Sequence record: SRR22947727_4435 | Strand: one strand, 5' to 3' | DNA length: 64,000 nucleotides | Part shown: positions 1 to 64,000 of the stretch, one piece after another | Layout: each line of letters begins with the position of its first letter | Position numbering within the stretch: position 1 is the stretch's first letter | Notes under the pieces: generated by a model | What the model was told of the DNA's origin: nothing | The model's input: only the letters and a program-made list of their open reading frames with translations | Database searches by the model: none | Translations under genes and position numbers: made by a program

Positions 1-1
1 G

Positions 2-85
2 CCCGCCGACGCCGCGCCCGCCGACGCCGCACCCGCCGACACCGCACCCGCCGACGCCGCGCCCGCCGACACCGCGCCCGTCGAC
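2..85 (+). repeat. 15-bp coding tandem repeat CCCGCCGAC(G/A)CCGC(G/A), at least 5 copies
   Basis: Directly visible; runs off the window start. Confidence 0.9.
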
Positions 86-136
86 TCAACAAGCGCAGAA
101 GCCGCAACCCCCGACGCCGCAGCCGAGCAGGCGTAG
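2..136 (+). CDS. rpsB: 3' end of a CDS, probably 30S ribosomal protein S2 (Pro/Ala/Asp-rich tail); partial
   Basis: Frame 2 reads (PADAA/PADTA)x5-PVDSTSAEAATPDAAAEQA* with TAG at 134-136. Identity is inferred only from its position directly upstream of tsf. Confidence 0.7.
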   Translation, partial: PADAAPADAAPADTAPADAAPADTAPVDSTSAEAATPDAAAEQA

Positions 137-230
137 GACGTCAACCTGAATCACACCGCGAAGCACGAGCCTGGAGACGTGCGAATCGAAACTCCGAACT
201 TTGCGGCCCACCGACACACGAAGGAAGAAG

Positions 231-1049
231 ATGGCAACGATTAGCGCCGCTGACGTCAAGCGGCTCCGGGAGATGACCTCCGCGGGAATGATGGAGTGCA
301 AGAAGGCGCTCGAGGAGAGCGACGGCGATTTCGATAAGGCTGTCGAGGCTCTGCGCATCTCCGGAGCAGCCAAGGCCGCCAAGAGAGGGGCCGAGCGCAC
401 CGCCTCCAACGGGGTCGTCGCTGCCGTGGACAACACCATGGTGGAGGTTTTGTGCGAGACGGACTTCGTGGCCAAGGGTGAGGAATTCCAAGCGCTCGCA
501 GGCACTCTGGCGCAGGCAGCCTTCGACTCCCAGGTGGCTGACCGGGATGCCCTTCTGGCGATCACCCTCGACACCGGTGCCACCGTCGAGGCGACGGTGG
601 CCGATATGGCCGGTGTCATCGGGGAGAAGATCGAGCTTGGAGGCGTCGCCACGGTGCAGGCGCCGGCCACCACGTACCTGCACCGCCGTGCCTCAGATCT
701 TCCGCCGCAGGTCGGCGTCCTCGTCGCCTACGACGGAGACGAGGAAACGGCAAAGGGGATAGCGATGCAGATCGCGGCAATGCGGCCCTCCTTCCTGAAC
801 CGCGACGATGTGCCAGCGGAGACGGTGGAGAAGGAGCGTCGGATTGCCGAGACGGCAGCCAAGGAAGAGGGCAAGCCCGAGCAGGCCATCCCCAAGATCG
901 TTGAGGGTCGGGTCAATGCCTTCTTCAAGGACAACGTGCTGCTCGAGCAGGCCAGCGTCGTCGAAAACAAGAAGACGGTGGCCGATGTGCTGGCCGAAAA
1001 CGGAACAACGGTCCGCGCATTCGCTAGGTTCGAACCAGGCCAGGCGTAA
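231..1049 (+). CDS. tsf: Elongation factor Ts
   Basis: [42 protein letters not shown] motifs; SD AAGGAAG before ATG 231. Confidence 0.98.
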
Positions 1050-1069
1050 CTCGGCGGAAGGGAAGTCTC

Positions 1070-1861
1070 ATGGATCGGTCCACGGCAGGGGAGCCGGTTC
1101 AGCCTTCCCTCGACGGGACCATCGAGACGTGGCCTGGCACCCCCGAGGGTGGCTGGGATCGGGTTCTCCTCAAACTCAGCGGCGAAGCCTTTTCCGGCGG
1201 TGGCGGGCTCGGGGTCGATCCCGATGTCGTGGCGTCGATCGCACGGCAAATCGCTGATGTCGTTCGTTTGGGCACCGAGGTAGCGGTCGTCATTGGCGGT
1301 GGTAACTACTTCCGAGGCGCGCAATTGTCTGAGCGCGGTATGGAACGGGCCCGCGCGGACTACATGGGCATGTTGGGCACGGTGATGAACTGTCTGGCCC
1401 TGCAGGACTTCTGCGAGAAGGCGGGTATCGAAACGCGTGTGCAGACAGCGATCGCGATGGGTCAGGTCGCCGAGCCGTACGTTCCTCGACGGGCGATGCG
1501 GCACCTCGATAAGGCCCGGGTGGTCATTTTCGGAGCGGGGCTCGGGCAGCCGTACTTCTCCACCGACACCACGGCCGCCCAGCGGGCGCTGGAGATCGGT
1601 GCTGAAGTCGTCTTGATGGCGAAGGGCGTCGATGGTGTCTACGACGACGACCCTCGGTCCAACCCTCAGGCCGTGCGCTACGACCGCTTGACCTACGACG
1701 ACGTCCTTGCCCGCGACCTCAAAGTCGCCGACGCAACGGCCATCAGCCTGTGTCGGGACAACGCGCTGCCGATCGTCGTGTTCAACCTTCTCCAGGAAGG
1801 CAACATCGCCCGAGCGTGCCGTGGGGAGCGGATCGGCACGTTAGTCTCGTCTGAAACGTGA
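1070..1861 (+). CDS. pyrH: UMP kinase
   Basis: [45 protein letters not shown]. Confidence 0.98.
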
Positions 1862-1870
1862 GGAGCACCC

Positions 1871-2437
1871 GTGAGTGAAGAGATCGACATGATCCTGCTC
1901 GAGGCCACCGAGAAGATGGACAAGGCCATCGAGGTCGCCCGCGAGGACTTCGGGACGATCAGGACGGGGCGTGCGAACGCCAACATGTTCAACAAGATCG
2001 TGGTCGACTATTACGGGACTGCCACTCCGTTGAATCAACTCGCGTCCTTTCAGGTGCCGGAAGCCCGGATGATCGTCATCAGTCCCTACGACAAGGGTGC
2101 GATGGCGGAGATCGAAAAGGCGCTTCGTGACAGTGACCTGGGAGTGAATCCGAACACCGATGGGGCGATCATCCGCATTGTTCTTCCTGAGCTCACGGAG
2201 GAGCGTCGCAAGGAATACATCAAGATGGCTAGGTCCAAAGCCGAAGACAGCCGTATTTCGGTTCGCAACATTCGACGTCATGCGAAGGAAGCTCTCGACA
2301 AGCTCCAAAAGGACGGCGATGCTGGCGAGGACGATGTCCGTCGCGCAGAAAAGCAACTCGATGACGTGACAAGCAAACACGTCGAGCACATCGACGAAGT
2401 TCTCAAGCACAAAGAAGCCGAACTCCTCGAGGTCTGA
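1871..2437 (+). CDS. frr: Ribosome recycling factor
   Basis: IRTGRAN, YYGTATPLNQLA, LPELTEERRKE; SD GAGGAG. Confidence 0.98.
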   Translation: MSEEIDMILLEATEKMDKAIEVAREDFGTIRTGRANANMFNKIVVDYYGTATPLNQLASFQVPEARMIVISPYDKGAMAEIEKALRDSDLGVNPNTDGAIIRIVLPELTEERRKEYIKMARSKAEDSRISVRNIRRHAKEALDKLQKDGDAGEDDVRRAEKQLDDVTSKHVEHIDEVLKHKEAELLEV

Positions 2438-2438
2438 T

Positions 2439-3341
2439 GTGACCGACTCGTCCGGTCCGGACGGCGATCGCGGGCAGGACCCGCGAGAGGCCGACGGCGA
2501 CCGCAAGAAACCCTCGCGCACCGGTCGAAATTTGCCGGCCGCTGTGGCGTCCGGCGTCGTGCTCGTCGTGGTTGTGCTTGCGAGCCTGTTCACGTACAAG
2601 TGGCTGTTCGGTGTCGTCGTTATCCTGGCGCTCGGCGTCGCGATGCGGGAGATGATTCAGGCTTTCGCATCACGAGGTATCAAGATCGCGCGGGTTCCGG
2701 CCTATGGGGCGGTCGTGTTGTTGCCGACGGTCGCGTACGTCGCGGGACCGATCTGGCAGTTGGTCGCGACCGGCGCCGTGCTTCTGCTCGCGATGCTGTG
2801 GCGAATCCGGCGTGGAGTCGACGGATACGTCCGCGACATCACCGCGTCTTTCTTCGCGATCGCCTACCTGCCCTTCATGGCGGGCTTCTTGATGCTGACG
2901 CTGGCAGCAGACGATGGTCCGTGGCGAGTGGTGGTCTTCATCCTTCTGACGATTTCGAACGACATTGGCGGATACTTCGCCGGTATCTTCTACGGACGAC
3001 ACCCGATCGCAGCATCAATCAGCCCCAAGAAATCCTGGGAGGGATTTGTTGGCTCGGTCATCTTGCAGTGCAGCGTCGGCGCGTTGTCCTTCGTCTTCCT
3101 ATTGGATGCCGCCTGGTGGCAAGGTGTCATTGCCGGCCTCATTCTGACCATCACCGCCACTGGTGGGGACTTTGCCGAGAGCGCCATCAAACGCGACCTC
3201 GGCATCAAGGACATGGGCTCGTTCCTGCCGGGTCATGGCGGGATGATGGATCGCCTCGACTCCCTGATTCCCAACGCGTTCGCATCCTGGGCGATCTTCA
3301 CCGTCTTCCTCGGTGCCAGTTTCACGGGGGCGGCGCTGTGA
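2439..3341 (+). CDS. cdsA: Phosphatidate cytidylyltransferase
   Basis: Multi-[37 protein letters not shown]. Confidence 0.97.
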
Positions 3342-3354
3342 TGGTGAACCTGTA

Positions 3355-4446
3355 ATGGTGGATCTCGTTCTCCAGGCTCCCGAACGCGGCAAGCCACCAC
3401 GACACCTCCTGGACCTGTCTCGGCCCGAGCGTCGAGCCGCGATGTCTGATCTCGGGCTACCGGCTTTTCGAGCCGATCAAGTGTCCACGCACCTGCTGAC
3501 TCATCTGCAGAACGACCCCGATGAGTGGACGGATATTTCGGCACCAGATCGCGCCACCTTGCGGTCCGTGCTCCCCGAACTCCTGCAGCCCGTGCGGACC
3601 CTTACATGTGACGACGGCGCCACGGTAAAGACGGTGTACCGGTTGCACGACGGATCACTCGTCGAGTCTGTGCTGATGCGTTATTCGGATCGGGTCACGA
3701 TGTGTATCTCGTCGCAGGCCGGCTGCGGTATGAACTGCCCTTTTTGCGCGACGGGGCAGGCAGGTCTGACGCGTAACCTGTCGACGGCGGAAATCGTGGA
3801 ACAGGTACTCGCCGGGGCGCGGGCGTTGGCGAACAGCGAGATTCCCGGTGGTCCGGGTCGAATCAGCAACGTCGTGTTCATGGGTATGGGGGAGCCGCTC
3901 GCCAACTACCGCACCGTGATCGCGACACTGCACCGACTTATCGACCCTGCTCCCGAAGGACTGGGAATGAGTGCTCGTGGCGTCACGGTGTCCACCGTCG
4001 GCCTCGTTCCGAGGATTCGGGAGTTGGCTGAGGAGGGGCTGCCCGTCACGCTGGCGGTCTCCCTGCACGCACCGGATGATCATCTTCGAGACACCCTGGT
4101 GCCGATCAACAATCGGTGGAAGGTTGCCGAGGTTCTCGATGCAGCCTGGTTCTATGCCGAGCGGACCGGGCGGCGCGTCAGTATCGAGTACGCCTTGATC
4201 AAGGACGTGAACGATCAGCGGTGGCGGGCGGAACTCCTCGGCGAGATGCTGGCCGGCCACCTCGCCCACGTGAACCTGATCCCGCTGAATCCCACGCCCG
4301 GATCCAAATGGACAGCGTCCACAACGAGCAGTCAGCGGGAGTTCGTGGCGGGAGTGTCCGAGGCGGGCGTGCGTGTCACCGTCCGCGATACCCGCGGGCG
4401 AGAAATTGACGGCGCCTGCGGCCAGTTGGCAGCCCTCGAAGCCTGA
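3355..4446 (+). CDS. rlmN: 23S rRNA m2A2503 methyltransferase (radical SAM)
   Basis: [37 protein letters not shown]; start set at ATG 3355. Confidence 0.96.
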
Positions 4447-4498
4447 GCAGCCGGAACGCCCCGAACATCGCGAACACGCCCAACACCGGCTGACGAAC

Positions 4499-6403
4499 AT
4501 GCCAGACTCAACCTCCATGGTCGCCTACATCGAGTCGTATCACCGCAGCCTGGATGATCCCGAGGGGTTCTGGCGCGAAGCAGCGGGCGCGATCGATTGG
4601 GATGTCGAGCCCTCGCAAATCCTGGACGAGACATCGGCGCCGCTGTACCGATGGTTTCCAGACGGCAGGTTGAACACGTGCGTCAACGCGGTCGACCGTC
4701 ACGTTGCGGCCGGGCACGGTTCGCGGGCGGCGATCATCTACGACAGCCCTGTTACCGGCACCTGCGAGCGATGGACCTACGCCGATCTGCTCGAGGCAAC
4801 CTCGCGTTTCGCAGGAGTGTTGCGCACTCTGGGGGTGAGCGCGGGCGACCGGGTCGTCATCTACATGCCGATGATTCCGCAGACGGTGGTGGCCATGCTC
4901 GCGTGCGCGCGGATCGGGGCGGTGCATTCGGTCGTCTTCGGAGGATTCGCCCCTGCGGAGTTGAGCGCGCGGATCGACGACGCGCATCCGACGATCATCG
5001 TGACCGCCAGTTGCGGAATCGAGCCCACCCGAATTGTGGAGTACAAGCCGCTGGTCGATGCGGCGATCGAGATGAGCTCGCATAAGCCGGAACGGGTGGT
5101 CATTCTTCAGCGACCGCAAGTGACGGCCGATATGGGTGAGCGCGATGTCGATTGGGATACCGCGTCCGCATCGGCGCCGTCGGTCGATGCCGTCTCGGTA
5201 GCGGCGACCGATCCGCTCTACATCCTGTACACCTCCGGCACGACGGGAAAGCCCAAGGGCATCGTGCGCGATAACGGCGGTCACGCCGTGGCAATGGCCT
5301 GGTCTTTCCGGAACGTTTACGGGATGAATCCGGGTGACGTGTGGTGGTCCGCATCGGATGTGGGTTGGGTAGTCGGCCACTCCTACATCGTGTATGCGCC
5401 GTTGATCAGTGGAGCAACAACGGTTCTGTACGAGGGAAAGCCCGTCGGTACACCCGACGCGGGTGCCTTCTGGCGAGTGATCGCCGATCACGGGGTGCGG
5501 GCGGTATTCACCGCCCCGACCGCCATCCGAGCCGTGAAGAAAGAAGATCCGCAGGCCAAGCTGCTGGCCGGCTACGACACCTCGAGCCTGCATTCGTTCT
5601 TTTTCGCCGGCGAGCGTCTCGACCCCGATACCTACGAGTGGGCCACGGGCCACCTCGGCGTTCCCGTGATCGACAACTGGTGGCAGACCGAGACTGGCTG
5701 GCCGATCGCGTCGAACCTCCGTGGGATCGAGCCGATGCCGATCAAGCCCGGCTCCCCGACGGTGCCGGTTCCCGGCTACGACTTGCACATCCTCGACCTC
5801 AATCACGCCGATGTGCCGCCAGGGGAGCAAGGAGACATCGCCATCAAGCTGCCGCTGCCGCCGGGCACCTTGCCCACCTTGTGGGGCGACGACGACAGGT
5901 ACGTCGGTTCGTATTTGACCGACCATCCGGGGTACTACACCAGCGGCGACGGCGGCTTCGTAGATGAGGATGGCTACGTATACGTCATGGGCCGCACCGA
6001 TGACGTCATCAACGTCGCCGGGCACCGGCTGACGACGGGGTCGATGGAGGCCGTGGTCGCCTCACATCCGGACGTTGCGGAGTGTGCGGTGATTGGTGTG
6101 CACGACGATCTCAAGGGACAGATACCTCGAGCATTCGTAGTGCTCAAAGCGGGCTCGACCATTGAGGCCGCGGACATCGAGGCCGATGTGGTGCGGTTGG
6201 TGCGTGAAGAGATCGGGCCGGTGGCAGCCCTCAAACAGGTCGTGGTTGTTCCCGCGCTCCCGAAAACGCGATCGGGCAAGATCCTGCGGCGCACGATGCG
6301 CGGCATCGCTGCGGGGCGTGACGAGCCTGTGCCCAGCACCATCGAGGATCCCGCGGTCTTGGACTCCCTGCGCGAAATCTTGACGGGAAACCCATCGCTT
6401 TGA
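4499..6403 (+). CDS. prpE: Propionyl-/acetyl-CoA synthetase (PrpE/ACSS3-like)
   Basis: YILYTSGTTGKPKGIVRDNGGH, DNWWQTETG, LPKTRSGKILR. Start could be 4499 or 4517; substrate is inferred. Confidence 0.8.
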   Translation: MPDSTSMVAYIESYHRSLDDPEGFWREAAGAIDWDVEPSQILDETSAPLYRWFPDGRLNTCVNAVDRHVAAGHGSRAAIIYDSPVTGTCERWTYADLLEATSRFAGVLRTLGVSAGDRVVIYMPMIPQTVVAMLACARIGAVHSVVFGGFAPAELSARIDDAHPTIIVTASCGIEPTRIVEYKPLVDAAIEMSSHKPERVVILQRPQVTADMGERDVDWDTASASAPSVDAVSVAATDPLYILYTSGTTGKPKGIVRDNGGHAVAMAWSFRNVYGMNPGDVWWSASDVGWVVGHSYIVYAPLISGATTVLYEGKPVGTPDAGAFWRVIADHGVRAVFTAPTAIRAVKKEDPQAKLLAGYDTSSLHSFFFAGERLDPDTYEWATGHLGVPVIDNWWQTETGWPIASNLRGIEPMPIKPGSPTVPVPGYDLHILDLNHADVPPGEQGDIAIKLPLPPGTLPTLWGDDDRYVGSYLTDHPGYYTSGDGGFVDEDGYVYVMGRTDDVINVAGHRLTTGSMEAVVASHPDVAECAVIGVHDDLKGQIPRAFVVLKAGSTIEAADIEADVVRLVREEIGPVAALKQVVVVPALPKTRSGKILRRTMRGIAAGRDEPVPSTIEDPAVLDSLREILTGNPSL

Positions 6404-6453
6404 ACGGCGGGAGTGCGTGGTCGTCGGACTCGTAGGGTGACAGCGGTCCGAAG

Positions 6454-7383
6454 TCACCGGCCAGATGTTAAGACTCCCCGAGCTGCTTCTCGAGCCGCAG
6501 CGGCGAAAGCCGTGGCGGCGGGGATAGCGGCGTCACCCTGGCGGATCACCAATGAGATGACTCGGGGCTCGATGGTGGGGGCCAGTGAGACGGTTGTGAT
6601 GTCGGCATCCTGCATGTCTATTGCGAGTCGGGGCATGATCGCAGGGCCCACGCCGCTTCGAACCATCGCCTGGACAGCTCCGTTGTCGACGGTGCGAAAG
6701 AGGTAACGAGGGGTGATCCCGTTACTGCGGAGAAAGGCGTCGACGTCGTCCTGGTATGTCAGCGCCGGTTGGCCAATGAGATCGACTCCGTCAAGGGCCG
6801 TGATCGGCAGCGAGTCCTCGTGAACCAGCTCGAGGAGTTCGCTGTCGGGGCCGATGAGGAGCAGGTACGGGTCCGTTCCTAGTTTTGTGACGTCGAGACG
6901 AGGATCGCTCGAGGTTCCTTCGATGAAGGTTGCGTCGAGTTCGTCGTCGAGGAGGAGGTCGATCAAGCCCTCGGAGCTCGGGCCTTCGAACAAAGAGAAG
7001 GTCACCTGCGGAGATTTCATGCGCAGGGCGTGGACTGCGGCGGGCAGCAGGTGGACGGCGACGCTTTGGAAGGTGCCGATTTTGATCCGACCTGCGGCAC
7101 CGGAGGCGACATCTCGAATATCAAGCTCGACGTTTGTCACGTGCTCGAGAATGTGTTGCGCCTGTGGCAGCAGCACCCGGCCTAGGGGAGTGAGCGAAAT
7201 CGACTTTGGGCCACCGGGGCGCTCGAAGAGCCGGGCTCCGATGTGTTTTTCCAGCGCGGCCACCTGCTGACTGACGGTGGCTTGGCCGTACCGGAGTTCG
7301 TCCGCGGCGGCACTGAAGGACTCTTCACGGGCAACGGCGACGAAAGCGGCGAGCTGCCGAAACGACGCCTCTGCCATACCCAT
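6454..7383 (-). CDS. LysR-family transcriptional regulator
   Basis: HTH FVAVAREESFSAAADEL..QATVSQQVAALEK..LFER plus substrate-binding domain. Confidence 0.95.
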   Translation of the reverse strand: MGMAEASFRQLAAFVAVAREESFSAAADELRYGQATVSQQVAALEKHIGARLFERPGGPKSISLTPLGRVLLPQAQHILEHVTNVELDIRDVASGAAGRIKIGTFQSVAVHLLPAAVHALRMKSPQVTFSLFEGPSSEGLIDLLLDDELDATFIEGTSSDPRLDVTKLGTDPYLLLIGPDSELLELVHEDSLPITALDGVDLIGQPALTYQDDVDAFLRSNGITPRYLFRTVDNGAVQAMVRSGVGPAIMPRLAIDMQDADITTVSLAPTIEPRVISLVIRQGDAAIPAATAFAAAAREAARGVLTSGR

Positions 7384-7385
7384 GT

Positions 7386-7400
7386 ATTGCATTATACGAT
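7386..7400. promoter_or_regulatory. LysR T-N11-A box overlapping the -10 (TATAAT, minus strand) of leaderless lysR
   Basis: ATTGCATTATACGAT is a T-N11-A imperfect dyad in an AT-rich spacer. The minus strand reads TATAAT-7 nt-ATG(7383). Confidence 0.6.
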
Positions 7401-7473
7401 CAACCTAACCATATTTCATAATTTTTCACGTTGTACAAATTCCTCTAGTTTTTGATCGAGGAGGGAAAAGGTA

Positions 7474-8016
7474 ATGATCGCGTGGTACTGGTCGTGGATT
7501 CTGATGTCGGTGAACCTGACCGCCATGGTCCTGGTGGGGCGACGCCTGTGGTGGGCCTGGCTGGTCGCCGTCGTCGCCGAATGCTTGTGGCTGGTCTATG
7601 GATATACGACCCAGCAGTGGGGCTTCTCGGTGTTCGCCATGGTCTTCGGTGCCGTCTATTTACGCAATGCCTACGCGTGGCGCGATGAGCCGCGTCGTGC
7701 TGCGCAGATCCCAGATGAAAAGAGCCCGGACCACGCGGGCAACAAGCCCGGGCTCGACGTATCAGCGATCGGCGCGCTCGTGGACTTCGATGCGCTCGCT
7801 ATGGCGATCGAGAATCGGTCCTGGAGTGACGTCGACCCCCGTGCACACGACATCGTGGCCGCGGCTCGTGCTCGCGGTCTGCATCCGGTGGCGATCGATA
7901 TCTACGAGGACCACGCGAGTCCCCGTCCGGTTCGAGAGCGAGCTCTTGCGGTGATCGCCGGTGCTGTGCGCCGGCAGGACGGTCATCCGGCAGCCTCGTT
8001 CCGTCTGGCCAGTTGA
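7474..8016 (+). CDS. Small membrane protein: PnuC-like 3-TM N-terminus fused to an unknown soluble C-terminal domain
   Basis: SD GAGGAGGG; GRRLWWAWLV..LWLVYGYTTQQWGF..VYLRNAYAW pattern of half-size PnuC-like proteins. Confidence 0.65.
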   Translation: MIAWYWSWILMSVNLTAMVLVGRRLWWAWLVAVVAECLWLVYGYTTQQWGFSVFAMVFGAVYLRNAYAWRDEPRRAAQIPDEKSPDHAGNKPGLDVSAIGALVDFDALAMAIENRSWSDVDPRAHDIVAAARARGLHPVAIDIYEDHASPRPVRERALAVIAGAVRRQDGHPAASFRLAS

Positions 8017-8051
8017 CGAATCACGCGGTCGAAGTCTCAAGCGATTTATGA

Positions 8052-8091
8052 CACAAAGAAGGCCCGAGCCGAAGCCCGGGCCTTCTTTGTG
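8052..8091. terminator. Bidirectional intrinsic terminator
   Basis: CACAAAGAAGGCCC...GGGCCTTCTTTGTG inverted repeat between convergent genes. Confidence 0.85.
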
Positions 8092-8122
8092 CCGTCAGTG
8101 GTTCACGTCAGGCGTGTGACTC

Positions 8123-9370
8123 CTACTCGCCACCCTCGTTGAGGGTCACCTCGATCGGGCTGAAGTCGTCACCGGTGGTGTCCAGTCCCATGTTGGTGAG
8201 CTCCGCGTTGGCGGTCTCTGCGAACTGGTTGGTGTAGGCCTCTGCTGGTGGAGCGGAGGTGATGACCGTTGCACCCTCAAGGTTCGGGGAGTTGAGGGAG
8301 ATTTCGACGGTCTGCTGCCACTCACCGGAATCGACGATGCCGATTCCCGCGGGTGATGGCCATACCAGCTTGTTGACTTCGTTCATCATCCACAGCTGGT
8401 GGCTGGCTCCAAGCTGCGACCCGTTGGCGGTCACAATCTCGGCGCACTCCTGCGGATTGTCGCGGCAGTAGATCCAACCTTCGAAGGACGCAGTGACGAA
8501 GCGCTGCGCCAGATCGACGTAGTCGGCGTCACCAAGCTTGGCTTCATCCGCCCAAATGGCGTCCTGGAGCATGCCGACTCCGTAATCCGCGTAGTTGATG
8601 ACGTTGAAGTCATCGGCGGTGTACAGCTCACCGGTGTCCGGGTTCACTGCTTCGAGCAGCTGGGCGTACTCGTTGTACGTCATCGCCTCAGCCGCATCGA
8701 TCTCGCGGTTCAGCAGGGCGACCATGTCGAACTGCTGCTGGACGAGCTCCACGTCGGAAGCCGGGTCGAGGCCTTCCTTGCCGAGAGCTGCGAAGATCTC
8801 GTACTCGTTGCCGAAGCCCCAGTTACCGATCTTCTTGCCCTGGAAGTCCGCGGGGGACTCGATGCCGGAATCGGCCCATGCCACCTGCAAGGTGCCGGAG
8901 CGCTGGAAGACCTGGCCGATGTCGACGATGCCGGCTCCCTGCTCACGCGATGCGAGCGCCTTGGGCACCCATGCGAGAGCGAAGTCAGCGCCGCCCTGTG
9001 CGAGAACGGTCTGCGGAACGATGTCCACGCCGCCCTCAAGGATGGTGACGTCGATGCAGTTGTCCTCGTAGAAGCCGAGGTCCTTGGCTGCGTAGTACCC
9101 AGCGAATTGGGCCTGAACGAACCACTGCAGTTGAAGGCTGGCGGGAGTCAGTTCCGCGCAACCCTCGTCGGCAGCAGGCTCCTCGACCTCAGCCTCTTCG
9201 GTTTCCTCTGGTTCGGTGTCCTCTTCGACTGCCGGTTCTTCCACTGCGGTTTCCTCCGCGGCGGTCTCCTCAGAGCTCGAGTCCGAGCTGCTGCAGGCCG
9301 ACAGCGCGAGCACACCGACTGCGGCGAGACTCACAACTTGAGTCCAGCGACTGCGTGCGATGTTGCGCAT
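8123..9370 (-). CDS. ABC substrate-binding lipoprotein, NMT1/THI5-like
   Basis: Lipobox LSAC, acidic linker, LQLQWFVQAQFAGYYAA, KKIGNWGFGNE. Confidence 0.92.
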   Translation of the reverse strand: MRNIARSRWTQVVSLAAVGVLALSACSSSDSSSEETAAEETAVEEPAVEEDTEPEETEEAEVEEPAADEGCAELTPASLQLQWFVQAQFAGYYAAKDLGFYEDNCIDVTILEGGVDIVPQTVLAQGGADFALAWVPKALASREQGAGIVDIGQVFQRSGTLQVAWADSGIESPADFQGKKIGNWGFGNEYEIFAALGKEGLDPASDVELVQQQFDMVALLNREIDAAEAMTYNEYAQLLEAVNPDTGELYTADDFNVINYADYGVGMLQDAIWADEAKLGDADYVDLAQRFVTASFEGWIYCRDNPQECAEIVTANGSQLGASHQLWMMNEVNKLVWPSPAGIGIVDSGEWQQTVEISLNSPNLEGATVITSAPPAEAYTNQFAETANAELTNMGLDTTGDDFSPIEVTLNEGGE

Positions 9371-9388
9371 ACTTCCTCCTTCTTCGAG

Positions 9389-10171
9389 TCAGGCCGAACG
9401 TGTTCTGCCTGTCCAGGGTGTTGTCCATCGCTCGATGGCCACGACGATCAAGTAGAACATCAGGCCGGTGATGATGGCTGCTACTACATATGCCCACGCT
9501 CGTCCGTAGGCGGTGTTGGCTGCCGAACCAGCTATTCGAGAGCCAAGTCCTTGTTGTGGGCCGCCGAAGTATTCGGCGACCAGTGCCGCGATGACGGCGA
9601 GGGGGGCAGCGACCTTCATCGCGGTGAAGAAGAAGGGAATCGCGTTCGGGATGCGCAGGGCACGCAGCACGGTACGCGGCTGGGCGTTCATTGAGCGCAT
9701 CAACTCCAGTTGCACCGGTTGCACCTGAATCAATCCGCGGGTGACGTTCACGAAGATCGGGAACAGCACGATGATCGCGGTCACGAGCACCCGGGGGGTC
9801 CGACTCGTGATGCTGAACATGTTGTTCAGTATCGGTGTCAGAGCAATGATGGGCACGGCCGCCAGGCCGGCCGCAAGCGGAGTGACCAAATTGTTAACCA
9901 CAATGAAGCGCTGGGCGAGCAACGCCATGACCAGGCCAACAATCGTTCCGAACACAAGTCCGAGGAATGCCGTGGTTCCGGTGTAGAGGGCGGTCTCCCA
10001 CATCAGGGCGATGTCGCCGAAGAAGTTCTCGGCGATCAGGGACGGGGCCGGCAGCAGGTAGGGCTTTATATCCCGTACCACCACGAGGAGTTGCCAGGCG
10101 CTCAGGAAGAGCACCGCAATGAGTACGGGTGGCCAGATGAGCTTGAGTCGATCGGCCGTCTGGGTGGACAT
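9389..10171 (-). CDS. ABC permease (NitT/TauT family)
   Basis: LPAPSLI, VPIIALTP, LRIPNAIPFFF, AEYFGG..GLG. Confidence 0.92.
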   Translation of the reverse strand: MSTQTADRLKLIWPPVLIAVLFLSAWQLLVVVRDIKPYLLPAPSLIAENFFGDIALMWETALYTGTTAFLGLVFGTIVGLVMALLAQRFIVVNNLVTPLAAGLAAVPIIALTPILNNMFSITSRTPRVLVTAIIVLFPIFVNVTRGLIQVQPVQLELMRSMNAQPRTVLRALRIPNAIPFFFTAMKVAAPLAVIAALVAEYFGGPQQGLGSRIAGSAANTAYGRAWAYVVAAIITGLMFYLIVVAIERWTTPWTGRTRSA

Positions 10172-10992
10172 CAGACTTCGCCCACCTTGGCTCGCGCATC
10201 CGAACCACCGACGCGGCCACGCAGAGCCTCGCGCACCGCGGTAACGGCGTCGAAGAAGGTTTCGGCTTCGCGGGTGTCCTCGTCGCGCTCGCTTCCGAGG
10301 GGCACATCGATGATGTGGGTGATGCGCCCGGGACGGGGCGACATGACCACGACACGGTCGGACAGGTAGACGGCCTCGGGGATCGAGTGGGTAACGAAGA
10401 CGATCGACTTGCCCGTCTCCTTGCGGATGCGCAGGAGTTCGTTTTGCATGCGCTCGCGCGTCATCTCATCCAGCGCACCGAACGGTTCGTCCATGAGCAG
10501 GATCGCCGGGTCGACTGACAGCGAACGAGCGATGGCCACGCGCTGCTGCATGCCGCCGGACAGTTCCCAGGGTCGATGTTCCGCGAAGTCCGCAAGTTGC
10601 ACCATGTCGAGGAGTTCCAGGGCGCGGGCTTTGCGCTTGGCCTTATCCCAGCCCTGCAACTCCAGAGGAAGTTCCACGTTGCGTCGTACCGACCGCCAGT
10701 CGAAGAGCGCCGCTTGCTGGAACGCCATTCCGTAGAGTTGCTGCTGGCGAGCCTCGGGGGGAGTGTGACCGGCGACGCGCATGTCGCCGCGGGTGGCATC
10801 GGTGAGATCGGCGATGACTCGCAGCAGGGTGGACTTGCCGCAGCCGGAGGGCCCGATGAGTGAAATGAACTCTCCGGACTCGACGGTCAGGTTCACGTCC
10901 TGCAGTGCTGTTACCTCGTTGGGCTGGCCCTCGTTGAAGATCTTCCAGATGCCGTCGGCGTGGACTGCGTGCTCGGTTGTCGCCGTGCTCAT
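10171..10992 (-). CDS. ABC ATP-binding protein (NitT/TauT family)
   Basis: GPSGCGKST, LSGGMQQRVAIAR, LLMDEPFGALD. Confidence 0.96.
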   Translation of the reverse strand: MSTATTEHAVHADGIWKIFNEGQPNEVTALQDVNLTVESGEFISLIGPSGCGKSTLLRVIADLTDATRGDMRVAGHTPPEARQQQLYGMAFQQAALFDWRSVRRNVELPLELQGWDKAKRKARALELLDMVQLADFAEHRPWELSGGMQQRVAIARSLSVDPAILLMDEPFGALDEMTRERMQNELLRIRKETGKSIVFVTHSIPEAVYLSDRVVVMSPRPGRITHIIDVPLGSERDEDTREAETFFDAVTAVREALRGRVGGSDARAKVGEV

Positions 10993-11924
10993 GCGCTCTT
11001 CTCCTTGGGCAGGTTGCGGGTCAGGTATACGTCAAGGGCGGTCACCAGGGCGGCCACCACCAAACCAAGAGCGATGGCGCCGAAGACGGCGACGTAGACC
11101 TTGGCCGGTTGCGAGGTGATCTGGCGCGCGTACTCGATCAGCAAGCGACCGATGCCTCCGCGGACGCCGGTGGATATCTCGGCGACCACGGTGCCGACAA
11201 CGGAGGCCGCGGCGGAGACCTTCAGTGCCGGGACGATGTACGGAATCGACGATGGGAAGCGGAGCTTGCGCACGGTTTGATTGGGTGTAGCCGCGTAGGA
11301 GCGCATGAGCTCGAGCGACGTCGGTGTCGGTGCCTGAAGACCTCGCAGCGCTCCCACGGACAGCGGGAAGAACGCCAAGTACGCAGCGATGAACATCACC
11401 GAGTAGGTGGTTGTCCACTTGATCGGTCCGATCTCGATCTGGTTGCCGATTCCGACAATGAGCGGTGCGAGCGCAATCAGGGGGACTGTTTGAGAAGCGA
11501 TGACGAACGGGAGCAGGCCTCGTTCGGCGAACAGGAACCGCTGCATGATGACCGCGAGGAGCAATCCGACTGCGACACCGATGAGGAAGCCGCCGAAGGC
11601 CAGCAGTAGTGAACGGAACGTCGCAGCGATAACCGCGTCGAGGACGGTGTTTTCGGAGCCACGAACTTCCGGCTCACCCATCGCCGCGAACATGGTCCAC
11701 ACGTGCGGCATGGTCATGTCCGAGGTGTTCAGCGGCAACGGGATGAAGTTCCCCAGCAGCTTGACGAGCTCCCACATCACGATGACGAGGCCGACGCCGG
11801 CAAGCGCCCACAGCAACGAGATGCCCCCGTTGCGGGCCCGTCGGGCGAACGACCTCGATCGTGCGGCACCCACCGATGCCCCGTCCGCAGAGGTCTGCGG
11901 ATCGGCGATCGCAGTGTCGGTCAC
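10989..11924 (-). CDS. ABC permease (NitT/TauT family)
   Basis: SQTVPLIALAP, KLRFPSSIPYI, AEISTG..GGIG; GTG 11924 after SD GAAGGGGA. Confidence 0.9.
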   Translation of the reverse strand: MTDTAIADPQTSADGASVGAARSRSFARRARNGGISLLWALAGVGLVIVMWELVKLLGNFIPLPLNTSDMTMPHVWTMFAAMGEPEVRGSENTVLDAVIAATFRSLLLAFGGFLIGVAVGLLLAVIMQRFLFAERGLLPFVIASQTVPLIALAPLIVGIGNQIEIGPIKWTTTYSVMFIAAYLAFFPLSVGALRGLQAPTPTSLELMRSYAATPNQTVRKLRFPSSIPYIVPALKVSAAASVVGTVVAEISTGVRGGIGRLLIEYARQITSQPAKVYVAVFGAIALGLVVAALVTALDVYLTRNLPKEKSA

Positions 11925-11982
11925 CGGCGCTCCCCTTCGATGTCGATGTCGCTGCGGATGGGTCGGTGATGTGTGGTCTGGG

Positions 11983-13011
11983 TCAGGACTTCGCGAGCAG
12001 TGTCTCCTGAATGGCCGGGATGACCTTCTCCCCGTATTCGGCCAGCGTGTGGTCCTTGTTGTCATGCTGCAGGTAGACCGCGAACTGATCGACCCCGAGC
12101 GCGCGCAGTTCCTCGAGGCGCCGCACATGGTCGTCGGGGGTTCCGATGATGCAGAACCGATCGATGATCTCGTCCGGCACGAAGTCCGTGTGTGTGTTGC
12201 CGGCCTGCCCGTGCTGGTTGTAGTCGTATCCCTGGCGGTTCTTGATGTAGTCCGTCAACGCTTGGGGGACTGCACCGCTGTCGCCGTAACGGTCGACGAT
12301 GTCCGCAACGTGGTTGCCCACCATGCCTCCGAACCAGCGGAGTTGATCGCGTGCGTGTGCGTTCTGCTCATCGGACCCGTCGGTGATGTAGGCGGGCGCG
12401 GCGACGCAGTTGTAGACCGCGTCGGCCGCACGGCCTGCCTCGACGGCGGCTGCGCGAACCGATCCGATCGTCCACTCGGCGATCGACGGATCAGCCAACT
12501 GAAGGATGAAGCCGTCTCCGACCTCCCCGGTGAGCGCCAGGACTTTCGGTCCGTAGGCGGCTACCCACACGTCACAGCGGGAGTCTCCCGCCCAGGGAAG
12601 GCGCAGGGTGGAGTCCTTGTAGTCGATGGCTTCGCCGTTGACCAGGCCCTTGATGTCGATGACGGCTTGGCGCAACTCGGCGACAGTGACCGGCTTGCCG
12701 TTGGTGACGCGAACCGCGGAGTCGCCGCGGCCAATGCCGATCACGGTCCTGTTGCCGTACATCTCATTCAAGGTCGCGAACACAGACGCCGTCACCGTGA
12801 TGTCGCGGGTTGCGGGGTTGGTCACCATGGGACCGATCTTGATCTTGCGGGTTTCATCGAGGATCTTGCTGTAGAGCACGTATGGCTCTTCCCACAGGAT
12901 GTGGGAGTCGAACGTCCACACGTAATCGAACCCGTAGGTCTCAGCCCGACGCGCCAGGTCGACGACGCGTGCGGCCGGGGGAGTGCACTGCAAGACGACT
13001 CCGATGTCCAT
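11983..13011 (-). CDS. LLM-class F420-dependent oxidoreductase (TIGR03842-like)
   Basis: MDIGVVLQ..PP, WTFDSHILWEEP, VTNPATRD, GIGRGDSA, FGGMVGNHVAD; SD GGAG. Confidence 0.88.
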   Translation of the reverse strand: MDIGVVLQCTPPAARVVDLARRAETYGFDYVWTFDSHILWEEPYVLYSKILDETRKIKIGPMVTNPATRDITVTASVFATLNEMYGNRTVIGIGRGDSAVRVTNGKPVTVAELRQAVIDIKGLVNGEAIDYKDSTLRLPWAGDSRCDVWVAAYGPKVLALTGEVGDGFILQLADPSIAEWTIGSVRAAAVEAGRAADAVYNCVAAPAYITDGSDEQNAHARDQLRWFGGMVGNHVADIVDRYGDSGAVPQALTDYIKNRQGYDYNQHGQAGNTHTDFVPDEIIDRFCIIGTPDDHVRRLEELRALGVDQFAVYLQHDNKDHTLAEYGEKVIPAIQETLLAKS

Positions 13012-13057
13012 AACTTCTCCTGATCTCGGCGGTGAATGCCTTGTTGGTCGAATGTTC

Positions 13058-14545
13058 TTAGCGGGTCTGGGGGAATCCGAGATCGACGGACGACGTTGCC
13101 GGATCAGGCCACCGGGAGGTGACCGTCTTGGTTCGGGTGTAGAAGTCGATGCCGGCCGGGCCGTACATGTTCGCGTCACCGAACAGCGAGGCTTTCCATC
13201 CCCCGAAGCTGTAGTACGCGACGGGCACGGGGATCGGAACGTTGATTCCCACCATGCCCACCTGGATGTCGAACTGGAATTGGCGGGCAGCTCCGCCGTC
13301 TCGAGTGAAGATCGCCGTTCCGTTGCCGTATTGGTGATCGTTGACCAGGGTTACGGCTTCCTCGTAGGTGTCGACCCGGGTGATCGACAGAACGGGGCCG
13401 AAGATCTCTTCGTCGTACGCCTTCATGCCGGGCCTGACGTTGTCGATCAAGGACGGTGCGAGGAAGAAGCCATCCGCGGGTAGGTCGTTCTCTCGTCCGT
13501 CGACCACGACGGTTGCTCCTTCACCCGGCGCTCCGGCCACGTAGGAGGCGACCTTGTCTCGGTGCTCGCGAGTGATCAGCGGACCCATCTCGGCGTCGGG
13601 GTCTGTTCCCGGTCCGACCTTCAGCTTCGGTAGTCGCGCGGAAATAGCGTCGACGAGTTTGTCGCCCGCATCGCCCACGGCGACCACGACCGAGATGGCC
13701 ATGCAGCGTTCGCCCGCCGATCCGTAACCCGCGCTGACGGCAGCGTCGGCCGCCATGTCGATGTCGGCGTCAGGGAGCACAATCATGTGGTTCTTGGCGC
13801 CGCCGAGCGCTTGTACGCGCTTGCCGTTCGCCGTTCCGGTCGAGTAGATGTACTCGGCGATCGGGGTCGAGCCGACGAAGGACACTGCGGCGATGTCTGG
13901 GTGCTCGAGGATGCGATCGACGGCAACCTTGTCTCCCTGCACGATGTTGAACACGCCCTCGGGCAGACCCGCCTGCCGGAGCAGATCGGCGACGAACAAC
14001 GTGACCGAGGGATCCTTCTCGCTCGGCTTCAATATGAAGGTGTTTCCGGTGGCGATCGCATTGGCGAACATCCACATCGGCACCATGGCCGGGAAGTTGA
14101 ACGGGGTGATGCCGGCCACCACGCCCAGTGGCTGGCGGATGGAGAAGACATCGACCCCGGTAGAGGCCTGCTCGGAGAAGTTCCCCTTCATCAACTGCGG
14201 GATGCCGCAGGCAAACTCGATGTTCTCGATTCCTCGGGCCAACTCGCCACCGGCGTCGCTAGGGACCTTGCCGTGCTCGATCGACACCAGTTCGGCGATC
14301 TTGTCGCGATTGGCAAGGACGAGCTGATGGAAGGCGAACATGACTTCCGCCCGTCGCGACAGGGACGCCGAACGCCAGGTGGTGAAGGCCTCTTTGGCGG
14401 CAGCGACGGCAGCGTCGACTTCCGACACGCTCGCCAAGCCGACCTGTGCCTGCTGTTCACCGGTCGCGGGGTTGTAGACCGGTCCGAAGTTGCCGGAGGT
14501 GGATCCCACCTCGGCGTTGTTGATCCAGTGGTTGATGGTGCGCAA
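13058..14545 (-). CDS. mmsA: CoA-acylating (methyl)malonate-semialdehyde dehydrogenase
   Basis: ITPFNFPAMVPMW, KPSEKDP, GGAKNH, GERCMAIS, EEIFGPVL; TTG start with SD AGGAG. Confidence 0.95.
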   Translation of the reverse strand: MRTINHWINNAEVGSTSGNFGPVYNPATGEQQAQVGLASVSEVDAAVAAAKEAFTTWRSASLSRRAEVMFAFHQLVLANRDKIAELVSIEHGKVPSDAGGELARGIENIEFACGIPQLMKGNFSEQASTGVDVFSIRQPLGVVAGITPFNFPAMVPMWMFANAIATGNTFILKPSEKDPSVTLFVADLLRQAGLPEGVFNIVQGDKVAVDRILEHPDIAAVSFVGSTPIAEYIYSTGTANGKRVQALGGAKNHMIVLPDADIDMAADAAVSAGYGSAGERCMAISVVVAVGDAGDKLVDAISARLPKLKVGPGTDPDAEMGPLITREHRDKVASYVAGAPGEGATVVVDGRENDLPADGFFLAPSLIDNVRPGMKAYDEEIFGPVLSITRVDTYEEAVTLVNDHQYGNGTAIFTRDGGAARQFQFDIQVGMVGINVPIPVPVAYYSFGGWKASLFGDANMYGPAGIDFYTRTKTVTSRWPDPATSSVDLGFPQTR

Positions 14546-14587
14546 CGTGTGTCTCCTGATTCGTGATTGAGCGTGGTGGGTGAGTGC

Positions 14588-16006
14588 CTAGACGAGGTAC
14601 TGGTTCATACCGCGCTTGAGATAGTGACCGTGCCCCTTGCTGCCGAGGTACTGGTCGTTGTCGATGACGACCTTGCCGCGCGAGAGAACAGTGTCGACGT
14701 GACCGTCGATGTCGAAGCCTTCCCAGGCGGCGTGATCCATGTTCATGTGGTGCTTCTTGTCGATGCCGATCTCGGTACGGCCGGTGGGGTCGTAGATGAC
14801 GATGTCGGCATCCGACCCGGGCGCGATGATGCCCTTGCGCGGGTACAGGCCGAACATGCGCGCCGGCGTTGTCGCGGTGATCTCCACCCAGCGCTCCAGG
14901 GTGATCTCTCCGTCGACGACGCCTTGGAAAATCAAGTCCATTCGGTGTTCGACGGAGCCGATGCCGTTGGGGATCTTGGAGAAGTCGCCGACGCCGAGTT
15001 CCTTCTGCTCCTTCATGCAGAACGGGCAGTGGTCCGTCGAGACGATCGACAGATCGTTGGTGCGCAGGTAGCGCCACAGTTCCTTCTGGTGCTCTTCGGC
15101 CTTGGATCGCAGCGGCGTGGAGCACACCCACTTGGCGCCTTCGAATCCTGGCTGAGAAAGGTGATCCTCCAGCGACAAGTACAGGTACTGCGGGCAGGTT
15201 TCTCCGAAAACGTTCCACGCGTCGTCGCGGGCCTCCTGCAGAACCTTGACGGCTTGCTTTGCCGACATGTGCACGACGTACAGGGGAGTGTTCGTCATTT
15301 TGGCCAGCATGATCGCGCGGTTGGTGGCCTCCGCTTCGGTCTCCCACGGTCGGGTGAGTCCGTGGAACCGCGGATCGGTGTTGCCTGCTGCCAGTGCCTG
15401 CTGCACGAGCACGTCGATCGCGATGCCGTTCTCTGCGTGCATCATGATCGTCGCGCCATTGTTGGCCGCCGTCTGCATCGCTCGGAGAACTTGACCGTCG
15501 TCGCTGTAGAACACGCCCGGGTAGGCCATGAACAGTTTGAAGCTCGTGATGCCCTCGTCGACGAGTTCGTCCATCGCCTTCAACGAGTCGTCGTCGACCC
15601 CGCCGATGATCTGGTGGAAGCCGTAGTCGATGGCGCACTGGCCGTCCGCCTTGGCGTGCCAGGCGGCCAGGGAGTCCTGCACCCGCTCCCCGTACTTTTG
15701 TACGGCGAAGTCGATAATGGTGGTGGTGCCACCCCAGGCCGCAGCCCGGGTGCCGGTCTCGAAGGTGTCCGATGCGAATGTCCCACCGAAGGGCAACTCC
15801 ATGTGGGTGTGAACATCCACGCCGCCGGGGATGACGTACTTCCCCTGCGCGTCGAAAACCTGCTCAGCACTCGCGGCGAGATCGGCGCCGAGGGAGGTGT
15901 CTCCGGGTGCCACGACCGCGGCAATGGTCTCGCCGTCGATGAGGACATCGGCTTGGTAGCTACCGGTCGCCGAGACGACGGTGCCGTTCTTGATCAGGAT
16001 CGTCAT
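14588..16006 (-). CDS. hydA: Dihydropyrimidinase
   Basis: PGGVDVHTHME, SFKLFMAY, MHAENG, ETCPQYL, STDHCPF, KIPNG. Confidence 0.96.
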   Translation of the reverse strand: MTILIKNGTVVSATGSYQADVLIDGETIAAVVAPGDTSLGADLAASAEQVFDAQGKYVIPGGVDVHTHMELPFGGTFASDTFETGTRAAAWGGTTTIIDFAVQKYGERVQDSLAAWHAKADGQCAIDYGFHQIIGGVDDDSLKAMDELVDEGITSFKLFMAYPGVFYSDDGQVLRAMQTAANNGATIMMHAENGIAIDVLVQQALAAGNTDPRFHGLTRPWETEAEATNRAIMLAKMTNTPLYVVHMSAKQAVKVLQEARDDAWNVFGETCPQYLYLSLEDHLSQPGFEGAKWVCSTPLRSKAEEHQKELWRYLRTNDLSIVSTDHCPFCMKEQKELGVGDFSKIPNGIGSVEHRMDLIFQGVVDGEITLERWVEITATTPARMFGLYPRKGIIAPGSDADIVIYDPTGRTEIGIDKKHHMNMDHAAWEGFDIDGHVDTVLSRGKVVIDNDQYLGSKGHGHYLKRGMNQYLV

Positions 16007-16086
16007 GGTTCTTCCTCCTCGCTGACGCTTCTCCTGTTGGTGCTCGAGCTGTCGGGCTGCTGTCGGTTAGCCGCCGCTAGGGAAAA

Positions 16087-16923
16087 CTATGGCCGAACTA
16101 GGTCCTCGTATGCATCCGGTCGGCGATCTCGGTAGAACGCCCAGCGGTTGCGCACCGTGGTGATCAGGTCGAGATCGAGGTCCCGCACGATCAGTTCCGC
16201 CTTGTAGGGGTCACCTTGCTCCCCGACGTAGCTCCCCTCGGGGTCCACGAAGTAGGACTGGCCGTAGAAATCGTCGTCGCCGAGAGGCTCGATGCCCACC
16301 CGGTTGATGGCCCCCACGTAGTACTCGTTGGCCACTGCCGCAGCCGGCTGCTCGATGCTCCACAGGTACTGAGACAACCCGCGCGAGGTGGCCGAGGGGT
16401 TGAACACGATTTGGGCGCCGTTGAGCCCGAGCGCCCGCCAACCCTCGGGGAAGTGACGGTCGTAACAGATGTAGACGCCGACCTTGCCGACCGCGGTGTC
16501 GAAGACCGGGTAGCCGCCGTTGCCGGGACGGAAGTAGAACTTCTCCCAGAACCCGTTCACGTGCGGGATGTGCTGCTTGCGGTACTTACCGAGGTAGGAG
16601 CCGTCGGCGTCGAGCACCGCTGCGGTGTTGTAGAGGAAGCCGGGTCCGGCGTCTTCGTAGACCGGCAGCACCATCACCATGTTCAGTTCCTTGGCCAAGG
16701 CCTGGAAGCGCTCGACGACGGGACCGGGGACTGCTTCGGCGTACTCGTAGAACTGCGTGTCCTGCACCTGGCAGAAGTAGGGGCCGTAGAACAACTCTTG
16801 GAAGCAGATGACCTGTGTGCCCTGCTTGGCTGCTTCGCGGGCGTACTCCTCATGCTTGACGATCATCGACTCTTTGTCGCCGGTCCAATCGGTTTGGACT
16901 AGCGCAGCGCGAACGACGCTCAT
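16087..16923 (-). CDS. Nitrilase-family hydrolase, probable beta-ureidopropionase
   Basis: E-K-C triad: CFQELF, KYRKQHIP, ICYDRHFPE; FWEKFYFRPG; adjacent to hydA. Confidence 0.9.
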   Translation of the reverse strand: MSVVRAALVQTDWTGDKESMIVKHEEYAREAAKQGTQVICFQELFYGPYFCQVQDTQFYEYAEAVPGPVVERFQALAKELNMVMVLPVYEDAGPGFLYNTAAVLDADGSYLGKYRKQHIPHVNGFWEKFYFRPGNGGYPVFDTAVGKVGVYICYDRHFPEGWRALGLNGAQIVFNPSATSRGLSQYLWSIEQPAAAVANEYYVGAINRVGIEPLGDDDFYGQSYFVDPEGSYVGEQGDPYKAELIVRDLDLDLITTVRNRWAFYRDRRPDAYEDLVRP

Positions 16924-17025
16924 TGCATCCCTGCCTTCCTCGCAGTCTGGTCTGCCGGCCTCTGCGACTAATCGTCTGAGCCCGGGAACCTCTTTTGTGA
17001 TTCCGTACCCTAGACGCAAAAGATT

Positions 17026-17058
17026 GTGTTACAACACCTGTTTGACAAACTTGTTACA
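17026..17058. promoter_or_regulatory. Putative MocR operator and divergent promoter region
   Basis: TGTTACA direct repeats at 17027 and 17052; dyads GTGTT-AC-AACAC and GTTTG-A-CAAAC in an AT-rich spacer. Confidence 0.55.
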
Positions 17059-17150
17059 CGTTCATGTCGCGCTCGCGAATGAGCCCGGGAGCGGGCATGT
17101 GAAGGGCCGCCTGGCGGCCACGACAGGGTGATGGACAGGGAGGTGGGGTC

Positions 17151-18554
17151 GTGACCGTGACCGTCCCTGCCACCGGAACCTCGGTTCCGGCCGAGTCGGT
17201 CGCGGCCTTCGTCGAGGATCGATCCCCCCGGGGTATCGCGGCGGCCGTCCACCGAATGATCCGGGCGGGGCAGGTTCAGCCCGGAGATCGGCTGCCGACC
17301 GTCCGTGACCTGGCCCGGCACCTCGGCGTCAGCCCGGCGACGGTCAGCGAAGCCTGGCAGGCGCTCGGTGCCGTGGGTGCTATTCACGCCCGCGGCCGGG
17401 CCGGGACTTTCGTTCGGGACGTGGCCGAGCCCACGCGGCCGACCCGATACCTCGGGATCGGGGGAGCGCCGAGCACCGAGGAATCCGCCGCACTGGATCT
17501 GTCCACGGGAACCCCGGACCCCGCCCTGCTACCGGCCCTGCACGAGGCCGTCGAGCGATTCACCTCTGGCGCGACGGCCTGGACGTCGAGTTATCTCGAC
17601 GAGCCGGTACTCCCTACTCTTCGCGAGCACCTCGAGCAGTCGTGGCCCTTTCGAGCCCAGCGGATGACCGTCGTGGACGGCGCCCTCGACGGGCTGTCGC
17701 GGATCGTCGATCAGCTTGTGGGCCTCGGCGACCGCGTGATCATGGAGTCACCGGGATTCCCGCCCCTGATCGACCTGCTGGATCGCGCAGGCGCCGACGT
17801 GATCCCGGTCGCGATCGACGAACAAGGCGTGATTCCCGCATACCTGGCTCGGGCTCTGCGCTCGGCACCAGTGGCGGTCTTCCTACAGCCGCGAGCACAC
17901 AACCCCACCGGTACGTCGATGACCCGGTTGCGCTCGAGTCAGCTCGCCGAAGTGCTCGCGGGCAGCCGCGCGTGGGTGATCGAGGACGATCACTGCGGCG
18001 AGATATCGCTGGCAGAGGATGTGAGCATCGGTCAATTCCTGCCGGACCGTTGCGTGCACATACGTAGTTACTCCAAATCGCACGGACCGGATTTGCGCAT
18101 CGCCGCGGTCGGCGGGGCAGCCGAGGTCATCGACCCGATGGTGGCGCGGCGCATGCTCGGTCCGGGTTGGACGAGCCGACTTCTGCAGGCCGTGTTGCTC
18201 GACCTGCTCACGCACGCCGATCCGCAGGAGAGCGTCCGGCAGGCCCGCATCGCCTACACCCGTCGAGGCACGTTGTTGCGGGAGAGGCTCAAGGATCGCG
18301 GAGTCGCGGCGAGCCCTGGTGACGGCATCAATGTGTGGATCCCGGTCGAGGACGAGCGGTCGGCTCTGATCACGTTGGCTGCCGCCGGCATTCGGGTGGC
18401 GCCGGGATCACCTTTCATCGTGACCGCAGACAGCACGACCCGAGATGCGATTCGGGTGACGACGGGTCGTCTGCCGGACGACGAAGATCGGATTGAGGAC
18501 GTCGCGAGCATCATCGCCCGAGCGGCGGGCTCTGCCGGTGGCACACTTCGCTAA
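17151..18554 (+). CDS. MocR/GabR-type regulator (GntR HTH + PLP aminotransferase-like domain)
   Basis: PGDRLPTVRDLARHLGVSPATVSEAW; HNPTG, IEDD, SYSKSHGPDLR (PLP Lys). Confidence 0.94.
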   Translation: MTVTVPATGTSVPAESVAAFVEDRSPRGIAAAVHRMIRAGQVQPGDRLPTVRDLARHLGVSPATVSEAWQALGAVGAIHARGRAGTFVRDVAEPTRPTRYLGIGGAPSTEESAALDLSTGTPDPALLPALHEAVERFTSGATAWTSSYLDEPVLPTLREHLEQSWPFRAQRMTVVDGALDGLSRIVDQLVGLGDRVIMESPGFPPLIDLLDRAGADVIPVAIDEQGVIPAYLARALRSAPVAVFLQPRAHNPTGTSMTRLRSSQLAEVLAGSRAWVIEDDHCGEISLAEDVSIGQFLPDRCVHIRSYSKSHGPDLRIAAVGGAAEVIDPMVARRMLGPGWTSRLLQAVLLDLLTHADPQESVRQARIAYTRRGTLLRERLKDRGVAASPGDGINVWIPVEDERSALITLAAAGIRVAPGSPFIVTADSTTRDAIRVTTGRLPDDEDRIEDVASIIARAAGSAGGTLR

Positions 18555-18661
18555 CCCCGATGGGGCGGGTCTTCAGACCCGAATGACCAGACCGTCATGG
18601 GCCGGTGTTGCGGACCTTCGTGTCGTTGACGATTTGAATGCGATGGACAGGCACACGCCAC

Positions 18662-19693
18662 TCATGGAGTAATGACGATCTTGTGCGCGGCGCGGTCGCC
18701 CCGGAGCGCCTCTAATGCGTCCCCGTAGTCCTGCACGGGATGCCGATGGGTGATCAATCCGTCCGTGCGGATCGCCCCGCTGCGAAAAGCGGCAAGCGCG
18801 TCCGGAAAAGAGTCCACCTCGGTGAACGAGCCCATGATCGTCAACTCCCGCCGGAAGATCTCGAAGGGCGAGATCGACACGAGGTCGGACTCGTCGGCAA
18901 CCCCGTAGTACACGATTCGGGCGCCGTTGCGCGCAACCTGCGGCAAGGACTGCACGACCGGGGTCTTACCGGTGGCATCGATCACCACGTCGAAAGCGCC
19001 GAACTCCTCGACTATCGCTGCCATCGACCCGGACACGTCGTGCCGGTTCATCACGAAGGTGCCGATGGGCGATAACGACGACGCCACCGACAACTTGAAC
19101 TCGTTGGGATCGGCCAACACGACGCTCGACGCCCCGGCCATCTGCAGAAACTGCGTCAACAGCACACCGGTCGGCCCCGCACCGAACACGACCACCGAGC
19201 ACCCGGCGATGGGATCGAGGCGATCCATCAAATGAGCGATGCAGGCCGAAGGCTCGGCGAAGACGGCCAGATCGAGATCGATGCCGGTCGCGTCGAACAA
19301 CTGCGCACCGGGCACGAGAACGTAGTCGGCGAAGCCTCCCGGAGTCGACGACCCGATTCCGGCGAACGATTCACACAGCCAGGGACGCTCCTCGGTGCAG
19401 TACGCGCACGCGCGGCAACTCGAGTTCGGGTTGATCACCACCTGTTGGCCCTCCGACAGGGCTCCGCCGTCGCCGTCGGTGGCATCTGCGCCCACCGCGG
19501 CGACCTCGCCGACGGTCTCGTGGCCGGGGGTGAGCGGGAAGTTCGCGAGGAACTGGCCCTCATGCAAGTGCAGATCTGTTCCGCACATCCCCGCAGCCGT
19601 CATCCGCACGAGCACGTCGCCAGATCCCGGCTCGGGCGTCGGTACCTCTCGCACGGTGAAGGACCCCGGTTGGTCGTACACCACAGCGCGCAT
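18662..19693 (-). CDS. Zn-dependent alcohol/polyol dehydrogenase (MDR)
   Basis: CGTDLH, PGHE, CRACAYC..C, GAGPTG. Confidence 0.92.
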   Translation of the reverse strand: MRAVVYDQPGSFTVREVPTPEPGSGDVLVRMTAAGMCGTDLHLHEGQFLANFPLTPGHETVGEVAAVGADATDGDGGALSEGQQVVINPNSSCRACAYCTEERPWLCESFAGIGSSTPGGFADYVLVPGAQLFDATGIDLDLAVFAEPSACIAHLMDRLDPIAGCSVVVFGAGPTGVLLTQFLQMAGASSVVLADPNEFKLSVASSLSPIGTFVMNRHDVSGSMAAIVEEFGAFDVVIDATGKTPVVQSLPQVARNGARIVYYGVADESDLVSISPFEIFRRELTIMGSFTEVDSFPDALAAFRSGAIRTDGLITHRHPVQDYGDALEALRGDRAAHKIVITP

Positions 19694-19736
19694 TGGCTCA
19701 GTATCGCGGCATGCTCGGGCGAACTACCGTTATCGA

Positions 19737-20288
19737 GTGAACTGGGAGAAATTCCGGCCGGCCGTCGGCCTTGCCACCGCACTCGCCGGCGCGCTGCTCG
19801 TGGCGTGCGGCGGTGACGCCGATTTCGTTGCGATCGAGCCGCAGCCCGAGCCGGGCCTGTCCATGCCCAGTGCGGTCGAGGGCCCGTTTCCGGTGACCCG
19901 CGTGGTCGACGGTGACACCGTGCGCGTCCTAATGAAGGGCCAGGACACCGCGGTGCGACTGATCGGCATCGACACCCCCGAAACGGTGGCGCCGAATCGT
20001 CCGGTGGAGTGCGCGGGCCCGGAGGCCAGCGTATATGCGGAGCAGTTGATGTCCGGCGAGGACGTCTTCCTCGAACTCGACGCAAGCCAAGGCACCTACG
20101 ACAACTACGACCGGATCCTTGCCTACGTGTGGCTCGAGGACGACCTGATGGTCAACCTGGCGATGATCGACGCCGGCCTCGCACAGGAATACACCTACGA
20201 CGATCCCTACACCTACCAGCAGCTATTCCAACAAGCCGAGCAAGACGCTAAGGACGACCTGCGGGGGCTGTGGGGTCAGATCTGTTGA
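19737..20288 (+). CDS. Thermonuclease (SNase) family lipoprotein
   Basis: Lipobox LVAC; VVDGDT, VRLIGIDTPE, D.YDRILAYV, RGLW. Confidence 0.93.
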   Translation: MNWEKFRPAVGLATALAGALLVACGGDADFVAIEPQPEPGLSMPSAVEGPFPVTRVVDGDTVRVLMKGQDTAVRLIGIDTPETVAPNRPVECAGPEASVYAEQLMSGEDVFLELDASQGTYDNYDRILAYVWLEDDLMVNLAMIDAGLAQEYTYDDPYTYQQLFQQAEQDAKDDLRGLWGQIC

Positions 20289-20289
20289 C

Positions 20290-21168
20290 CTAGCGCGATC
20301 CCACGGTGGCGCGAGCATGCTCCATGCCCGTGGCCATGAACTCCCGCGCGTGCGTGCCGAGGTCCATGCTGTCCTCCCACAGGTTCCGCCACACCGCCAA
20401 CGTGTTGGACAGGTGCTGGTCGACGACGGCCGAGGAGAACGACTCGAAGGTGATCGGCCCCTGATAGTCGATGTCGGCCAGCGCGCCGAAGACTTCCTCG
20501 AAGTCGATGGTTCCTTGCCCCAAGTACCCGCGATTCGATTCCCCGATGTGCACGTAGCCCAAGCGATCGCCCGCTAGGAGCAGGGGAGTGCGGAACCCCC
20601 GTTCCTCGATGTTCATGTGATAAACGTCCGCGTGCACCACAACGTTGTCCTCATCGACAGCGTCCATGTAGTCCAGTGTCTGCTGCACGGTGTTCAGCAG
20701 GTTGCTTTCGTACCGGTTGACGAACTCCAGGGTGATGGTGATGCCGGAGCGCGCTGACTCCTGAGCGAGCTCCCTAATAACCGCGACGCTGTTCGCGCGA
20801 GCGGCGGCCGTCCCCGGACCGGGGTACTTGTCCATGGCGCTGAAGATCACCCCGCCGAGGTGGGTGGCGCCGACTCCGCGAGCAACCTGCAAAGCGGACA
20901 TCAACGTGTCGCGTCCGGCAGCGACCAACGCCGTGTCCTCGCTGTTGATGTCGGTCGCGAACGTCAGCCCCAACGTCATGGTCGCCGACAGGCCGTGCGC
21001 CTCAAGGCGTGCGCGCGTGTCGTCTACGTCGATCGCGGAGGGATCCAATGCGGGGATCTCGATGAGGTCATATCCGGCGGCGGCGGTGCGCGAGATCGCG
21101 AATTCGGCCTGCTCGGGTTCCCATCCCCCCGTCCACACCAGGGCGTGCACCCCGAAAGCGTTCGTCAC
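20290..21168 (-). CDS. Sugar isomerase/epimerase, D-psicose/D-tagatose 3-epimerase-like
   Basis: LEFVNRYES, HADVYHMNIEE, YVHIGESNRGYLG, ITFESF; GTG 21168 after SD GGAGGT. Confidence 0.88.
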   Translation of the reverse strand: MTNAFGVHALVWTGGWEPEQAEFAISRTAAAGYDLIEIPALDPSAIDVDDTRARLEAHGLSATMTLGLTFATDINSEDTALVAAGRDTLMSALQVARGVGATHLGGVIFSAMDKYPGPGTAAARANSVAVIRELAQESARSGITITLEFVNRYESNLLNTVQQTLDYMDAVDEDNVVVHADVYHMNIEERGFRTPLLLAGDRLGYVHIGESNRGYLGQGTIDFEEVFGALADIDYQGPITFESFSSAVVDQHLSNTLAVWRNLWEDSMDLGTHAREFMATGMEHARATVGSR

Positions 21169-21197
21169 AGCCACCTCCCAAAGCCTCGTTCGAGCCT

Positions 21198-21225
21198 CTA
21201 TCCAACCCTCACTCGTGTTGGATAG
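21198..21225. promoter_or_regulatory. 9-bp inverted repeat between divergent epimerase and exonuclease genes
   Basis: CTATCCAAC-N10-GTTGGATAG. Confidence 0.45.
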
Positions 21226-21229
21226 GAGC

Positions 21230-21913
21230 GTGACCCCGGAAACGAACGCCCCTGCCCCCTGGTGGCTTGATCCGGGCTTTATCGCCTTCGACACCGAGAC
21301 CACGGGAGTGGACCCAGCATCGGATCGGATCGTGACCGCCGCGATGGTGAACTTCGCGAACGGCGAGGTCACCAGTGAGCACGAATGGCTGCTCAAGCTC
21401 GACATCCCGATCCCACCGGCCAGCACACAGGTCCACGGGATCACCGATGAGCGCTCTCAGGCTCACGGTCAACAAGAACGCGAAGCACTCGTCGAGATCC
21501 ACGAGCAACTCACCTCACGGACGGTGCCCATCGTGGCCTTCAACGCCACCTTCGACGTGAACATGTTGAACGCCAACCTCGCCCGCCATGGCATTCCCAC
21601 GATCACCGAGATTCCGATCATCTGCCCGTACGTTCTCGACAAGCACTTCGACAAGTACGTCAAGGGACGCAATCAGCGCCGATTGATGCCCACGATCGAG
21701 CGCTACGGACTCCAACTCTCCGAGGACAGTTGGCACGGCGCCACCGCCGACGCCACCATCACCGGTCAACTCTTCCTCGCCCAAATGGATACCTACGACG
21801 CGCTGCGCGACATCGCACCCGATCAGCTCAGCGACAACGTCGAAACCTGGCGCGAGCAGCAAGAAGCCGATTTCCAGGCGTGGCTGGCGAGGAAGCGCGC
21901 CGAAGAGAGCTAG
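21230..21913 (+). CDS. DEDDh 3'-5' exonuclease (DnaQ-like)
   Basis: ExoI FDTETTG, ExoII AFNATFD, ExoIII WHGATADA. Confidence 0.9.
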   Translation: MTPETNAPAPWWLDPGFIAFDTETTGVDPASDRIVTAAMVNFANGEVTSEHEWLLKLDIPIPPASTQVHGITDERSQAHGQQEREALVEIHEQLTSRTVPIVAFNATFDVNMLNANLARHGIPTITEIPIICPYVLDKHFDKYVKGRNQRRLMPTIERYGLQLSEDSWHGATADATITGQLFLAQMDTYDALRDIAPDQLSDNVETWREQQEADFQAWLARKRAEES

Positions 21914-21918
21914 CGGGT

Positions 21919-21973
21919 GAGCCCCGGACTCATAATCTGGTGGTCGTCGGTTCGAGCCCGACCCGCCCCACCA
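21919..21973 (+). pseudogene. 5'-truncated tRNA with CAT anticodon (Ile2/Met type); att-like remnant
   Basis: GAGC-C-CCGGA CTCATAA TCTGG-TGGTC-GTCGG TTCGAGC CCGAC-CCGCCCC-A-CCA. Anticodon arm, T arm, 3' acceptor strand and CCA are intact. No GGGGCGG 5' strand lies directly upstream, where the exonuclease 3' end sits instead. Confidence 0.8.
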
Positions 21974-22126
21974 CTATTTGTCCCGTAAAAAGCGTCCCCT
22001 CTTCGCTTCGCGATCAAGTGCAGGCGCCGGCTTTCTAACGAATGTGCTGGAGACTCTGAGTTGCCCACAGGCGCATGGGTGGAGCACCAATTCCGCGCCA
22101 AGCTTGTGTGCTTTCATGGGATCTGT

Positions 22127-23503
22127 ATGCGTAGTTCTCAAGTCTTTGTCACCGTGCTGTGCATGTCAGGCCTCGCGCTGGCAGCGTGCTCGTCGCAAGA
22201 GGCTGCCCCGGAGCCATCTGCGTCACCGACAGTCATGCCGTCGGAGTCCATGCCACCGTCCGCCACTCCCAGCCCGGAACCTACGCCGTCGTTGCCCGTA
22301 AAGCCTTTGCGTGAGGTGACATTCGCGCCGCTGGATCCAGGGATGTTGGGTATGCACGTGGCGGGGGCGCAGGAGGGTGATTGGCCTTCGGATGCGGTGC
22401 CGGTGGAGTCGTTGCGGCTGTGGGATACCGGGACGTCGTGGTTGCAGATCGAGGCGACGCGTGGTCGATACGAGTGGGGCTTGTTGGACACGGCGCTGGA
22501 GACTGCCGCGGATGCGGGGGTTACCGATGTGTTGATGGTGCTCGGGCCCACACCGGTATGGAACGCGAGCTCGCTGAAGGGCGTGCAGTATCCGGTGGCG
22601 GGCGCCGCTTCGGAGCCGAAGTCTTTGCAGGCATGGGATGACTTTGTTACGGCGGTGGTGGATCGATATGCGGGACAGATAACTGCGTACCAGATCTGGA
22701 ACGAAGCGTCGCTCAAGATGTTCTGGCAGGGCAGCCCTGAGCAGATGGCTGACCTGACCGATCGCGCGTACCGGATCATCAAGGACAAGGACCCGTCGGC
22801 GCTGGTGGTGGGGGCGAGCACGACGGTGCGGCTGCTCGGAGCGTTCGAACGGTTCTTCCCGGCCTATGTGGAGGAGTTGGCCGCTAGGGATTGGCCGGTG
22901 GACGTGTTGGCGGTGCACTCCTACCCCAGTGGGATCCAGGGACCGCTGGATCGAGCGCGCAACCTTCGCCTGGTCCGGCACACGCTCGATCGGCTGAATG
23001 CGCCGGCGTTGCCGGTGTGGGACACGGAGTTGAACTACGGGCTCGCCGGTCCGGGAGATGTGCCGCGCGGTGAGATCGTGGGGGACCAAGCGACGAGCTG
23101 GGTGGTGCGGACGTATCTGGACTCGATGCGCTTCGGGGTTGGTCGCACGTACTTCTATATCTGGACTCCCGAGCCCTATGAGCTGCTCGGCATGCAGATG
23201 ACCAACGATTCCGGAGCCGCGGCCGGGCTGCGGGTGGTCTCGGACTGGCTGGTCGGCGGCGAGTGGGGCGGATGCGAAGTCTCCGGCTTGGTCAACACGT
23301 GCGTGGTGCGCAAAGACGGCGAGGTCAGTGAGTTGCTGTGGGCGGACTTTGGAGAGGGCCAGGTGAGCGGGTTGCCCGAGGGCGCGGAAGCGTGCACGGC
23401 GCTGGGCGCCTGCCAGTTAATCGGCGAGGACGAAAGCATCGTCGTCGACGACGTACCGGTGCGCGTGTTCCCGGCTCGTGATGTTGTGGACGTCGGCTCG
23501 TAG
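22127..23503 (+). CDS. Clan GH-A glycoside hydrolase lipoprotein (GH39/GH5-like)
   Basis: Lipobox LAAC, Pro/Ser linker, LRLWD, YQIWNE (acid/base), PVWDTE (nucleophile). Confidence 0.8.
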   Translation: MRSSQVFVTVLCMSGLALAACSSQEAAPEPSASPTVMPSESMPPSATPSPEPTPSLPVKPLREVTFAPLDPGMLGMHVAGAQEGDWPSDAVPVESLRLWDTGTSWLQIEATRGRYEWGLLDTALETAADAGVTDVLMVLGPTPVWNASSLKGVQYPVAGAASEPKSLQAWDDFVTAVVDRYAGQITAYQIWNEASLKMFWQGSPEQMADLTDRAYRIIKDKDPSALVVGASTTVRLLGAFERFFPAYVEELAARDWPVDVLAVHSYPSGIQGPLDRARNLRLVRHTLDRLNAPALPVWDTELNYGLAGPGDVPRGEIVGDQATSWVVRTYLDSMRFGVGRTYFYIWTPEPYELLGMQMTNDSGAAAGLRVVSDWLVGGEWGGCEVSGLVNTCVVRKDGEVSELLWADFGEGQVSGLPEGAEACTALGACQLIGEDESIVVDDVPVRVFPARDVVDVGS

Positions 23504-23563
23504 TTCCGACCCCGGGCCAAGCGGCCGGAACTGCAGTCCTGGCTGGCCGCCTAGGGTTGGTCC

Positions 23564-24760
23564 GTGCGGCGCGTCGTGATCTTGGGCAGTACCGGCTCCA
23601 TCGGGACACAGGCGCTCGACGTCATCCGCCGCAACCCCGAACGCTTCACGGTCGTCGGGTTGGCGGCCTCGGGCGCGCGAGGGGAGTTGCTACTGAAGCA
23701 GGTGCGCGAATTCCAGCCGTCGGTGGTGGCGGTGTCTGCCTCCTCGGCTGTTGCGGACCTGCAATTGGGTATTTACGCCTGGGCTCAAGACAACGGTTAC
23801 GCGGCCGGCGATGCGTCTATTCCGGAGATCATTGCCGGGCCGACGGCAGTAGTTGATATCGCCGGGGTCGAGTGCGATGTGGTCGTGAACGGCCTCGCTG
23901 GAGCCGCCGGGCTGGAGCCGACCTTGGCCGCGCTGCGTAGCGGGTCTGTCGTCGCCCTGGCGAACAAGGAGTCCTTGATCATCGGCGGTGACCTCGTTCG
24001 CGGGGTCGCGCACGCCGACCAGATCGTTCCGGTGGATTCCGAGCACTCGGCGATCGCGCAGTGCCTGGCCGCCGGTGCTCGCAGTGATGTGCGCCGGTTG
24101 ATCCTGACGGCTTCGGGCGGGCCGTTTCGTGGATGGTCGGCCACGGACCTGGAGTCGGTGACTGCTGAGCAGGCGTTGGCGCATCCCACCTGGGATATGG
24201 GCCCGCTGGTGACGATCAACTCCGCCACCTTGATGAACAAGGGATTAGAGGTGATCGAGGCTCACCTGCTGTTCGATGTGGAGTTCTCGGACATCTCCGT
24301 GGTGGTGCATCCACAATCGATCGTGCACTCGATGGTGGAGTTCGTCGACGGATCCACGATCGCGCAAGTGTCCCCACCTGACATGCGGCTACCGATCGCG
24401 CTGGGTCTGGATTGGCCGCATCGAGTGGCCGGCGCCGCGCCCGCGTGCTCGTGGGAGCAGGCGACCTCGTGGGATTTCTTCCCGCTGGATGAGGACGCGT
24501 TCCCGGCGGTGACCCTGGCCCGGCGCGCCGGGCAGGCCGGCGGGACGGCACCGGCGGTGTTGAACGGCGCCAACGAGGTGTGTGTCGAGGCGTTCCTTCA
24601 GGGGCGCTTGCCCTTCACCGGGATCGTGTCCACGGTGTCGAATCTGGTCAATGAGCACCTCGATTCGGGGTGGATATCGGGGGAGAGCGTGAGCGTGGCC
24701 GACGTCCTGGACGCCGATCGGTGGGCGCGCTCGCGGGTCCAGCAACTCGTCCACGGTTGA
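23564..24760 (+). CDS. dxr: 1-deoxy-D-xylulose-5-phosphate reductoisomerase
   Basis: [40 protein letters not shown]. Confidence 0.98.
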
Positions 24761-24814
24761 GTCCCCTCGCCGGTGGGTAGCCGCAGTGCCCGGTGAGGCA
24801 CCACAATGCTCCGC

Positions 24815-25792
24815 ATGAGCACTATGCGCGCCGCACGGTATTCGCAGGTAGGACCGGCAGCCTCGGTCCTGGGCGTCGATCAGATACCGATCCCGAAGCC
24901 AGGACCCAATCAGGTTCGAGTGAAGGTGGCCTTCTCGGGCATCAACCCCACCGACGTCAAGAACCGTGCCGGGTCGGCGGCGTGGGATATGGCCGACTTT
25001 CAGATTCCCCACCAGGACGGGTCCGGTGTCATCGACATCGTCGGCGCGAACGTGGATCCCGCACGCATCGGTGAGCGGGTGTGGATCATGTTGTCGGCGT
25101 TCGACAATGTGTATGGCACGGCCGCCGAGTACTGCATCGTCGATGTTGCGAACGTGCGCCCGCTACCGGAGAACGCTGATCTCGAACTCGGGTCAACGCT
25201 GGGCGTCCCCGCGGTGACCGCGGCCTACTGCGTTCTCGGTGACGGACCCGTCGAAGGGAAGGTCGTTCTCGTGCAGGGCGGCGCCGGGGGAGTCGGGCGA
25301 GCCGCAGTGGAGATCGCGAAGTGGGCCGGCGCCACAGTCGTGGCTACCGCGTCCACACCGGAGCGGCAAGAGGTTGCCCGGCAGGCGGGCGCGGACTTCG
25401 TCTTCGATTACCGCGACCCGGACATCATCTTCGACATCCGCGAAGCCGTCGGATCCGTGGATCGCATCATCGAAGTGAACCTTTCCGCGAACCTCGAGAT
25501 GGATCTCGAGGTCAGCAAGCCCGACACCGTCGTGGTCGTCTACGCCTCGACGGGCGCCGATATTCAGATACCGACGCGGCAGTTGATGATCGCGGGGCTG
25601 GTCCTTGAGTTCATGCTGCTGTACACGGTAGCCGCGGACAAGCTCGCGACGGCCGTCTCTCAGGTGGAATCCGCCCTCGCCGAGGGCGCGCTGACAATGC
25701 CCCCGGTCCGATACTTCGAGTTGGACGACATCGTCTCCGCCCACGAGACTCAGGAGGCGGGAGCGCCCTCCCGACTAGTGATTCGCCTCTAG
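24815..25792 (+). CDS. NADPH:quinone reductase (zeta-crystallin-like MDR)
   Basis: SGINPTDVK, PHQDGSG, GTAAEY, GGAGGVG; start 24806, 24815 or 24824. Confidence 0.88.
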   Translation: MSTMRAARYSQVGPAASVLGVDQIPIPKPGPNQVRVKVAFSGINPTDVKNRAGSAAWDMADFQIPHQDGSGVIDIVGANVDPARIGERVWIMLSAFDNVYGTAAEYCIVDVANVRPLPENADLELGSTLGVPAVTAAYCVLGDGPVEGKVVLVQGGAGGVGRAAVEIAKWAGATVVATASTPERQEVARQAGADFVFDYRDPDIIFDIREAVGSVDRIIEVNLSANLEMDLEVSKPDTVVVVYASTGADIQIPTRQLMIAGLVLEFMLLYTVAADKLATAVSQVESALAEGALTMPPVRYFELDDIVSAHETQEAGAPSRLVIRL

Positions 25793-25863
25793 TCGGGATC
25801 CTGCGGGGGGCACGATGCGTCCCATAAGTGTCCCCACGGGGCACGGCGAGGGAGAATGAGGTT

Positions 25864-27189
25864 ATGGGGCTGGAGATTCTCGGCATCACGCTGTTCGTGC
25901 TGCTCATCGGAGCGTCCATCGCCCTGCACGAAATCGGACACCTCGTGCCGGCCAAGAAGTTCGGCGTCCGGGTCACCGACTACATGGTCGGTTTCGGTCC
26001 CACCATCTGGTCCAAGGCCAAAGGTGAGACCCGCTACGGACTGAAGGCCTTCCCGGTAGGCGGCTACATCCGGATGATCGGGATGCTCCCCCCAGGCAAA
26101 GAAGACCCCGAGGGCACTGCTCGTTCTATGAACACCGGACGGTTCGCGGCGATGGTCGCTCAAGCCCGCCAGCAGTCCCTCGAAGAGGTGCGCCCGGGAG
26201 ATGAGAAGCGCCTGTTCTACAAACTTCCCGTCCGTAAGCGCGTGATCATCATGCTGGGCGGGCCGGTGATGAACCTGGTGCTGGCTTTTTTGCTGTTCGG
26301 CATCGTGCTCGTCGGCATCGGAATTCCCGCGCCGACGACGGCGGTGAATTCCGTGGTGCCGTGCACGCCGACGGTGGCGCTGCCGGCCGGAGATGCTCTA
26401 CCGTCCGGCGCATGCCCGTCGGGAACGTCGGCGACACCCGCAGCGGCGGCCGGTTTCGAGCCCGGAGACGTGATCGTTTCCGTGGGCCCGGTGGCGTCGT
26501 CATCGTGGGATGACATCACCGAGTGGATTCGGGCAAACCCCGGACGCAGCACCCAGGTGGTGGTGGAGCGCGACGGCGGTCAGGTATCCCTGCCGTTGAC
26601 CGTCGCCGACATCGAGCGACCGGTCTACGACGAGTATGGAGAGATCACCGAGCAGGTAGAACAGATCGGCTTCCTCGGAGTGGCTCCGGTGTTCGAATAC
26701 CAATCGCAACCGGTCTCCAGCGTCCCGGCATATATGTGGGACTTGACCTATCGATCGGCCGCCGCATTGTTGACGTTGCCGATCCGCATCTACGAACTCG
26801 TCGACGAAACGTTGATCGGGGGCGGCGACCGGTCGATTAACTCTCCGGTGTCGGTTGTCGGTGCGTCCAGGCTCGGCGGCGAGATCGCGGCCATGCAGCA
26901 ACCGGTGACCGCCAAGGTCGCCACGTTCCTTGGCCTGGCCGCGTCGTTAAACCTGTTCTTGTTCCTGTTCAACCTGCTGCCGATACTTCCGCTGGACGGC
27001 GGGCACGTCGCCGGAGCGCTATACGAATCTGTGAAGAGATTCATCGCGCGCGTGCGCGGCAAGCCCGACCCTGGGCCGGTGGATACGGCTCGACTCTTGC
27101 CCGTTGCCTACGTGGTGGCGGCCGTGCTGCTGGGAGTCGGTCTCGTGGTCATCTGGGCCGACCTGGTGAAGCCGATCACCTTGAGTTAG
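25864..27189 (+). CDS. rseP: M50 site-2 intramembrane Zn protease with PDZ domain (RseP/Rip1)
   Basis: HEIGH, VGFGP, GGYIRMIGM, FNLLPILPLDGGH. Confidence 0.93.
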   Translation: MGLEILGITLFVLLIGASIALHEIGHLVPAKKFGVRVTDYMVGFGPTIWSKAKGETRYGLKAFPVGGYIRMIGMLPPGKEDPEGTARSMNTGRFAAMVAQARQQSLEEVRPGDEKRLFYKLPVRKRVIIMLGGPVMNLVLAFLLFGIVLVGIGIPAPTTAVNSVVPCTPTVALPAGDALPSGACPSGTSATPAAAAGFEPGDVIVSVGPVASSSWDDITEWIRANPGRSTQVVVERDGGQVSLPLTVADIERPVYDEYGEITEQVEQIGFLGVAPVFEYQSQPVSSVPAYMWDLTYRSAAALLTLPIRIYELVDETLIGGGDRSINSPVSVVGASRLGGEIAAMQQPVTAKVATFLGLAASLNLFLFLFNLLPILPLDGGHVAGALYESVKRFIARVRGKPDPGPVDTARLLPVAYVVAAVLLGVGLVVIWADLVKPITLS

Positions 27190-27206
27190 CCCGCGACCAC
27201 CAACGA

Positions 27207-28220
27207 TTAGTCGTTGTCGTCGGACCCGAAACTTCCGCCGCCGCCGCCGTTGTCGTCCGACGCGGAACCGCCGTCGTTGTCAGCGGGTGAATCACCTGGC
27301 GAGTCGTCTGCCGTGGCCGACGGAGCGTCATCGCTCGAATTGTCGTCGGAGTTGTCATCGCCGGGAGCATCATCGCCCGAAGCGTCATCCTTCGAGGTGT
27401 CGGCGGATTCGATGGCCGGTGGCACCGGTGAGGCCTCCACCGCGGGTGGGGGAGTAGGCGAGTCGAGCGCGGGCGTCGCCGCTATCAATGCCGGTTGCGC
27501 GACGTCTGCGTCGTTCATAGGTGCCGTGCCGTTACCGGCATCAGAGTCGCCAGAAGACCGCGAGCGGCCGATCAGGAAGGCGACCAGGGCGATGACCGCG
27601 AGCACGGCGACGCCGATCACGATCAACAAGATCCACGGGAAGCTGCTCGAGCCGTCCTCGGCGACGACGATGGCTTCGAAACTGTCGTTCAGTCCGGCTT
27701 CGATGCGAAAACTCGTCTCGGATGTTTGATCCACGTTGGTGCCATCGACACTAACGATCGCGCCGGGCATCTCGACGTCAATTTGGTACCCACCGAAGTC
27801 GAGGTCCACCAGGTCATCCAAGAGACCTGCGTCTTCCTCGGCTGCTTGCTCGCCGGAGCTGGAGTAGAACGTGACGGTGTTGTCGTCGCTGGCGTAGATA
27901 TTCCAGATGTCGTCCGCCTGGTCGAAGACTTGATTCTCGAACGAGCAAACCATGGCGACGGCGTTTTCCTGCTCCGCGGGCTCGCAGTTCAGATCCTCGA
28001 CCCCCTCCGCGCCGTCCAGCATCCCCTGCTTGAGTTGATCGACCAGGTCGACACCCGACCCCAAGCCGAGGAGGCCGGATATCTCGCTGGAGATGGCGAT
28101 GGTCATTTCGCCGGTTGCCGTGGCGTCTTCGTTGACCGCGAGGTCGGCGTCGACGTCGAGGCAGCCGCTAAGCACGAATGCCGAGGATGCGAGCAGTGCC
28201 GGGATGAGGAGTCGCTTCAT
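27207..28220 (-). CDS. LppM/DUF3153-like lipoprotein with C-terminal TM and acidic low-complexity tail
   Basis: Lipobox LSGC-LDVDADLAVNED, VEMPGAI motif, TM helix, Asp-rich tail. Confidence 0.7.
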   Translation of the reverse strand: MKRLLIPALLASSAFVLSGCLDVDADLAVNEDATATGEMTIAISSEISGLLGLGSGVDLVDQLKQGMLDGAEGVEDLNCEPAEQENAVAMVCSFENQVFDQADDIWNIYASDDNTVTFYSSSGEQAAEEDAGLLDDLVDLDFGGYQIDVEMPGAIVSVDGTNVDQTSETSFRIEAGLNDSFEAIVVAEDGSSSFPWILLIVIGVAVLAVIALVAFLIGRSRSSGDSDAGNGTAPMNDADVAQPALIAATPALDSPTPPPAVEASPVPPAIESADTSKDDASGDDAPGDDNSDDNSSDDAPSATADDSPGDSPADNDGGSASDDNGGGGGSFGSDDND

Positions 28221-28329
28221 GATGGCCTTCGCGGTTGGAGACAGGTGCTTCCACCGTAGACGTTGATGGGGCGTGATGGGGTGTGTTGGTCGGATCGCCG
28301 GCGGTTCGGCTGGAGGCAATAATGGGGGC

Positions 28330-29487
28330 GTGTCCATCGGATTAGGAATGCCCTCCGCGCCGCCCCCCGTGGTGGCGCCTCGTCGAGCCTCGCGTCAGCT
28401 GCTGCTTCGCCACGATCGGCACCCGGTGCTGGTCGGCGGTGATGCGCCGGTGTCCGTGCAGTCCATGGCGACGACCGTCACCGCGGACGTGAACTCCACG
28501 CTGCAACAGATCGCAGAGTTGACCGCGGCGGGGTGTCAGGTGGTGCGGGTGGCCGTGCCCTCGCAAGACGATGCGGAGGCGCTCCCGATCATCGCGAAGA
28601 AGTCCGGTATCCCGGTCATCGCCGACATCCACTTCCAGCCCAAGTACGTGTTCGCCGCGCTGGACGCCGGTTGCGCAGGAGTGCGCGTCAACCCGGGCAA
28701 TATCAAGCAGTTCGACGACAAGGTGGGGGAGATCGCGCGCGCGGCTGCCGACTGCGGAACCCCGATTCGTATCGGCGTCAACGCCGGCTCGTTGGACAAG
28801 CGCTTGATGGAGAAGTACGGCAAGGCGACGCCGGAAGCGCTCGTGGAGTCGGCGCTATGGGAGTGCTCGCTGTTCGAGGAGCACGATTTCCGCGATATCA
28901 AGATTTCCGTCAAGCACCACGACCCGGTGGTCATGATGCAGGCCTACATGCAGCTCGCCGAACAGTGCGATTACCCACTGCATCTTGGTGTCACCGAGGC
29001 CGGGCCGATCTTTCAGGGAACGATCAAGTCCGCCGTCGCCTTCGGAGGGTTGTTGTCCCGCGGCATCGGGGACACCATCCGGGTGTCGCTGTCGGCACCT
29101 CCGATCGAGGAGGTCCGGGTCGGCCTGCAGATCCTCGAGTCGTTGAACCTGCGCGAACGCGGGCTGGAGATCGTCTCGTGCCCTTCGTGCGGGCGAGCCC
29201 AGGTGGATGTGTACACCCTGGCCGAGCAAGTCACCGCCGGCCTCGAAGGCATGGAGGTCCCGCTACGCGTCGCGGTCATGGGGTGCGTGGTGAACGGACC
29301 GGGCGAGGCTCGAGATGCCGACCTCGGCGTTGCCTCGGGCAACGGCAAAGGCCAGATCTTCGTCAAGGGCGAGGTGATCAAAACTGTGCCCGAGTCCCAG
29401 ATCGTGGAGACGTTGATCGAGGAAGCCATGCGCCTGGCCGAACAGATGGACGGTGAAAGCGGCCCTGTCGTCGTGGAAACCGTCTAG
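28330..29487 (+). CDS. ispG: HMBPP synthase
   Basis: [42 protein letters not shown]. Confidence 0.98.
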
Positions 29488-29496
29488 ATTCATCAG

Positions 29497-30363
29497 GTGA
29501 CCACGTTCGCTGACGGGGGGAAGTCGCTCGTCGGTTTCGTGCGGCAACTCACCTCCGCCGACCTGGGACCGCTGGAGTCGCTGCTGCGGTCTGATCCGGT
29601 CTCGAATTGCTTTCTGGATGCCCGGGTTCGGGGCGCCGGGCTCGACCCGTGGCGACTCGGTGGTGACATCTGGGGTTACCTGGACGACGACGCTCTGCAT
29701 TCGGTGGCGTACGTGGGGGCGAACCTCGTCCCGGTCGCAACCACGCCCGCGTCGCGGGCGGCGCTGGCCGATCGTTTGCGGATGAGCCCGCGTCGCTGCT
29801 CGTCTTTCGTGGGCGATCGAGAGGAAGTCCTCGACCTGTGGCGGTTGCTGGAGCCGGCGTGGGGTCCGGCTCGGGAAGTGCGCGATGACCAGCGGCTGCT
29901 GGTGATGGACACCGACGCGAACATCCCGCACGATCCGCACGTGCGGATGGCGACCCTTGCGGACATGGATGTTCTGTTGCCCGCGTGCGTGGACATGTTC
30001 ACCGAGGAAGTAGGCATCTCACCCGTGCGCGGGGGTGCCGGGAGCGCTTATCGCGACCGGGTCGCCGAGATCGTGCGCGCGGGACGATCGTTCGTCCGGA
30101 TCGTCGACGGGCGGATCGAGTTCAAGGCTGAAATCGGTGCGGCTACGCCGGATGCGTGTCAGGTGCAGGGGGTCTGGGTTGCTCCTGAGCTGCGCGGCCG
30201 GGGAATGTCCGTGCCCGCGATGGCGTCGGTTATCCGCCTGGCTCGCTCGGCCATCTCGCCCACGGTGTCGTTGTATGTGAATGCTTTCAACACACCCGCG
30301 ATGCGCAGCTACGCATCCGTCGGGTTTCGCCCCTACGGGCGCTTCGCCACCGTGTTGTTCTGA
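29497..30363 (+). CDS. GNAT acetyltransferase (actinobacterial family typically downstream of ispG)
   Basis: CSSFVG, MFTEEVG, QVQGVWV.PELRGRG, SLYVNAFN.PA..Y..VGF. Confidence 0.88.
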   Translation: MTTFADGGKSLVGFVRQLTSADLGPLESLLRSDPVSNCFLDARVRGAGLDPWRLGGDIWGYLDDDALHSVAYVGANLVPVATTPASRAALADRLRMSPRRCSSFVGDREEVLDLWRLLEPAWGPAREVRDDQRLLVMDTDANIPHDPHVRMATLADMDVLLPACVDMFTEEVGISPVRGGAGSAYRDRVAEIVRAGRSFVRIVDGRIEFKAEIGAATPDACQVQGVWVAPELRGRGMSVPAMASVIRLARSAISPTVSLYVNAFNTPAMRSYASVGFRPYGRFATVLF

Positions 30364-30402
30364 CAACTATCCTCAGGCGAAGTCTTCGGGAAGGACGCGC
30401 AC

Positions 30403-32172
30403 GTGATCTTGCGTATGTCGACGCTGCTGCTCCGCACGCTGCGCGATGACCCGGCCGATGCTGAAGTGCCCAGCCACCGATTGCTGGTGCGGGCCGGATA
30501 CGTCCGACGTGTCGCCCCCGGGGTGTTCTCCTGGCTGCCGTTGGGTTATCTCGCGTTCCGCAATGTCGAGCGGATCGTCCGGGAGGAGATGGACGACGCC
30601 GGCTTTCAGGAAGTGCATTTCCCCGCCCTGATACCCAAGGAGCCGTACGAGGTGACCGGCCGGTGGACCGAGTACGGGGACAACCTGTTCCGCTTGCAAG
30701 ACCGTCGTGGATCGGACTACCTACTCGGGCCCACGCACGAGGAACTGTTCACCCAGATGGTCAAAGGGGAGTACTCCTCCTACAAGGACCTTCCCCTGGT
30801 GATCTACCAAATTCAGACCAAGTACCGCGATGAAGCTCGCCCGCGCGCGGGGATTCTGCGCGGACGCGAGTTCGTGATGAAGGACTCGTACTCGTTCGAC
30901 GTCGACGACTCCGGTCTCGAACACTCCTATGGCAGGCACCGCGATGCCTACATTTCCACCTTCGACCGACTGGGCTTGACATACGTAATCGTCTCGGCGA
31001 TGTCCGGCGCGATGGGCGGCTCAGCGAGCGAGGAGTTTCTCGCGCCGACACCGGTCGGTGAGGACACGTTCGTGCGCTGCCCGGAGTGCGGTTTCGCGGC
31101 GAACGTGGAAGCCATCTCGGTACCAGTAGCGGTGGAACAGTCGGTCGCCGTCGGCGCCGCGCATGTGGAGAACACTCCCGATACGCCGACCATCGACACC
31201 CTCGTCGAAGTGTCCAACTCCCGCCCCGAGCTCGCGCGCAGCGACGGTGATTCCTGGCTCGCGTCGGACACACTCAAGAACGTCTTGGTGATGCGGGTGG
31301 ACGCCGATGGCAGTGAGCGACCGCTGGCGATCGGCGTGCCCGGAGACCGCGAGGTCGACGAGCGCCGACTCGAAGCGGCGGTCTACCCAGCGGAGATCCG
31401 CGCGTTCGAAGAGGACGACTTCGCGGCGAACCCTGCGCTGGTCAAGGGCTACATCGGCCCGGGCGCCCTCGGGACGGCAGGGTCCTCGGGAGTGGAGTAT
31501 CTGCTCGATCCGCGCATCGCTCAGGGGTCGGCGTGGATCACCGGCTCGAATGAGCCCGGTCGTCACGTCTACGACCTGGTGCACGGTCGAGATTTCGAGG
31601 CGGACGGCACCATCGACGTTGCGGAGGTTCGCGACGGTGACGCGTGTCCGCAGTGCCAGAGCCCGGTGGAGATCGCGCGCGGTATCGAGATCGGTCACAT
31701 CTTCCAGTTGGGCCGCAAGTACGCCGATGCACTCGGCCTGCAGGTGCAAGACGAGTCAGGAAAACTCGTCACGGTGACGATGGGCTCCTACGGCATCGGG
31801 GTGTCACGAGCCGTCGCCGCGATCGCCGAGCAGCACCACGACGACAAGGGCTTGATCTGGCCCCGCGAGGTCGCCCCCGCGGACCTGCACGTCATCGCCA
31901 CGGGCAAGGACGACGCCGTCTTCGACTTCGCCAACGAACTCGTCTCGAACCTGGATGCCCGCGATATTCGCGTGCTCTTCGATGACCGCCGCGGGGTGTC
32001 TCCGGGCGTGAAGTTCAACGACTCAGAGTTGATTGGCGTGCCGACGATCGTCGTGGTGGGTCGCGGGTGGGCCGACGGGGTGGTCGAAGTGAAGGATCGG
32101 GCGAGTGGTGAGCGCGAGGACGTCGACTCCGCGGTGATCGTCGACCATCTGGTGTCCCTCGTTCGGTCGTAG
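30403..32172 (+). CDS. proS: Prolyl-tRNA synthetase (with editing insertion)
   Basis: [50 protein letters not shown]. Confidence 0.98.
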
Positions 32173-32175
32173 GTC

Positions 32176-32934
32176 GTGGTCGATCTCGACATCCTGATCT
32201 GGCTGGCCCTCGCGGCGCTGGTCGCCGGATGGGTCGACGCCGTCGCCGGTGGCGGTGGGTTGCTCCAGGTGCCGGCCCTGCTGCTCGGGCTTCCGGGCCC
32301 CGGTGTTCAAGCGCTGGGAACCAACAAGGTGGCCAGCGTGTTCGGAACGGCAGCGGCGGCCGGCACTTACCTGCGCAAGGTCCGCCCGGACATGCGCGCC
32401 GCACTCCCGATGACGGTTCTGGCATTCATTGGCTCGCTGATCGGGGCGGCGACCGCGTCGAGCCTTCCGGAGGATGTTTTCCGGCCGGTCATCATCGCGC
32501 TGTTGGTGGCGGCCTGGATCTGGGTGGCGGTCAGCCCGGCCATGGGTTCGCAAGACCGCTTGCGCTTCGCCGGTCGACGTCATGCGGTCATCGCGGCGGC
32601 CGCCGGTGCGCTTATCGGCTTCTACGACGGACTTCTCGGGCCCGGTACCGGGTCCTTCTTGCTGATCGTGCTCGTCGGCCTGCTGGGCTACTCGTTTCTG
32701 TCGGCTTCGGTGACCGCGAAGATCGTCAATCTCGGGACCAACGTCGCCGCCATCATCGTCTTCGGCCTCGGTGGCTACATCTGGTGGCAAGTCGCCCTGG
32801 TGATGGCTGTCTTCAACGTGGTGGGCGCGGTCATCGGTGCCCGCATGGCGCTACGCCGGGGAAGCGGCTTCGTTCGCGTGGTGTTCTTGGTGATCGTCGC
32901 CGTATTGATCGTGCGGTTGATCGTCGGCTGGTAA
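32176..32934 (+). CDS. TSUP/TauE-SafE family membrane protein
   Basis: DAVAGGGGL, GTNK, GFYDGLLGPGTGSF, AKIVN. Confidence 0.92.
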   Translation: MVDLDILIWLALAALVAGWVDAVAGGGGLLQVPALLLGLPGPGVQALGTNKVASVFGTAAAAGTYLRKVRPDMRAALPMTVLAFIGSLIGAATASSLPEDVFRPVIIALLVAAWIWVAVSPAMGSQDRLRFAGRRHAVIAAAAGALIGFYDGLLGPGTGSFLLIVLVGLLGYSFLSASVTAKIVNLGTNVAAIIVFGLGGYIWWQVALVMAVFNVVGAVIGARMALRRGSGFVRVVFLVIVAVLIVRLIVGW

Positions 32935-33012
32935 GGCAGGCGGTTGCTGTGACGCGTTAAGGCGGTAAGGCGTGAACGCGTAAGTGCATTGGTGCGTTCT
33001 TGGGTCAGTGCG

Positions 33013-33423
33013 TTAGGTCGGGAAGGCCTGACTGGCGACGCCCCACCGCACGGCGTCGCGGGCCGAGGCCTGCGCCCAGGCGATCGCGGTGGCGCGATCG
33101 GCTCCCTCGGTCACCGATGCGACATCGGCGTAGACGCCCACAAGTGTGTTACTCAGCGCCGCAAGTGCCGAGCGCGCGGTCTTCGGATTCGTGATCGGCG
33201 ATTCGGGTGTGAACCCCGGCGGCGTGGCAGGCACGTCGGAAGGATCCACGAGCACGGCGTTGGCCTGCAGGCGCGCGCGGTGCTCGGCGAGTTGATTGAC
33301 GGCTCTGCGTCGCCCGGCTCCGCGAAGAAAGGCACCGGCGAGCCCAGCAGCGAAGACGTAGTTCTGTTCGGTTTGGATCGCGCGGGTAATGGCGGCGATG
33401 GCGTCGGGTTGGGTGTAGGTCAC
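33013..33423 (-). CDS. DUF4439/ferritin-like protein
   Basis: Helical, E..H motif, ends AVRWG....FP; usual position opposite rimP. Confidence 0.7.
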   Translation of the reverse strand: MTYTQPDAIAAITRAIQTEQNYVFAAGLAGAFLRGAGRRRAVNQLAEHRARLQANAVLVDPSDVPATPPGFTPESPITNPKTARSALAALSNTLVGVYADVASVTEGADRATAIAWAQASARDAVRWGVASQAFPT

Positions 33424-33956
33424 GACCGACTCACCCCCGAGCGAATGTCTCGAAGCTCGGGCACGTGCGAACTCTCCGACGCCGCGATGAACGTGAACGC
33501 CCGCACCTGCTCGGCGGATTCGGATTGTTCAGCGGTCTGTGCGCGCTGCTCGGCAGCCCGGCGTTCACGAGAAATCAGGTTGGTGATCGCCTCGCGGGCG
33601 TTAGTGGCCTTGGGCGGTATGGGTGCGAGGTCGGTGAAGTCGGCCTCGGTGGCACCGAGCTCACGTGCGTGGGCCCGGTGCTGATCGGTGATGCCCGCGA
33701 GGCTACCGCGGAGTTCGGGGTAGATGGCGAGGGTTCCCTCGTAGGCACCGACAAGTGCGAGCTCGTCAAGGAGGGCTTCGCTCTTTTCCACCGTCGGAGA
33801 CGGGTCTATGTCGACGGCCTCCGGTGGCGGTTCGTCGCTCCCGCACGCGGCGAGAGCCACGGCGGTAGCGCCGAGTACCGGAGCGGCGATCGCTCCCAGC
33901 AATACCCGCCGCCGCTCAAGAGGTCGCGCGCCGATCGGTCCGCCGGGAATCTCCAC
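33420..33956 (-). CDS. Hypothetical Tat-type lipoprotein (conserved partner of DUF4439)
   Basis: RRRVLL signal, LAAC lipobox, H..H, IAASESSH; start uncertain. Confidence 0.65.
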   Translation of the reverse strand: MEIPGGPIGARPLERRRVLLGAIAAPVLGATAVALAACGSDEPPPEAVDIDPSPTVEKSEALLDELALVGAYEGTLAIYPELRGSLAGITDQHRAHARELGATEADFTDLAPIPPKATNAREAITNLISRERRAAEQRAQTAEQSESAEQVRAFTFIAASESSHVPELRDIRSGVSRS

Positions 33957-34047
33957 CGCGCAAGGATCCCACGGCGTCGCCCGGACGGTTACACTCCTGA
34001 TCACAATCGCATCAACAACAGGATCGTGCCCGAGGGACGGAGGGGCC

Positions 34048-34512
34048 ATGGCTGTGTCCATCGACACAGTGCGGAACATTGCCGCACCGATCGTCTCTGC
34101 CGCGAAACTCGACCTCGAAGACGTCACCGTTGGTCGTGTCGGCCGTCGAGACAAGGTGTGTGTGATCGTCGACGCCGATGGTGGCGTCGACCTGGACCTG
34201 ATCGCGAAGGTCTCCGGGGATATCTCCACCGCGTTGGATAGTCAATCTCAGATCGAGGATGCACCGTTCGTTCTGGAAGTGACCAGTCCGGGAGTCGATC
34301 GCCCGCTGACCGAGGCACGGCACTGGCGTCGCGCCCGTGACCGCCTCGTCGTTATGGACATGAACGATGGCGGCACTGTCAAAGGTCGTGTGGTCTCCAG
34401 TGACGATTGGTCGGCGACCGTTGACGTGTCAGGTCAGATGCAACAGATCCCTTACGACGATGTGTCCAAGGCCGTCGTGGAAATCGAATTCGATCGCAAG
34501 AAGGACACCTGA
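34048..34512 (+). CDS. rimP: Ribosome maturation factor RimP
   Basis: [34 protein letters not shown]. Confidence 0.95.
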
Positions 34513-35534
34513 TGGATATCGACGTCACAGCATTGAAGAGCCTGGTCCGCGAGAAGAACCTCTCGCTGGACCTGGTGGTGGAGACCATCGAAGCGGCACT
34601 GCTGGTTGCCTATCAGCGAACCGACGGGTCGGCCGAGACCGCGCGCGTCCAACTCGACCGCAAGTCCGGCCACGTGATCGTATGGGCGAGTGAGGTCAAC
34701 GACGAGGGTGAGGTGATCGGAGAATTCGATGACACCCCCGAAGGCTTCGGGCGCATCGCCGCCGCAACCGCTCGGCAGGTGCTGTTGTCCCGACTGCGCG
34801 AAGCCGAGGGTGAGGCCACCATGACCGAGTTCAGCGGGAGAGAAGGCGACCTGGTCTCTGGGGTTATTCAGCAAACGACCAACCCGCGGATGATCCGCGT
34901 GGATCTGGGGAAGCTCGAAGTGAATCTGCCACCGGAGGAACAAGCCCCCGGGGAGACCTACGAGCACGGTGCGCGCATCAAGGCACTGGTGACGGGTGTG
35001 CGCAGGGGCTTCAAAGGTCCGATCGTCACCGTGTCGCGAACACACCCGAACCTGGTGCGGGCGCTGTTCGCACTCGAGGTGCCCGAGATTGCGGATGGAA
35101 CCGTCGAGATCACGGCCATCGCTCGAGAGGCCGGGCATCGCAGCAAGATCGCTGTTCGCTCCAATGCCGCGGATGTCAACGGCAAGGGATCGTGCATCGG
35201 GCCACAGGGACAACGCGTTCGACACGTGATGACCGAGTTGAGTGGGGAGAAGATCGACATCGTCGATCACAGCGACGACCCCGCCGAGATGATCGCCCAC
35301 GCCCTCTCACCCGCGCGGGTCACCTCGGTCGAGATCGTGGACGCCAACGTCAAGGCGGCGCGAGTTCTCGTTCCGGACTATCAACTTTCCCTTGCGATCG
35401 GGCGTGAAGGTCAAAACGCTCGGCTGGCGGCGCGACTGACCGGATGGCGGATCGACATTCGCCCCGACGGTGGCCCCGGAGCGGATCCGGCCGGGGTTCG
35501 GGAAGATCCAGCTGCGGCCTCCGGGGGCGAATAG
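34512..35534 (+). CDS. nusA: Transcription factor NusA
   Basis: FGRIAA..ARQ, S1, [26 protein letters not shown]. Confidence 0.98.
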
Positions 35535-35536
35535 AC

Positions 35537-35821
35537 GTGGCGGGTTCGCCGCCAGAACCCAGCCGGCAGTGCATCGGGTGCCGAAGCCGAGCACCCCGGT
35601 CCTCGTTGGTCCGGCTGGTGGCCGATGACGGAGCCCCGGGCGGGTGCCGAGTGGATAGTAGGCGAAATCAGCCCGGGCGTGGGGCACACATCCACCCCCG
35701 GGAGGAGTGCATCGAGGAGGCGACGAAGCGTCGGGCGCTCCCGCGTGCCTTACGGGCCCTTCCCGGCTCAACTGTCGACATCTCGAAGGTGCATGCCGAG
35801 ATCCTCGGGACGAGGCTGTAG
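35537..35821 (+). CDS. ylxR: YlxR family RNA-binding protein
   Basis: PSRQCIGCR, LVRLV, PGRGAHIHP..C; lies between nusA and infB. Confidence 0.88.
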   Translation: MAGSPPEPSRQCIGCRSRAPRSSLVRLVADDGAPGGCRVDSRRNQPGRGAHIHPREECIEEATKRRALPRALRALPGSTVDISKVHAEILGTRL

Positions 35822-35873
35822 ATTCCTCCTCTGACAGCACCGTTGACGACGTCCACGAAGGAGTGGCTCGGAG

Positions 35874-35922
35874 ATGAACACCCAATGAGCACGCGAGCAT
35901 GAAGATGCAGCGTTCGATCTAG
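35874..35922 (+). other. Chain of three start/stop-overlapping micro-ORFs in the infB leader
   Basis: MNTQ* 35874-35888, MSTRA* 35885-35902, MKMQRSI* 35899-35922, each joined by ATGA; SD GAAGGAG at 35857-35863. Confidence 0.6.
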
Positions 35923-35958
35923 TCGTCCGGGTTACGCCCGGACCAAGACAGGAGAATC

Positions 35959-38733
35959 GTGTCCAAGGTTCGGGTCTATGAGCTCGCTCGAGAGCTCGGA
36001 GTCGAGAGCAAAGAAGTCCTTGCGAAATTGCAAGAGATGGGCGAATTCGTCCGCTCCGCCTCATCTACCATCGAGCCGCCGGTCGCCCGGCGCTTGATCG
36101 ATGCGATGCCTGCCGCCCCCGAGGGTGCGGCGGCCAAGAAGACCACCAAGAAGGCAGCGAAGAAAACTACCAAGAAGACGACCGCGGCAGCTGAAGAGTC
36201 TGAACCGTCGTCCGCAACCGAGGCTGCCGCCGAGGCACCGTCGGCCGGTGAAGCGCCAGCCCCTGCCGCACCGCCAGCTGCCACACCGCCCGCGGCGCCA
36301 GCTGCCACACCGCCCGAGACGCCACCGGCAAGTACGCCGGCAGCGCCCGCTGCGGGAGCAAAGCCGGCCCCACGTCCAGGAAACAATCCCTTCGGCACCA
36401 GCGGCACCTCTGCTCGACCGGGAGGGCCGCGTCCCGGTAACAACCCATACAGCTCTGGTTCGGGCATGGGTCGAGCGCCAGGCGTTCCCGGCGCGCCGCG
36501 CCCTAACCCATCGACGATGCCCAACCGTCCCACTCGCCCTGCAGGTCCTGGCGGCCCCGGTGGTCCTGGCGGCCCCGGTGGCCCGCGAGGGCGTGGTGGC
36601 CCTGGTGGCCCTGGTGGCCCTGGTGGTCCCGGCGGTCCCGGCGGCCCTGGCCGTGGTGGCTCCGGCGGCGGGCGTGACGATTTTCGAGGCCGTGGTGGTC
36701 CGGGCGGTCCTGGCGGTCCTGGTGGCCCTGGTGGTCCCGGTGGCCCTGGTGGTCCCGGCGGTCCTGGCGGGCGCGGTGGGTTCCGTACCGGTGGGCGTGG
36801 AAACACCGCCGGCGCTTTCGGCAAGCCGGGCGGTCGGCCGTCTCGAGGTCGAAAATCCAAGCGCGCCAAGCGTCAAGAGTTCGACAACATGGAAGCTCCG
36901 ACACTCGGCGGGGTGCGGCTGCCGCGGGGTACCGGTGAGACGGTCCGGCTCCCGCGCGGTGCGTCCCTGACCGATTTCGCTGAGAAGATCGACGCGTCAC
37001 CGGCTGATCTGGTCAAGGTCCTCATCGGTCTCGGCGAGATGGTGACCGCGACACAGTCGATCGACGATGACACCTTGAAGCTGTTGGGCACCGAGTTGAA
37101 TTTCGATGTTCAGGTCGTTTCGCCCGAGGACGAAGACCGCGAACTCCTAGAGTCCTTCGACCTCGACTTCGGAGAGGACGAGGGCGAGGCTGGCGATCTC
37201 GAGGCGCGATCGCCCGTGGTGACCGTGATGGGTCACGTCGACCACGGTAAGACCAAACTCCTCGACGCGATCCGCAAAACCAACGTGGTCAGCGGTGAAG
37301 CTGGGGGCATCACGCAGCACATCGGCGCGTACCAGGCGGTGGCGCACACCCCCGATGGCGAACGCACGTTGACGATCATCGACACACCGGGTCACGAGGC
37401 CTTCACGGCCATGCGTGCGCGAGGTGCCGAGGTGACAGACATCGCGGTCCTGGTTGTCGCTGCGGATGACGGAGTCAAGCCGCAGACCATCGAGGCCTTG
37501 AACCACGCCCAGGCGGCGCAGGTGCCGATCGTGGTGGCCGTGAACAAGGTTGACAAGGAAGGCGCTGACCCCACGAAGGTGCGCAGCCAGTTGACCGAAT
37601 ACGGGCTTGTTGCCGAGGACTTCGGCGGCGACACGATGTTCGTGGATGTCTCTGCGTTGCAGGGTATGGGAATCGAACCGCTCCTCGAAGCGGTGCTGCT
37701 GACCGCCGACGCGGCGTTGGAACTGCAGGCGAACCCCCATCAGAACGCCCAGGGTGTGGCGATCGAAGCGCACCTGGACCGCGGCCGTGGTCCGGTGGCC
37801 ACCGTTTTGGTCCAGCGCGGGACTCTGCGTCAGGGAGACTCGATCGTGGCGGGTGACGCGTTCGGTCGCGTTCGCGCGATGTTGGACGATGCCGGCAACG
37901 CCGTCGAGGAAGCTGGGCCCTCCGCGCCCGTCCAGGTTCTGGGCTTGACGTCGGTTCCCGGCGCGGGTGACTCGTTCCTGGTTGTGGAAGAGGACCGAAC
38001 GGCGCGCCATATCGCGCAAACGCGGCAGGCCCGGGAGCGGAACGCTCAACTGGCGAAGAGCCGTGTCAAGCGTTCGCTCGAGGACTTCCTGGAGTCCTTG
38101 GAGAAGGGAGAGGTGCAAGAACTCACCCTCATCATCAAGGGCGACGTGTCCGGATCGGTGGAGGCCCTCGAGGATGCGTTGATGAAGATCGACGTGGGCG
38201 AGGACGTCAATCTTCGGGTGATCCATCGAGGTGTCGGTGCGATCACGAAGAACGACGTGACGCTGGCGAGCGCATCCCAAGCGATCATCCTCGGTTTCAA
38301 CGTTCGACCCGAAGGAAAGGTCGCCGAGTTCGCGTCGACTGAAGGCGTCGACGTCCGGTACTACAGCGTGATCTACCAGGCGATCGACGAGATCGAGGCG
38401 GCACTGAAGGGCATGCTGAAGCCGGAGTTCGAGGAAGCACAACTCGGAACGGCAGAAGTGCGCGAGGTCTTCAAGTCCTCGAAGTTCGGCACGATCGCCG
38501 GTTGCCTCGTGCAATCCGGCGAGGTCAAGCGCAACGCGAAAGCTCGACTCATCCGTGACGGCGCTGTGGTGACAGACAACCTGTCCATCGCGGGCCTTCG
38601 GCGCTTCAAGGACGACGTCACCGAGGTGCGCGAGGGCTTCGAGTGCGGCATCAACCTCGGCTCATACCAGGACGTCAAGGTGGACGACGTCATCGAGACG
38701 TTCGAGATGCGAGAGAAGAAACGTCCGGCCTAA
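35959..38733 (+). CDS. infB: Translation initiation factor IF-2
   Basis: [47 protein letters not shown]. Confidence 0.99.
36544..36768 (+). repeat. 9-bp coding tandem repeats encoding (GPG)n in three blocks separated by RG-rich spacers
   Basis: GGY-CCN-GGY units; 5, 6 and 8 Pro-containing units. Confidence 0.9.
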
Positions 38734-38788
38734 TCAGCCCATCGAATGCATCGCGTAGTGACACGGCACGAAAGGTCAGGAGAAGGAC

Positions 38789-39223
38789 ATGGCGAATGTT
38801 GCACGGCAACGTCGACTGGCCGACCGGATCCGACACATCGTGGCCGACATGCTCGAACTGCGAATCAAGGATCCGCGGCTGGGGTTCGTCACGATTACCG
38901 ATGTTCGGGTGACGCCTGATCTTCGGGAAGCCTCGATCTTCTACACGGTCTACGGCGACGTAGAAGAGCAGGAAGAAAGCGCGCGAGCCCTGGCCTCTGC
39001 CACCGGCGTTATTCGAAGCGAAGTGGGTAAGCAAACCGGCATCAAGTTCACGCCGTCGCTGGAGTTCATTCCGGACGCAGTTCCGGAGAACGCCCGACAC
39101 GTGGAAGACCTGCTCGCCCAAGCGGCCGAGGCGGACGCCCAGGTCCACGAGCAGGCAGTGGGCGCCACCTATGCGGGGGAGGCCGACCCGTACCGGCATC
39201 CCCGAGAAGACGGCGACGAGTAG
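38789..39223 (+). CDS. rbfA: Ribosome-binding factor A
   Basis: IKDPRLGFVTITDVRVT.DL, FTPSLEF..D. Confidence 0.97.
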   Translation: MANVARQRRLADRIRHIVADMLELRIKDPRLGFVTITDVRVTPDLREASIFYTVYGDVEEQEESARALASATGVIRSEVGKQTGIKFTPSLEFIPDAVPENARHVEDLLAQAAEADAQVHEQAVGATYAGEADPYRHPREDGDE

Positions 39224-39233
39224 CGGACGACAC

Positions 39234-40241
39234 GTGGGGCGAGGATCACGTCGTTCGAAGGACGATCCGTCCGTCGCGGGCGTGCTGTGTGTGGACAAGC
39301 CGTCTGGGCTGACCAGCCACGATGTTGTCGATCGAGTTCGACGACGTCTCGGCGTGCGGCGCGTCGGTCACGCCGGGACCCTCGACCCGATGGCCACCGG
39401 AGTCCTCATCATTGGCGTGGGGTCCACTACTCGGTTGTTGGGGATCATCACAGGGCACGACAAGGAATACACGGCAACTATCCGACTGGGTGCATCGACA
39501 ACGACCGACGATCGAGAAGGAGACGTGATCGCGGAGGCGACCACTGGGGACATCCAGCATGTCACCGACGCGTCTATCACCGAAGCCGTCACACACTTCA
39601 CGGGTGCCCTGGAGCAGCGACCGAGTGCGGTGAGCGCGGTCAAGGTGGACGGCAAACGCGCGTATCAGCGGGTGCGGGATGGGGAAGAGGTCGAACTTCC
39701 GGCCAGGGCCGTCACCGTCGAGGAGTTCACGATCCTCGATATTCGTCGCGGCGAAGCTGCTACCGACGCTGCTTCCGACGGTGCTCGTTACACAGCGATC
39801 GATGTCGATGTGCGCGTTCGATGCTCGGCTGGAACCTACATCCGCTCACTCGCCCGCGATGTCGGCGAAGAACTTCGTGTGGGCGGTCACCTCACCGCAC
39901 TGCGACGAACGCGGTCGGGGACAGTCGACGTTACCGAGTGCGTCGACCTCGACGGCGCTGATCTCGAGCACTTGACCGCGCCGGGGGTATTCACGCGGCG
40001 GCACCTGCCGGCGGTGGATCTCATCGATGAGCACGTTGTCCGCGTCCGGAACGGCGTGCGCGTAGGTATCGACGTGCCCGAGGCATCGACGGTCGCGCTC
40101 ATCGGCCCGGGGGAGGACCTCGTGGCTGTTGTGGACGGGACGGCCAGCGGTGATCAGTACTCCATCACCGCGGTGTTTCCGGCTATCCCGCCTCGGGCTG
40201 TGGAGACGACGTCAGAGTCTCGCGGGGCAGACCACGAGTGA
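39234..40241 (+). CDS. truB: tRNA pseudouridine(55) synthase
   Basis: DKPSGLTSHD, GHAGTLDPMATG, SAVKVDGKRAY, CSAGTYIRSLARD; start approximate. Confidence 0.95.
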   Translation: MGRGSRRSKDDPSVAGVLCVDKPSGLTSHDVVDRVRRRLGVRRVGHAGTLDPMATGVLIIGVGSTTRLLGIITGHDKEYTATIRLGASTTTDDREGDVIAEATTGDIQHVTDASITEAVTHFTGALEQRPSAVSAVKVDGKRAYQRVRDGEEVELPARAVTVEEFTILDIRRGEAATDAASDGARYTAIDVDVRVRCSAGTYIRSLARDVGEELRVGGHLTALRRTRSGTVDVTECVDLDGADLEHLTAPGVFTRRHLPAVDLIDEHVVRVRNGVRVGIDVPEASTVALIGPGEDLVAVVDGTASGDQYSITAVFPAIPPRAVETTSESRGADHE

Positions 40242-41784
40242 GGGGCAAGCCCGCCAAGCCCACGATGAAGACGATGCCGAGGCCAAGGCGCAGGGCCTGG
40301 AGTTTGCTTGCCGCGTAGTCGTCGACCACCTCGGCGGCTTGATCCGCGGGAACTCCTTGGTCTTCGAGGAGAGTTTGCGCCTGCTGAACGGTAATGACCT
40401 GCACCCCGCTGGCGGCCGCCTGTGTCACCCCTTGTTGCAGGGCTGTGTTGATGTCGTCGTTGTCGGAGACTGCCGTGGTGAAGCTCGCTGCCAAGCCGAT
40501 GAAGACCGCCGTTCCGGCGAGCGCAACGCCGAGGGAGGAGCCGAGATTCTGGGCGGTGCCCTGCAACCCTCCGACTTCGTTGCTTCGAGACTCGTCGGCT
40601 GAAGAAAGATTCACGTTACCGATCTGGGAGATGGCGAGCCCGACGCCAAGGCCGATGACCGCCATGGCAATCGCGAACAAGGTGCCTCGAGCATCGGGCG
40701 TAATCGCACCAATAAGCAGCAGTAGTCCTAGGCACGCGGTGACGATGCCGAGGCGGATGAGTATTCGAGGCGAGTACCGGGTGGCCAGGCGGGAACCGGC
40801 GAGGGCCATGAAGAACAACGCGACCGACAGCGGCAGCATGCGAATACCTGACTCGAGAGCATCCAGATTCAATACTGTTTGCAGATAGAGCGGAAGCACG
40901 AAGAACGATCCGGCGATGATGAAGTACAGGATCATCTGAGAAGCCAACCCAGAACGCAAAGTGCTGATCCCGAGCAAGTCTGTTCCCACGAGCGGCTCGC
41001 CACCGTTGGCGCTGACGCGCCGCTCCCACCAAAAGAAAACCCATCCGACCGCCAGGCCGCATAGAACCAGCGGGATGGTCGGCGCGAAACCGAACACTTC
41101 GAAGGGCGGATTGAGAGGACGGATAAAGCCCCAAGAACTTGCCGACACCAACGCTAGGACAACGACACCCATGGACAATGCCGAGAGCACGACGCCGGTC
41201 AGGTCGAAGCGAGACGATCGAGACGGCACCGGCAGATCCTTGATTTTGCCGCTCAGCGGCAAGATCAGCAGCACGATCATGATGGTCTCTGCACCGAAGA
41301 CCCAACGCCAGCTGAAGTACGTGGTCACCCAGCCACCGATCAAAGGCCCAGCGGCCGCGGCGGCTCCGGCGACGCCACCGAGGAGTGCGTAGGCGACCGC
41401 TCGGTCTTTCCCTGAGTAGTTGACGGCGGCCAGCGCAGCGATGGCGGGGATCACCAGGGCTGCTCCGATTCCCTCAATGATGGACCACCCGATGAACAGC
41501 ATTCCGAATCCGCTCGCTAGAGCGGTGGTCATCGACCCCACGGCGTAGATGATGGTGCCGATGACGAAGGCGCGTCGACGGCCGATTCGCGCTCCAATGC
41601 CAGCGCCGGCGAGCATGAGTGCAGCCATGGTCAGCGTGAACGTCGCGATGGCGAGTTGCATGGAGCTCACGGTGGTGTTCAAGTCCGCCACCACAACGGT
41701 GATGGACACATTCATGACCGTGCCGTCGATGACCATGACGAACTGAGCAAGCCCGAGAACCAGTATCGGCAGCCACTTGCGCAC
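40183..41784 (-). CDS. MFS transporter, 14-TMS EmrB/QacA-like
   Basis: QFVMVIDGTVMNV, RIGRRR, GPLIGG..T..FSWRW. Confidence 0.92.
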   Translation of the reverse strand: MRKWLPILVLGLAQFVMVIDGTVMNVSITVVVADLNTTVSSMQLAIATFTLTMAALMLAGAGIGARIGRRRAFVIGTIIYAVGSMTTALASGFGMLFIGWSIIEGIGAALVIPAIAALAAVNYSGKDRAVAYALLGGVAGAAAAAGPLIGGWVTTYFSWRWVFGAETIMIVLLILPLSGKIKDLPVPSRSSRFDLTGVVLSALSMGVVVLALVSASSWGFIRPLNPPFEVFGFAPTIPLVLCGLAVGWVFFWWERRVSANGGEPLVGTDLLGISTLRSGLASQMILYFIIAGSFFVLPLYLQTVLNLDALESGIRMLPLSVALFFMALAGSRLATRYSPRILIRLGIVTACLGLLLLIGAITPDARGTLFAIAMAVIGLGVGLAISQIGNVNLSSADESRSNEVGGLQGTAQNLGSSLGVALAGTAVFIGLAASFTTAVSDNDDINTALQQGVTQAAASGVQVITVQQAQTLLEDQGVPADQAAEVVDDYAASKLQALRLGLGIVFIVGLAGLPLTRGLPRETLTSSPQPEAG

Positions 41785-41876
41785 GGGGTGAACTTACCGG
41801 CCGGTTGTGGTGAAGTGTTCGATCTGGTGCAGTTGATCGTGTTCGCGTCCTAATGAGGGTGAATAGGCTCTGCCGC

Positions 41877-42779
41877 GTGAGCCCACGAGTCGCGATCATC
41901 GGTGTCTTCGATGGTGTGCACCGCGGCCACCAAGCCTTAATCGAGCAAGCGCGATCCCTCGTCGGAGCCGGGGGAGTCGTGGCGCTTACCTTCGACCCGC
42001 ACCCGATGACCGTGGTCAAGCCGGACATAGCGCCGCTGATGCTCGGTTCCATCGACGATCGAATCGAGCGGCTTACCGCGGCAGGCGTCGATGAGGTCGT
42101 CGTCGTGGACTTCACCAGCGCGGTCAGCGAGCAGTCACCGGAGGAATTCGTCCGCGAGTTCGTTCACCAACGAGCGCGCGCGAACGTCGTTGTGGTCGGC
42201 GATAATTTCCGCTTCGGGCATCGAGCGCTCGGCGATGCCCACACGCTGGAAGAACTCGGTGGCACCTACGGGTTCTCGGTGCACGACGTCGATCTTCGCG
42301 GCGATGCCCAGACCTACTCGTCCACCCGCGCTCGAGAAGCGTTGCTTGATGGCGACCTGGCCACCGTGGCACAGGTACTCGGGCGCCCCTTCAGTTACCG
42401 CGGCGTCGTTGTCCACGGCGATCACCGGGGACGCACCCTGGGTGTGCCGACGGCCAACATCAACATCGCTGCCGATCGCGCCGCACCCGCCGATGGTGTC
42501 TACGCGGGCAGGGTTCAACTGCCCGGCACCCAGGGCCCGCCAAGGACGGCCGCCATCTCGGTGGGAAGCAATCCGCAGTACGCGGGCACCGAACGCAGGA
42601 TCGAAGCGCACGTGCTGGATGAAGACGATCTTGACCTCTACGACCAGGAGATCGACGTGGAGTTCCTGACCCGCCTGCGCGGACAGCAGGTATTCGACTC
42701 CGAAGCGGCCTTCATCGAGCAGATGCAGGCCGATATTCGAGCCGCCCGGGCGATCGGGGAGGCGCCGGAGGTCTCCTGA
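41877..42779 (+). CDS. ribF: Bifunctional riboflavin kinase/FAD synthetase
   Basis: IGVFDGVHRGH, VGDNFRFG, SSTRAR, GRTLGVPTAN, IEAHVLD. Confidence 0.96.
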   Translation: MSPRVAIIGVFDGVHRGHQALIEQARSLVGAGGVVALTFDPHPMTVVKPDIAPLMLGSIDDRIERLTAAGVDEVVVVDFTSAVSEQSPEEFVREFVHQRARANVVVVGDNFRFGHRALGDAHTLEELGGTYGFSVHDVDLRGDAQTYSSTRAREALLDGDLATVAQVLGRPFSYRGVVVHGDHRGRTLGVPTANINIAADRAAPADGVYAGRVQLPGTQGPPRTAAISVGSNPQYAGTERRIEAHVLDEDDLDLYDQEIDVEFLTRLRGQQVFDSEAAFIEQMQADIRAARAIGEAPEVS

Positions 42780-42882
42780 TACGCTCAACTCCGACGGTTG
42801 CTGGGCGGGCGCTCAGCGACTCGTGACTAGGCCGCATGGTGCGGCCATCGCCGGTTCGCCGGCGCGCCCGAGAGGAATGTGA
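42777..42882 (+). promoter_or_regulatory. rpsO promoter and structured 5' leader (candidate S15 autoregulatory RNA)
   Basis: TGn-TACGCT extended -10 at 42777-42785, then three hairpins: GTTGCTGGGC/GCTCAGCGAC, GGCCGCA/TGCGGCC, CGCCGG-TTCG-CCGGCG. Confidence 0.55.
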
Positions 42883-43152
42883 ATGTCGCTCGACGCCAAG
42901 ACCAAGTCCGAGATCATCGCGGAATACGCGACCGGCCCCGGCGATACCGGCAGCCCCGAGGTGCAGATCGCACTCTTGACCGAGCGCATCAGCCAGCTGA
43001 CCGAACACTTGAAGACCCACCCCCACGACCACCACAGCCGTCGCGGCTTGCTGATCCTCGTCGGTCAGCGTCGTCGGCTGCTGAAGTACCTGACTAAGAC
43101 GGACATCAACCGGTACCGCTCGATCATCGAGCGGGTCGGCATCCGTCGCTAG
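42883..43152 (+). CDS. rpsO: 30S ribosomal protein S15
   Basis: [34 protein letters not shown]. Confidence 0.99.
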
Positions 43153-43206
43153 GTCCCAACCCATGGGTGTCAACCCAGCCCCGTGCTGGGTCGACATTCA
43201 CCAAAC

Positions 43207-43235
43207 GCGTTCGTGCACGACACGTGCACGAACGC
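43207..43235. terminator. Perfect 13-bp hairpin in the rpsO-pnp spacer (terminator or processing site)
   Basis: GCGTTCGTGCACG-ACA-CGTGCACGAACGC; no U-tract. Confidence 0.5.
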
Positions 43236-43293
43236 ACCACACAACCGAATAACTCACCAGTAAGGATCCGGGGCGCTACGGAAGCGTCGTCGT

Positions 43294-43351
43294 CGGTCCT
43301 CGGTAGTGGCTCCCGTGGGGATGAATCCCCGAGGGCCTCGATCGGAGACCG
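43294..43351 (+). ncRNA. Actino-pnp-like leader RNA motif
   Basis: CGGTCCTCGGTAGTGGC...GCCTCGATCGGAGACCG closing stem with internal GGGGAT/ATCCCC hairpin, directly 5' of pnp; recognised from memory of the motif. Confidence 0.7.
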
Positions 43352-43404
43352 CCACCGGACGTCTGCCGTGGTTGCCCCTGTCCATTTCAGAACAGGAGGC
43401 ACCC

Positions 43405-45606
43405 GTGTCGGGTACCCAGATCTCGACGGCCGAGGCCGTCATTGACAACGGTGCGCATGGAACGCGCACCGTTACCTTCGAGACCGGTCGACTCGCTCGA
43501 CAGGCAGCAGGATCAGTCACCGTCTCCCTGGACGGCGGCACCTTGCTGCTGAGCGCCACGACGGCATCGAAGAATCCGAAAGACCAACTCGACTTCTTCC
43601 CACTGACCGTGGACGTCGAGGAGCGCATGTATTCCGTGGGTCGCATCCCCGGATCGTTCTTCCGGCGCGAAGGACGCCCCACCGAGGACGCGATTCTCAC
43701 CTGTCGATTGATCGACCGTCCGCTCCGGCCGACCTTCAAGAAGGGCCTGCGTAACGAGGTCCAGGTTGTCGTCACGGTCATGTCGCTCAACCCCAATGAC
43801 CTGTACGACGTTGTTGCCATTAACGGGGCTTCCGCGTCCACGCAACTGTCGGGGCTGCCGTTCAGCGGACCCGTCGGCGGTGTGCGCATCGCCCTGATCG
43901 ACGGTCAGTGGGTCGGCTTCCCGACGCACGAGCAGCTCGAGACGGCCGTGTTCGACATGGTCGTGGCCGGTCGGGTAGCCGGGGACGACGTCGCCATCAT
44001 GATGGTCGAGGCCGAGGCCACCGACAAGACGATTGACCTCGTTGCCGTGGGTGCGCAAGCTCCGACGGAGGAGATCGTCGGCGCGGGCCTGGATGCTGCG
44101 AAGCCGTTCATTCGCGCGCTATGTGACGCGCAGCAGGAGTTGGCCGACGCGGCGGCGAAGCCCGTCGCGGATTACCCGGTCTTCCTGGAGTTCGAAGACG
44201 ACGTCTACGACGCCGTGGAGCGCCTCGCTATCGCGGATGTGCGTGATGCTCTCGTCATCGTGGAGAAGGCTCCTCGCGAAGCACGTCTGGACGACATCAA
44301 GACGACCGTGGTCGCCGAGTTGGTCGCGAACTTCGAAGGCCGGGAGAAGGAACTCTCCGCAGCGTTCCGAGCCGTCACCAAGACGGCGGTACGCGACCGT
44401 GTTCTTCGTGACAAGGTCCGCATCGACGGACGAGGACTCACCGACATTCGTGCACTGAGCGCCGAGGTGGACATCCTGCCGCGGACCCATGGCTCTGCAC
44501 TGTTCGAGCGCGGAGAAACGCAAATTCTGGGCGTGACGACTCTGAACATGCTGCGCATGGAGCAGCTGTTGGACACCTTGAATCCGGACAACCGCAAGCG
44601 GTACATGCACAACTACAACTTCCCGCCGTACAGCACCGGCGAAACTGGTCGGGTCGGGTCGCCCAAGCGACGCGAAATCGGACACGGTGCGCTCGCCGAA
44701 CGCGCCCTGCTGCCCGTCCTGCCGACCCGTGAGGAGTTCCCCTACGCGATCCGGCAGGTGTCCGAGGCTCTCGGCTCCAACGGCTCGACATCCATGGGCT
44801 CGGTGTGCGCATCGACCATGGCGCTGCTGAACGCGGGCGTTCCGTTGAAGGCGCCTGTCGCGGGTATCGCGATGGGGCTCATCTCCGGTAACGTCGACGG
44901 CTCGACGGAGTACGTGACGTTAACCGACATCTTGGGCGCTGAGGATGCCTACGGCGACATGGACTTCAAGGTCGCCGGCACCCGCGAGTTCGTCACCGCC
45001 CTGCAGCTGGACACCAAGTTGGATGGGATTCCTGCGGATATTCTCGCGGGCGCTCTGACCCAGGCTCGGGACGCGCGGATGACGATTCTCGACGTGATGA
45101 ACGAGGCGATCGATGCCCCGGACGAGATGGCGGATACGGCACCGCGGGTTATCTCGGTGAAGGTCCCCGTCGACAAGATCGGCGAGGTGATCGGGCCGAA
45201 GGGCAAGATCATCAACCAGATCCAGGAAGACACCGGCGCCGACATCACCATTGAGGACGACGGCACGATCTACATCGGTGCGACGGACGGCACTTCCGCC
45301 GAAGCGGCGCGGACGGCGATCAACAACATCGCCAATCCGACGATGCCCGAGGTGGGTGAGCGGTACCTGGGAACGGTGGTCAAGACGACCAATTTCGGTG
45401 CCTTCATCTCCCTGGTTCCGGGTAAGGACGGACTGCTCCATATCTCCGAGGTGAAGAAGTTGACCGACAAGAAGCGCATCGAAACCGTCGAAGAGGTGCT
45501 GAACGTCGGCGACAAGGTGCAGGTGGAGATCAAGGAGATCGATCAGCGCGGCAAGTTGTCTCTGGCCCCGGTGCTTGAGAACAGCGGCGAGTCCACCGAG
45601 GCGTGA
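43405..45606 (+). CDS. pnp: Polyribonucleotide nucleotidyltransferase
   Basis: [41 protein letters not shown] and S1 domains; SD AGGAGG. Confidence 0.99.
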
Positions 45607-45609
45607 TCG

Positions 45610-46923
45610 TTGCCTAATCGCGCCCAGACCGCGACGCTTATTCGTGGTGCCGACGGGGGAGTGGTCAAGCGGACCACTCTCCCCGGCGGCCTGCGGGTCA
45701 TCACTGAGTACGTCCCGGGAGTTCGCTCGGTAGCCCTGGGCGTGTGGGTCGCGGCTGGTTCACGGGATGAGCCGGCATCCCAGATGGGCTCGGCCCACTT
45801 CCTCGAACACTTGCTGTTCAAGGGGACCGAATCTCGCGACGCCATGACGATCTCGGCAGAGATCGAGTCGGTGGGCGGTGATCTGAACGCGTTCACCACG
45901 AAAGAGCACACCTGCTATCACGCCCGAGTACTCGATGAGCATCTGCCGATGGCTCTCGATGTCGTATGTGATGTGGTGCTGCACGCGACGTTGACCGGCG
46001 ACGACATTGAAGCCGAGCGCTCGGTGATCTTCGAAGAGATCGCGATGTACGACGACGAGCCCGGCGAGTTGGTGCACGACGAATTCGCCCTGGCCATGTT
46101 CGGGGATTCACCGTTGGGCCGACCGATTCTTGGCACCGTCAACACCATCACAGCTCTGCCGCAGAACGCGATTCGTCGCTTCTACCGCAAGGCCTACACG
46201 CCGGATCGAATGGTTATCTCGGTGGCCGGAAACGTCGATCATGCCCAGGTCGTGCGCCAGATCCGGGAGATGTTCGCCGATCGGCTCGAGCCGTCGGTTG
46301 ACGCGGCACCGGCTCGACCCGCACGCAGGCGTCGGTGGAAAGCCGACACGGTCCGCATCGTGAGCCGGGCGACCGAGCAGGCGCACGTGATGATGGGGAC
46401 ACCCGGGCTGGTTCGCGGGGATGAGCGACGCTACGCCGTGGCGGTTCTCAGTACTGCTCTGGGTGGTGGGATGAGTTCGCGCCTGTTTCAAGAAGTGCGC
46501 GAGAAGCGCGGCCTGGCGTACTCCGTCTTCGCCTACACCCAGTCGTTTGCCGACGCCGGAGTCTTCGGCATTTACACCGGGTGTTTGCCATCGAAGGCGG
46601 ACACGGTGATGGACGTGTGTGTGAGCGAGCTCCAATCTGTGGCGCGCGACGGCCTGACGCCGGAGGAACTCGAGCGGGCCAAGGGGCAGGTGAAAGGCTC
46701 CATGGTGCTGGGCCAAGAAGACCCAGGATCACGCATGTCTCGAAACGCGAAGTCCGAACTCAGCGGGGAGCCACTGGATGACATGAGCCGCGTCCTCGAT
46801 CGCGTCGATGCGGTGACCCGCGACGACGTCCATGCCGTCGCCACCGACCTATTCACCCAGAACTTCACCGTCGCGGCGATCGGGCCCTTCGATGCCGGCC
46901 GTACTTTCTCGGCCGTCGGGTAA
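45610..46923 (+). CDS. M16 (pitrilysin) Zn peptidase
   Basis: GSAHFLEHLLFKGT, NAFT, GGGMSSRLFQEVREKRGLAY; follows pnp. Confidence 0.94.
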   Translation: MPNRAQTATLIRGADGGVVKRTTLPGGLRVITEYVPGVRSVALGVWVAAGSRDEPASQMGSAHFLEHLLFKGTESRDAMTISAEIESVGGDLNAFTTKEHTCYHARVLDEHLPMALDVVCDVVLHATLTGDDIEAERSVIFEEIAMYDDEPGELVHDEFALAMFGDSPLGRPILGTVNTITALPQNAIRRFYRKAYTPDRMVISVAGNVDHAQVVRQIREMFADRLEPSVDAAPARPARRRRWKADTVRIVSRATEQAHVMMGTPGLVRGDERRYAVAVLSTALGGGMSSRLFQEVREKRGLAYSVFAYTQSFADAGVFGIYTGCLPSKADTVMDVCVSELQSVARDGLTPEELERAKGQVKGSMVLGQEDPGSRMSRNAKSELSGEPLDDMSRVLDRVDAVTRDDVHAVATDLFTQNFTVAAIGPFDAGRTFSAVG

Positions 46924-46927
46924 CGCC

Positions 46928-48028
46928 CTAGCCGAGGACGAACCCCCAGTCGACCGACGCCGTGACCGATGCGCCGGAGACCGCGTCGATGCGGACCGTG
47001 CCGTTGCCGGTCGTCGTCACCTGCGAGACCACGTCGAAGTCTGACCCCACCGGTGCGACCAGATGCGCGGTGCGCAGGTCCAGTTGGTGCTCGTCGTCGA
47101 ACGTCTGGAACGTCGCGATTCCGCGGTCGACCAAGGGATTGTCGAGAGAGGCTTCCGGTCCGATGGCGAAGTAGGAACACACGTCTTCTATCCCCATGCG
47201 CCCGACGTGGCGGCCCTGCCACGGGTCGGCGGTTCGCCCACCGTTGGTAATCCACAGCAACGTCATCGGCAGTCTTCGAACCGATTTGAGCGCGATCCAC
47301 ACATAATCCTCGACAACCATCGCCGACCACCCCAGGTCTCCCGCCTCGGGGTCGTTCACCAACATCACGAGATCTTCGTGGCCGGGCTCGGTCGGGTAGT
47401 GCGTCAGATTCAGGGTGGAACCGTCCATCCGAGGAACGGCCGCGAGGTCGGTGAATTCGGCCCCCGGCTGCAGCACCTGGGTCTCACCGCGTTCGGCTAG
47501 CGAGAACAGCGTCGGATGGACCGAGCAGTACCGCATGGGACTCGTGGACAACCGACCTGACCCCGGCGGGAGCGTGGAAAAGTCGAGCACCGGGTGGGTG
47601 CCGTAGTTCCACCGCCCCTGGAGTCCGTGCGAGCGCACCTGTTGGTAGAGAACCGCATCATTGTCGTTGACCGAGACGGTTTTGTGAATGTCGGCGTCCA
47701 GATCCGAGGCGCGCATCGAGAGGGTGACGCTGGAGGGTCCGTGGCGATCCACGTGCCATCGATTGTTCGCAACCTCTCCGTGGATGGGCCCAGCAGCCGT
47801 CTCGCCAAAAGGCATGCAGAAAAAGTCCCCGCGCAGGTGGGACAGGATCGGCTCCATGTCGGGGAAGTCCTGCGGTTGCCACGGTGGCAGGGAGTAGGGC
47901 CGAACCTCGCGGTCGCCCAACACGAAGGTGACCGGTGCGATGTGGCCACCAGTCAGCGTGATCTCTGCGGTGGCACGGGTACTGGCAATCGACACGGATT
48001 CGGCCCCGTGGACAGAGCGCAAATTCAT
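46928..48028 (-). CDS. Hypothetical protein, galactose-mutarotase/aldose-epimerase-like fold suspected
   Basis: 366 aa with SD-like AGGTGG; LRGDFFCMPFG, HGEVAN, YGTHP, GIED patterns; divergent from the sugar operon. Confidence 0.6.
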   Translation of the reverse strand: MNLRSVHGAESVSIASTRATAEITLTGGHIAPVTFVLGDREVRPYSLPPWQPQDFPDMEPILSHLRGDFFCMPFGETAAGPIHGEVANNRWHVDRHGPSSVTLSMRASDLDADIHKTVSVNDNDAVLYQQVRSHGLQGRWNYGTHPVLDFSTLPPGSGRLSTSPMRYCSVHPTLFSLAERGETQVLQPGAEFTDLAAVPRMDGSTLNLTHYPTEPGHEDLVMLVNDPEAGDLGWSAMVVEDYVWIALKSVRRLPMTLLWITNGGRTADPWQGRHVGRMGIEDVCSYFAIGPEASLDNPLVDRGIATFQTFDDEHQLDLRTAHLVAPVGSDFDVVSQVTTTGNGTVRIDAVSGASVTASVDWGFVLG

Positions 48029-48116
48029 CGCGATGCACCACCTTTGCTAAACGTCCGGTTGGATTGACCCTAGTGCGAAGTTCTTGGCGCGCGTTGAACC
48101 AGGAGAAAGGTCATCG

Positions 48117-48647
48117 ATGTCTACGCATCCGGTCTACGTGATCAGTGGGGTAGCTGGCAGTGGCAAGACCACACTCGCGCATGCGTGGGCTCCGACCATG
48201 GGCGCCGCAATCGTCGACCTCGACGTCGTCGCAGCGAACGTTGTGGACACGGCGTTGCACGAGCACCCCGAAGCAAGGCCGTGGCAGATCAACGCTGCCT
48301 ACCGGGTGCAGCGTTACCGATGCCTGATCGATGCGATCACATCCGAGCGGCGAAGCGCGACGGTGATGGCCGTTGCACCCTTCACGCAGGAAATTGCGGG
48401 CGAAGCACCGTGGTCGCAATTTGTTCGTGACATCGGAGGGGAGCCGGTGGACCTGGTCTGGATCCAGACGGGTGCGCGGGCCCTCAGCGAGCGGATCGCC
48501 CTGCGCGGCGCCGCTCGGGATGCAGGGCGTAGTGATGCGGCCGTCCCCAAACCTCCCCCTGGGGTGCCACACCATGCGGTGAACGGGGAACTTCCCGTTC
48601 CTGAGATCGTCGCTTCGCTTAGATCACGTTTTGATAACGAAGGGTGA
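48117..48647 (+). CDS. P-loop small-molecule kinase (gluconokinase/AAA_33-like)
   Basis: VISGVAGSGKTTLA, VDLD, APF, RIALRGAARD lid. Confidence 0.78.
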   Translation: MSTHPVYVISGVAGSGKTTLAHAWAPTMGAAIVDLDVVAANVVDTALHEHPEARPWQINAAYRVQRYRCLIDAITSERRSATVMAVAPFTQEIAGEAPWSQFVRDIGGEPVDLVWIQTGARALSERIALRGAARDAGRSDAAVPKPPPGVPHHAVNGELPVPEIVASLRSRFDNEG

Positions 48648-48699
48648 GACCGCTCGCCCGATGACACTCGAGGGGACAGACTCCCGTCACTACAAGAAT

Positions 48700-48736
48700 G
48701 ACAACGATTACCTAGGCGCGCGACATCGATTACCTA
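48700..48736 (+). promoter_or_regulatory. Tandem LacI-type operators
   Basis: GACAACGATTACCTA (48700-48714) and GACATCGATTACCTA (48722-48736): 14/15 identical, central CG, 22-bp period. Confidence 0.72.
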
Positions 48737-48751
48737 CGACAGGGAGGCCCG

Positions 48752-49756
48752 ATGGCGATAGTCGTCGTAAATCCCAATCCGGTCTTCGACAGGACCATCG
48801 TCGTCGAGCGATTGATTCCTGGAACGGTGATGCGGACCCTGGAGGTGGAGGTAACCGCCGGCGGCAAGGGTGTCAACGTGGCTCGGGCGCTGCGGGCGTT
48901 GCAGGTGCCCGTGACACTCATCGCCCCCGTAGGCAGGGACGATGGTCAGCGGTACGAGCGACTGCTGTCCGAGGAGGGAGCCGACGTCGAGGCTTTAGAA
49001 GTCAGTGGTTTCGTGCGCATCGCCAGTATCTATCGAGAGTCCGCCAGTCATCGAGTCACCGTCGTTAACGACGCCGGGCACCGGCTACCCGAAGCTGAAT
49101 GGGACGCCTTCGTCGAGTTCGCCACAGATCGGGTGCAGTCAGACGACCTGGTCCTGGTCATGGGTTCACTACCGGCCGGGCTGCCCGATGATGCCGCTGC
49201 GCGTCTCGTACGAGCCTGCCATGCCTGTGGAGCTCGGGTGATCCTCGATACCGCCCCGACGTGGCTTGCGTCCGCAATGTCTGCGCACCCCGACCTCGTC
49301 GCCCCGAATATTCACGAGGCCCACGCGGCTTGGACCTCGGCGGACACTTCCGTTTTCGATGATTCCACCTTGGATGACGCGAGCACCCGTGCAGAAGCCA
49401 TGGAGCTGGCCGACCGGTGTGCAGAGAAGACCACGCACATGGCGTGCGTCACCGCAGGGTCAGCGGGCGTTGCCTTCTCCAACGGTGACGAGCGCGGCTG
49501 GATCGATGCCCCGAGCGTGGACGTGGTGAGCGCAGTGGGGGCGGGAGACTCGTTCGTCGCGGGTCTTGCCGCACGGTGGCATCACGATCTGGAATCGGGT
49601 CGAGACGTCGATTGGGTGGCTGCGGTTGGTTTCGGCGTCGCCTGCGCGAGCGCTTCGTGTGAAGTGGTGCGTGCGGGTGGAGTCGAGCGATCTCGAGCAC
49701 TACACATCGCGGCCGAGATGGGCGTGGCGGAAGGCGAGGCGGTGGGGGCGCGATGA
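48752..49756 (+). CDS. PfkB kinase, 1-phosphofructokinase/tagatose-6-P kinase family
   Basis: NPNPVFDRT, AGGKGVNVAR, GSLP, PNIHEA, SAVGAGDSF. Confidence 0.9.
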   Translation: MAIVVVNPNPVFDRTIVVERLIPGTVMRTLEVEVTAGGKGVNVARALRALQVPVTLIAPVGRDDGQRYERLLSEEGADVEALEVSGFVRIASIYRESASHRVTVVNDAGHRLPEAEWDAFVEFATDRVQSDDLVLVMGSLPAGLPDDAAARLVRACHACGARVILDTAPTWLASAMSAHPDLVAPNIHEAHAAWTSADTSVFDDSTLDDASTRAEAMELADRCAEKTTHMACVTAGSAGVAFSNGDERGWIDAPSVDVVSAVGAGDSFVAGLAARWHHDLESGRDVDWVAAVGFGVACASASCEVVRAGGVERSRALHIAAEMGVAEGEAVGAR

Positions 49757-50784
49757 GTACGCAGTCCGTTCGCTTGGTTGATGTTGCCCAGCGCGCAGGC
49801 ACCAGCACCAAGACGGCGTCTCGGGTGCTCAATGGTGATCCGCGGGTAGCCGACGACACGCGGCGTCGGGTGCAAGACGCAATGAACGAGCTCGGGTATC
49901 ACGTGGACGTCCTCGCCCGCTCCCTGCGCACCGGTGTGGACGAGACCATCGCCGTGGTAGTTCCCACCATCGGTGACCCGTTCTTCGCAAGCATGATCGA
50001 AGAAATCGAGCGGGCCGCTTTCGAGGGCGGGATCAAAGTGCTCGTGGCCACGAACTCGCGCGATCCCCGGGAAGAGCAGCGGGTTATTGACAGTCTCTTG
50101 GCGCGACGCGTCGCCGGCATCATCGTCACTCCCTTCCTGGCCGACTACTCATTTCTCACGGCAGTGCGAACACCCGTGGTCTTCTTGGACCGTCGACCCG
50201 AAGGGCTGGATTCTGGAGCGGTTCTCGTTGATGACCGCGGATGGGCCAAGCAAGCGACCGAGCACCTGTGTCGGCATGGTCATCAGCGGATAGCCATCGT
50301 GGCGGACGACATCAGAATCAGGACCTCCGCCTATCGACTCGAGGGTTACCGGAGCGCACTGCGCGAGCGGTCCCTTGATGTGGACTCTCGCCTGGAAGCC
50401 CTGGACTGCGAGCAGGCCGACGACGCCTACCGGGCGACGCTCCAGCTACTCGACCTCGCGCAGCCGCCAACGGGGATATTCAGCGCCCGCTCGGAAACCA
50501 CCGTCGGCGTGATCAAGGCTTTGCACCATCAGAACCGAACAGATATAGCGTTGGTGTCTTTCGGGGATGTGGAGTTGGCGGACCTGGTCTCGCCTCCGGT
50601 CACCGTCGTTGACCACAGTGCTCGGACACTGGCGCGACGGGCACTGGATCGGCTGCGTGGACGGATGCACGGCGACGCGGATACCCCTGACGACGAGATC
50701 ATCGACATGACACTGATCGAACGCGGATCCGGTGAAATCCGCCCCAGGGTTGCCACGGCCCCAGCGGGGGGTGGTGTCCGGTGA
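49753..50784 (+). CDS. LacI-family regulator
   Basis: LVDVAQRAGTSTKTASRVLN, ARSLRTG, DPFF. Confidence 0.95.
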   Translation: MSTQSVRLVDVAQRAGTSTKTASRVLNGDPRVADDTRRRVQDAMNELGYHVDVLARSLRTGVDETIAVVVPTIGDPFFASMIEEIERAAFEGGIKVLVATNSRDPREEQRVIDSLLARRVAGIIVTPFLADYSFLTAVRTPVVFLDRRPEGLDSGAVLVDDRGWAKQATEHLCRHGHQRIAIVADDIRIRTSAYRLEGYRSALRERSLDVDSRLEALDCEQADDAYRATLQLLDLAQPPTGIFSARSETTVGVIKALHHQNRTDIALVSFGDVELADLVSPPVTVVDHSARTLARRALDRLRGRMHGDADTPDDEIIDMTLIERGSGEIRPRVATAPAGGGVR

Positions 50785-52178
50785 GCCGTGAAAGGATTGT
50801 CGTCGGGGTCGATGTCGGAACGACGAGCATGAAGGCAGCAGCTTTCGCGTTGGACGGGCGCAGTCTCGGTGAGGCGAGCGTGGTGACCCCGTGGAACGTC
50901 GGTGCCGGGGGTGAGACTGATTTAGATGTCGAGCGCTTGACGCGCGACTTCATCGACCTCGTGACCGAACTCGTGGAGACGACCGGAACACAGCCCATCG
51001 GCATCGGCATTACGGGAATGGCCGAGACCGGTGTTGTCGTCGATGAACACGGTGCTGCGCGACATCGTGCCTTCGCGTGGTTCGACCAACGTGGGGCCGC
51101 CGAACTCGACGACTTGCCACCGAACCTTCGCGACGCGTTTGCGGGGACCACGGGCCTGGCACTGAAGGCCGAGTGCTCGTTGTCGAAGTTGTTGTGGCTG
51201 CAAGCGCAGGGATTCACCATCAACACCGGCGACGTGTGGCTGAATGCGCAGGAGTTCCTCGGTTCTCGCCTCACCGGAACCCGTGCGACCGAGCCGTCGT
51301 TGGCATCGCGTACTGCCTTGTGGGATCAAGACGGTCGGCCGTGGACTCAAGCGCTGGACCTCATCGGGGCATCGCAGGACTTCATTCCGCCCTTCGTCGG
51401 GGCGGGAACCAGCCTGGGAGTCGTCGGGGATGGGTGCCCGGAGAGCATGCAGGGAGCAGTCGTCACGGTCACCGGGCACGATCATCTGGTCGCTGCGATC
51501 GGTTCGGGTGCGGTCGGGTCCAATCAATTGTTCAACTCCTGCGGGACGGCAGACGTCCTCGTGCGCAGCGTTCCGTGGGTGATCGATGCCGACTCGCGCG
51601 CACAACTCGTGGCCGGTGGCCTGTCGGTGGGACGTCACGCTCTTAGCGGTCATACAGCTGTACTCGGAGCAACCAGGTTCGGGTTGGTGATGGAGCGCGT
51701 CATGGCGATGTTGGGTGTCAATGACCACGCAGAACGCTCCCGCCTGGTGGACGCATGGCAGAACGAGGGGTCGGGGAAAGATGTTGTCAGCGTGAGCGAG
51801 CCTGGCGGATGGGTAAACGAAGTTCGGATTTCGCTGCACGACACGTGCTCGCCTGATGAGGTCGTCGCCGCGGCTATCGATTACGGAATCCAATCCATGC
51901 GGGGCTGCCTGGAGACCTTGACATCTGTCACCGGCCCATCCGATCAGGTCATTGCCGGGGGTGGCTGGGCGCAACTCGACGGGGTTCTGCGCGCCAAAGG
52001 CGGCCTGCTGGCGGGTCTGTCCCGAAGCGCGGTCACGCAGCCGGGCGTTCGGGGCGCGGCAGCGTTTGCCGGCATCGCCGCCGGGATGACCGATGAAGAG
52101 CTCACCCGCGAACTTGCGAGCCATGTCCAACCGCCTGGACAGCATCCACTACAACAACAGAAGGAGACCGTTTCGTGA
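50781..52178 (+). CDS. FGGY carbohydrate kinase
   Basis: VGVDVGTTSMK, GMAETG, AWFDQR, SLASRT, GHDH, GGGW. Confidence 0.9.
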   Translation: MSRERIVVGVDVGTTSMKAAAFALDGRSLGEASVVTPWNVGAGGETDLDVERLTRDFIDLVTELVETTGTQPIGIGITGMAETGVVVDEHGAARHRAFAWFDQRGAAELDDLPPNLRDAFAGTTGLALKAECSLSKLLWLQAQGFTINTGDVWLNAQEFLGSRLTGTRATEPSLASRTALWDQDGRPWTQALDLIGASQDFIPPFVGAGTSLGVVGDGCPESMQGAVVTVTGHDHLVAAIGSGAVGSNQLFNSCGTADVLVRSVPWVIDADSRAQLVAGGLSVGRHALSGHTAVLGATRFGLVMERVMAMLGVNDHAERSRLVDAWQNEGSGKDVVSVSEPGGWVNEVRISLHDTCSPDEVVAAAIDYGIQSMRGCLETLTSVTGPSDQVIAGGGWAQLDGVLRAKGGLLAGLSRSAVTQPGVRGAAAFAGIAAGMTDEELTRELASHVQPPGQHPLQQQKETVS

Positions 52179-53080
52179 AGACCTTGGCAGATATCGCAGA
52201 TGACGACGGCACGTTCGCGATTATTGCGATGGACCAGCGCAACACCTTGCGGCGGATGTTCGACGCCGTTGGCGAGGAGGCGACGCCCGAGGTGATGGCC
52301 CAAGCCAAAGTCGATGTCGCTGCCAACCTCTCACCCGGTGCGACCGGGTTGCTGCTGGATCCGGATTTCGGTGTTCCGGCGGTGCGTGAATCAGGCCAGT
52401 TGGCGTCGACCTGTGGGTTGCTGGTGGCAGCCGAGCCGTCCGATCGCGGGAACTACAACGGAGAACCGCGCGCCCATCGCATAGAAGAACAGAACGGCCG
52501 CTGGGTTCTCGACCAAGGCGGTGATGCGGTGAAGTTTCTCGTCCAGGTGAATGCTCTTCGCCAGGCAGCACCAGGTGAACCCGATCTTGTCGCCGAAGCG
52601 CTGGACGTTGTTCGCGCCGTGGTGGCCGACTGTAAGGCCGCAGGCATCCCTAGTGTGATCGAGAACTTGGTCTACCCGCTGCCGGGTGAGGAGCCCTTGG
52701 CGGGTGAGGTGAAGTCCGAGGCGATCGTCCAATCGGCCATCGCGCTGTCCGAACTGGGGATGGACTTGCTGAAGTTGGAGTACCCAGGCAGCCCCCAGGC
52801 ATGTCGACAGCTGGCCGACTCGATCAATGTCCCGTGGGCGGTTCTAAGCGCCGGGGTGGACTTTGAGGAATTCACCGAAGTTCTGCGCATCTCCTGCGAC
52901 GAGGGAGGAGCCTCTGGTTTCATTGCCGGACGCGCGCTGTGGAAAGAGTCCATCGGAATGAGCGCGAGCGAACGCGCCAAATTCTTCACTGAGCAGTCGG
53001 CGCCTCGTTTGGACGCATGCCGTGAGGCGATTAGTGGACGGGCCACGCCATGGATGAACGCGACGACGGGAGCGAGGTAG
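52175..53080 (+). CDS. Class I aldolase, LacD (tagatose-1,6-bisP)/YihT-like
   Basis: IAMDQRNTL, LLDPDFG, DAVKFL, DLLKLEYP (Schiff-base Lys), WAVLSAGV, SGFIAGRALW. Confidence 0.87.
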   Translation: MKTLADIADDDGTFAIIAMDQRNTLRRMFDAVGEEATPEVMAQAKVDVAANLSPGATGLLLDPDFGVPAVRESGQLASTCGLLVAAEPSDRGNYNGEPRAHRIEEQNGRWVLDQGGDAVKFLVQVNALRQAAPGEPDLVAEALDVVRAVVADCKAAGIPSVIENLVYPLPGEEPLAGEVKSEAIVQSAIALSELGMDLLKLEYPGSPQACRQLADSINVPWAVLSAGVDFEEFTEVLRISCDEGGASGFIAGRALWKESIGMSASERAKFFTEQSAPRLDACREAISGRATPWMNATTGAR

Positions 53081-53082
53081 GT

Positions 53083-53838
53083 ATGCCGCTATTGGAGGCA
53101 CGAGGCATCGTTCGAACCTACGGGCAGGTGGTCGCGCTCGATGGGTGTGATTTCGATGTCGAGCCGGGTGAGGTCACGGCACTGATCGGTGACAACGGTG
53201 CCGGAAAGAGCACGTTGATCAAGATCATGTCCGGTGCCGAAGAAATGGAAGATGGCCAGATCAGTTTCATGGGTGAAGACGTCACCATGAGCAGTCCCTC
53301 GGTTGCTCGTGATCTCGGCATTGAGACGGTCTTTCAGGATCTCGCGTTGTGTCCTCACCTCGACCCGGTGCGCAATCTTTACCTCGGTCGTGAGGTGCGT
53401 CGTCGCGCCCCCCTGGGATGGCTCGGCTTCATGGACAACAAGAAGATGCGGGAGAACTCCGGCGAGGCTTTCGCTGAGCTGGGTGCCACCGTCCGCGCAT
53501 TATCGGTGCCGGTGGGGGATATGTCCGGTGGGCAGAAGCAGAGTGTTGCCGTGGCTCGCGCAGCCTCCTGGGCGAACAAGATCATCTTTCTCGATGAGCC
53601 GACGGCCGCCCTGGGAGTCGTCCAGACCCACAACGTTCTCGAGCTGATCAAGCGGGTTCGAGATAAGGGCATAGGTGTGGTCTTCATCTCCCACTCGATG
53701 CCGGAGGTGCTCGGCGTCGCGGATCGCGTCCAGGTCCTGCGCCGTGGTCGTCGCGTCGCGACTTACCAATCTGCAGACACATCACTCGAAGAACTCGTCG
53801 GCGCCATGACGGGTGCGTTGGATGAGGAGAGATTGTGA
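53083..53838 (+). CDS. Sugar ABC ATP-binding protein (single domain)
   Basis: GDNGAGKST, MSGGQKQ, LDEPTAALG. Confidence 0.95.
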   Translation: MPLLEARGIVRTYGQVVALDGCDFDVEPGEVTALIGDNGAGKSTLIKIMSGAEEMEDGQISFMGEDVTMSSPSVARDLGIETVFQDLALCPHLDPVRNLYLGREVRRRAPLGWLGFMDNKKMRENSGEAFAELGATVRALSVPVGDMSGGQKQSVAVARAASWANKIIFLDEPTAALGVVQTHNVLELIKRVRDKGIGVVFISHSMPEVLGVADRVQVLRRGRRVATYQSADTSLEELVGAMTGALDEERL

Positions 53839-54935
53839 CCGCGACTCAGGAAGCCCAAGTAGAGGAGATCGTCGCTGACAACAATCGCAGCGTCATCCGC
53901 AGCATCACACGAGCTCAAGCAACCCAGATCGTTCTCGTCCTCCTCGGCATGATGGTGCTCTTCACGATCATCAACCCGGACGCCTTCTTGAGTGTCTTTA
54001 ACTTCCGATCGATCATCGTGAACGCTTCGATTTTCATCGTTCTGGGAGTGGGCGTCACCTTCGTGATCATCACTGCGGGGATCGATCTGTCCATCGGCTC
54101 GGTCCTGGTCTTCGCGAGCGTCATGTCGGCGCTGGTGATGGAGAGCCTGGGCACCGAAGGATGGGCTATCGCGGCGGTCGGTGCGGTCGTGGCGGTACTC
54201 GCCGGTGCGCTGTGGGGGTTCATCAACGGCTTCTTGGTTGCCAAAGCAAATGTTCCCGCCTTCATTGTCACGCTGGGCACCATGGGTATGGCTCTGGGTA
54301 TTTCGCAGGTCATCACCGGCGGCATCGATCTGTACAACGTGCCGGAGGTTCTCGTAGACACCGTCGGCTTCGGAGACATTGTCTGGCAGATTCCCACCCT
54401 CGCGGTTATCGCACTGGTGATCGTTGTGTTGGGCGGCATATTGCTGCACAAGACCAAGTTCGGGCTGTACACCTACGCCCTCGGCTCCAATATGGAGGCG
54501 TGTCGGCGTATTGGCATCCGGGTCGACAAACAGTTGATCTGGGTCTACATCGTCTCGGGCGTCTGTGCCGGTATTGGTGGCTACCTCAGCCTCGCGCTCT
54601 ACCAGCAGACAACGATTGCTGGTAACTCGCTCACCAACCTGGCGGTCATAGCCGGAGTCGTCATCGGCGGTACGAGTTTGTTCGGCGGTGTCGGAACCAT
54701 CTTCGGCACCGTGATCGGCTTGCTCATCCCCGTCACTCTGCGTCAAGGATTTGTCATCAGTGGTGTTCAGGCCTTCTGGCAGGAGGTCGTCGTAGGAATC
54801 TTCCTGATCGGCGCTGTCTACATCGACGGTGTCAGGCGGGCGAGAGCCCGCCGATCATCAGGGAAAAAGCCCAAACCGATGGCCATAGGGGGCCTGACGA
54901 TTGGGTCAACAAGGAAAGAGGGAAATAGTGAGTAG
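53835..54935 (+). CDS. Sugar ABC permease (RbsC-like)
   Basis: GIDLSIGS, PAFIVTLG, YALGSN, IGGTSLFGG.G. Confidence 0.95.
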   Translation: MTATQEAQVEEIVADNNRSVIRSITRAQATQIVLVLLGMMVLFTIINPDAFLSVFNFRSIIVNASIFIVLGVGVTFVIITAGIDLSIGSVLVFASVMSALVMESLGTEGWAIAAVGAVVAVLAGALWGFINGFLVAKANVPAFIVTLGTMGMALGISQVITGGIDLYNVPEVLVDTVGFGDIVWQIPTLAVIALVIVVLGGILLHKTKFGLYTYALGSNMEACRRIGIRVDKQLIWVYIVSGVCAGIGGYLSLALYQQTTIAGNSLTNLAVIAGVVIGGTSLFGGVGTIFGTVIGLLIPVTLRQGFVISGVQAFWQEVVVGIFLIGAVYIDGVRRARARRSSGKKPKPMAIGGLTIGSTRKEGNSE

Positions 54936-55905
54936 AGCAACTGTGAAGCGGGCCGTTGCAGGCGCGCTTAGCGTTGGTGTTCTCGGTGGCCTCGGCTTGG
55001 GTATTGCGCCCGGGGCGATGGCAGCCGGGGAGGACATCACCTTCATTCAAGGCGTCAAGGGTGACGGCTTCTACATCACCATGAATTGTGGTGTGAAAGC
55101 TGCTGCCAAGAAGGCAGGCGCTAACGTCAAGACACTCGGACCGCAGAAGTTCGACGCCACGCTGCAGAAGCCGATTCTTGATGCTGTGATCGCATCGAAG
55201 CCGGACGCCATTCTCATCGCACCCAACGATGTGAAGGCTATGCAGAAGCCACTGGAGAAGGCCAAGAAGGCTGGTATCGAGGTGGTCCTTGTTGACACAA
55301 CCGTCAACAAGCCCGCGAAGGTCGCAGTGTCGGCGATTTCCTCCAACAACTACGCCGGTGGTGCGGCTGCTCTCAAGGCAGTCCAACGCGCTGGTGTAAG
55401 TGGCGGAAAGGTCATGGGCATCGGTGTCCGGCCGGGAATCAGCACCACGGACGCTCGTGATGCGGGCTTCAAGGATGCAGTCGCGAAGAACAGCAACTTC
55501 GAGTTCATCGGCCAGGAGTACTCGCAGAACGAGCCCGCGATCGCGGCTCAGATCACCTCGGCAGCTATCGCGGCCAACCCTGATCTGAAGGCCATCTTCG
55601 CGAGCAACCTGTTCTCCGCACAGGGCGCTGCTACGGGTATCAAGCAGGCCGGCAAAGAGGGCGAGATCGTTGTCATCGGATTCGACGCCGGCCCCGACCA
55701 GATCAAGGCCCTCAAGGACGGCACAGTCCAGGCTCTGATCGCTCAGAAGCCCTACAACATCGGAACGCAGGGTGTTGCCCAGGCTCTGCGTGCCCTTAAT
55801 GGCAAGAAGAACACGAAGAAGATTACGACTGGTTTCACGATTCTTACCGACAAGAACGTGAACACCAACTTCGGCAAGAAGGCGGCTTACCGCTCGAAGT
55901 GCTAG
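54928..55905 (+). CDS. Sugar ABC substrate-binding protein (RbsB-like), Sec/SPI signal, Lys-rich
   Basis: Signal ending AMA-A with no lipobox; GDGFY, VVLVDT, VIGFDA, LIAQKP. Confidence 0.92.
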   Translation: MSRATVKRAVAGALSVGVLGGLGLGIAPGAMAAGEDITFIQGVKGDGFYITMNCGVKAAAKKAGANVKTLGPQKFDATLQKPILDAVIASKPDAILIAPNDVKAMQKPLEKAKKAGIEVVLVDTTVNKPAKVAVSAISSNNYAGGAAALKAVQRAGVSGGKVMGIGVRPGISTTDARDAGFKDAVAKNSNFEFIGQEYSQNEPAIAAQITSAAIAANPDLKAIFASNLFSAQGAATGIKQAGKEGEIVVIGFDAGPDQIKALKDGTVQALIAQKPYNIGTQGVAQALRALNGKKNTKKITTGFTILTDKNVNTNFGKKAAYRSKC

Positions 55906-55918
55906 CTGAAGTGTGAAC

Positions 55919-55958
55919 GCGAGGGTGGGGTCGACCGGTGATCGGCCCCACCTTTCGC
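55919..55958 (+). terminator. Hairpin terminator of the sugar operon
   Basis: GCGAGGGTGGGGTCGA...TCGGCCCCACCTTTCGC followed by TT. Confidence 0.7.
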
Positions 55959-55962
55959 TTGA

Positions 55963-56736
<774 letters not shown>

Positions 56737-56748
56737 GCGTAACCGCTG

Positions 56749-57207
56749 ATGACCAAGGTGTGGGTATTGCTCATCACGGCCGCGATGGTGATTGCCAGCG
56801 TCGCCTACGCCGTGATTGCCGCGAGTCGAGCGTGGATTCTGTTGGTATCGACAGATCCGTTGCAGATTGTTCTTGCCGTGGCGATCATTGTCATTCCGGT
56901 GATTGGGCTAGCCCTCATCGTTCGTGAACTCTGGTTCGGCTGGCGCACGCGCCAGATGGGCCAGACGCTGGCCGCTGAGAATGCCCTTCCCACTTACGAC
57001 GGCGACCTCACGCCGTCCGGACGACCCACCAAGGCCGACGCCGACCGCAACTTCGAGCGGTACGCCCAGGAAGCTGAGGAAACCAGTGAGGACTGGCGCG
57101 CGTGGTTTCGTTTGGCGGTGGCCTACGACGATGCACGGGATCGCAAGCGCGCCCGCGCGGCAATGCGCCAAGCATCGAACCTGTATGTCCGCTCGCTACG
57201 GAGCTAG
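56749..57207 (+). CDS. Conserved actinobacterial membrane protein with TPR-like C-terminus
   Basis: Two TMs, RELWFG, PSGR, DWRAWFRLAVAYDDARDRKRAR; usual neighbour of dapB. Confidence 0.8.
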   Translation: MTKVWVLLITAAMVIASVAYAVIAASRAWILLVSTDPLQIVLAVAIIVIPVIGLALIVRELWFGWRTRQMGQTLAAENALPTYDGDLTPSGRPTKADADRNFERYAQEAEETSEDWRAWFRLAVAYDDARDRKRARAAMRQASNLYVRSLRS

Positions 57208-57507
57208 GCCGGCACCGCGCAGGACGGCGGCCGTCGCCGCGGCGACGAGGATCACGACCAAGAAGGGGGCTCGCAGAGCCAGCGCAACGATGGCGGCTGC
57301 CAGTCCGGCGACACGGGCATCGACCTGCACGGCGTCGCCAGTAGAAAACGTCTGCACACCGACCAGCGCCGCTAGCAAGGCGATCGGCAGTATCGTCGTC
57401 AGCCGCTGCAACCGTGGGTTGTCCAGCACTCGCTCCGGGATGACGTACCCGGAGAGTTTCAGTAGGTAGGCCCCGAGGGAGCCGACGATCACGGCGGGCC
57501 AGATCAT
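57196..57507 (-). CDS. azlD: AzlD-family small exporter subunit
   Basis: YLLKLSG..P, LPIALLAALV, DAR, RAPFLVV; ATGA overlap with azlC stop. Confidence 0.85.
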   Translation of the reverse strand: MIWPAVIVGSLGAYLLKLSGYVIPERVLDNPRLQRLTTILPIALLAALVGVQTFSTGDAVQVDARVAGLAAAIVALALRAPFLVVILVAAATAAVLRGAGLAP

Positions 57508-58196
57508 GCGCGCCTCCGGGCCATGAACCGCTCGGCGACGAGCGCGACCAGTACCGCGGACAGGACGGGAAGCCCTGGCCGCAGCACGGGAACAAGAGCG
57601 ATCGCGACCGCTGCGCTCACCAGAGCCAGGGCGATCGTGCTCCGGTCGCGAAGTCGGGGCCACAGCAGCGCAATGAATCCGGCCGGCACCGCCGCATCCA
57701 AGCCCAGGGTGCGCGGGTCATCGAGCGCTGCCGCCCCAAGGGCACCGATGAGCGTGCCCAGATTCCACAGCACGTAGATGGCGATGCCGGTGGCCCAGAA
57801 AGCATGCCGGGCCTGCGGCGAACCTTCCGGATAGCGGATAGCCATCGCGGTCGATTCGTCGATGGTGAGCTGGGCTTGGCCCATGGTGCGCACGATCGAG
57901 GGTCGGCGGGGTGTGGTCACGAACGAGCGGAGACTGAGCGCATACAAAGAGTTGCGCGCGCCCAACAACAGGGCAGTCACGACGGCGACAAGGGCGCCAC
58001 CGCCCGTACCGAGAATCCCGACCAGGGCGAACTGCGAAGCCCCGGTGAACATTGCCAGACTCAGAAACTGCGTCTGCCACACGTCCAGACCGCTGGCGAC
58101 GGAGATCGCGCCGAACGACAGACCGTAAGCCCCGGTGGCGACTCCGATGCCCACAGCGTTGACGGTGATCGGGCGCAGGGAATCGTCAGCGGTCAG
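57504..58196 (-). CDS. azlC: AzlC-family branched-chain amino acid exporter (probable CTG start; first canonical start is 58154)
   Basis: GLSFG, FTGASQFA, ARNSLY, TIDES, WNLGT, GLDAAVPA.F. Confidence 0.85.
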   Translation of the reverse strand: MTADDSLRPITVNAVGIGVATGAYGLSFGAISVASGLDVWQTQFLSLAMFTGASQFALVGILGTGGGALVAVVTALLLGARNSLYALSLRSFVTTPRRPSIVRTMGQAQLTIDESTAMAIRYPEGSPQARHAFWATGIAIYVLWNLGTLIGALGAAALDDPRTLGLDAAVPAGFIALLWPRLRDRSTIALALVSAAVAIALVPVLRPGLPVLSAVLVALVAERFMARRRA

Positions 58197-59827
58197 AACA
58201 CACCTGCTGGCGTAAGCCCTTCGCGTGTGAGGATCGCGAATACTTCCTCGACCGCAGAGCGGGCGGCGGGTATGTCGGCATCGACCGAATCCAACCGCAG
58301 CCGCCGAGAAAGAACGTCATCGGTATCCAGGGCTCCCTCGTGCAAAATCGCGTGGGCGATATCGACGCGGGAGGCACTCGTGTGCGAGGCGATGGGCGCG
58401 AGCGCCGCCTGTGGATCCGTGAACAGGGTTGCGAGTTCTCGAACGCGCGTTGCCTCTGCCCCGTAGCGCATCGTGAAGGGATCGGCGTCGAAGAACCCAG
58501 GGGAGCGAGCAGGAGTACCGGGTTGTGCGCCGACCAGGGCGATCGAGCGCGTCCGGCAGGGTCGGTCGGTGATCATGTCGACCGCATCTTCAGCCATTCG
58601 CCGGTACGTGGTGAGTTTGCCGCCGGTCACCGTGATCGATCCGGTGCTCGATCGAGACACCAAGTGCTTGCGCGAGACATCCGATGTTGCGCCGTCGGTG
58701 AGATCGTCAGGATCCACCATGGAGACAAGTGGTCGGAGCCCGGCGAATGTGCCGAGCACATCGGCCGCGGTGAGTTCGGTTGCCAAGACTCGACTTACCT
58801 GACGCAGGATCCAGGTGACCTCTTCCTCGGGCGCCTGTGGGACGGCATCGATGTGATCCACACCGATATCGGTGATGCCGGCGAGAACCGTGCCGTCGGG
58901 TCGCGGCAGCAGGAAGCAGTAGCGGGCGTCCATGCCGGGAACGGGAATGGTGAGCGCTGCCCGCGGCGAGCCGAGTCGACGCGCGTCGAGAACGACGTGC
59001 GTCCCGCGCGAGGGGCGTACCTGGACGCGTGGGTCGAGTTCCTCGGCCCAGACACCGGTGGCGGTGATGACATGGCTGGCCGCAACGTCGACGCTGCTGC
59101 CGGACACGCGGTCGTGTAGTCGAACGCCGTGGGGGTGGATATCCGTTGCCTCCACCTTGGTCAGGATCGATGCACCGAGGAAGGCGGCGGTGCGCGCGAC
59201 GGCAACGACCAGGCGCGCATCATCGTTCAATTGACCATCCCAGGCCATTACGCCACCGCGGAGAGACTGCGCATCGATGCACGGTGCGAGCGAGCGCACC
59301 TTGTTCCGAGAGATCCAGTGCGCGGGGGGCAAGACGTGGGCGGGGGTTCGCGCGCCGGCGCGCAGAAGGTCTCCGGCGAGGAAACCGGCCCTGGTCACCG
59401 CCGCCGAGAGCATCGACGTGTCGGTCATCACCGGAACGATCTGCGGCAGCGCCCGAATGAGATGCGGGGCGATTGTCGTCATCAAGTGACCGCGTTCGAC
59501 GGCGCTTTCCCATGCGACATCTGCATGACCGGTGGCCAGGTACCGCAACCCTCCGTGCACGAGCTTGCTCGACCATCGAGATGTGCCGAAAGCCAGGTCC
59601 TCGCGTTCGACAAGGACGGTTCGCAGCCCACGGCTCGCAGCGTCGAGCGCGATCCCGGTGCCGGTGATGCCACCGCCAATGACGACAACGTCCACCGTCG
59701 GGCCGCCTGAGTGGCCGCTTGTGTGGTCTTTTGTGTGTCCGTCGAGTAGCGCACTCCACTCCCGTTGACGGCGCTGCTGCGAGAGATCAGTGGACGGATC
59801 ACCGATCGGCACGTACGTCGTCTCCAC
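58193..59827 (-). CDS. glpD: FAD-dependent glycerol-3-phosphate dehydrogenase/oxidase
   Basis: IGGGITGTGIALDAASRG, GTSRWSSKLVHGGLRYL, DGQLNDDAR, GGKLTTYRRMAE; GTG 59827 after GGAGG. Confidence 0.9.
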   Translation of the reverse strand: METTYVPIGDPSTDLSQQRRQREWSALLDGHTKDHTSGHSGGPTVDVVVIGGGITGTGIALDAASRGLRTVLVEREDLAFGTSRWSSKLVHGGLRYLATGHADVAWESAVERGHLMTTIAPHLIRALPQIVPVMTDTSMLSAAVTRAGFLAGDLLRAGARTPAHVLPPAHWISRNKVRSLAPCIDAQSLRGGVMAWDGQLNDDARLVVAVARTAAFLGASILTKVEATDIHPHGVRLHDRVSGSSVDVAASHVITATGVWAEELDPRVQVRPSRGTHVVLDARRLGSPRAALTIPVPGMDARYCFLLPRPDGTVLAGITDIGVDHIDAVPQAPEEEVTWILRQVSRVLATELTAADVLGTFAGLRPLVSMVDPDDLTDGATSDVSRKHLVSRSSTGSITVTGGKLTTYRRMAEDAVDMITDRPCRTRSIALVGAQPGTPARSPGFFDADPFTMRYGAEATRVRELATLFTDPQAALAPIASHTSASRVDIAHAILHEGALDTDDVLSRRLRLDSVDADIPAARSAVEEVFAILTREGLTPAGVF

Positions 59828-59906
59828 GTCACCTCCGGTAGTAACCGCTTTCAGCATTTCTGACGTTACCCCCGGTGATCGGCGCCTGCATGGCAGGCTT
59901 CGGGCT

Positions 59907-61556
59907 GTGGATCACGGGGCACCGCTGGGGGCGTGGGGCGAGACGCCGTCGGGACGGGTTCTCGACCCGAGAACCGAGGCTTTCGCGCGCGCACGCCTGG
60001 GTGAGCCGCTCGGTGCCCCCGATCCGAGCGAGACCGCCGGAAGGATCGCTGGAAGAAGCGCTGCAGAAGACTCTGCGCTGACGCCCGAGCGGATGCGCGC
60101 GCTCTTCCCGGGCGTGGAGTGGAGTCTCGACGCGTCCATGCGTGCGCGGTTCTCGCGTGGCATGTCCTACCTGAACTTAATGAGTTGGCGGGCGGGAGAG
60201 GCGGCTCGGCTACCCGACGCTGTGGTCTTTCCGGCGAGTCACGAACATGTTCTCGAAGTGCTCGCCGCGTGCTCGGCGCAGGGCATCGCGGTGGTGCCCG
60301 TCGGTGGCGGAACATCGGTCACCGGTGGCGTGGACACCCCCGACCTCGACACGGTGGTGGTGTGCTCGTTGGATCGCATGTCCGAGGTGCAGAACCTGGA
60401 TGCCGAGTCCGGGATAGTCACCGTCCAAGCCGGCGCGACGGGCCCGCAACTGGAGTCCTACCTGAATGAGCTCGGCTGGACCCTGGGCCACTTTCCGCAA
60501 TCTTTCGAGCGAGCAACCATCGGTGGCTATATCGCGACCCGTTCCTCGGGCCAATCCTCGAGCGGCTACGGACGGATCGAAGACCTTCTCGTGGGTGCCG
60601 AGCTCGCCACGCCGGTCGGGACACTGTCGGTCGGTGGCTATCCCGCGTCCGCGACCGGCCCCGATCTGCGCCACGTGGTACTAGGAAGTGAGGGTGCGCT
60701 GGGAATCGTCACCTCCGCCGACCTGCGCGTTCGAGCGTTTCCCACGTTTCGCGAGTACTCCGCGGCGATCGTGCCTGGAGATTTCTCTGCGGCCGCCAAT
60801 GTCGTTCGCGCATTGACGCGTTCACCGCTGCGACCCACGATCATGCGCGCATCGGATGAAGCCGAAACGAAGGCGTTGCTGACGATGTCGGGACCAGGCG
60901 GTGTGCTCGGTGGGGCCTTCTCGACGTACGTGCGCCTACGTCGAGCCCTTCCGGGTTCGTTGATCATTTTGGGGTGGGAGTCGGAGTCGGCTACCACGCT
61001 GGCAGCAATGCGCGCCTTCGCCCGTGAAACCCTCGCCGATGCAGGAGCGGTATCCATAGGTGGTCGCCCCGGTCGCGCGTGGGTTGCTTCACGGTTCCTT
61101 GGTCCCTACCAGCGCGACGCGTTGATGGACGCGGGATACCTGGTGGAGACGTTCGAGACCGTCGTGGTGTGGTCCGCCATTGATGACACTCACCACACGC
61201 TTGCGAAGGTCGTTCGCGCGCAGCTCGGCGACGACAGTTACGTCATGGCGCACATCTCGCACAGTTACGAGGTCGGAGCCTCGCTGTATTTCACGGTCCT
61301 GGCCGGGGCGCGCAGCGATCCACTGGTATCGATGGACCGATGGCGGTCAGCGAAGGCCGCCATCATGGGCGCGCTGGCCGAGTGCGGTGCCGCCGTCAGT
61401 CACCACCATGGAGTGGGGCGCGACCACCGCGACTACATGCCTCCAGCCATCGGACCTGTTGGCGAGGACATCCTTCGGGCGATGAAGACGACTCTCGACC
61501 CCGGGTGGATCATGAACCCCGGCGCACTGGTGAACCGCCCGGATGGACAGCGATGA
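59907..61556 (+). CDS. FAD-binding oxidoreductase, alkyl-DHAP synthase-like
   Basis: GGGTSVTGG, GHFPQSFE..TIGGYIATRSSGQ, GSEGALG, HISHSY, SHHHGVG. Confidence 0.88.
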   Translation: MDHGAPLGAWGETPSGRVLDPRTEAFARARLGEPLGAPDPSETAGRIAGRSAAEDSALTPERMRALFPGVEWSLDASMRARFSRGMSYLNLMSWRAGEAARLPDAVVFPASHEHVLEVLAACSAQGIAVVPVGGGTSVTGGVDTPDLDTVVVCSLDRMSEVQNLDAESGIVTVQAGATGPQLESYLNELGWTLGHFPQSFERATIGGYIATRSSGQSSSGYGRIEDLLVGAELATPVGTLSVGGYPASATGPDLRHVVLGSEGALGIVTSADLRVRAFPTFREYSAAIVPGDFSAAANVVRALTRSPLRPTIMRASDEAETKALLTMSGPGGVLGGAFSTYVRLRRALPGSLIILGWESESATTLAAMRAFARETLADAGAVSIGGRPGRAWVASRFLGPYQRDALMDAGYLVETFETVVVWSAIDDTHHTLAKVVRAQLGDDSYVMAHISHSYEVGASLYFTVLAGARSDPLVSMDRWRSAKAAIMGALAECGAAVSHHHGVGRDHRDYMPPAIGPVGEDILRAMKTTLDPGWIMNPGALVNRPDGQR

Positions 61557-63856
61557 GAGAGCACATGACGGCAACCGTCCGTGGCCTCGTCGTCTTCGGT
61601 GCCGTCTGGCAAGCATTGTGGTTCGTCGGAGACCCGACGCTGCGCGAGACGGTGACCGCGGGGGTTCGCGATCTCGCATCGCTTCTCATCGCCGCGTCGA
61701 TCATTGCCTGGTTGGCAACCTGGGTGGCGCTGTTTGGCCCACGTCGGAGCCTGCGTGTTGCTCGGCGAATACAGATATCGGCGATGGCCGCTCTAGCTGC
61801 CTCCGGGCTGATCTTGATGGCAAATTCAGTCACCGGGGCGGACGGCTGGCTGGTGGGAGCGTCGATCGTCAACCTCGCGTCCGGCCTGGCCGGTCTGATT
61901 CTTGCCCGCCGAGTGGCCGTCATCGTGATTACCGCCATGGTCACCGTCGACGCGGTGCTCGTGTCGGTTGTGGTGGTTGCAGGTCAGGCGGGGCAGGCAT
62001 GGTCGCTGGTGATGGTGTACCCGCTGTACGCGTTCACCCTGGGCCTCGGGTGTACTGCAGCTCGCAACGGCCTGTTGCGATCGGCGATGGATAGAGACGA
62101 CTCGGCAGCCGAGCTTCGCAATCAACACCACGCACGGGCAACGAGCGAGTACGCCGACGCATCGATTGCCTCTGCGGAAACCCGGCTTCACGAAACGGTC
62201 CTCAACACCTTGACGGCTATCGAACGGGGAGGTTTCGGTAGTGATGCCGACACTAGGAATCGCTTGCGCGAGCGCGCCGAGGAGTCAGCCGAGGTATTGA
62301 CGTTGTTGTCCGAAGGATCGATGGCGGGCCTGTCATGGACCGGAGACCTTCGTGTTGACCTTGCCGGTGCCATCGTCGACCTGGAGGCCACGGGCGTGCG
62401 TGTGCACCTGGTCGGTGACCTGAGTCGAGACGTGGCCGGTGGAGAAATCGATGACGCCGCCTTCGCCGCTCTTGGGAGCGCTGTTCGAGAGTCACTGATC
62501 AACGCGCATAGGCATGCGCATGCCAACACGGTGACGGTGGAGGGGCGGGTAGTCCACGAGTCGCGACAGGCTCAGTGGAGCGTTCGCGTTGAAGACGACG
62601 GCTGTGGCGTTGGTGGATCCCCCCCGGGCTTTGGGATCAGCAGCGTCATCGGCGAGGGCGTGGAAAGCGTCGGGGGTCGATCGACGGTGAGTAGTATTCC
62701 TCAAGGTGGAACGCGTGTGACGCTCAACGTGCCGACGACGGCGTACGTTCCTGCTCGATCGGTCAACTCGATGTCGCCGCTGCGGGCTGTGGGTGTGCCG
62801 ATGGTGTCCGCGTTCACCCTCTTCACGGCGTATTCCGCCCTGGTGACGTGGAACTTCGCCCAGCGGCCCGCCGTCAATGTCTTGGCTCTCGCACTGTTCG
62901 TGTCTACGGCCGCCGTCTTGCTTTTCGCCTCGCGGGAACGGCGATACACATGGATGCCATCGTGGGTGTGCGCCATGGCGCTCGTCTTGGTGCCCGCCAT
63001 GATGTTGGTGGAGGTCCAGGCCCAAGCCTTACGCAACCCGCTGGGGGATTGGACGTCCGAAGTCAGCGCAGTCTTCCTCTTTGTCATCGTGGCGACGGGG
63101 CCTCGATGGACGGGGCCGCTGGCGATTATTGCGTGGTTGGTTGGCCAAGAATGGCAGTTGGGAGAACTCGCGAAGCCGGGAACGTTCGTCATCGTTATCG
63201 CCATGGTGATGGGATGGATTCTGCGGCGGATGTATCGGCAGACGCAGTCGGACCGTCAGCAGGCGGAGGTGGAGCGCGCGGCTCTGGCGCGGAGCCGAGA
63301 CAAGTTGGCGAACGCACAACAGCGATACGCCAATGTCGACACCGATGCGTTGAGCGAGATTCTTCGCGGTATCGCTCGAGGAGACATCGACCCGGACGAC
63401 GATGATGTGCGACAGGCGTGTGCACGAAGTGAGCAGATGTTGAGATCGGTGATGCGCCTTCGGCCCGAGTCCTCGATGATCGAGCGTGACCTGCTGCGGT
63501 TGGTCGCGGTGGCTCACGATCGGGACATCGAGTTAAACGTGGTGGTCGCGGACCGCGTGTCTGCTCGTGCCGGCCTAGATACGTTCGATGATGTGCGGCA
63601 ACTTCTCGACGTCGCCGTGCGGGGATCCTCGGCGCGGGCAACGATCTCCCACGACGCGGAGGGATTCGTCTTCCGATTCGTGGCTCACGTCGACCCGACG
63701 AAGGGTTCACGAGTGTGTGATCACTGCGAGGTTTTGGACCAAGAGCAGGGGCTTGTGTCCATCGAGGAGCGCTGGCACGAGCCCGCCGGTGGGTCACCGG
63801 AACCCAGAGCGGTGTCCGTCGAAGAGCAACTCTCAGCGCAGGTATCGGGGGTCTAG
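61553..63856 (+). CDS. Membrane sensor histidine kinase (HisKA_3 + HATPase_c) with a second TM block and degenerate C-terminal module
   Basis: RLHETVLNTL (H box), ESLINAHRHA (N), VEDDGCG (G1), GFGI, GGTRV; ATGA overlap with the upstream gene. Confidence 0.85.
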   Translation: MREHMTATVRGLVVFGAVWQALWFVGDPTLRETVTAGVRDLASLLIAASIIAWLATWVALFGPRRSLRVARRIQISAMAALAASGLILMANSVTGADGWLVGASIVNLASGLAGLILARRVAVIVITAMVTVDAVLVSVVVVAGQAGQAWSLVMVYPLYAFTLGLGCTAARNGLLRSAMDRDDSAAELRNQHHARATSEYADASIASAETRLHETVLNTLTAIERGGFGSDADTRNRLRERAEESAEVLTLLSEGSMAGLSWTGDLRVDLAGAIVDLEATGVRVHLVGDLSRDVAGGEIDDAAFAALGSAVRESLINAHRHAHANTVTVEGRVVHESRQAQWSVRVEDDGCGVGGSPPGFGISSVIGEGVESVGGRSTVSSIPQGGTRVTLNVPTTAYVPARSVNSMSPLRAVGVPMVSAFTLFTAYSALVTWNFAQRPAVNVLALALFVSTAAVLLFASRERRYTWMPSWVCAMALVLVPAMMLVEVQAQALRNPLGDWTSEVSAVFLFVIVATGPRWTGPLAIIAWLVGQEWQLGELAKPGTFVIVIAMVMGWILRRMYRQTQSDRQQAEVERAALARSRDKLANAQQRYANVDTDALSEILRGIARGDIDPDDDDVRQACARSEQMLRSVMRLRPESSMIERDLLRLVAVAHDRDIELNVVVADRVSARAGLDTFDDVRQLLDVAVRGSSARATISHDAEGFVFRFVAHVDPTKGSRVCDHCEVLDQEQGLVSIEERWHEPAGGSPEPRAVSVEEQLSAQVSGV

Positions 63857-63860
63857 TCCG

Positions 63861-64000
63861 GTGGAGCAGCAGCAAGCAGCGGTGTCGGTCGCGGTCGTCG
63901 ATGACCACGAACTCGTGCGTCAGGGTCTGGCGTCACTCCTGGTGGGCGCCATCGTCTCCGGCCGCCAGGTCGAGCTGGTGTATGTGGGAGGTAGCGTCCA
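63861..64000 (+). CDS. Response regulator receiver domain, NarL-like (partial, runs off the window)
   Basis: VEQQQAAVSVAVVDDHELVRQGLASLL, 4 nt after the kinase stop; not in the ORF track. Confidence 0.85.
   Translation, partial: MEQQQAAVSVAVVDDHELVRQGLASLLVGAIVSGRQVELVYVGGSV

Follow-up and report, generated by a model that had tools for sequence, protein, structure and literature searches.

The 64,000-nt stretch of marine actinobacterial DNA analysed here (sequence record SRR22947727_4435, the window in what follows) carries on its plus strand ylxR (35537..35821) and, downstream of it, infB (35959..38733), the gene for initiation factor IF2, which opens with GTG at 35959. Both assignments had been made from the letters alone and are borne out by domain searches, in which the ylxR translation matches Pfam YlxR/DUF448 (E 2.5e-19) and the infB product comprises IF2_N, GTP_EFTU and IF-2 domains. 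Between the TAG stop of ylxR and infB lie three very short upstream open reading frames (uORFs), all on the same strand, each in a different frame and each met again in relatives. uORF1 (ATG AAC ACC CAA TGA, MNTQ*; four codons, 35874..35888) begins 52 nt after the ylxR stop and 10 nt after a Shine-Dalgarno (SD) motif, GAAGGAG (35857..35863). Its stop overlaps the start of uORF2 (ATG AGC ACG CGA GCA TGA, MSTRA*; 35885..35902) as ATGA, and the uORF2 stop overlaps the start of uORF3 (ATG AAG ATG CAG CGT TCG ATC TAG, MKMQRSI*; 35899..35922) in the same manner, neither uORF2 nor uORF3 having an SD of its own. Two nucleotides separate the uORF3 stop from a hairpin of GTCCGGG (35925-35931) and CCCGGAC (35937-35943), beyond which come the SD core of infB, GGAG (35951..35954), evident from its letters and its predicted anti-SD duplex, and the GTG. 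Each element that a sequence-only reading had listed - the first SD, three ATGA-coupled micro-ORFs stepping through three frames, the hairpin and the SD and GTG of infB - is thus found where it had been placed.

An Rfam 15 scan of 33000-40000 at E up to 1 gave no match in the spacer (35822-35958), the sole match in that interval being a sub-threshold RT-19 inside infB (36802-36868). Between 33500 and 39500, a promoter scan, which is uninformative for non-sigma-70 promoters, returned no promoter-like site, and a terminator scan returned five terminator-like sites, none of them in the ylxR-infB spacer. Contigs from four metatranscriptome runs (three studies) reach from ylxR across the spacer into infB, and their letters at 35822-35958 are invariant; contigs of this kind cannot prove transcription, ribosomes, RNA ends or strand, DNA possibly being present in the libraries, and the leader as a transcribed RNA is not contradicted by them.

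The sequence-only reading had called the chain unexpected, and this holds up in part. There is one chain of at least three ATGA-linked ORFs (at most 8 codons each) on the two strands of the 64-kb window, to be compared with a mean of 0.085 in 200 dinucleotide-preserving shuffles, 17 of which contained one. Taken alone, the chain in this window is only mildly unusual and weak evidence; it is its conservation in 86 of 89 distinct class-level loci, not single-window statistics, that argues for its reality. A pattern search for other relays in five genomes gave 19-38 raw matches each, and in the two whose matches were parsed by hand with errors possible (G001, 26; G203, 19; G006, G152 and G145 being left out) the infB chain was the sole intergenic one. 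The frame-consistent chains away from infB, two in G001 and one in G203, overlap opposite-strand open frames of at least 80 codons and were taken as chance. Also discarded was L158, a locus labelled as an Anaerolineae MAG, where the pattern match proved to be a chance one and no infB leader.

Similar text before infB had been suspected in other actinobacteria, along with the proposal that aligned ylxR-infB spacers be compared for overlaps that are kept as peptides vary, and the relatives bear out both. Among 89 distinct infB leaders from class-level loci, which were sampled by protein and not by motif, 86 contain the canonical three-ORF chain (4, 5 and 6-7 codons), and the three exceptions (L058, L077, L084) are variants with chained ORFs whose last stop falls at or inside the first arm of the hairpin. 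In a second order of large-genome actinobacteria, which is presumed to be Mycobacteriales-like from its apparently mycobacterial IF2 N-terminus, the chain occurs in 29/29 loci, 24 of these from genomes new to the sample; it is also present in 78 named loci (Streptomyces, Nonomuraea and others), and in 0 of 16 sampled loci belonging to other classes of the phylum. The element is common to lineages of marine, freshwater-type, soil and host-associated kinds, and infB itself starts with GTG in 87/89 class loci and in all 29 of the second order.

Within the 86 canonical loci it is the plan of the ORFs that stays constant. uORF1 has four codons in 70 loci and a TGA stop in 84, uORF2 five codons in 76 and uORF3 six or seven in 76, the last of these ending in TAG (34), TAA (32) or TGA (20). 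Their 172 junctions consist of 163 ATG, 5 GTG and 1 TTG overlaps of 4 nt plus 3 ATG overlaps of 1 nt, so that GTGA and TAATG stand in for ATGA in some loci. Adjacent RTGA motifs lie 2 mod 3 apart in 172 of 185 cases, and a stop within 8 codons of the third ATG is found in frame 0 in 86/86 loci and in frame +2 in 3/86. Two individual comparisons follow the same rule: L096 differs from L079 by a 3-nt insertion that keeps the frame, and L074, from a low-GC lineage, has rewritten the sequence and kept the ORF plan. The peptides themselves vary, with 19 distinct ones among 70 uORF1, 44 among 76 uORF2 and, for the 76 uORF3 of 6-7 codons, 35 among 47 and 17 among 29, and no codon-position periodicity is seen in the mini-ORFs. 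Judged by this alignment, selection is on ORF status (starts, stops and frame) and not on peptide sequence; the mini-ORFs are presumed to be translated. The three units resemble each other beyond ATGA, sequence logos giving the consensus cgATGAGCAc, and CGA is the codon immediately before the junction stop in 56/86 loci for uORF1 and in 43/86 for uORF2.

Signals for ribosome loading are distributed unevenly along the leader. Predicted anti-SD duplexes before uORF1 have a median of -6.1 kcal/mol (-6 or lower in 54/86 loci), and those before infB reach -6 or lower in 86/86; before uORF2 they are weaker than -3.5 kcal/mol in 67/86 (-6 or lower in 12/86), and before uORF3 an SD is predicted in 0/86. 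With SDs predicted for uORF1 and infB and rare or absent between them, the starts of uORF2 and uORF3 would appear to rely on restarting. This would be in keeping with the strict coupling via termination-reinitiation that is described for ATGA overlaps (Huber et al. 2019, PMC6728339).

What the sequence-only reading had taken for a hairpin after the relay is indeed present and turns out to be more than a simple hairpin, as its 3' arm has a second pairing partner in infB codons 3-6, which offers a concrete route from relay to infB. We refer to GTCCGGG (35925..35931), its 5' arm, as arm 1; arm 2, CCCGGACC (35937..35944), is the partner of either arm 1 or arm 3, GGTTCGGG (35967..35974), a segment near-identical in sequence to arm 1 that is complementary to arm 2 and extends from the end of infB codon 3 into the beginning of codon 6 (AAG GTT CGG GTC). 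Pairing and covariation speak for both helices. For arm1:arm2, paired cells make up 83.1%, as compared to at most 50.6% in slid controls, with changes on both sides in 7/7 pairs. For arm2:arm3 the figures are 92.9% and at most 57.3%, and RNAalifold, unprompted, selects this helix. Its pair of alignment columns 93 and 142 is CG in 64, GC in 5, AU in 2, UA in 1, UG in 2 and GU in 1, whereby the wobble base of infB codon 5 covaries with arm 2 through 9 double changes, and leader pairing with codons 3-6 accounts for frozen synonymous sites at the start of infB. On these comparative data, arm 2 is predicted to have two mutually exclusive partners, which makes the leader a three-arm switch that is new here. 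A single-sequence fold of 35815-35990 (z = -1.72; 9/200 shuffles fold as well) is uninformative alone. In the second order arm 1 is SD-like (GAGGUCG), arm 2 ends in an anti-SD-like GGCCUC, and predicted folds alternate between the two forms among close relatives. A fourth arm (GACCGTC-like, upstream of the first SD), considered as pairing just after the last stop and enclosing the relay, was dropped, its duplexes averaging -15.0 kcal/mol with their own sequence, little better than the -13.8 across sequences, in the 32 loci with enough upstream sequence.

How the switch is placed with respect to the relay is conserved as well. The first paired base of the hairpin follows the uORF3 stop by 0-4 nt in 84/86 loci, and the segment from stop to SD has a median predicted dG of -16.5 kcal/mol. 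Since a terminating ribosome reaches about 11-15 nt past its P site, one standing at the uORF3 stop is predicted to overlap arm 1.

Taken together, our findings suggest that a conserved cis-regulatory leader occupies the ylxR-infB spacer and acts as a reinitiation-operated translational attenuator, that is, an RNA switch, of infB, a reading to which we give a probability of roughly 45%. In such a scheme ribosomes would load at the SD of the four-codon uORF1 and pass onwards only by two restarts at AUGA stop/start overlaps whose next start lacks an SD (termination-reinitiation), so the uORF3 stop would be reached only by those that clear both junctions. Because this stop abuts the arm1:arm2 hairpin, a ribosome terminating there would have to melt arm 1, and arm 2, once free, could pair with arm 3 in infB codons 3-6, a helix that would close the infB start region with its SD and GUG left in the loop. 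The more ribosomes complete the relay, the more of the leader would adopt this closed form and the less IF2 would be made; completion of the relay would thus repress infB, and failure to restart would leave the arm1:arm2 hairpin intact and the infB start open.

Folding computations add little to the sign of this effect. At equilibrium and with no ribosome, infB codons 2-6 are mostly paired (mean unpaired probability 0.33), and masking a ribosome at the uORF3 stop takes the mean to 0.30, with lower values in 35, higher in 12 and unchanged ones in 39 of the 86 loci. The predicted masking effect is modest, being small and mixed, and the sign of regulation we propose comes from attenuator logic, not from the computation. 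In the variant L084 the last ORF includes arm 1 and has its stop in the hairpin loop, 27 nt upstream of the GTG. A ribosome that terminates there would shield some of arm 2 as well; for this locus activation fits better than repression.

It is here that positive translational coupling has to be weighed, according to which arm 2:arm 3 keeps infB closed in the default state and relay ribosomes either open its start or restart at the GUG 33-52 nt downstream, so that IF2 would track upstream translation and the spacer would be shielded from Rho and RNases. Equilibrium folds that place arm 2:arm 3 near the ground state would agree with this, as would L084, where a ribosome ending inside the hairpin would hold arm 2 open, and so would work on M. 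tuberculosis that ties NUGA-linked uORFs to protection against premature termination (preprint 10.1101/2022.06.01.494293). In 84/86 loci, however, the last stop lies before arm 1 and not before arm 2, and a terminating ribosome would therefore cover the anti-sequestering arm and favour closure. A strong SD of its own precedes infB in 86/86 loci, which also counts against such coupling, and coupling leaves the conservation of arm 1 and its covariation with arm 2 unexplained. Moreover, stable structures directly after stop codons are described to govern re-initiation and to be enriched where re-initiation is deleterious, insulating translation (Chemla et al. 2020, PMC7518266), which also speaks against this reading. 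To our minds positive coupling is unlikely.

Decidedly more doubtful is a sensor of ribosome stress or antibiotics, similar to erm or whiB7 leaders, in which drugs or starvation would stall ribosomes on the tiny ORFs or their stops, and the place of the stall would set the switch and raise IF2 under stress. Translational attenuators are classically built from very short leader ORFs that lead into alternative hairpins, and the CGA codons preceding so many of the stops could be slow. The WhiB7 regulon touches the locus. For Mycobacterium abscessus, PMC10727445 lists a WhiB7 ChIP peak upstream of infB, a sign that infB is under additional or alternative control. SCO5707, grouped by homology with rimP, infB, rbfA and truB, is described among WblC-dependent changes in S. 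coelicolor as becoming enriched in ribosome fractions upon tetracycline treatment (PMC7157823). Against this, drug-dependent arrest usually needs specific peptide motifs, yet here the peptides are unconserved and aperiodic; two conserved restart junctions would be superfluous for a stalling sensor, and the element is shared by lineages as different in habitat as marine, freshwater-type, soil and host-associated ones. Highly improbable is an untranslated RNA element whose (C)GAUGAGC repeats are sites or modules for a protein (e.g. YlxR or a ribosomal protein) and only incidentally look like ORFs: likeness of the three units, missing codon periodicity and a neighbour gene of RNA-binding type would suit it, but frame-keeping unit spacing, a third unit always closed in frame by any of the three stops, indels in threes, GTGA or TAATG in place of ATGA, the rewritten low-GC leader and the absence of an Rfam family match to the spacer at E up to 1 all oppose it.

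In ermC/ermB-type and, by their logic, trp-type leaders, accessibility of the downstream start region depends on where the leader ribosome stands. As in ermC and ermB, a short leader ORF with an SD precedes helices that exclude one another in the infB leader, which differs from them in that it has no conserved arrest peptide and chains three mini-ORFs by stop/start overlaps; here restarting, not decoding, would limit the ribosomes, and completion of the leader is predicted to close the start. In GCN4 mRNA, how often ribosomes reinitiate once they have translated a short ORF serves as a measure of available initiator tRNA and initiation factors. Control of the GCN4/ATF4 type by several short uORFs (reviewed in PMC5972666) resembles the infB relay, with its three ORFs of 4, 5 and 6-7 codons, in having very short uORFs in series ahead of a gene that regulates translation or metabolism. 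It operates, however, by eukaryotic scanning over tens to hundreds of nt, as opposed to 4-nt overlaps and a bacterial ribosome. The infB relay would further differ by being read out by an RNA switch and by regulating the gene for an initiation factor itself. Among bacterial translation factors, infC (IF3, AUU start) and prfB (RF2, in-frame UGA and +1 frameshift) are autoregulated genes. With them the infB leader would have in common that a special signal in the mRNA of a factor probes the activity of that same factor. To our knowledge infB has no such autoregulatory device, and our literature search found no feedback mechanism for IF2 synthesis. The control described for infB in the sources we found comprises cold-stress induction in E. 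coli (PMC6511841) and, for the nusA-infB operon, NusA-dependent transcriptional control, cited in PMC2965389.

Termination-reinitiation (TeRe) gene overlaps (PMC6728339) likewise have 4-nt or 1-nt overlaps and downstream starts that often lack an SD and depend on the upstream gene; in known examples the partners are real protein genes, coupled for the sake of stoichiometry, unlike the infB units, which are 4-7 codons long, specify unconserved peptides and stand in series before a switch. With the ribosome termination structure (RTS) of PMC7518266 the leader shares a stable hairpin immediately after a stop; unlike in the RTS, the 3' arm of this hairpin has a second conserved partner in the first infB codons, which makes it a switch, not only an insulator. 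From the same phylum, translated NUGA-linked uORFs of M. tuberculosis (10.1101/2022.06.01.494293; PMC11260477) are alike in their overlaps and in coupling to downstream ORFs. The main texts searched, whose supplementary tables may list these uORFs, contain no mention of infB, IF2 or Rv2839c and describe neither a three-step chain nor an arm 2:arm 3 pairing. Our literature search likewise yielded no description of an infB mini-ORF relay switch.

What may be sensed by such an attenuator is a separate matter, and the availability of IF2 or fMet-tRNA, as originally put forward, is to us the most attractive inference. A restart without SD can be envisaged as a race between recruitment of IF2 with fMet-tRNA, which would be the limiting factor, and loss of the mRNA; therefore the relay would report initiation capacity and exert negative feedback on IF2, two serial junctions sharpening the response. 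IF2 may thus possibly autoregulate infB through the leader. This requires restarting to be more sensitive to IF2 than the IF2-dependent initiation of infB itself, for only then would feedback result. IF1 and IF2 are reported to promote drop-off of very short peptidyl-tRNAs, which would invert the IF2 dependence. We advance it tentatively, and with more doubt than belief, that the leader is both IF2's missing autoregulatory device and a bacterial counterpart of GCN4, in which two SD-less junctions gauge active IF2 and fMet-tRNA and the three-arm switch represses infB. Under this reading GTP versus (p)ppGpp, or else formylation, might modulate how much IF2 with fMet-tRNA is available, and the device would be conserved across the sampled class Actinomycetes, including Streptomyces and the presumed Mycobacteriales-like order.

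The infB-leader element merits annotation, spacers of this kind having so far been treated as empty. If the proposed mechanism is true, it would be the first case of bacterial serial reinitiation used as a sensor, and the element could serve as a compact, portable in vivo reporter of initiation capacity; it would also be present in the large-genome actinobacterial order whose IF2 N-terminus appears mycobacteria-like. In the sampled relatives of the class, the near-universal leader before infB looks like an undescribed feedback switch on translation-initiation capacity. IF2 is essential, and, if the leader is a feedback device, an essential gene of the main antibiotic producers would be preceded by a regulatory element found class-wide.

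All elements that the sequence-only reading had placed between ylxR and infB, the gene for translation initiation factor IF2, are present and identical in sequence. Downstream of ylxR (YlxR/DUF448; 35537-35821) lie a Shine-Dalgarno (SD) sequence, GAAGGAG (35857-35863), and a relay of three mini-ORFs, each start overlapping the preceding stop: uORF1 (ATG AAC ACC CAA TGA, 35874-35888), uORF2 (ATG AGC ACG CGA GCA TGA, 35885-35902) and uORF3 (ATG AAG ATG CAG CGT TCG ATC TAG, 35899-35922). A hairpin follows, whose strands, arm 1 (GTCCGGG, 35925-35931) and arm 2 (CCCGGAC, 35937-35943; in full CCCGGACC, 35937-35944), precede the infB SD core (GGAG, 35951-35954) and infB itself (35959-38733, GTG start at 35959). 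A search of both strands of the window (63.8% G+C) gives a single chain of three ATGA-linked ORFs, each of at most 8 codons, against a mean of 0.085 in its dinucleotide shuffles; taken alone it is only suggestive, because such a chain arises in 17 of 200 shuffles. In two hand-parsed genomes the infB relay is the sole frame-consistent chain in intergenic DNA, and three other frame-consistent chains there were rejected as overlapping long open frames (≥80 codons) on the opposite strand.

Relatives were chosen by protein similarity, not by motif. A ylxR query of 31 relatives matched 26 genomes and gave 26 loci, three of which end before infB (23 used), while IF2 residues 1-60, queried against 301 genomes of the class (Actinomycetes), matched 282, the best 30 loci minus two repeat genomes leaving 28. 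Twenty regions, one per additional family, were hand-chosen from the IF2-query places before their sequence was known; ten genomes whose families match IF2 weakly contributed 10 infB loci, two paralogue loci being left out; and a phylum sample (118 of 151 genomes matched) added 8 same-class loci and 19 from other classes, 16 of which were analysed after leaving out three from genomes flagged unpublished. For a second, Mycobacteriales-like order, so named from its IF2 N-terminus, 59 of 61 genomes matched, and 30 of their loci minus one flagged unpublished gave 29, five of them from genomes already sampled. The tallies 282/301, 118/151 and 59/61 include genomes flagged unpublished; all other results are without them.

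Among 89 distinct class-level loci (identical sequences removed), the canonical chain lies no more than 135 nt from infB in 86: 23/23 from the ylxR query, 28/28 from the IF2 query, 19/20 from the further families, 8/10 from those with weak IF2 matches and 8/8 from the phylum sample. The other three vary this plan: in L058 an ATG ORF is joined at an overlapping GTGA to one of 23 codons that terminates just before the hairpin, L077 has its three-ORF chain at -153 to -116 plus an additional 23-codon ORF stopping just before arm 1, and in L084 the second of two longer ORFs stops inside the hairpin loop. The second order, where IF2 starts VAGKARVHELAKELGV, has the chain in 29/29 analysed loci, the first junction often being GTGA. 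In the 16 loci from the phylum's other classes, chains reach two ORFs at most. Scanning 185,579 species genomes for the pattern returned at least 120 matching stretches, and 78 among the 80 loci listed directly precede an IF2 N-terminus; of the remainder, L158 is a chance match and L169 is cut by the locus end. Named carriers among the matches listed are Streptomyces (most), Kitasatospora, Streptacidiphilus, Actinomadura, Nonomuraea, Streptosporangium, Microbispora, Planotetraspora, Kineococcus and MAGs labelled Acidothermaceae and Micrococcales. One class-level locus, L092 (G450:C664), is a 1.7-kb contig with a VAGKARVHEL-type infB start and the leader, in a MAG that is placed in a different class of the phylum and has a second, weaker IF2_N match elsewhere; it is probably a contaminant contig, and without it the chain is found in 85/88. 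In large genomes of family f56 (L082, L083 of G152), IF2_N-like matches also occur at two or three places other than infB, none with a relay upstream.

As the sequence-only reading had predicted, aligning the spacers shows the overlaps kept (172 junctions in 86 loci) while the peptides are diverse. Lengths are nearly fixed, with four codons for uORF1 in 70/86 loci, five for uORF2 in 76/86 and six to seven for uORF3 in 76/86. The junctions comprise 163 ATG with 4-nt overlap, five GTG and one TTG likewise, and three ATG with 1-nt overlap. The first two stops are TGA since the overlap demands it; the third varies (TAG 34, TAA 32, TGA 20). The distance between adjacent RTGA motifs is 2 mod 3 in 172/185 cases, and a stop within 8 codons of the third ATG occurs in frame 0 in 86/86 loci and in frame +2 in 3/86, frame +1 being trivially closed by the TGA of ATGA itself. 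Frame survives a 3-nt insertion between two close relatives (VKSR* vs VKSRR*), and the low-GC lineage L074 has its letters rewritten and the plan retained (MKQK*, MSSFTS*, MRFDN*). Because distinct peptides are many (19 among 70 four-codon uORF1, 44 among 76 five-codon uORF2, 35/47 and 17/29 for uORF3) and variability shows no codon-position periodicity across the mini-ORFs, selection appears to act on starts, stops and frame, that is on the act of translation, and not on the products. Predicted anti-SD pairing has a median of -6.1 kcal/mol for uORF1 and reaches -6 or lower for infB in 86/86 loci, whereas an SD is predicted before uORF2 in 12/86 and before uORF3 in 0/86; this pattern is the signature of termination-reinitiation (PMC6728339).

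The final sense codon before the junctions (35883-35888 and 35897-35902 in the window, and in related loci) is CGA for 56/86 uORF1 and 43/86 uORF2, where any NNA would serve. All three units share the consensus cgATGAGCAc and look as though produced by triplication. The infB start (35959-35961) is GTG in 87/89 class-level and 29/29 second-order loci, a uniformity that seems to exceed expectation for a high-GC genome, and GTG may be part of the control logic.

The hairpin begins 0-4 nt past the last stop in 84/86 loci, so arm 1 must already be open when a ribosome has that stop in its A site. The sequence of arm 1 is nearly repeated in arm 3, which runs from the end of codon 3 into the start of codon 6 of infB (GTCCGGG vs GGTTCGGG in the window), and arm 2 can pair with either. 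Both helices were tested on an alignment (A1) of 89 loci. For arm 2:arm 3, 92.9% of cells are paired vs at most 57.3% with the partner slid, and an independent RNAalifold run on A1 returned this helix; its second pair (CG 64, GC 5, AU 2, UA 1, UG 2, GU 1; 13 cells unpaired) compensates, such that the arm 2 base matches the synonymous wobble position of codon 5 in infB (CGG/CGC/CGA/CGT), in several separate families (L062, L077, L078, L084, L088 and others). For arm 1:arm 2 the values are 83.1% vs at most 50.6%, with double changes in 7/7 pairs (38 cells in total). Kinship alone, without structure, can exceed the pair counts in shuffle controls; the slid controls and specific compensations are the stronger evidence. 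The conserved helices are mutually exclusive; one of them has codons 3-6 as pairing partner and encloses the infB SD and GTG. The second order follows the same logic with a different sequence: its arm 1 resembles an SD (GAGGUCG...), its arm 2 has an end resembling an anti-SD (...GGCCUC) and is able to pair with the SD, GUG and first codons, and close relatives alternate between both forms in their predicted minimum-energy folds.

Smaller structures occur in the window's genus. A predicted hairpin, GCAUGAAGAUGC (35895-35906), holds the uORF3 start and was seen in no other family; at 35947-35964, within the arm 2:arm 3 loop, UGUC at the start codon (GUG UCC) can form a mini-hairpin with GACA just 5' of the infB SD, a lineage-specific feature since GUG is followed by GCN in most families. 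The spacer matched no Rfam family, and scanning it for promoter-like and terminator-like sites gave none; a sub-threshold RT-19 match inside infB (36802-36868; 22.9 bits vs a gathering score of 78.3, E 0.34) is most likely chance. Marine metatranscriptome and metagenome runs of several studies contain the window sequence, and the nearest among the genomes searched is ~2 Mb. Contigs from RNA libraries of three marine studies span ylxR, spacer and infB without a variant letter in 35822-35958, which is compatible with, though no proof of, co-transcription. Marine strains in these contigs have in-frame indels in the Pro/Gly/Ala-rich IF2 linker (36182-36600; +18 and +24 bases at 36182 and 36271, -18 and -9 at 36544 and 36594) and a spacer identical to the window's.

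To our minds, ribosomes completing the relay would melt arm 1:arm 2 and let arm 2 close on the infB start, while those failing to restart would leave the hairpin intact and infB open. Restarting would be the step tested, and since the regulated gene is infB, IF2 with fMet-tRNA is the natural candidate for the limiting factor, which would give negative feedback, steepened by two junctions in series. We hold this repression and feedback model, as a whole, tentatively, at a probability of roughly 0.45. Against repression, equilibrium folding has infB codons 2-6 already paired without a ribosome, and masking a ribosome in silico shifts the mean unpaired probability little (0.33 to 0.30), with mixed directions across loci; against feedback, infB's own start needs IF2 too, and IF1 and IF2 are reported to promote drop-off of very short peptidyl-tRNAs. 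A relay positively coupled to infB, which L084 fits better than repression, is nonetheless unlikely. That the leader senses stress or an antibiotic strikes us as improbable, and an untranslated motif, set against the conserved starts, stops and frame, is more improbable still.

Literature searches with few subscription journals in their scope, extended to passages of PMC7157823, PMC10727445, PMC9094748, PMC2965389, PMC3716926, PMC5972666 and preprint 10.1101/2022.06.01.494293, turned up neither uORFs nor a switch described ahead of actinobacterial infB; a data table may already list these uORFs. The building blocks (termination-reinitiation at ATGA, hairpins after stop codons, leader-ORF attenuation) are known, and the logic is shared with classical attenuators, the difference here being that restarting would be the tested step. 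What is new, by the literature searched, is that restart junctions are chained and lead into a switch at the gene for an initiation factor.
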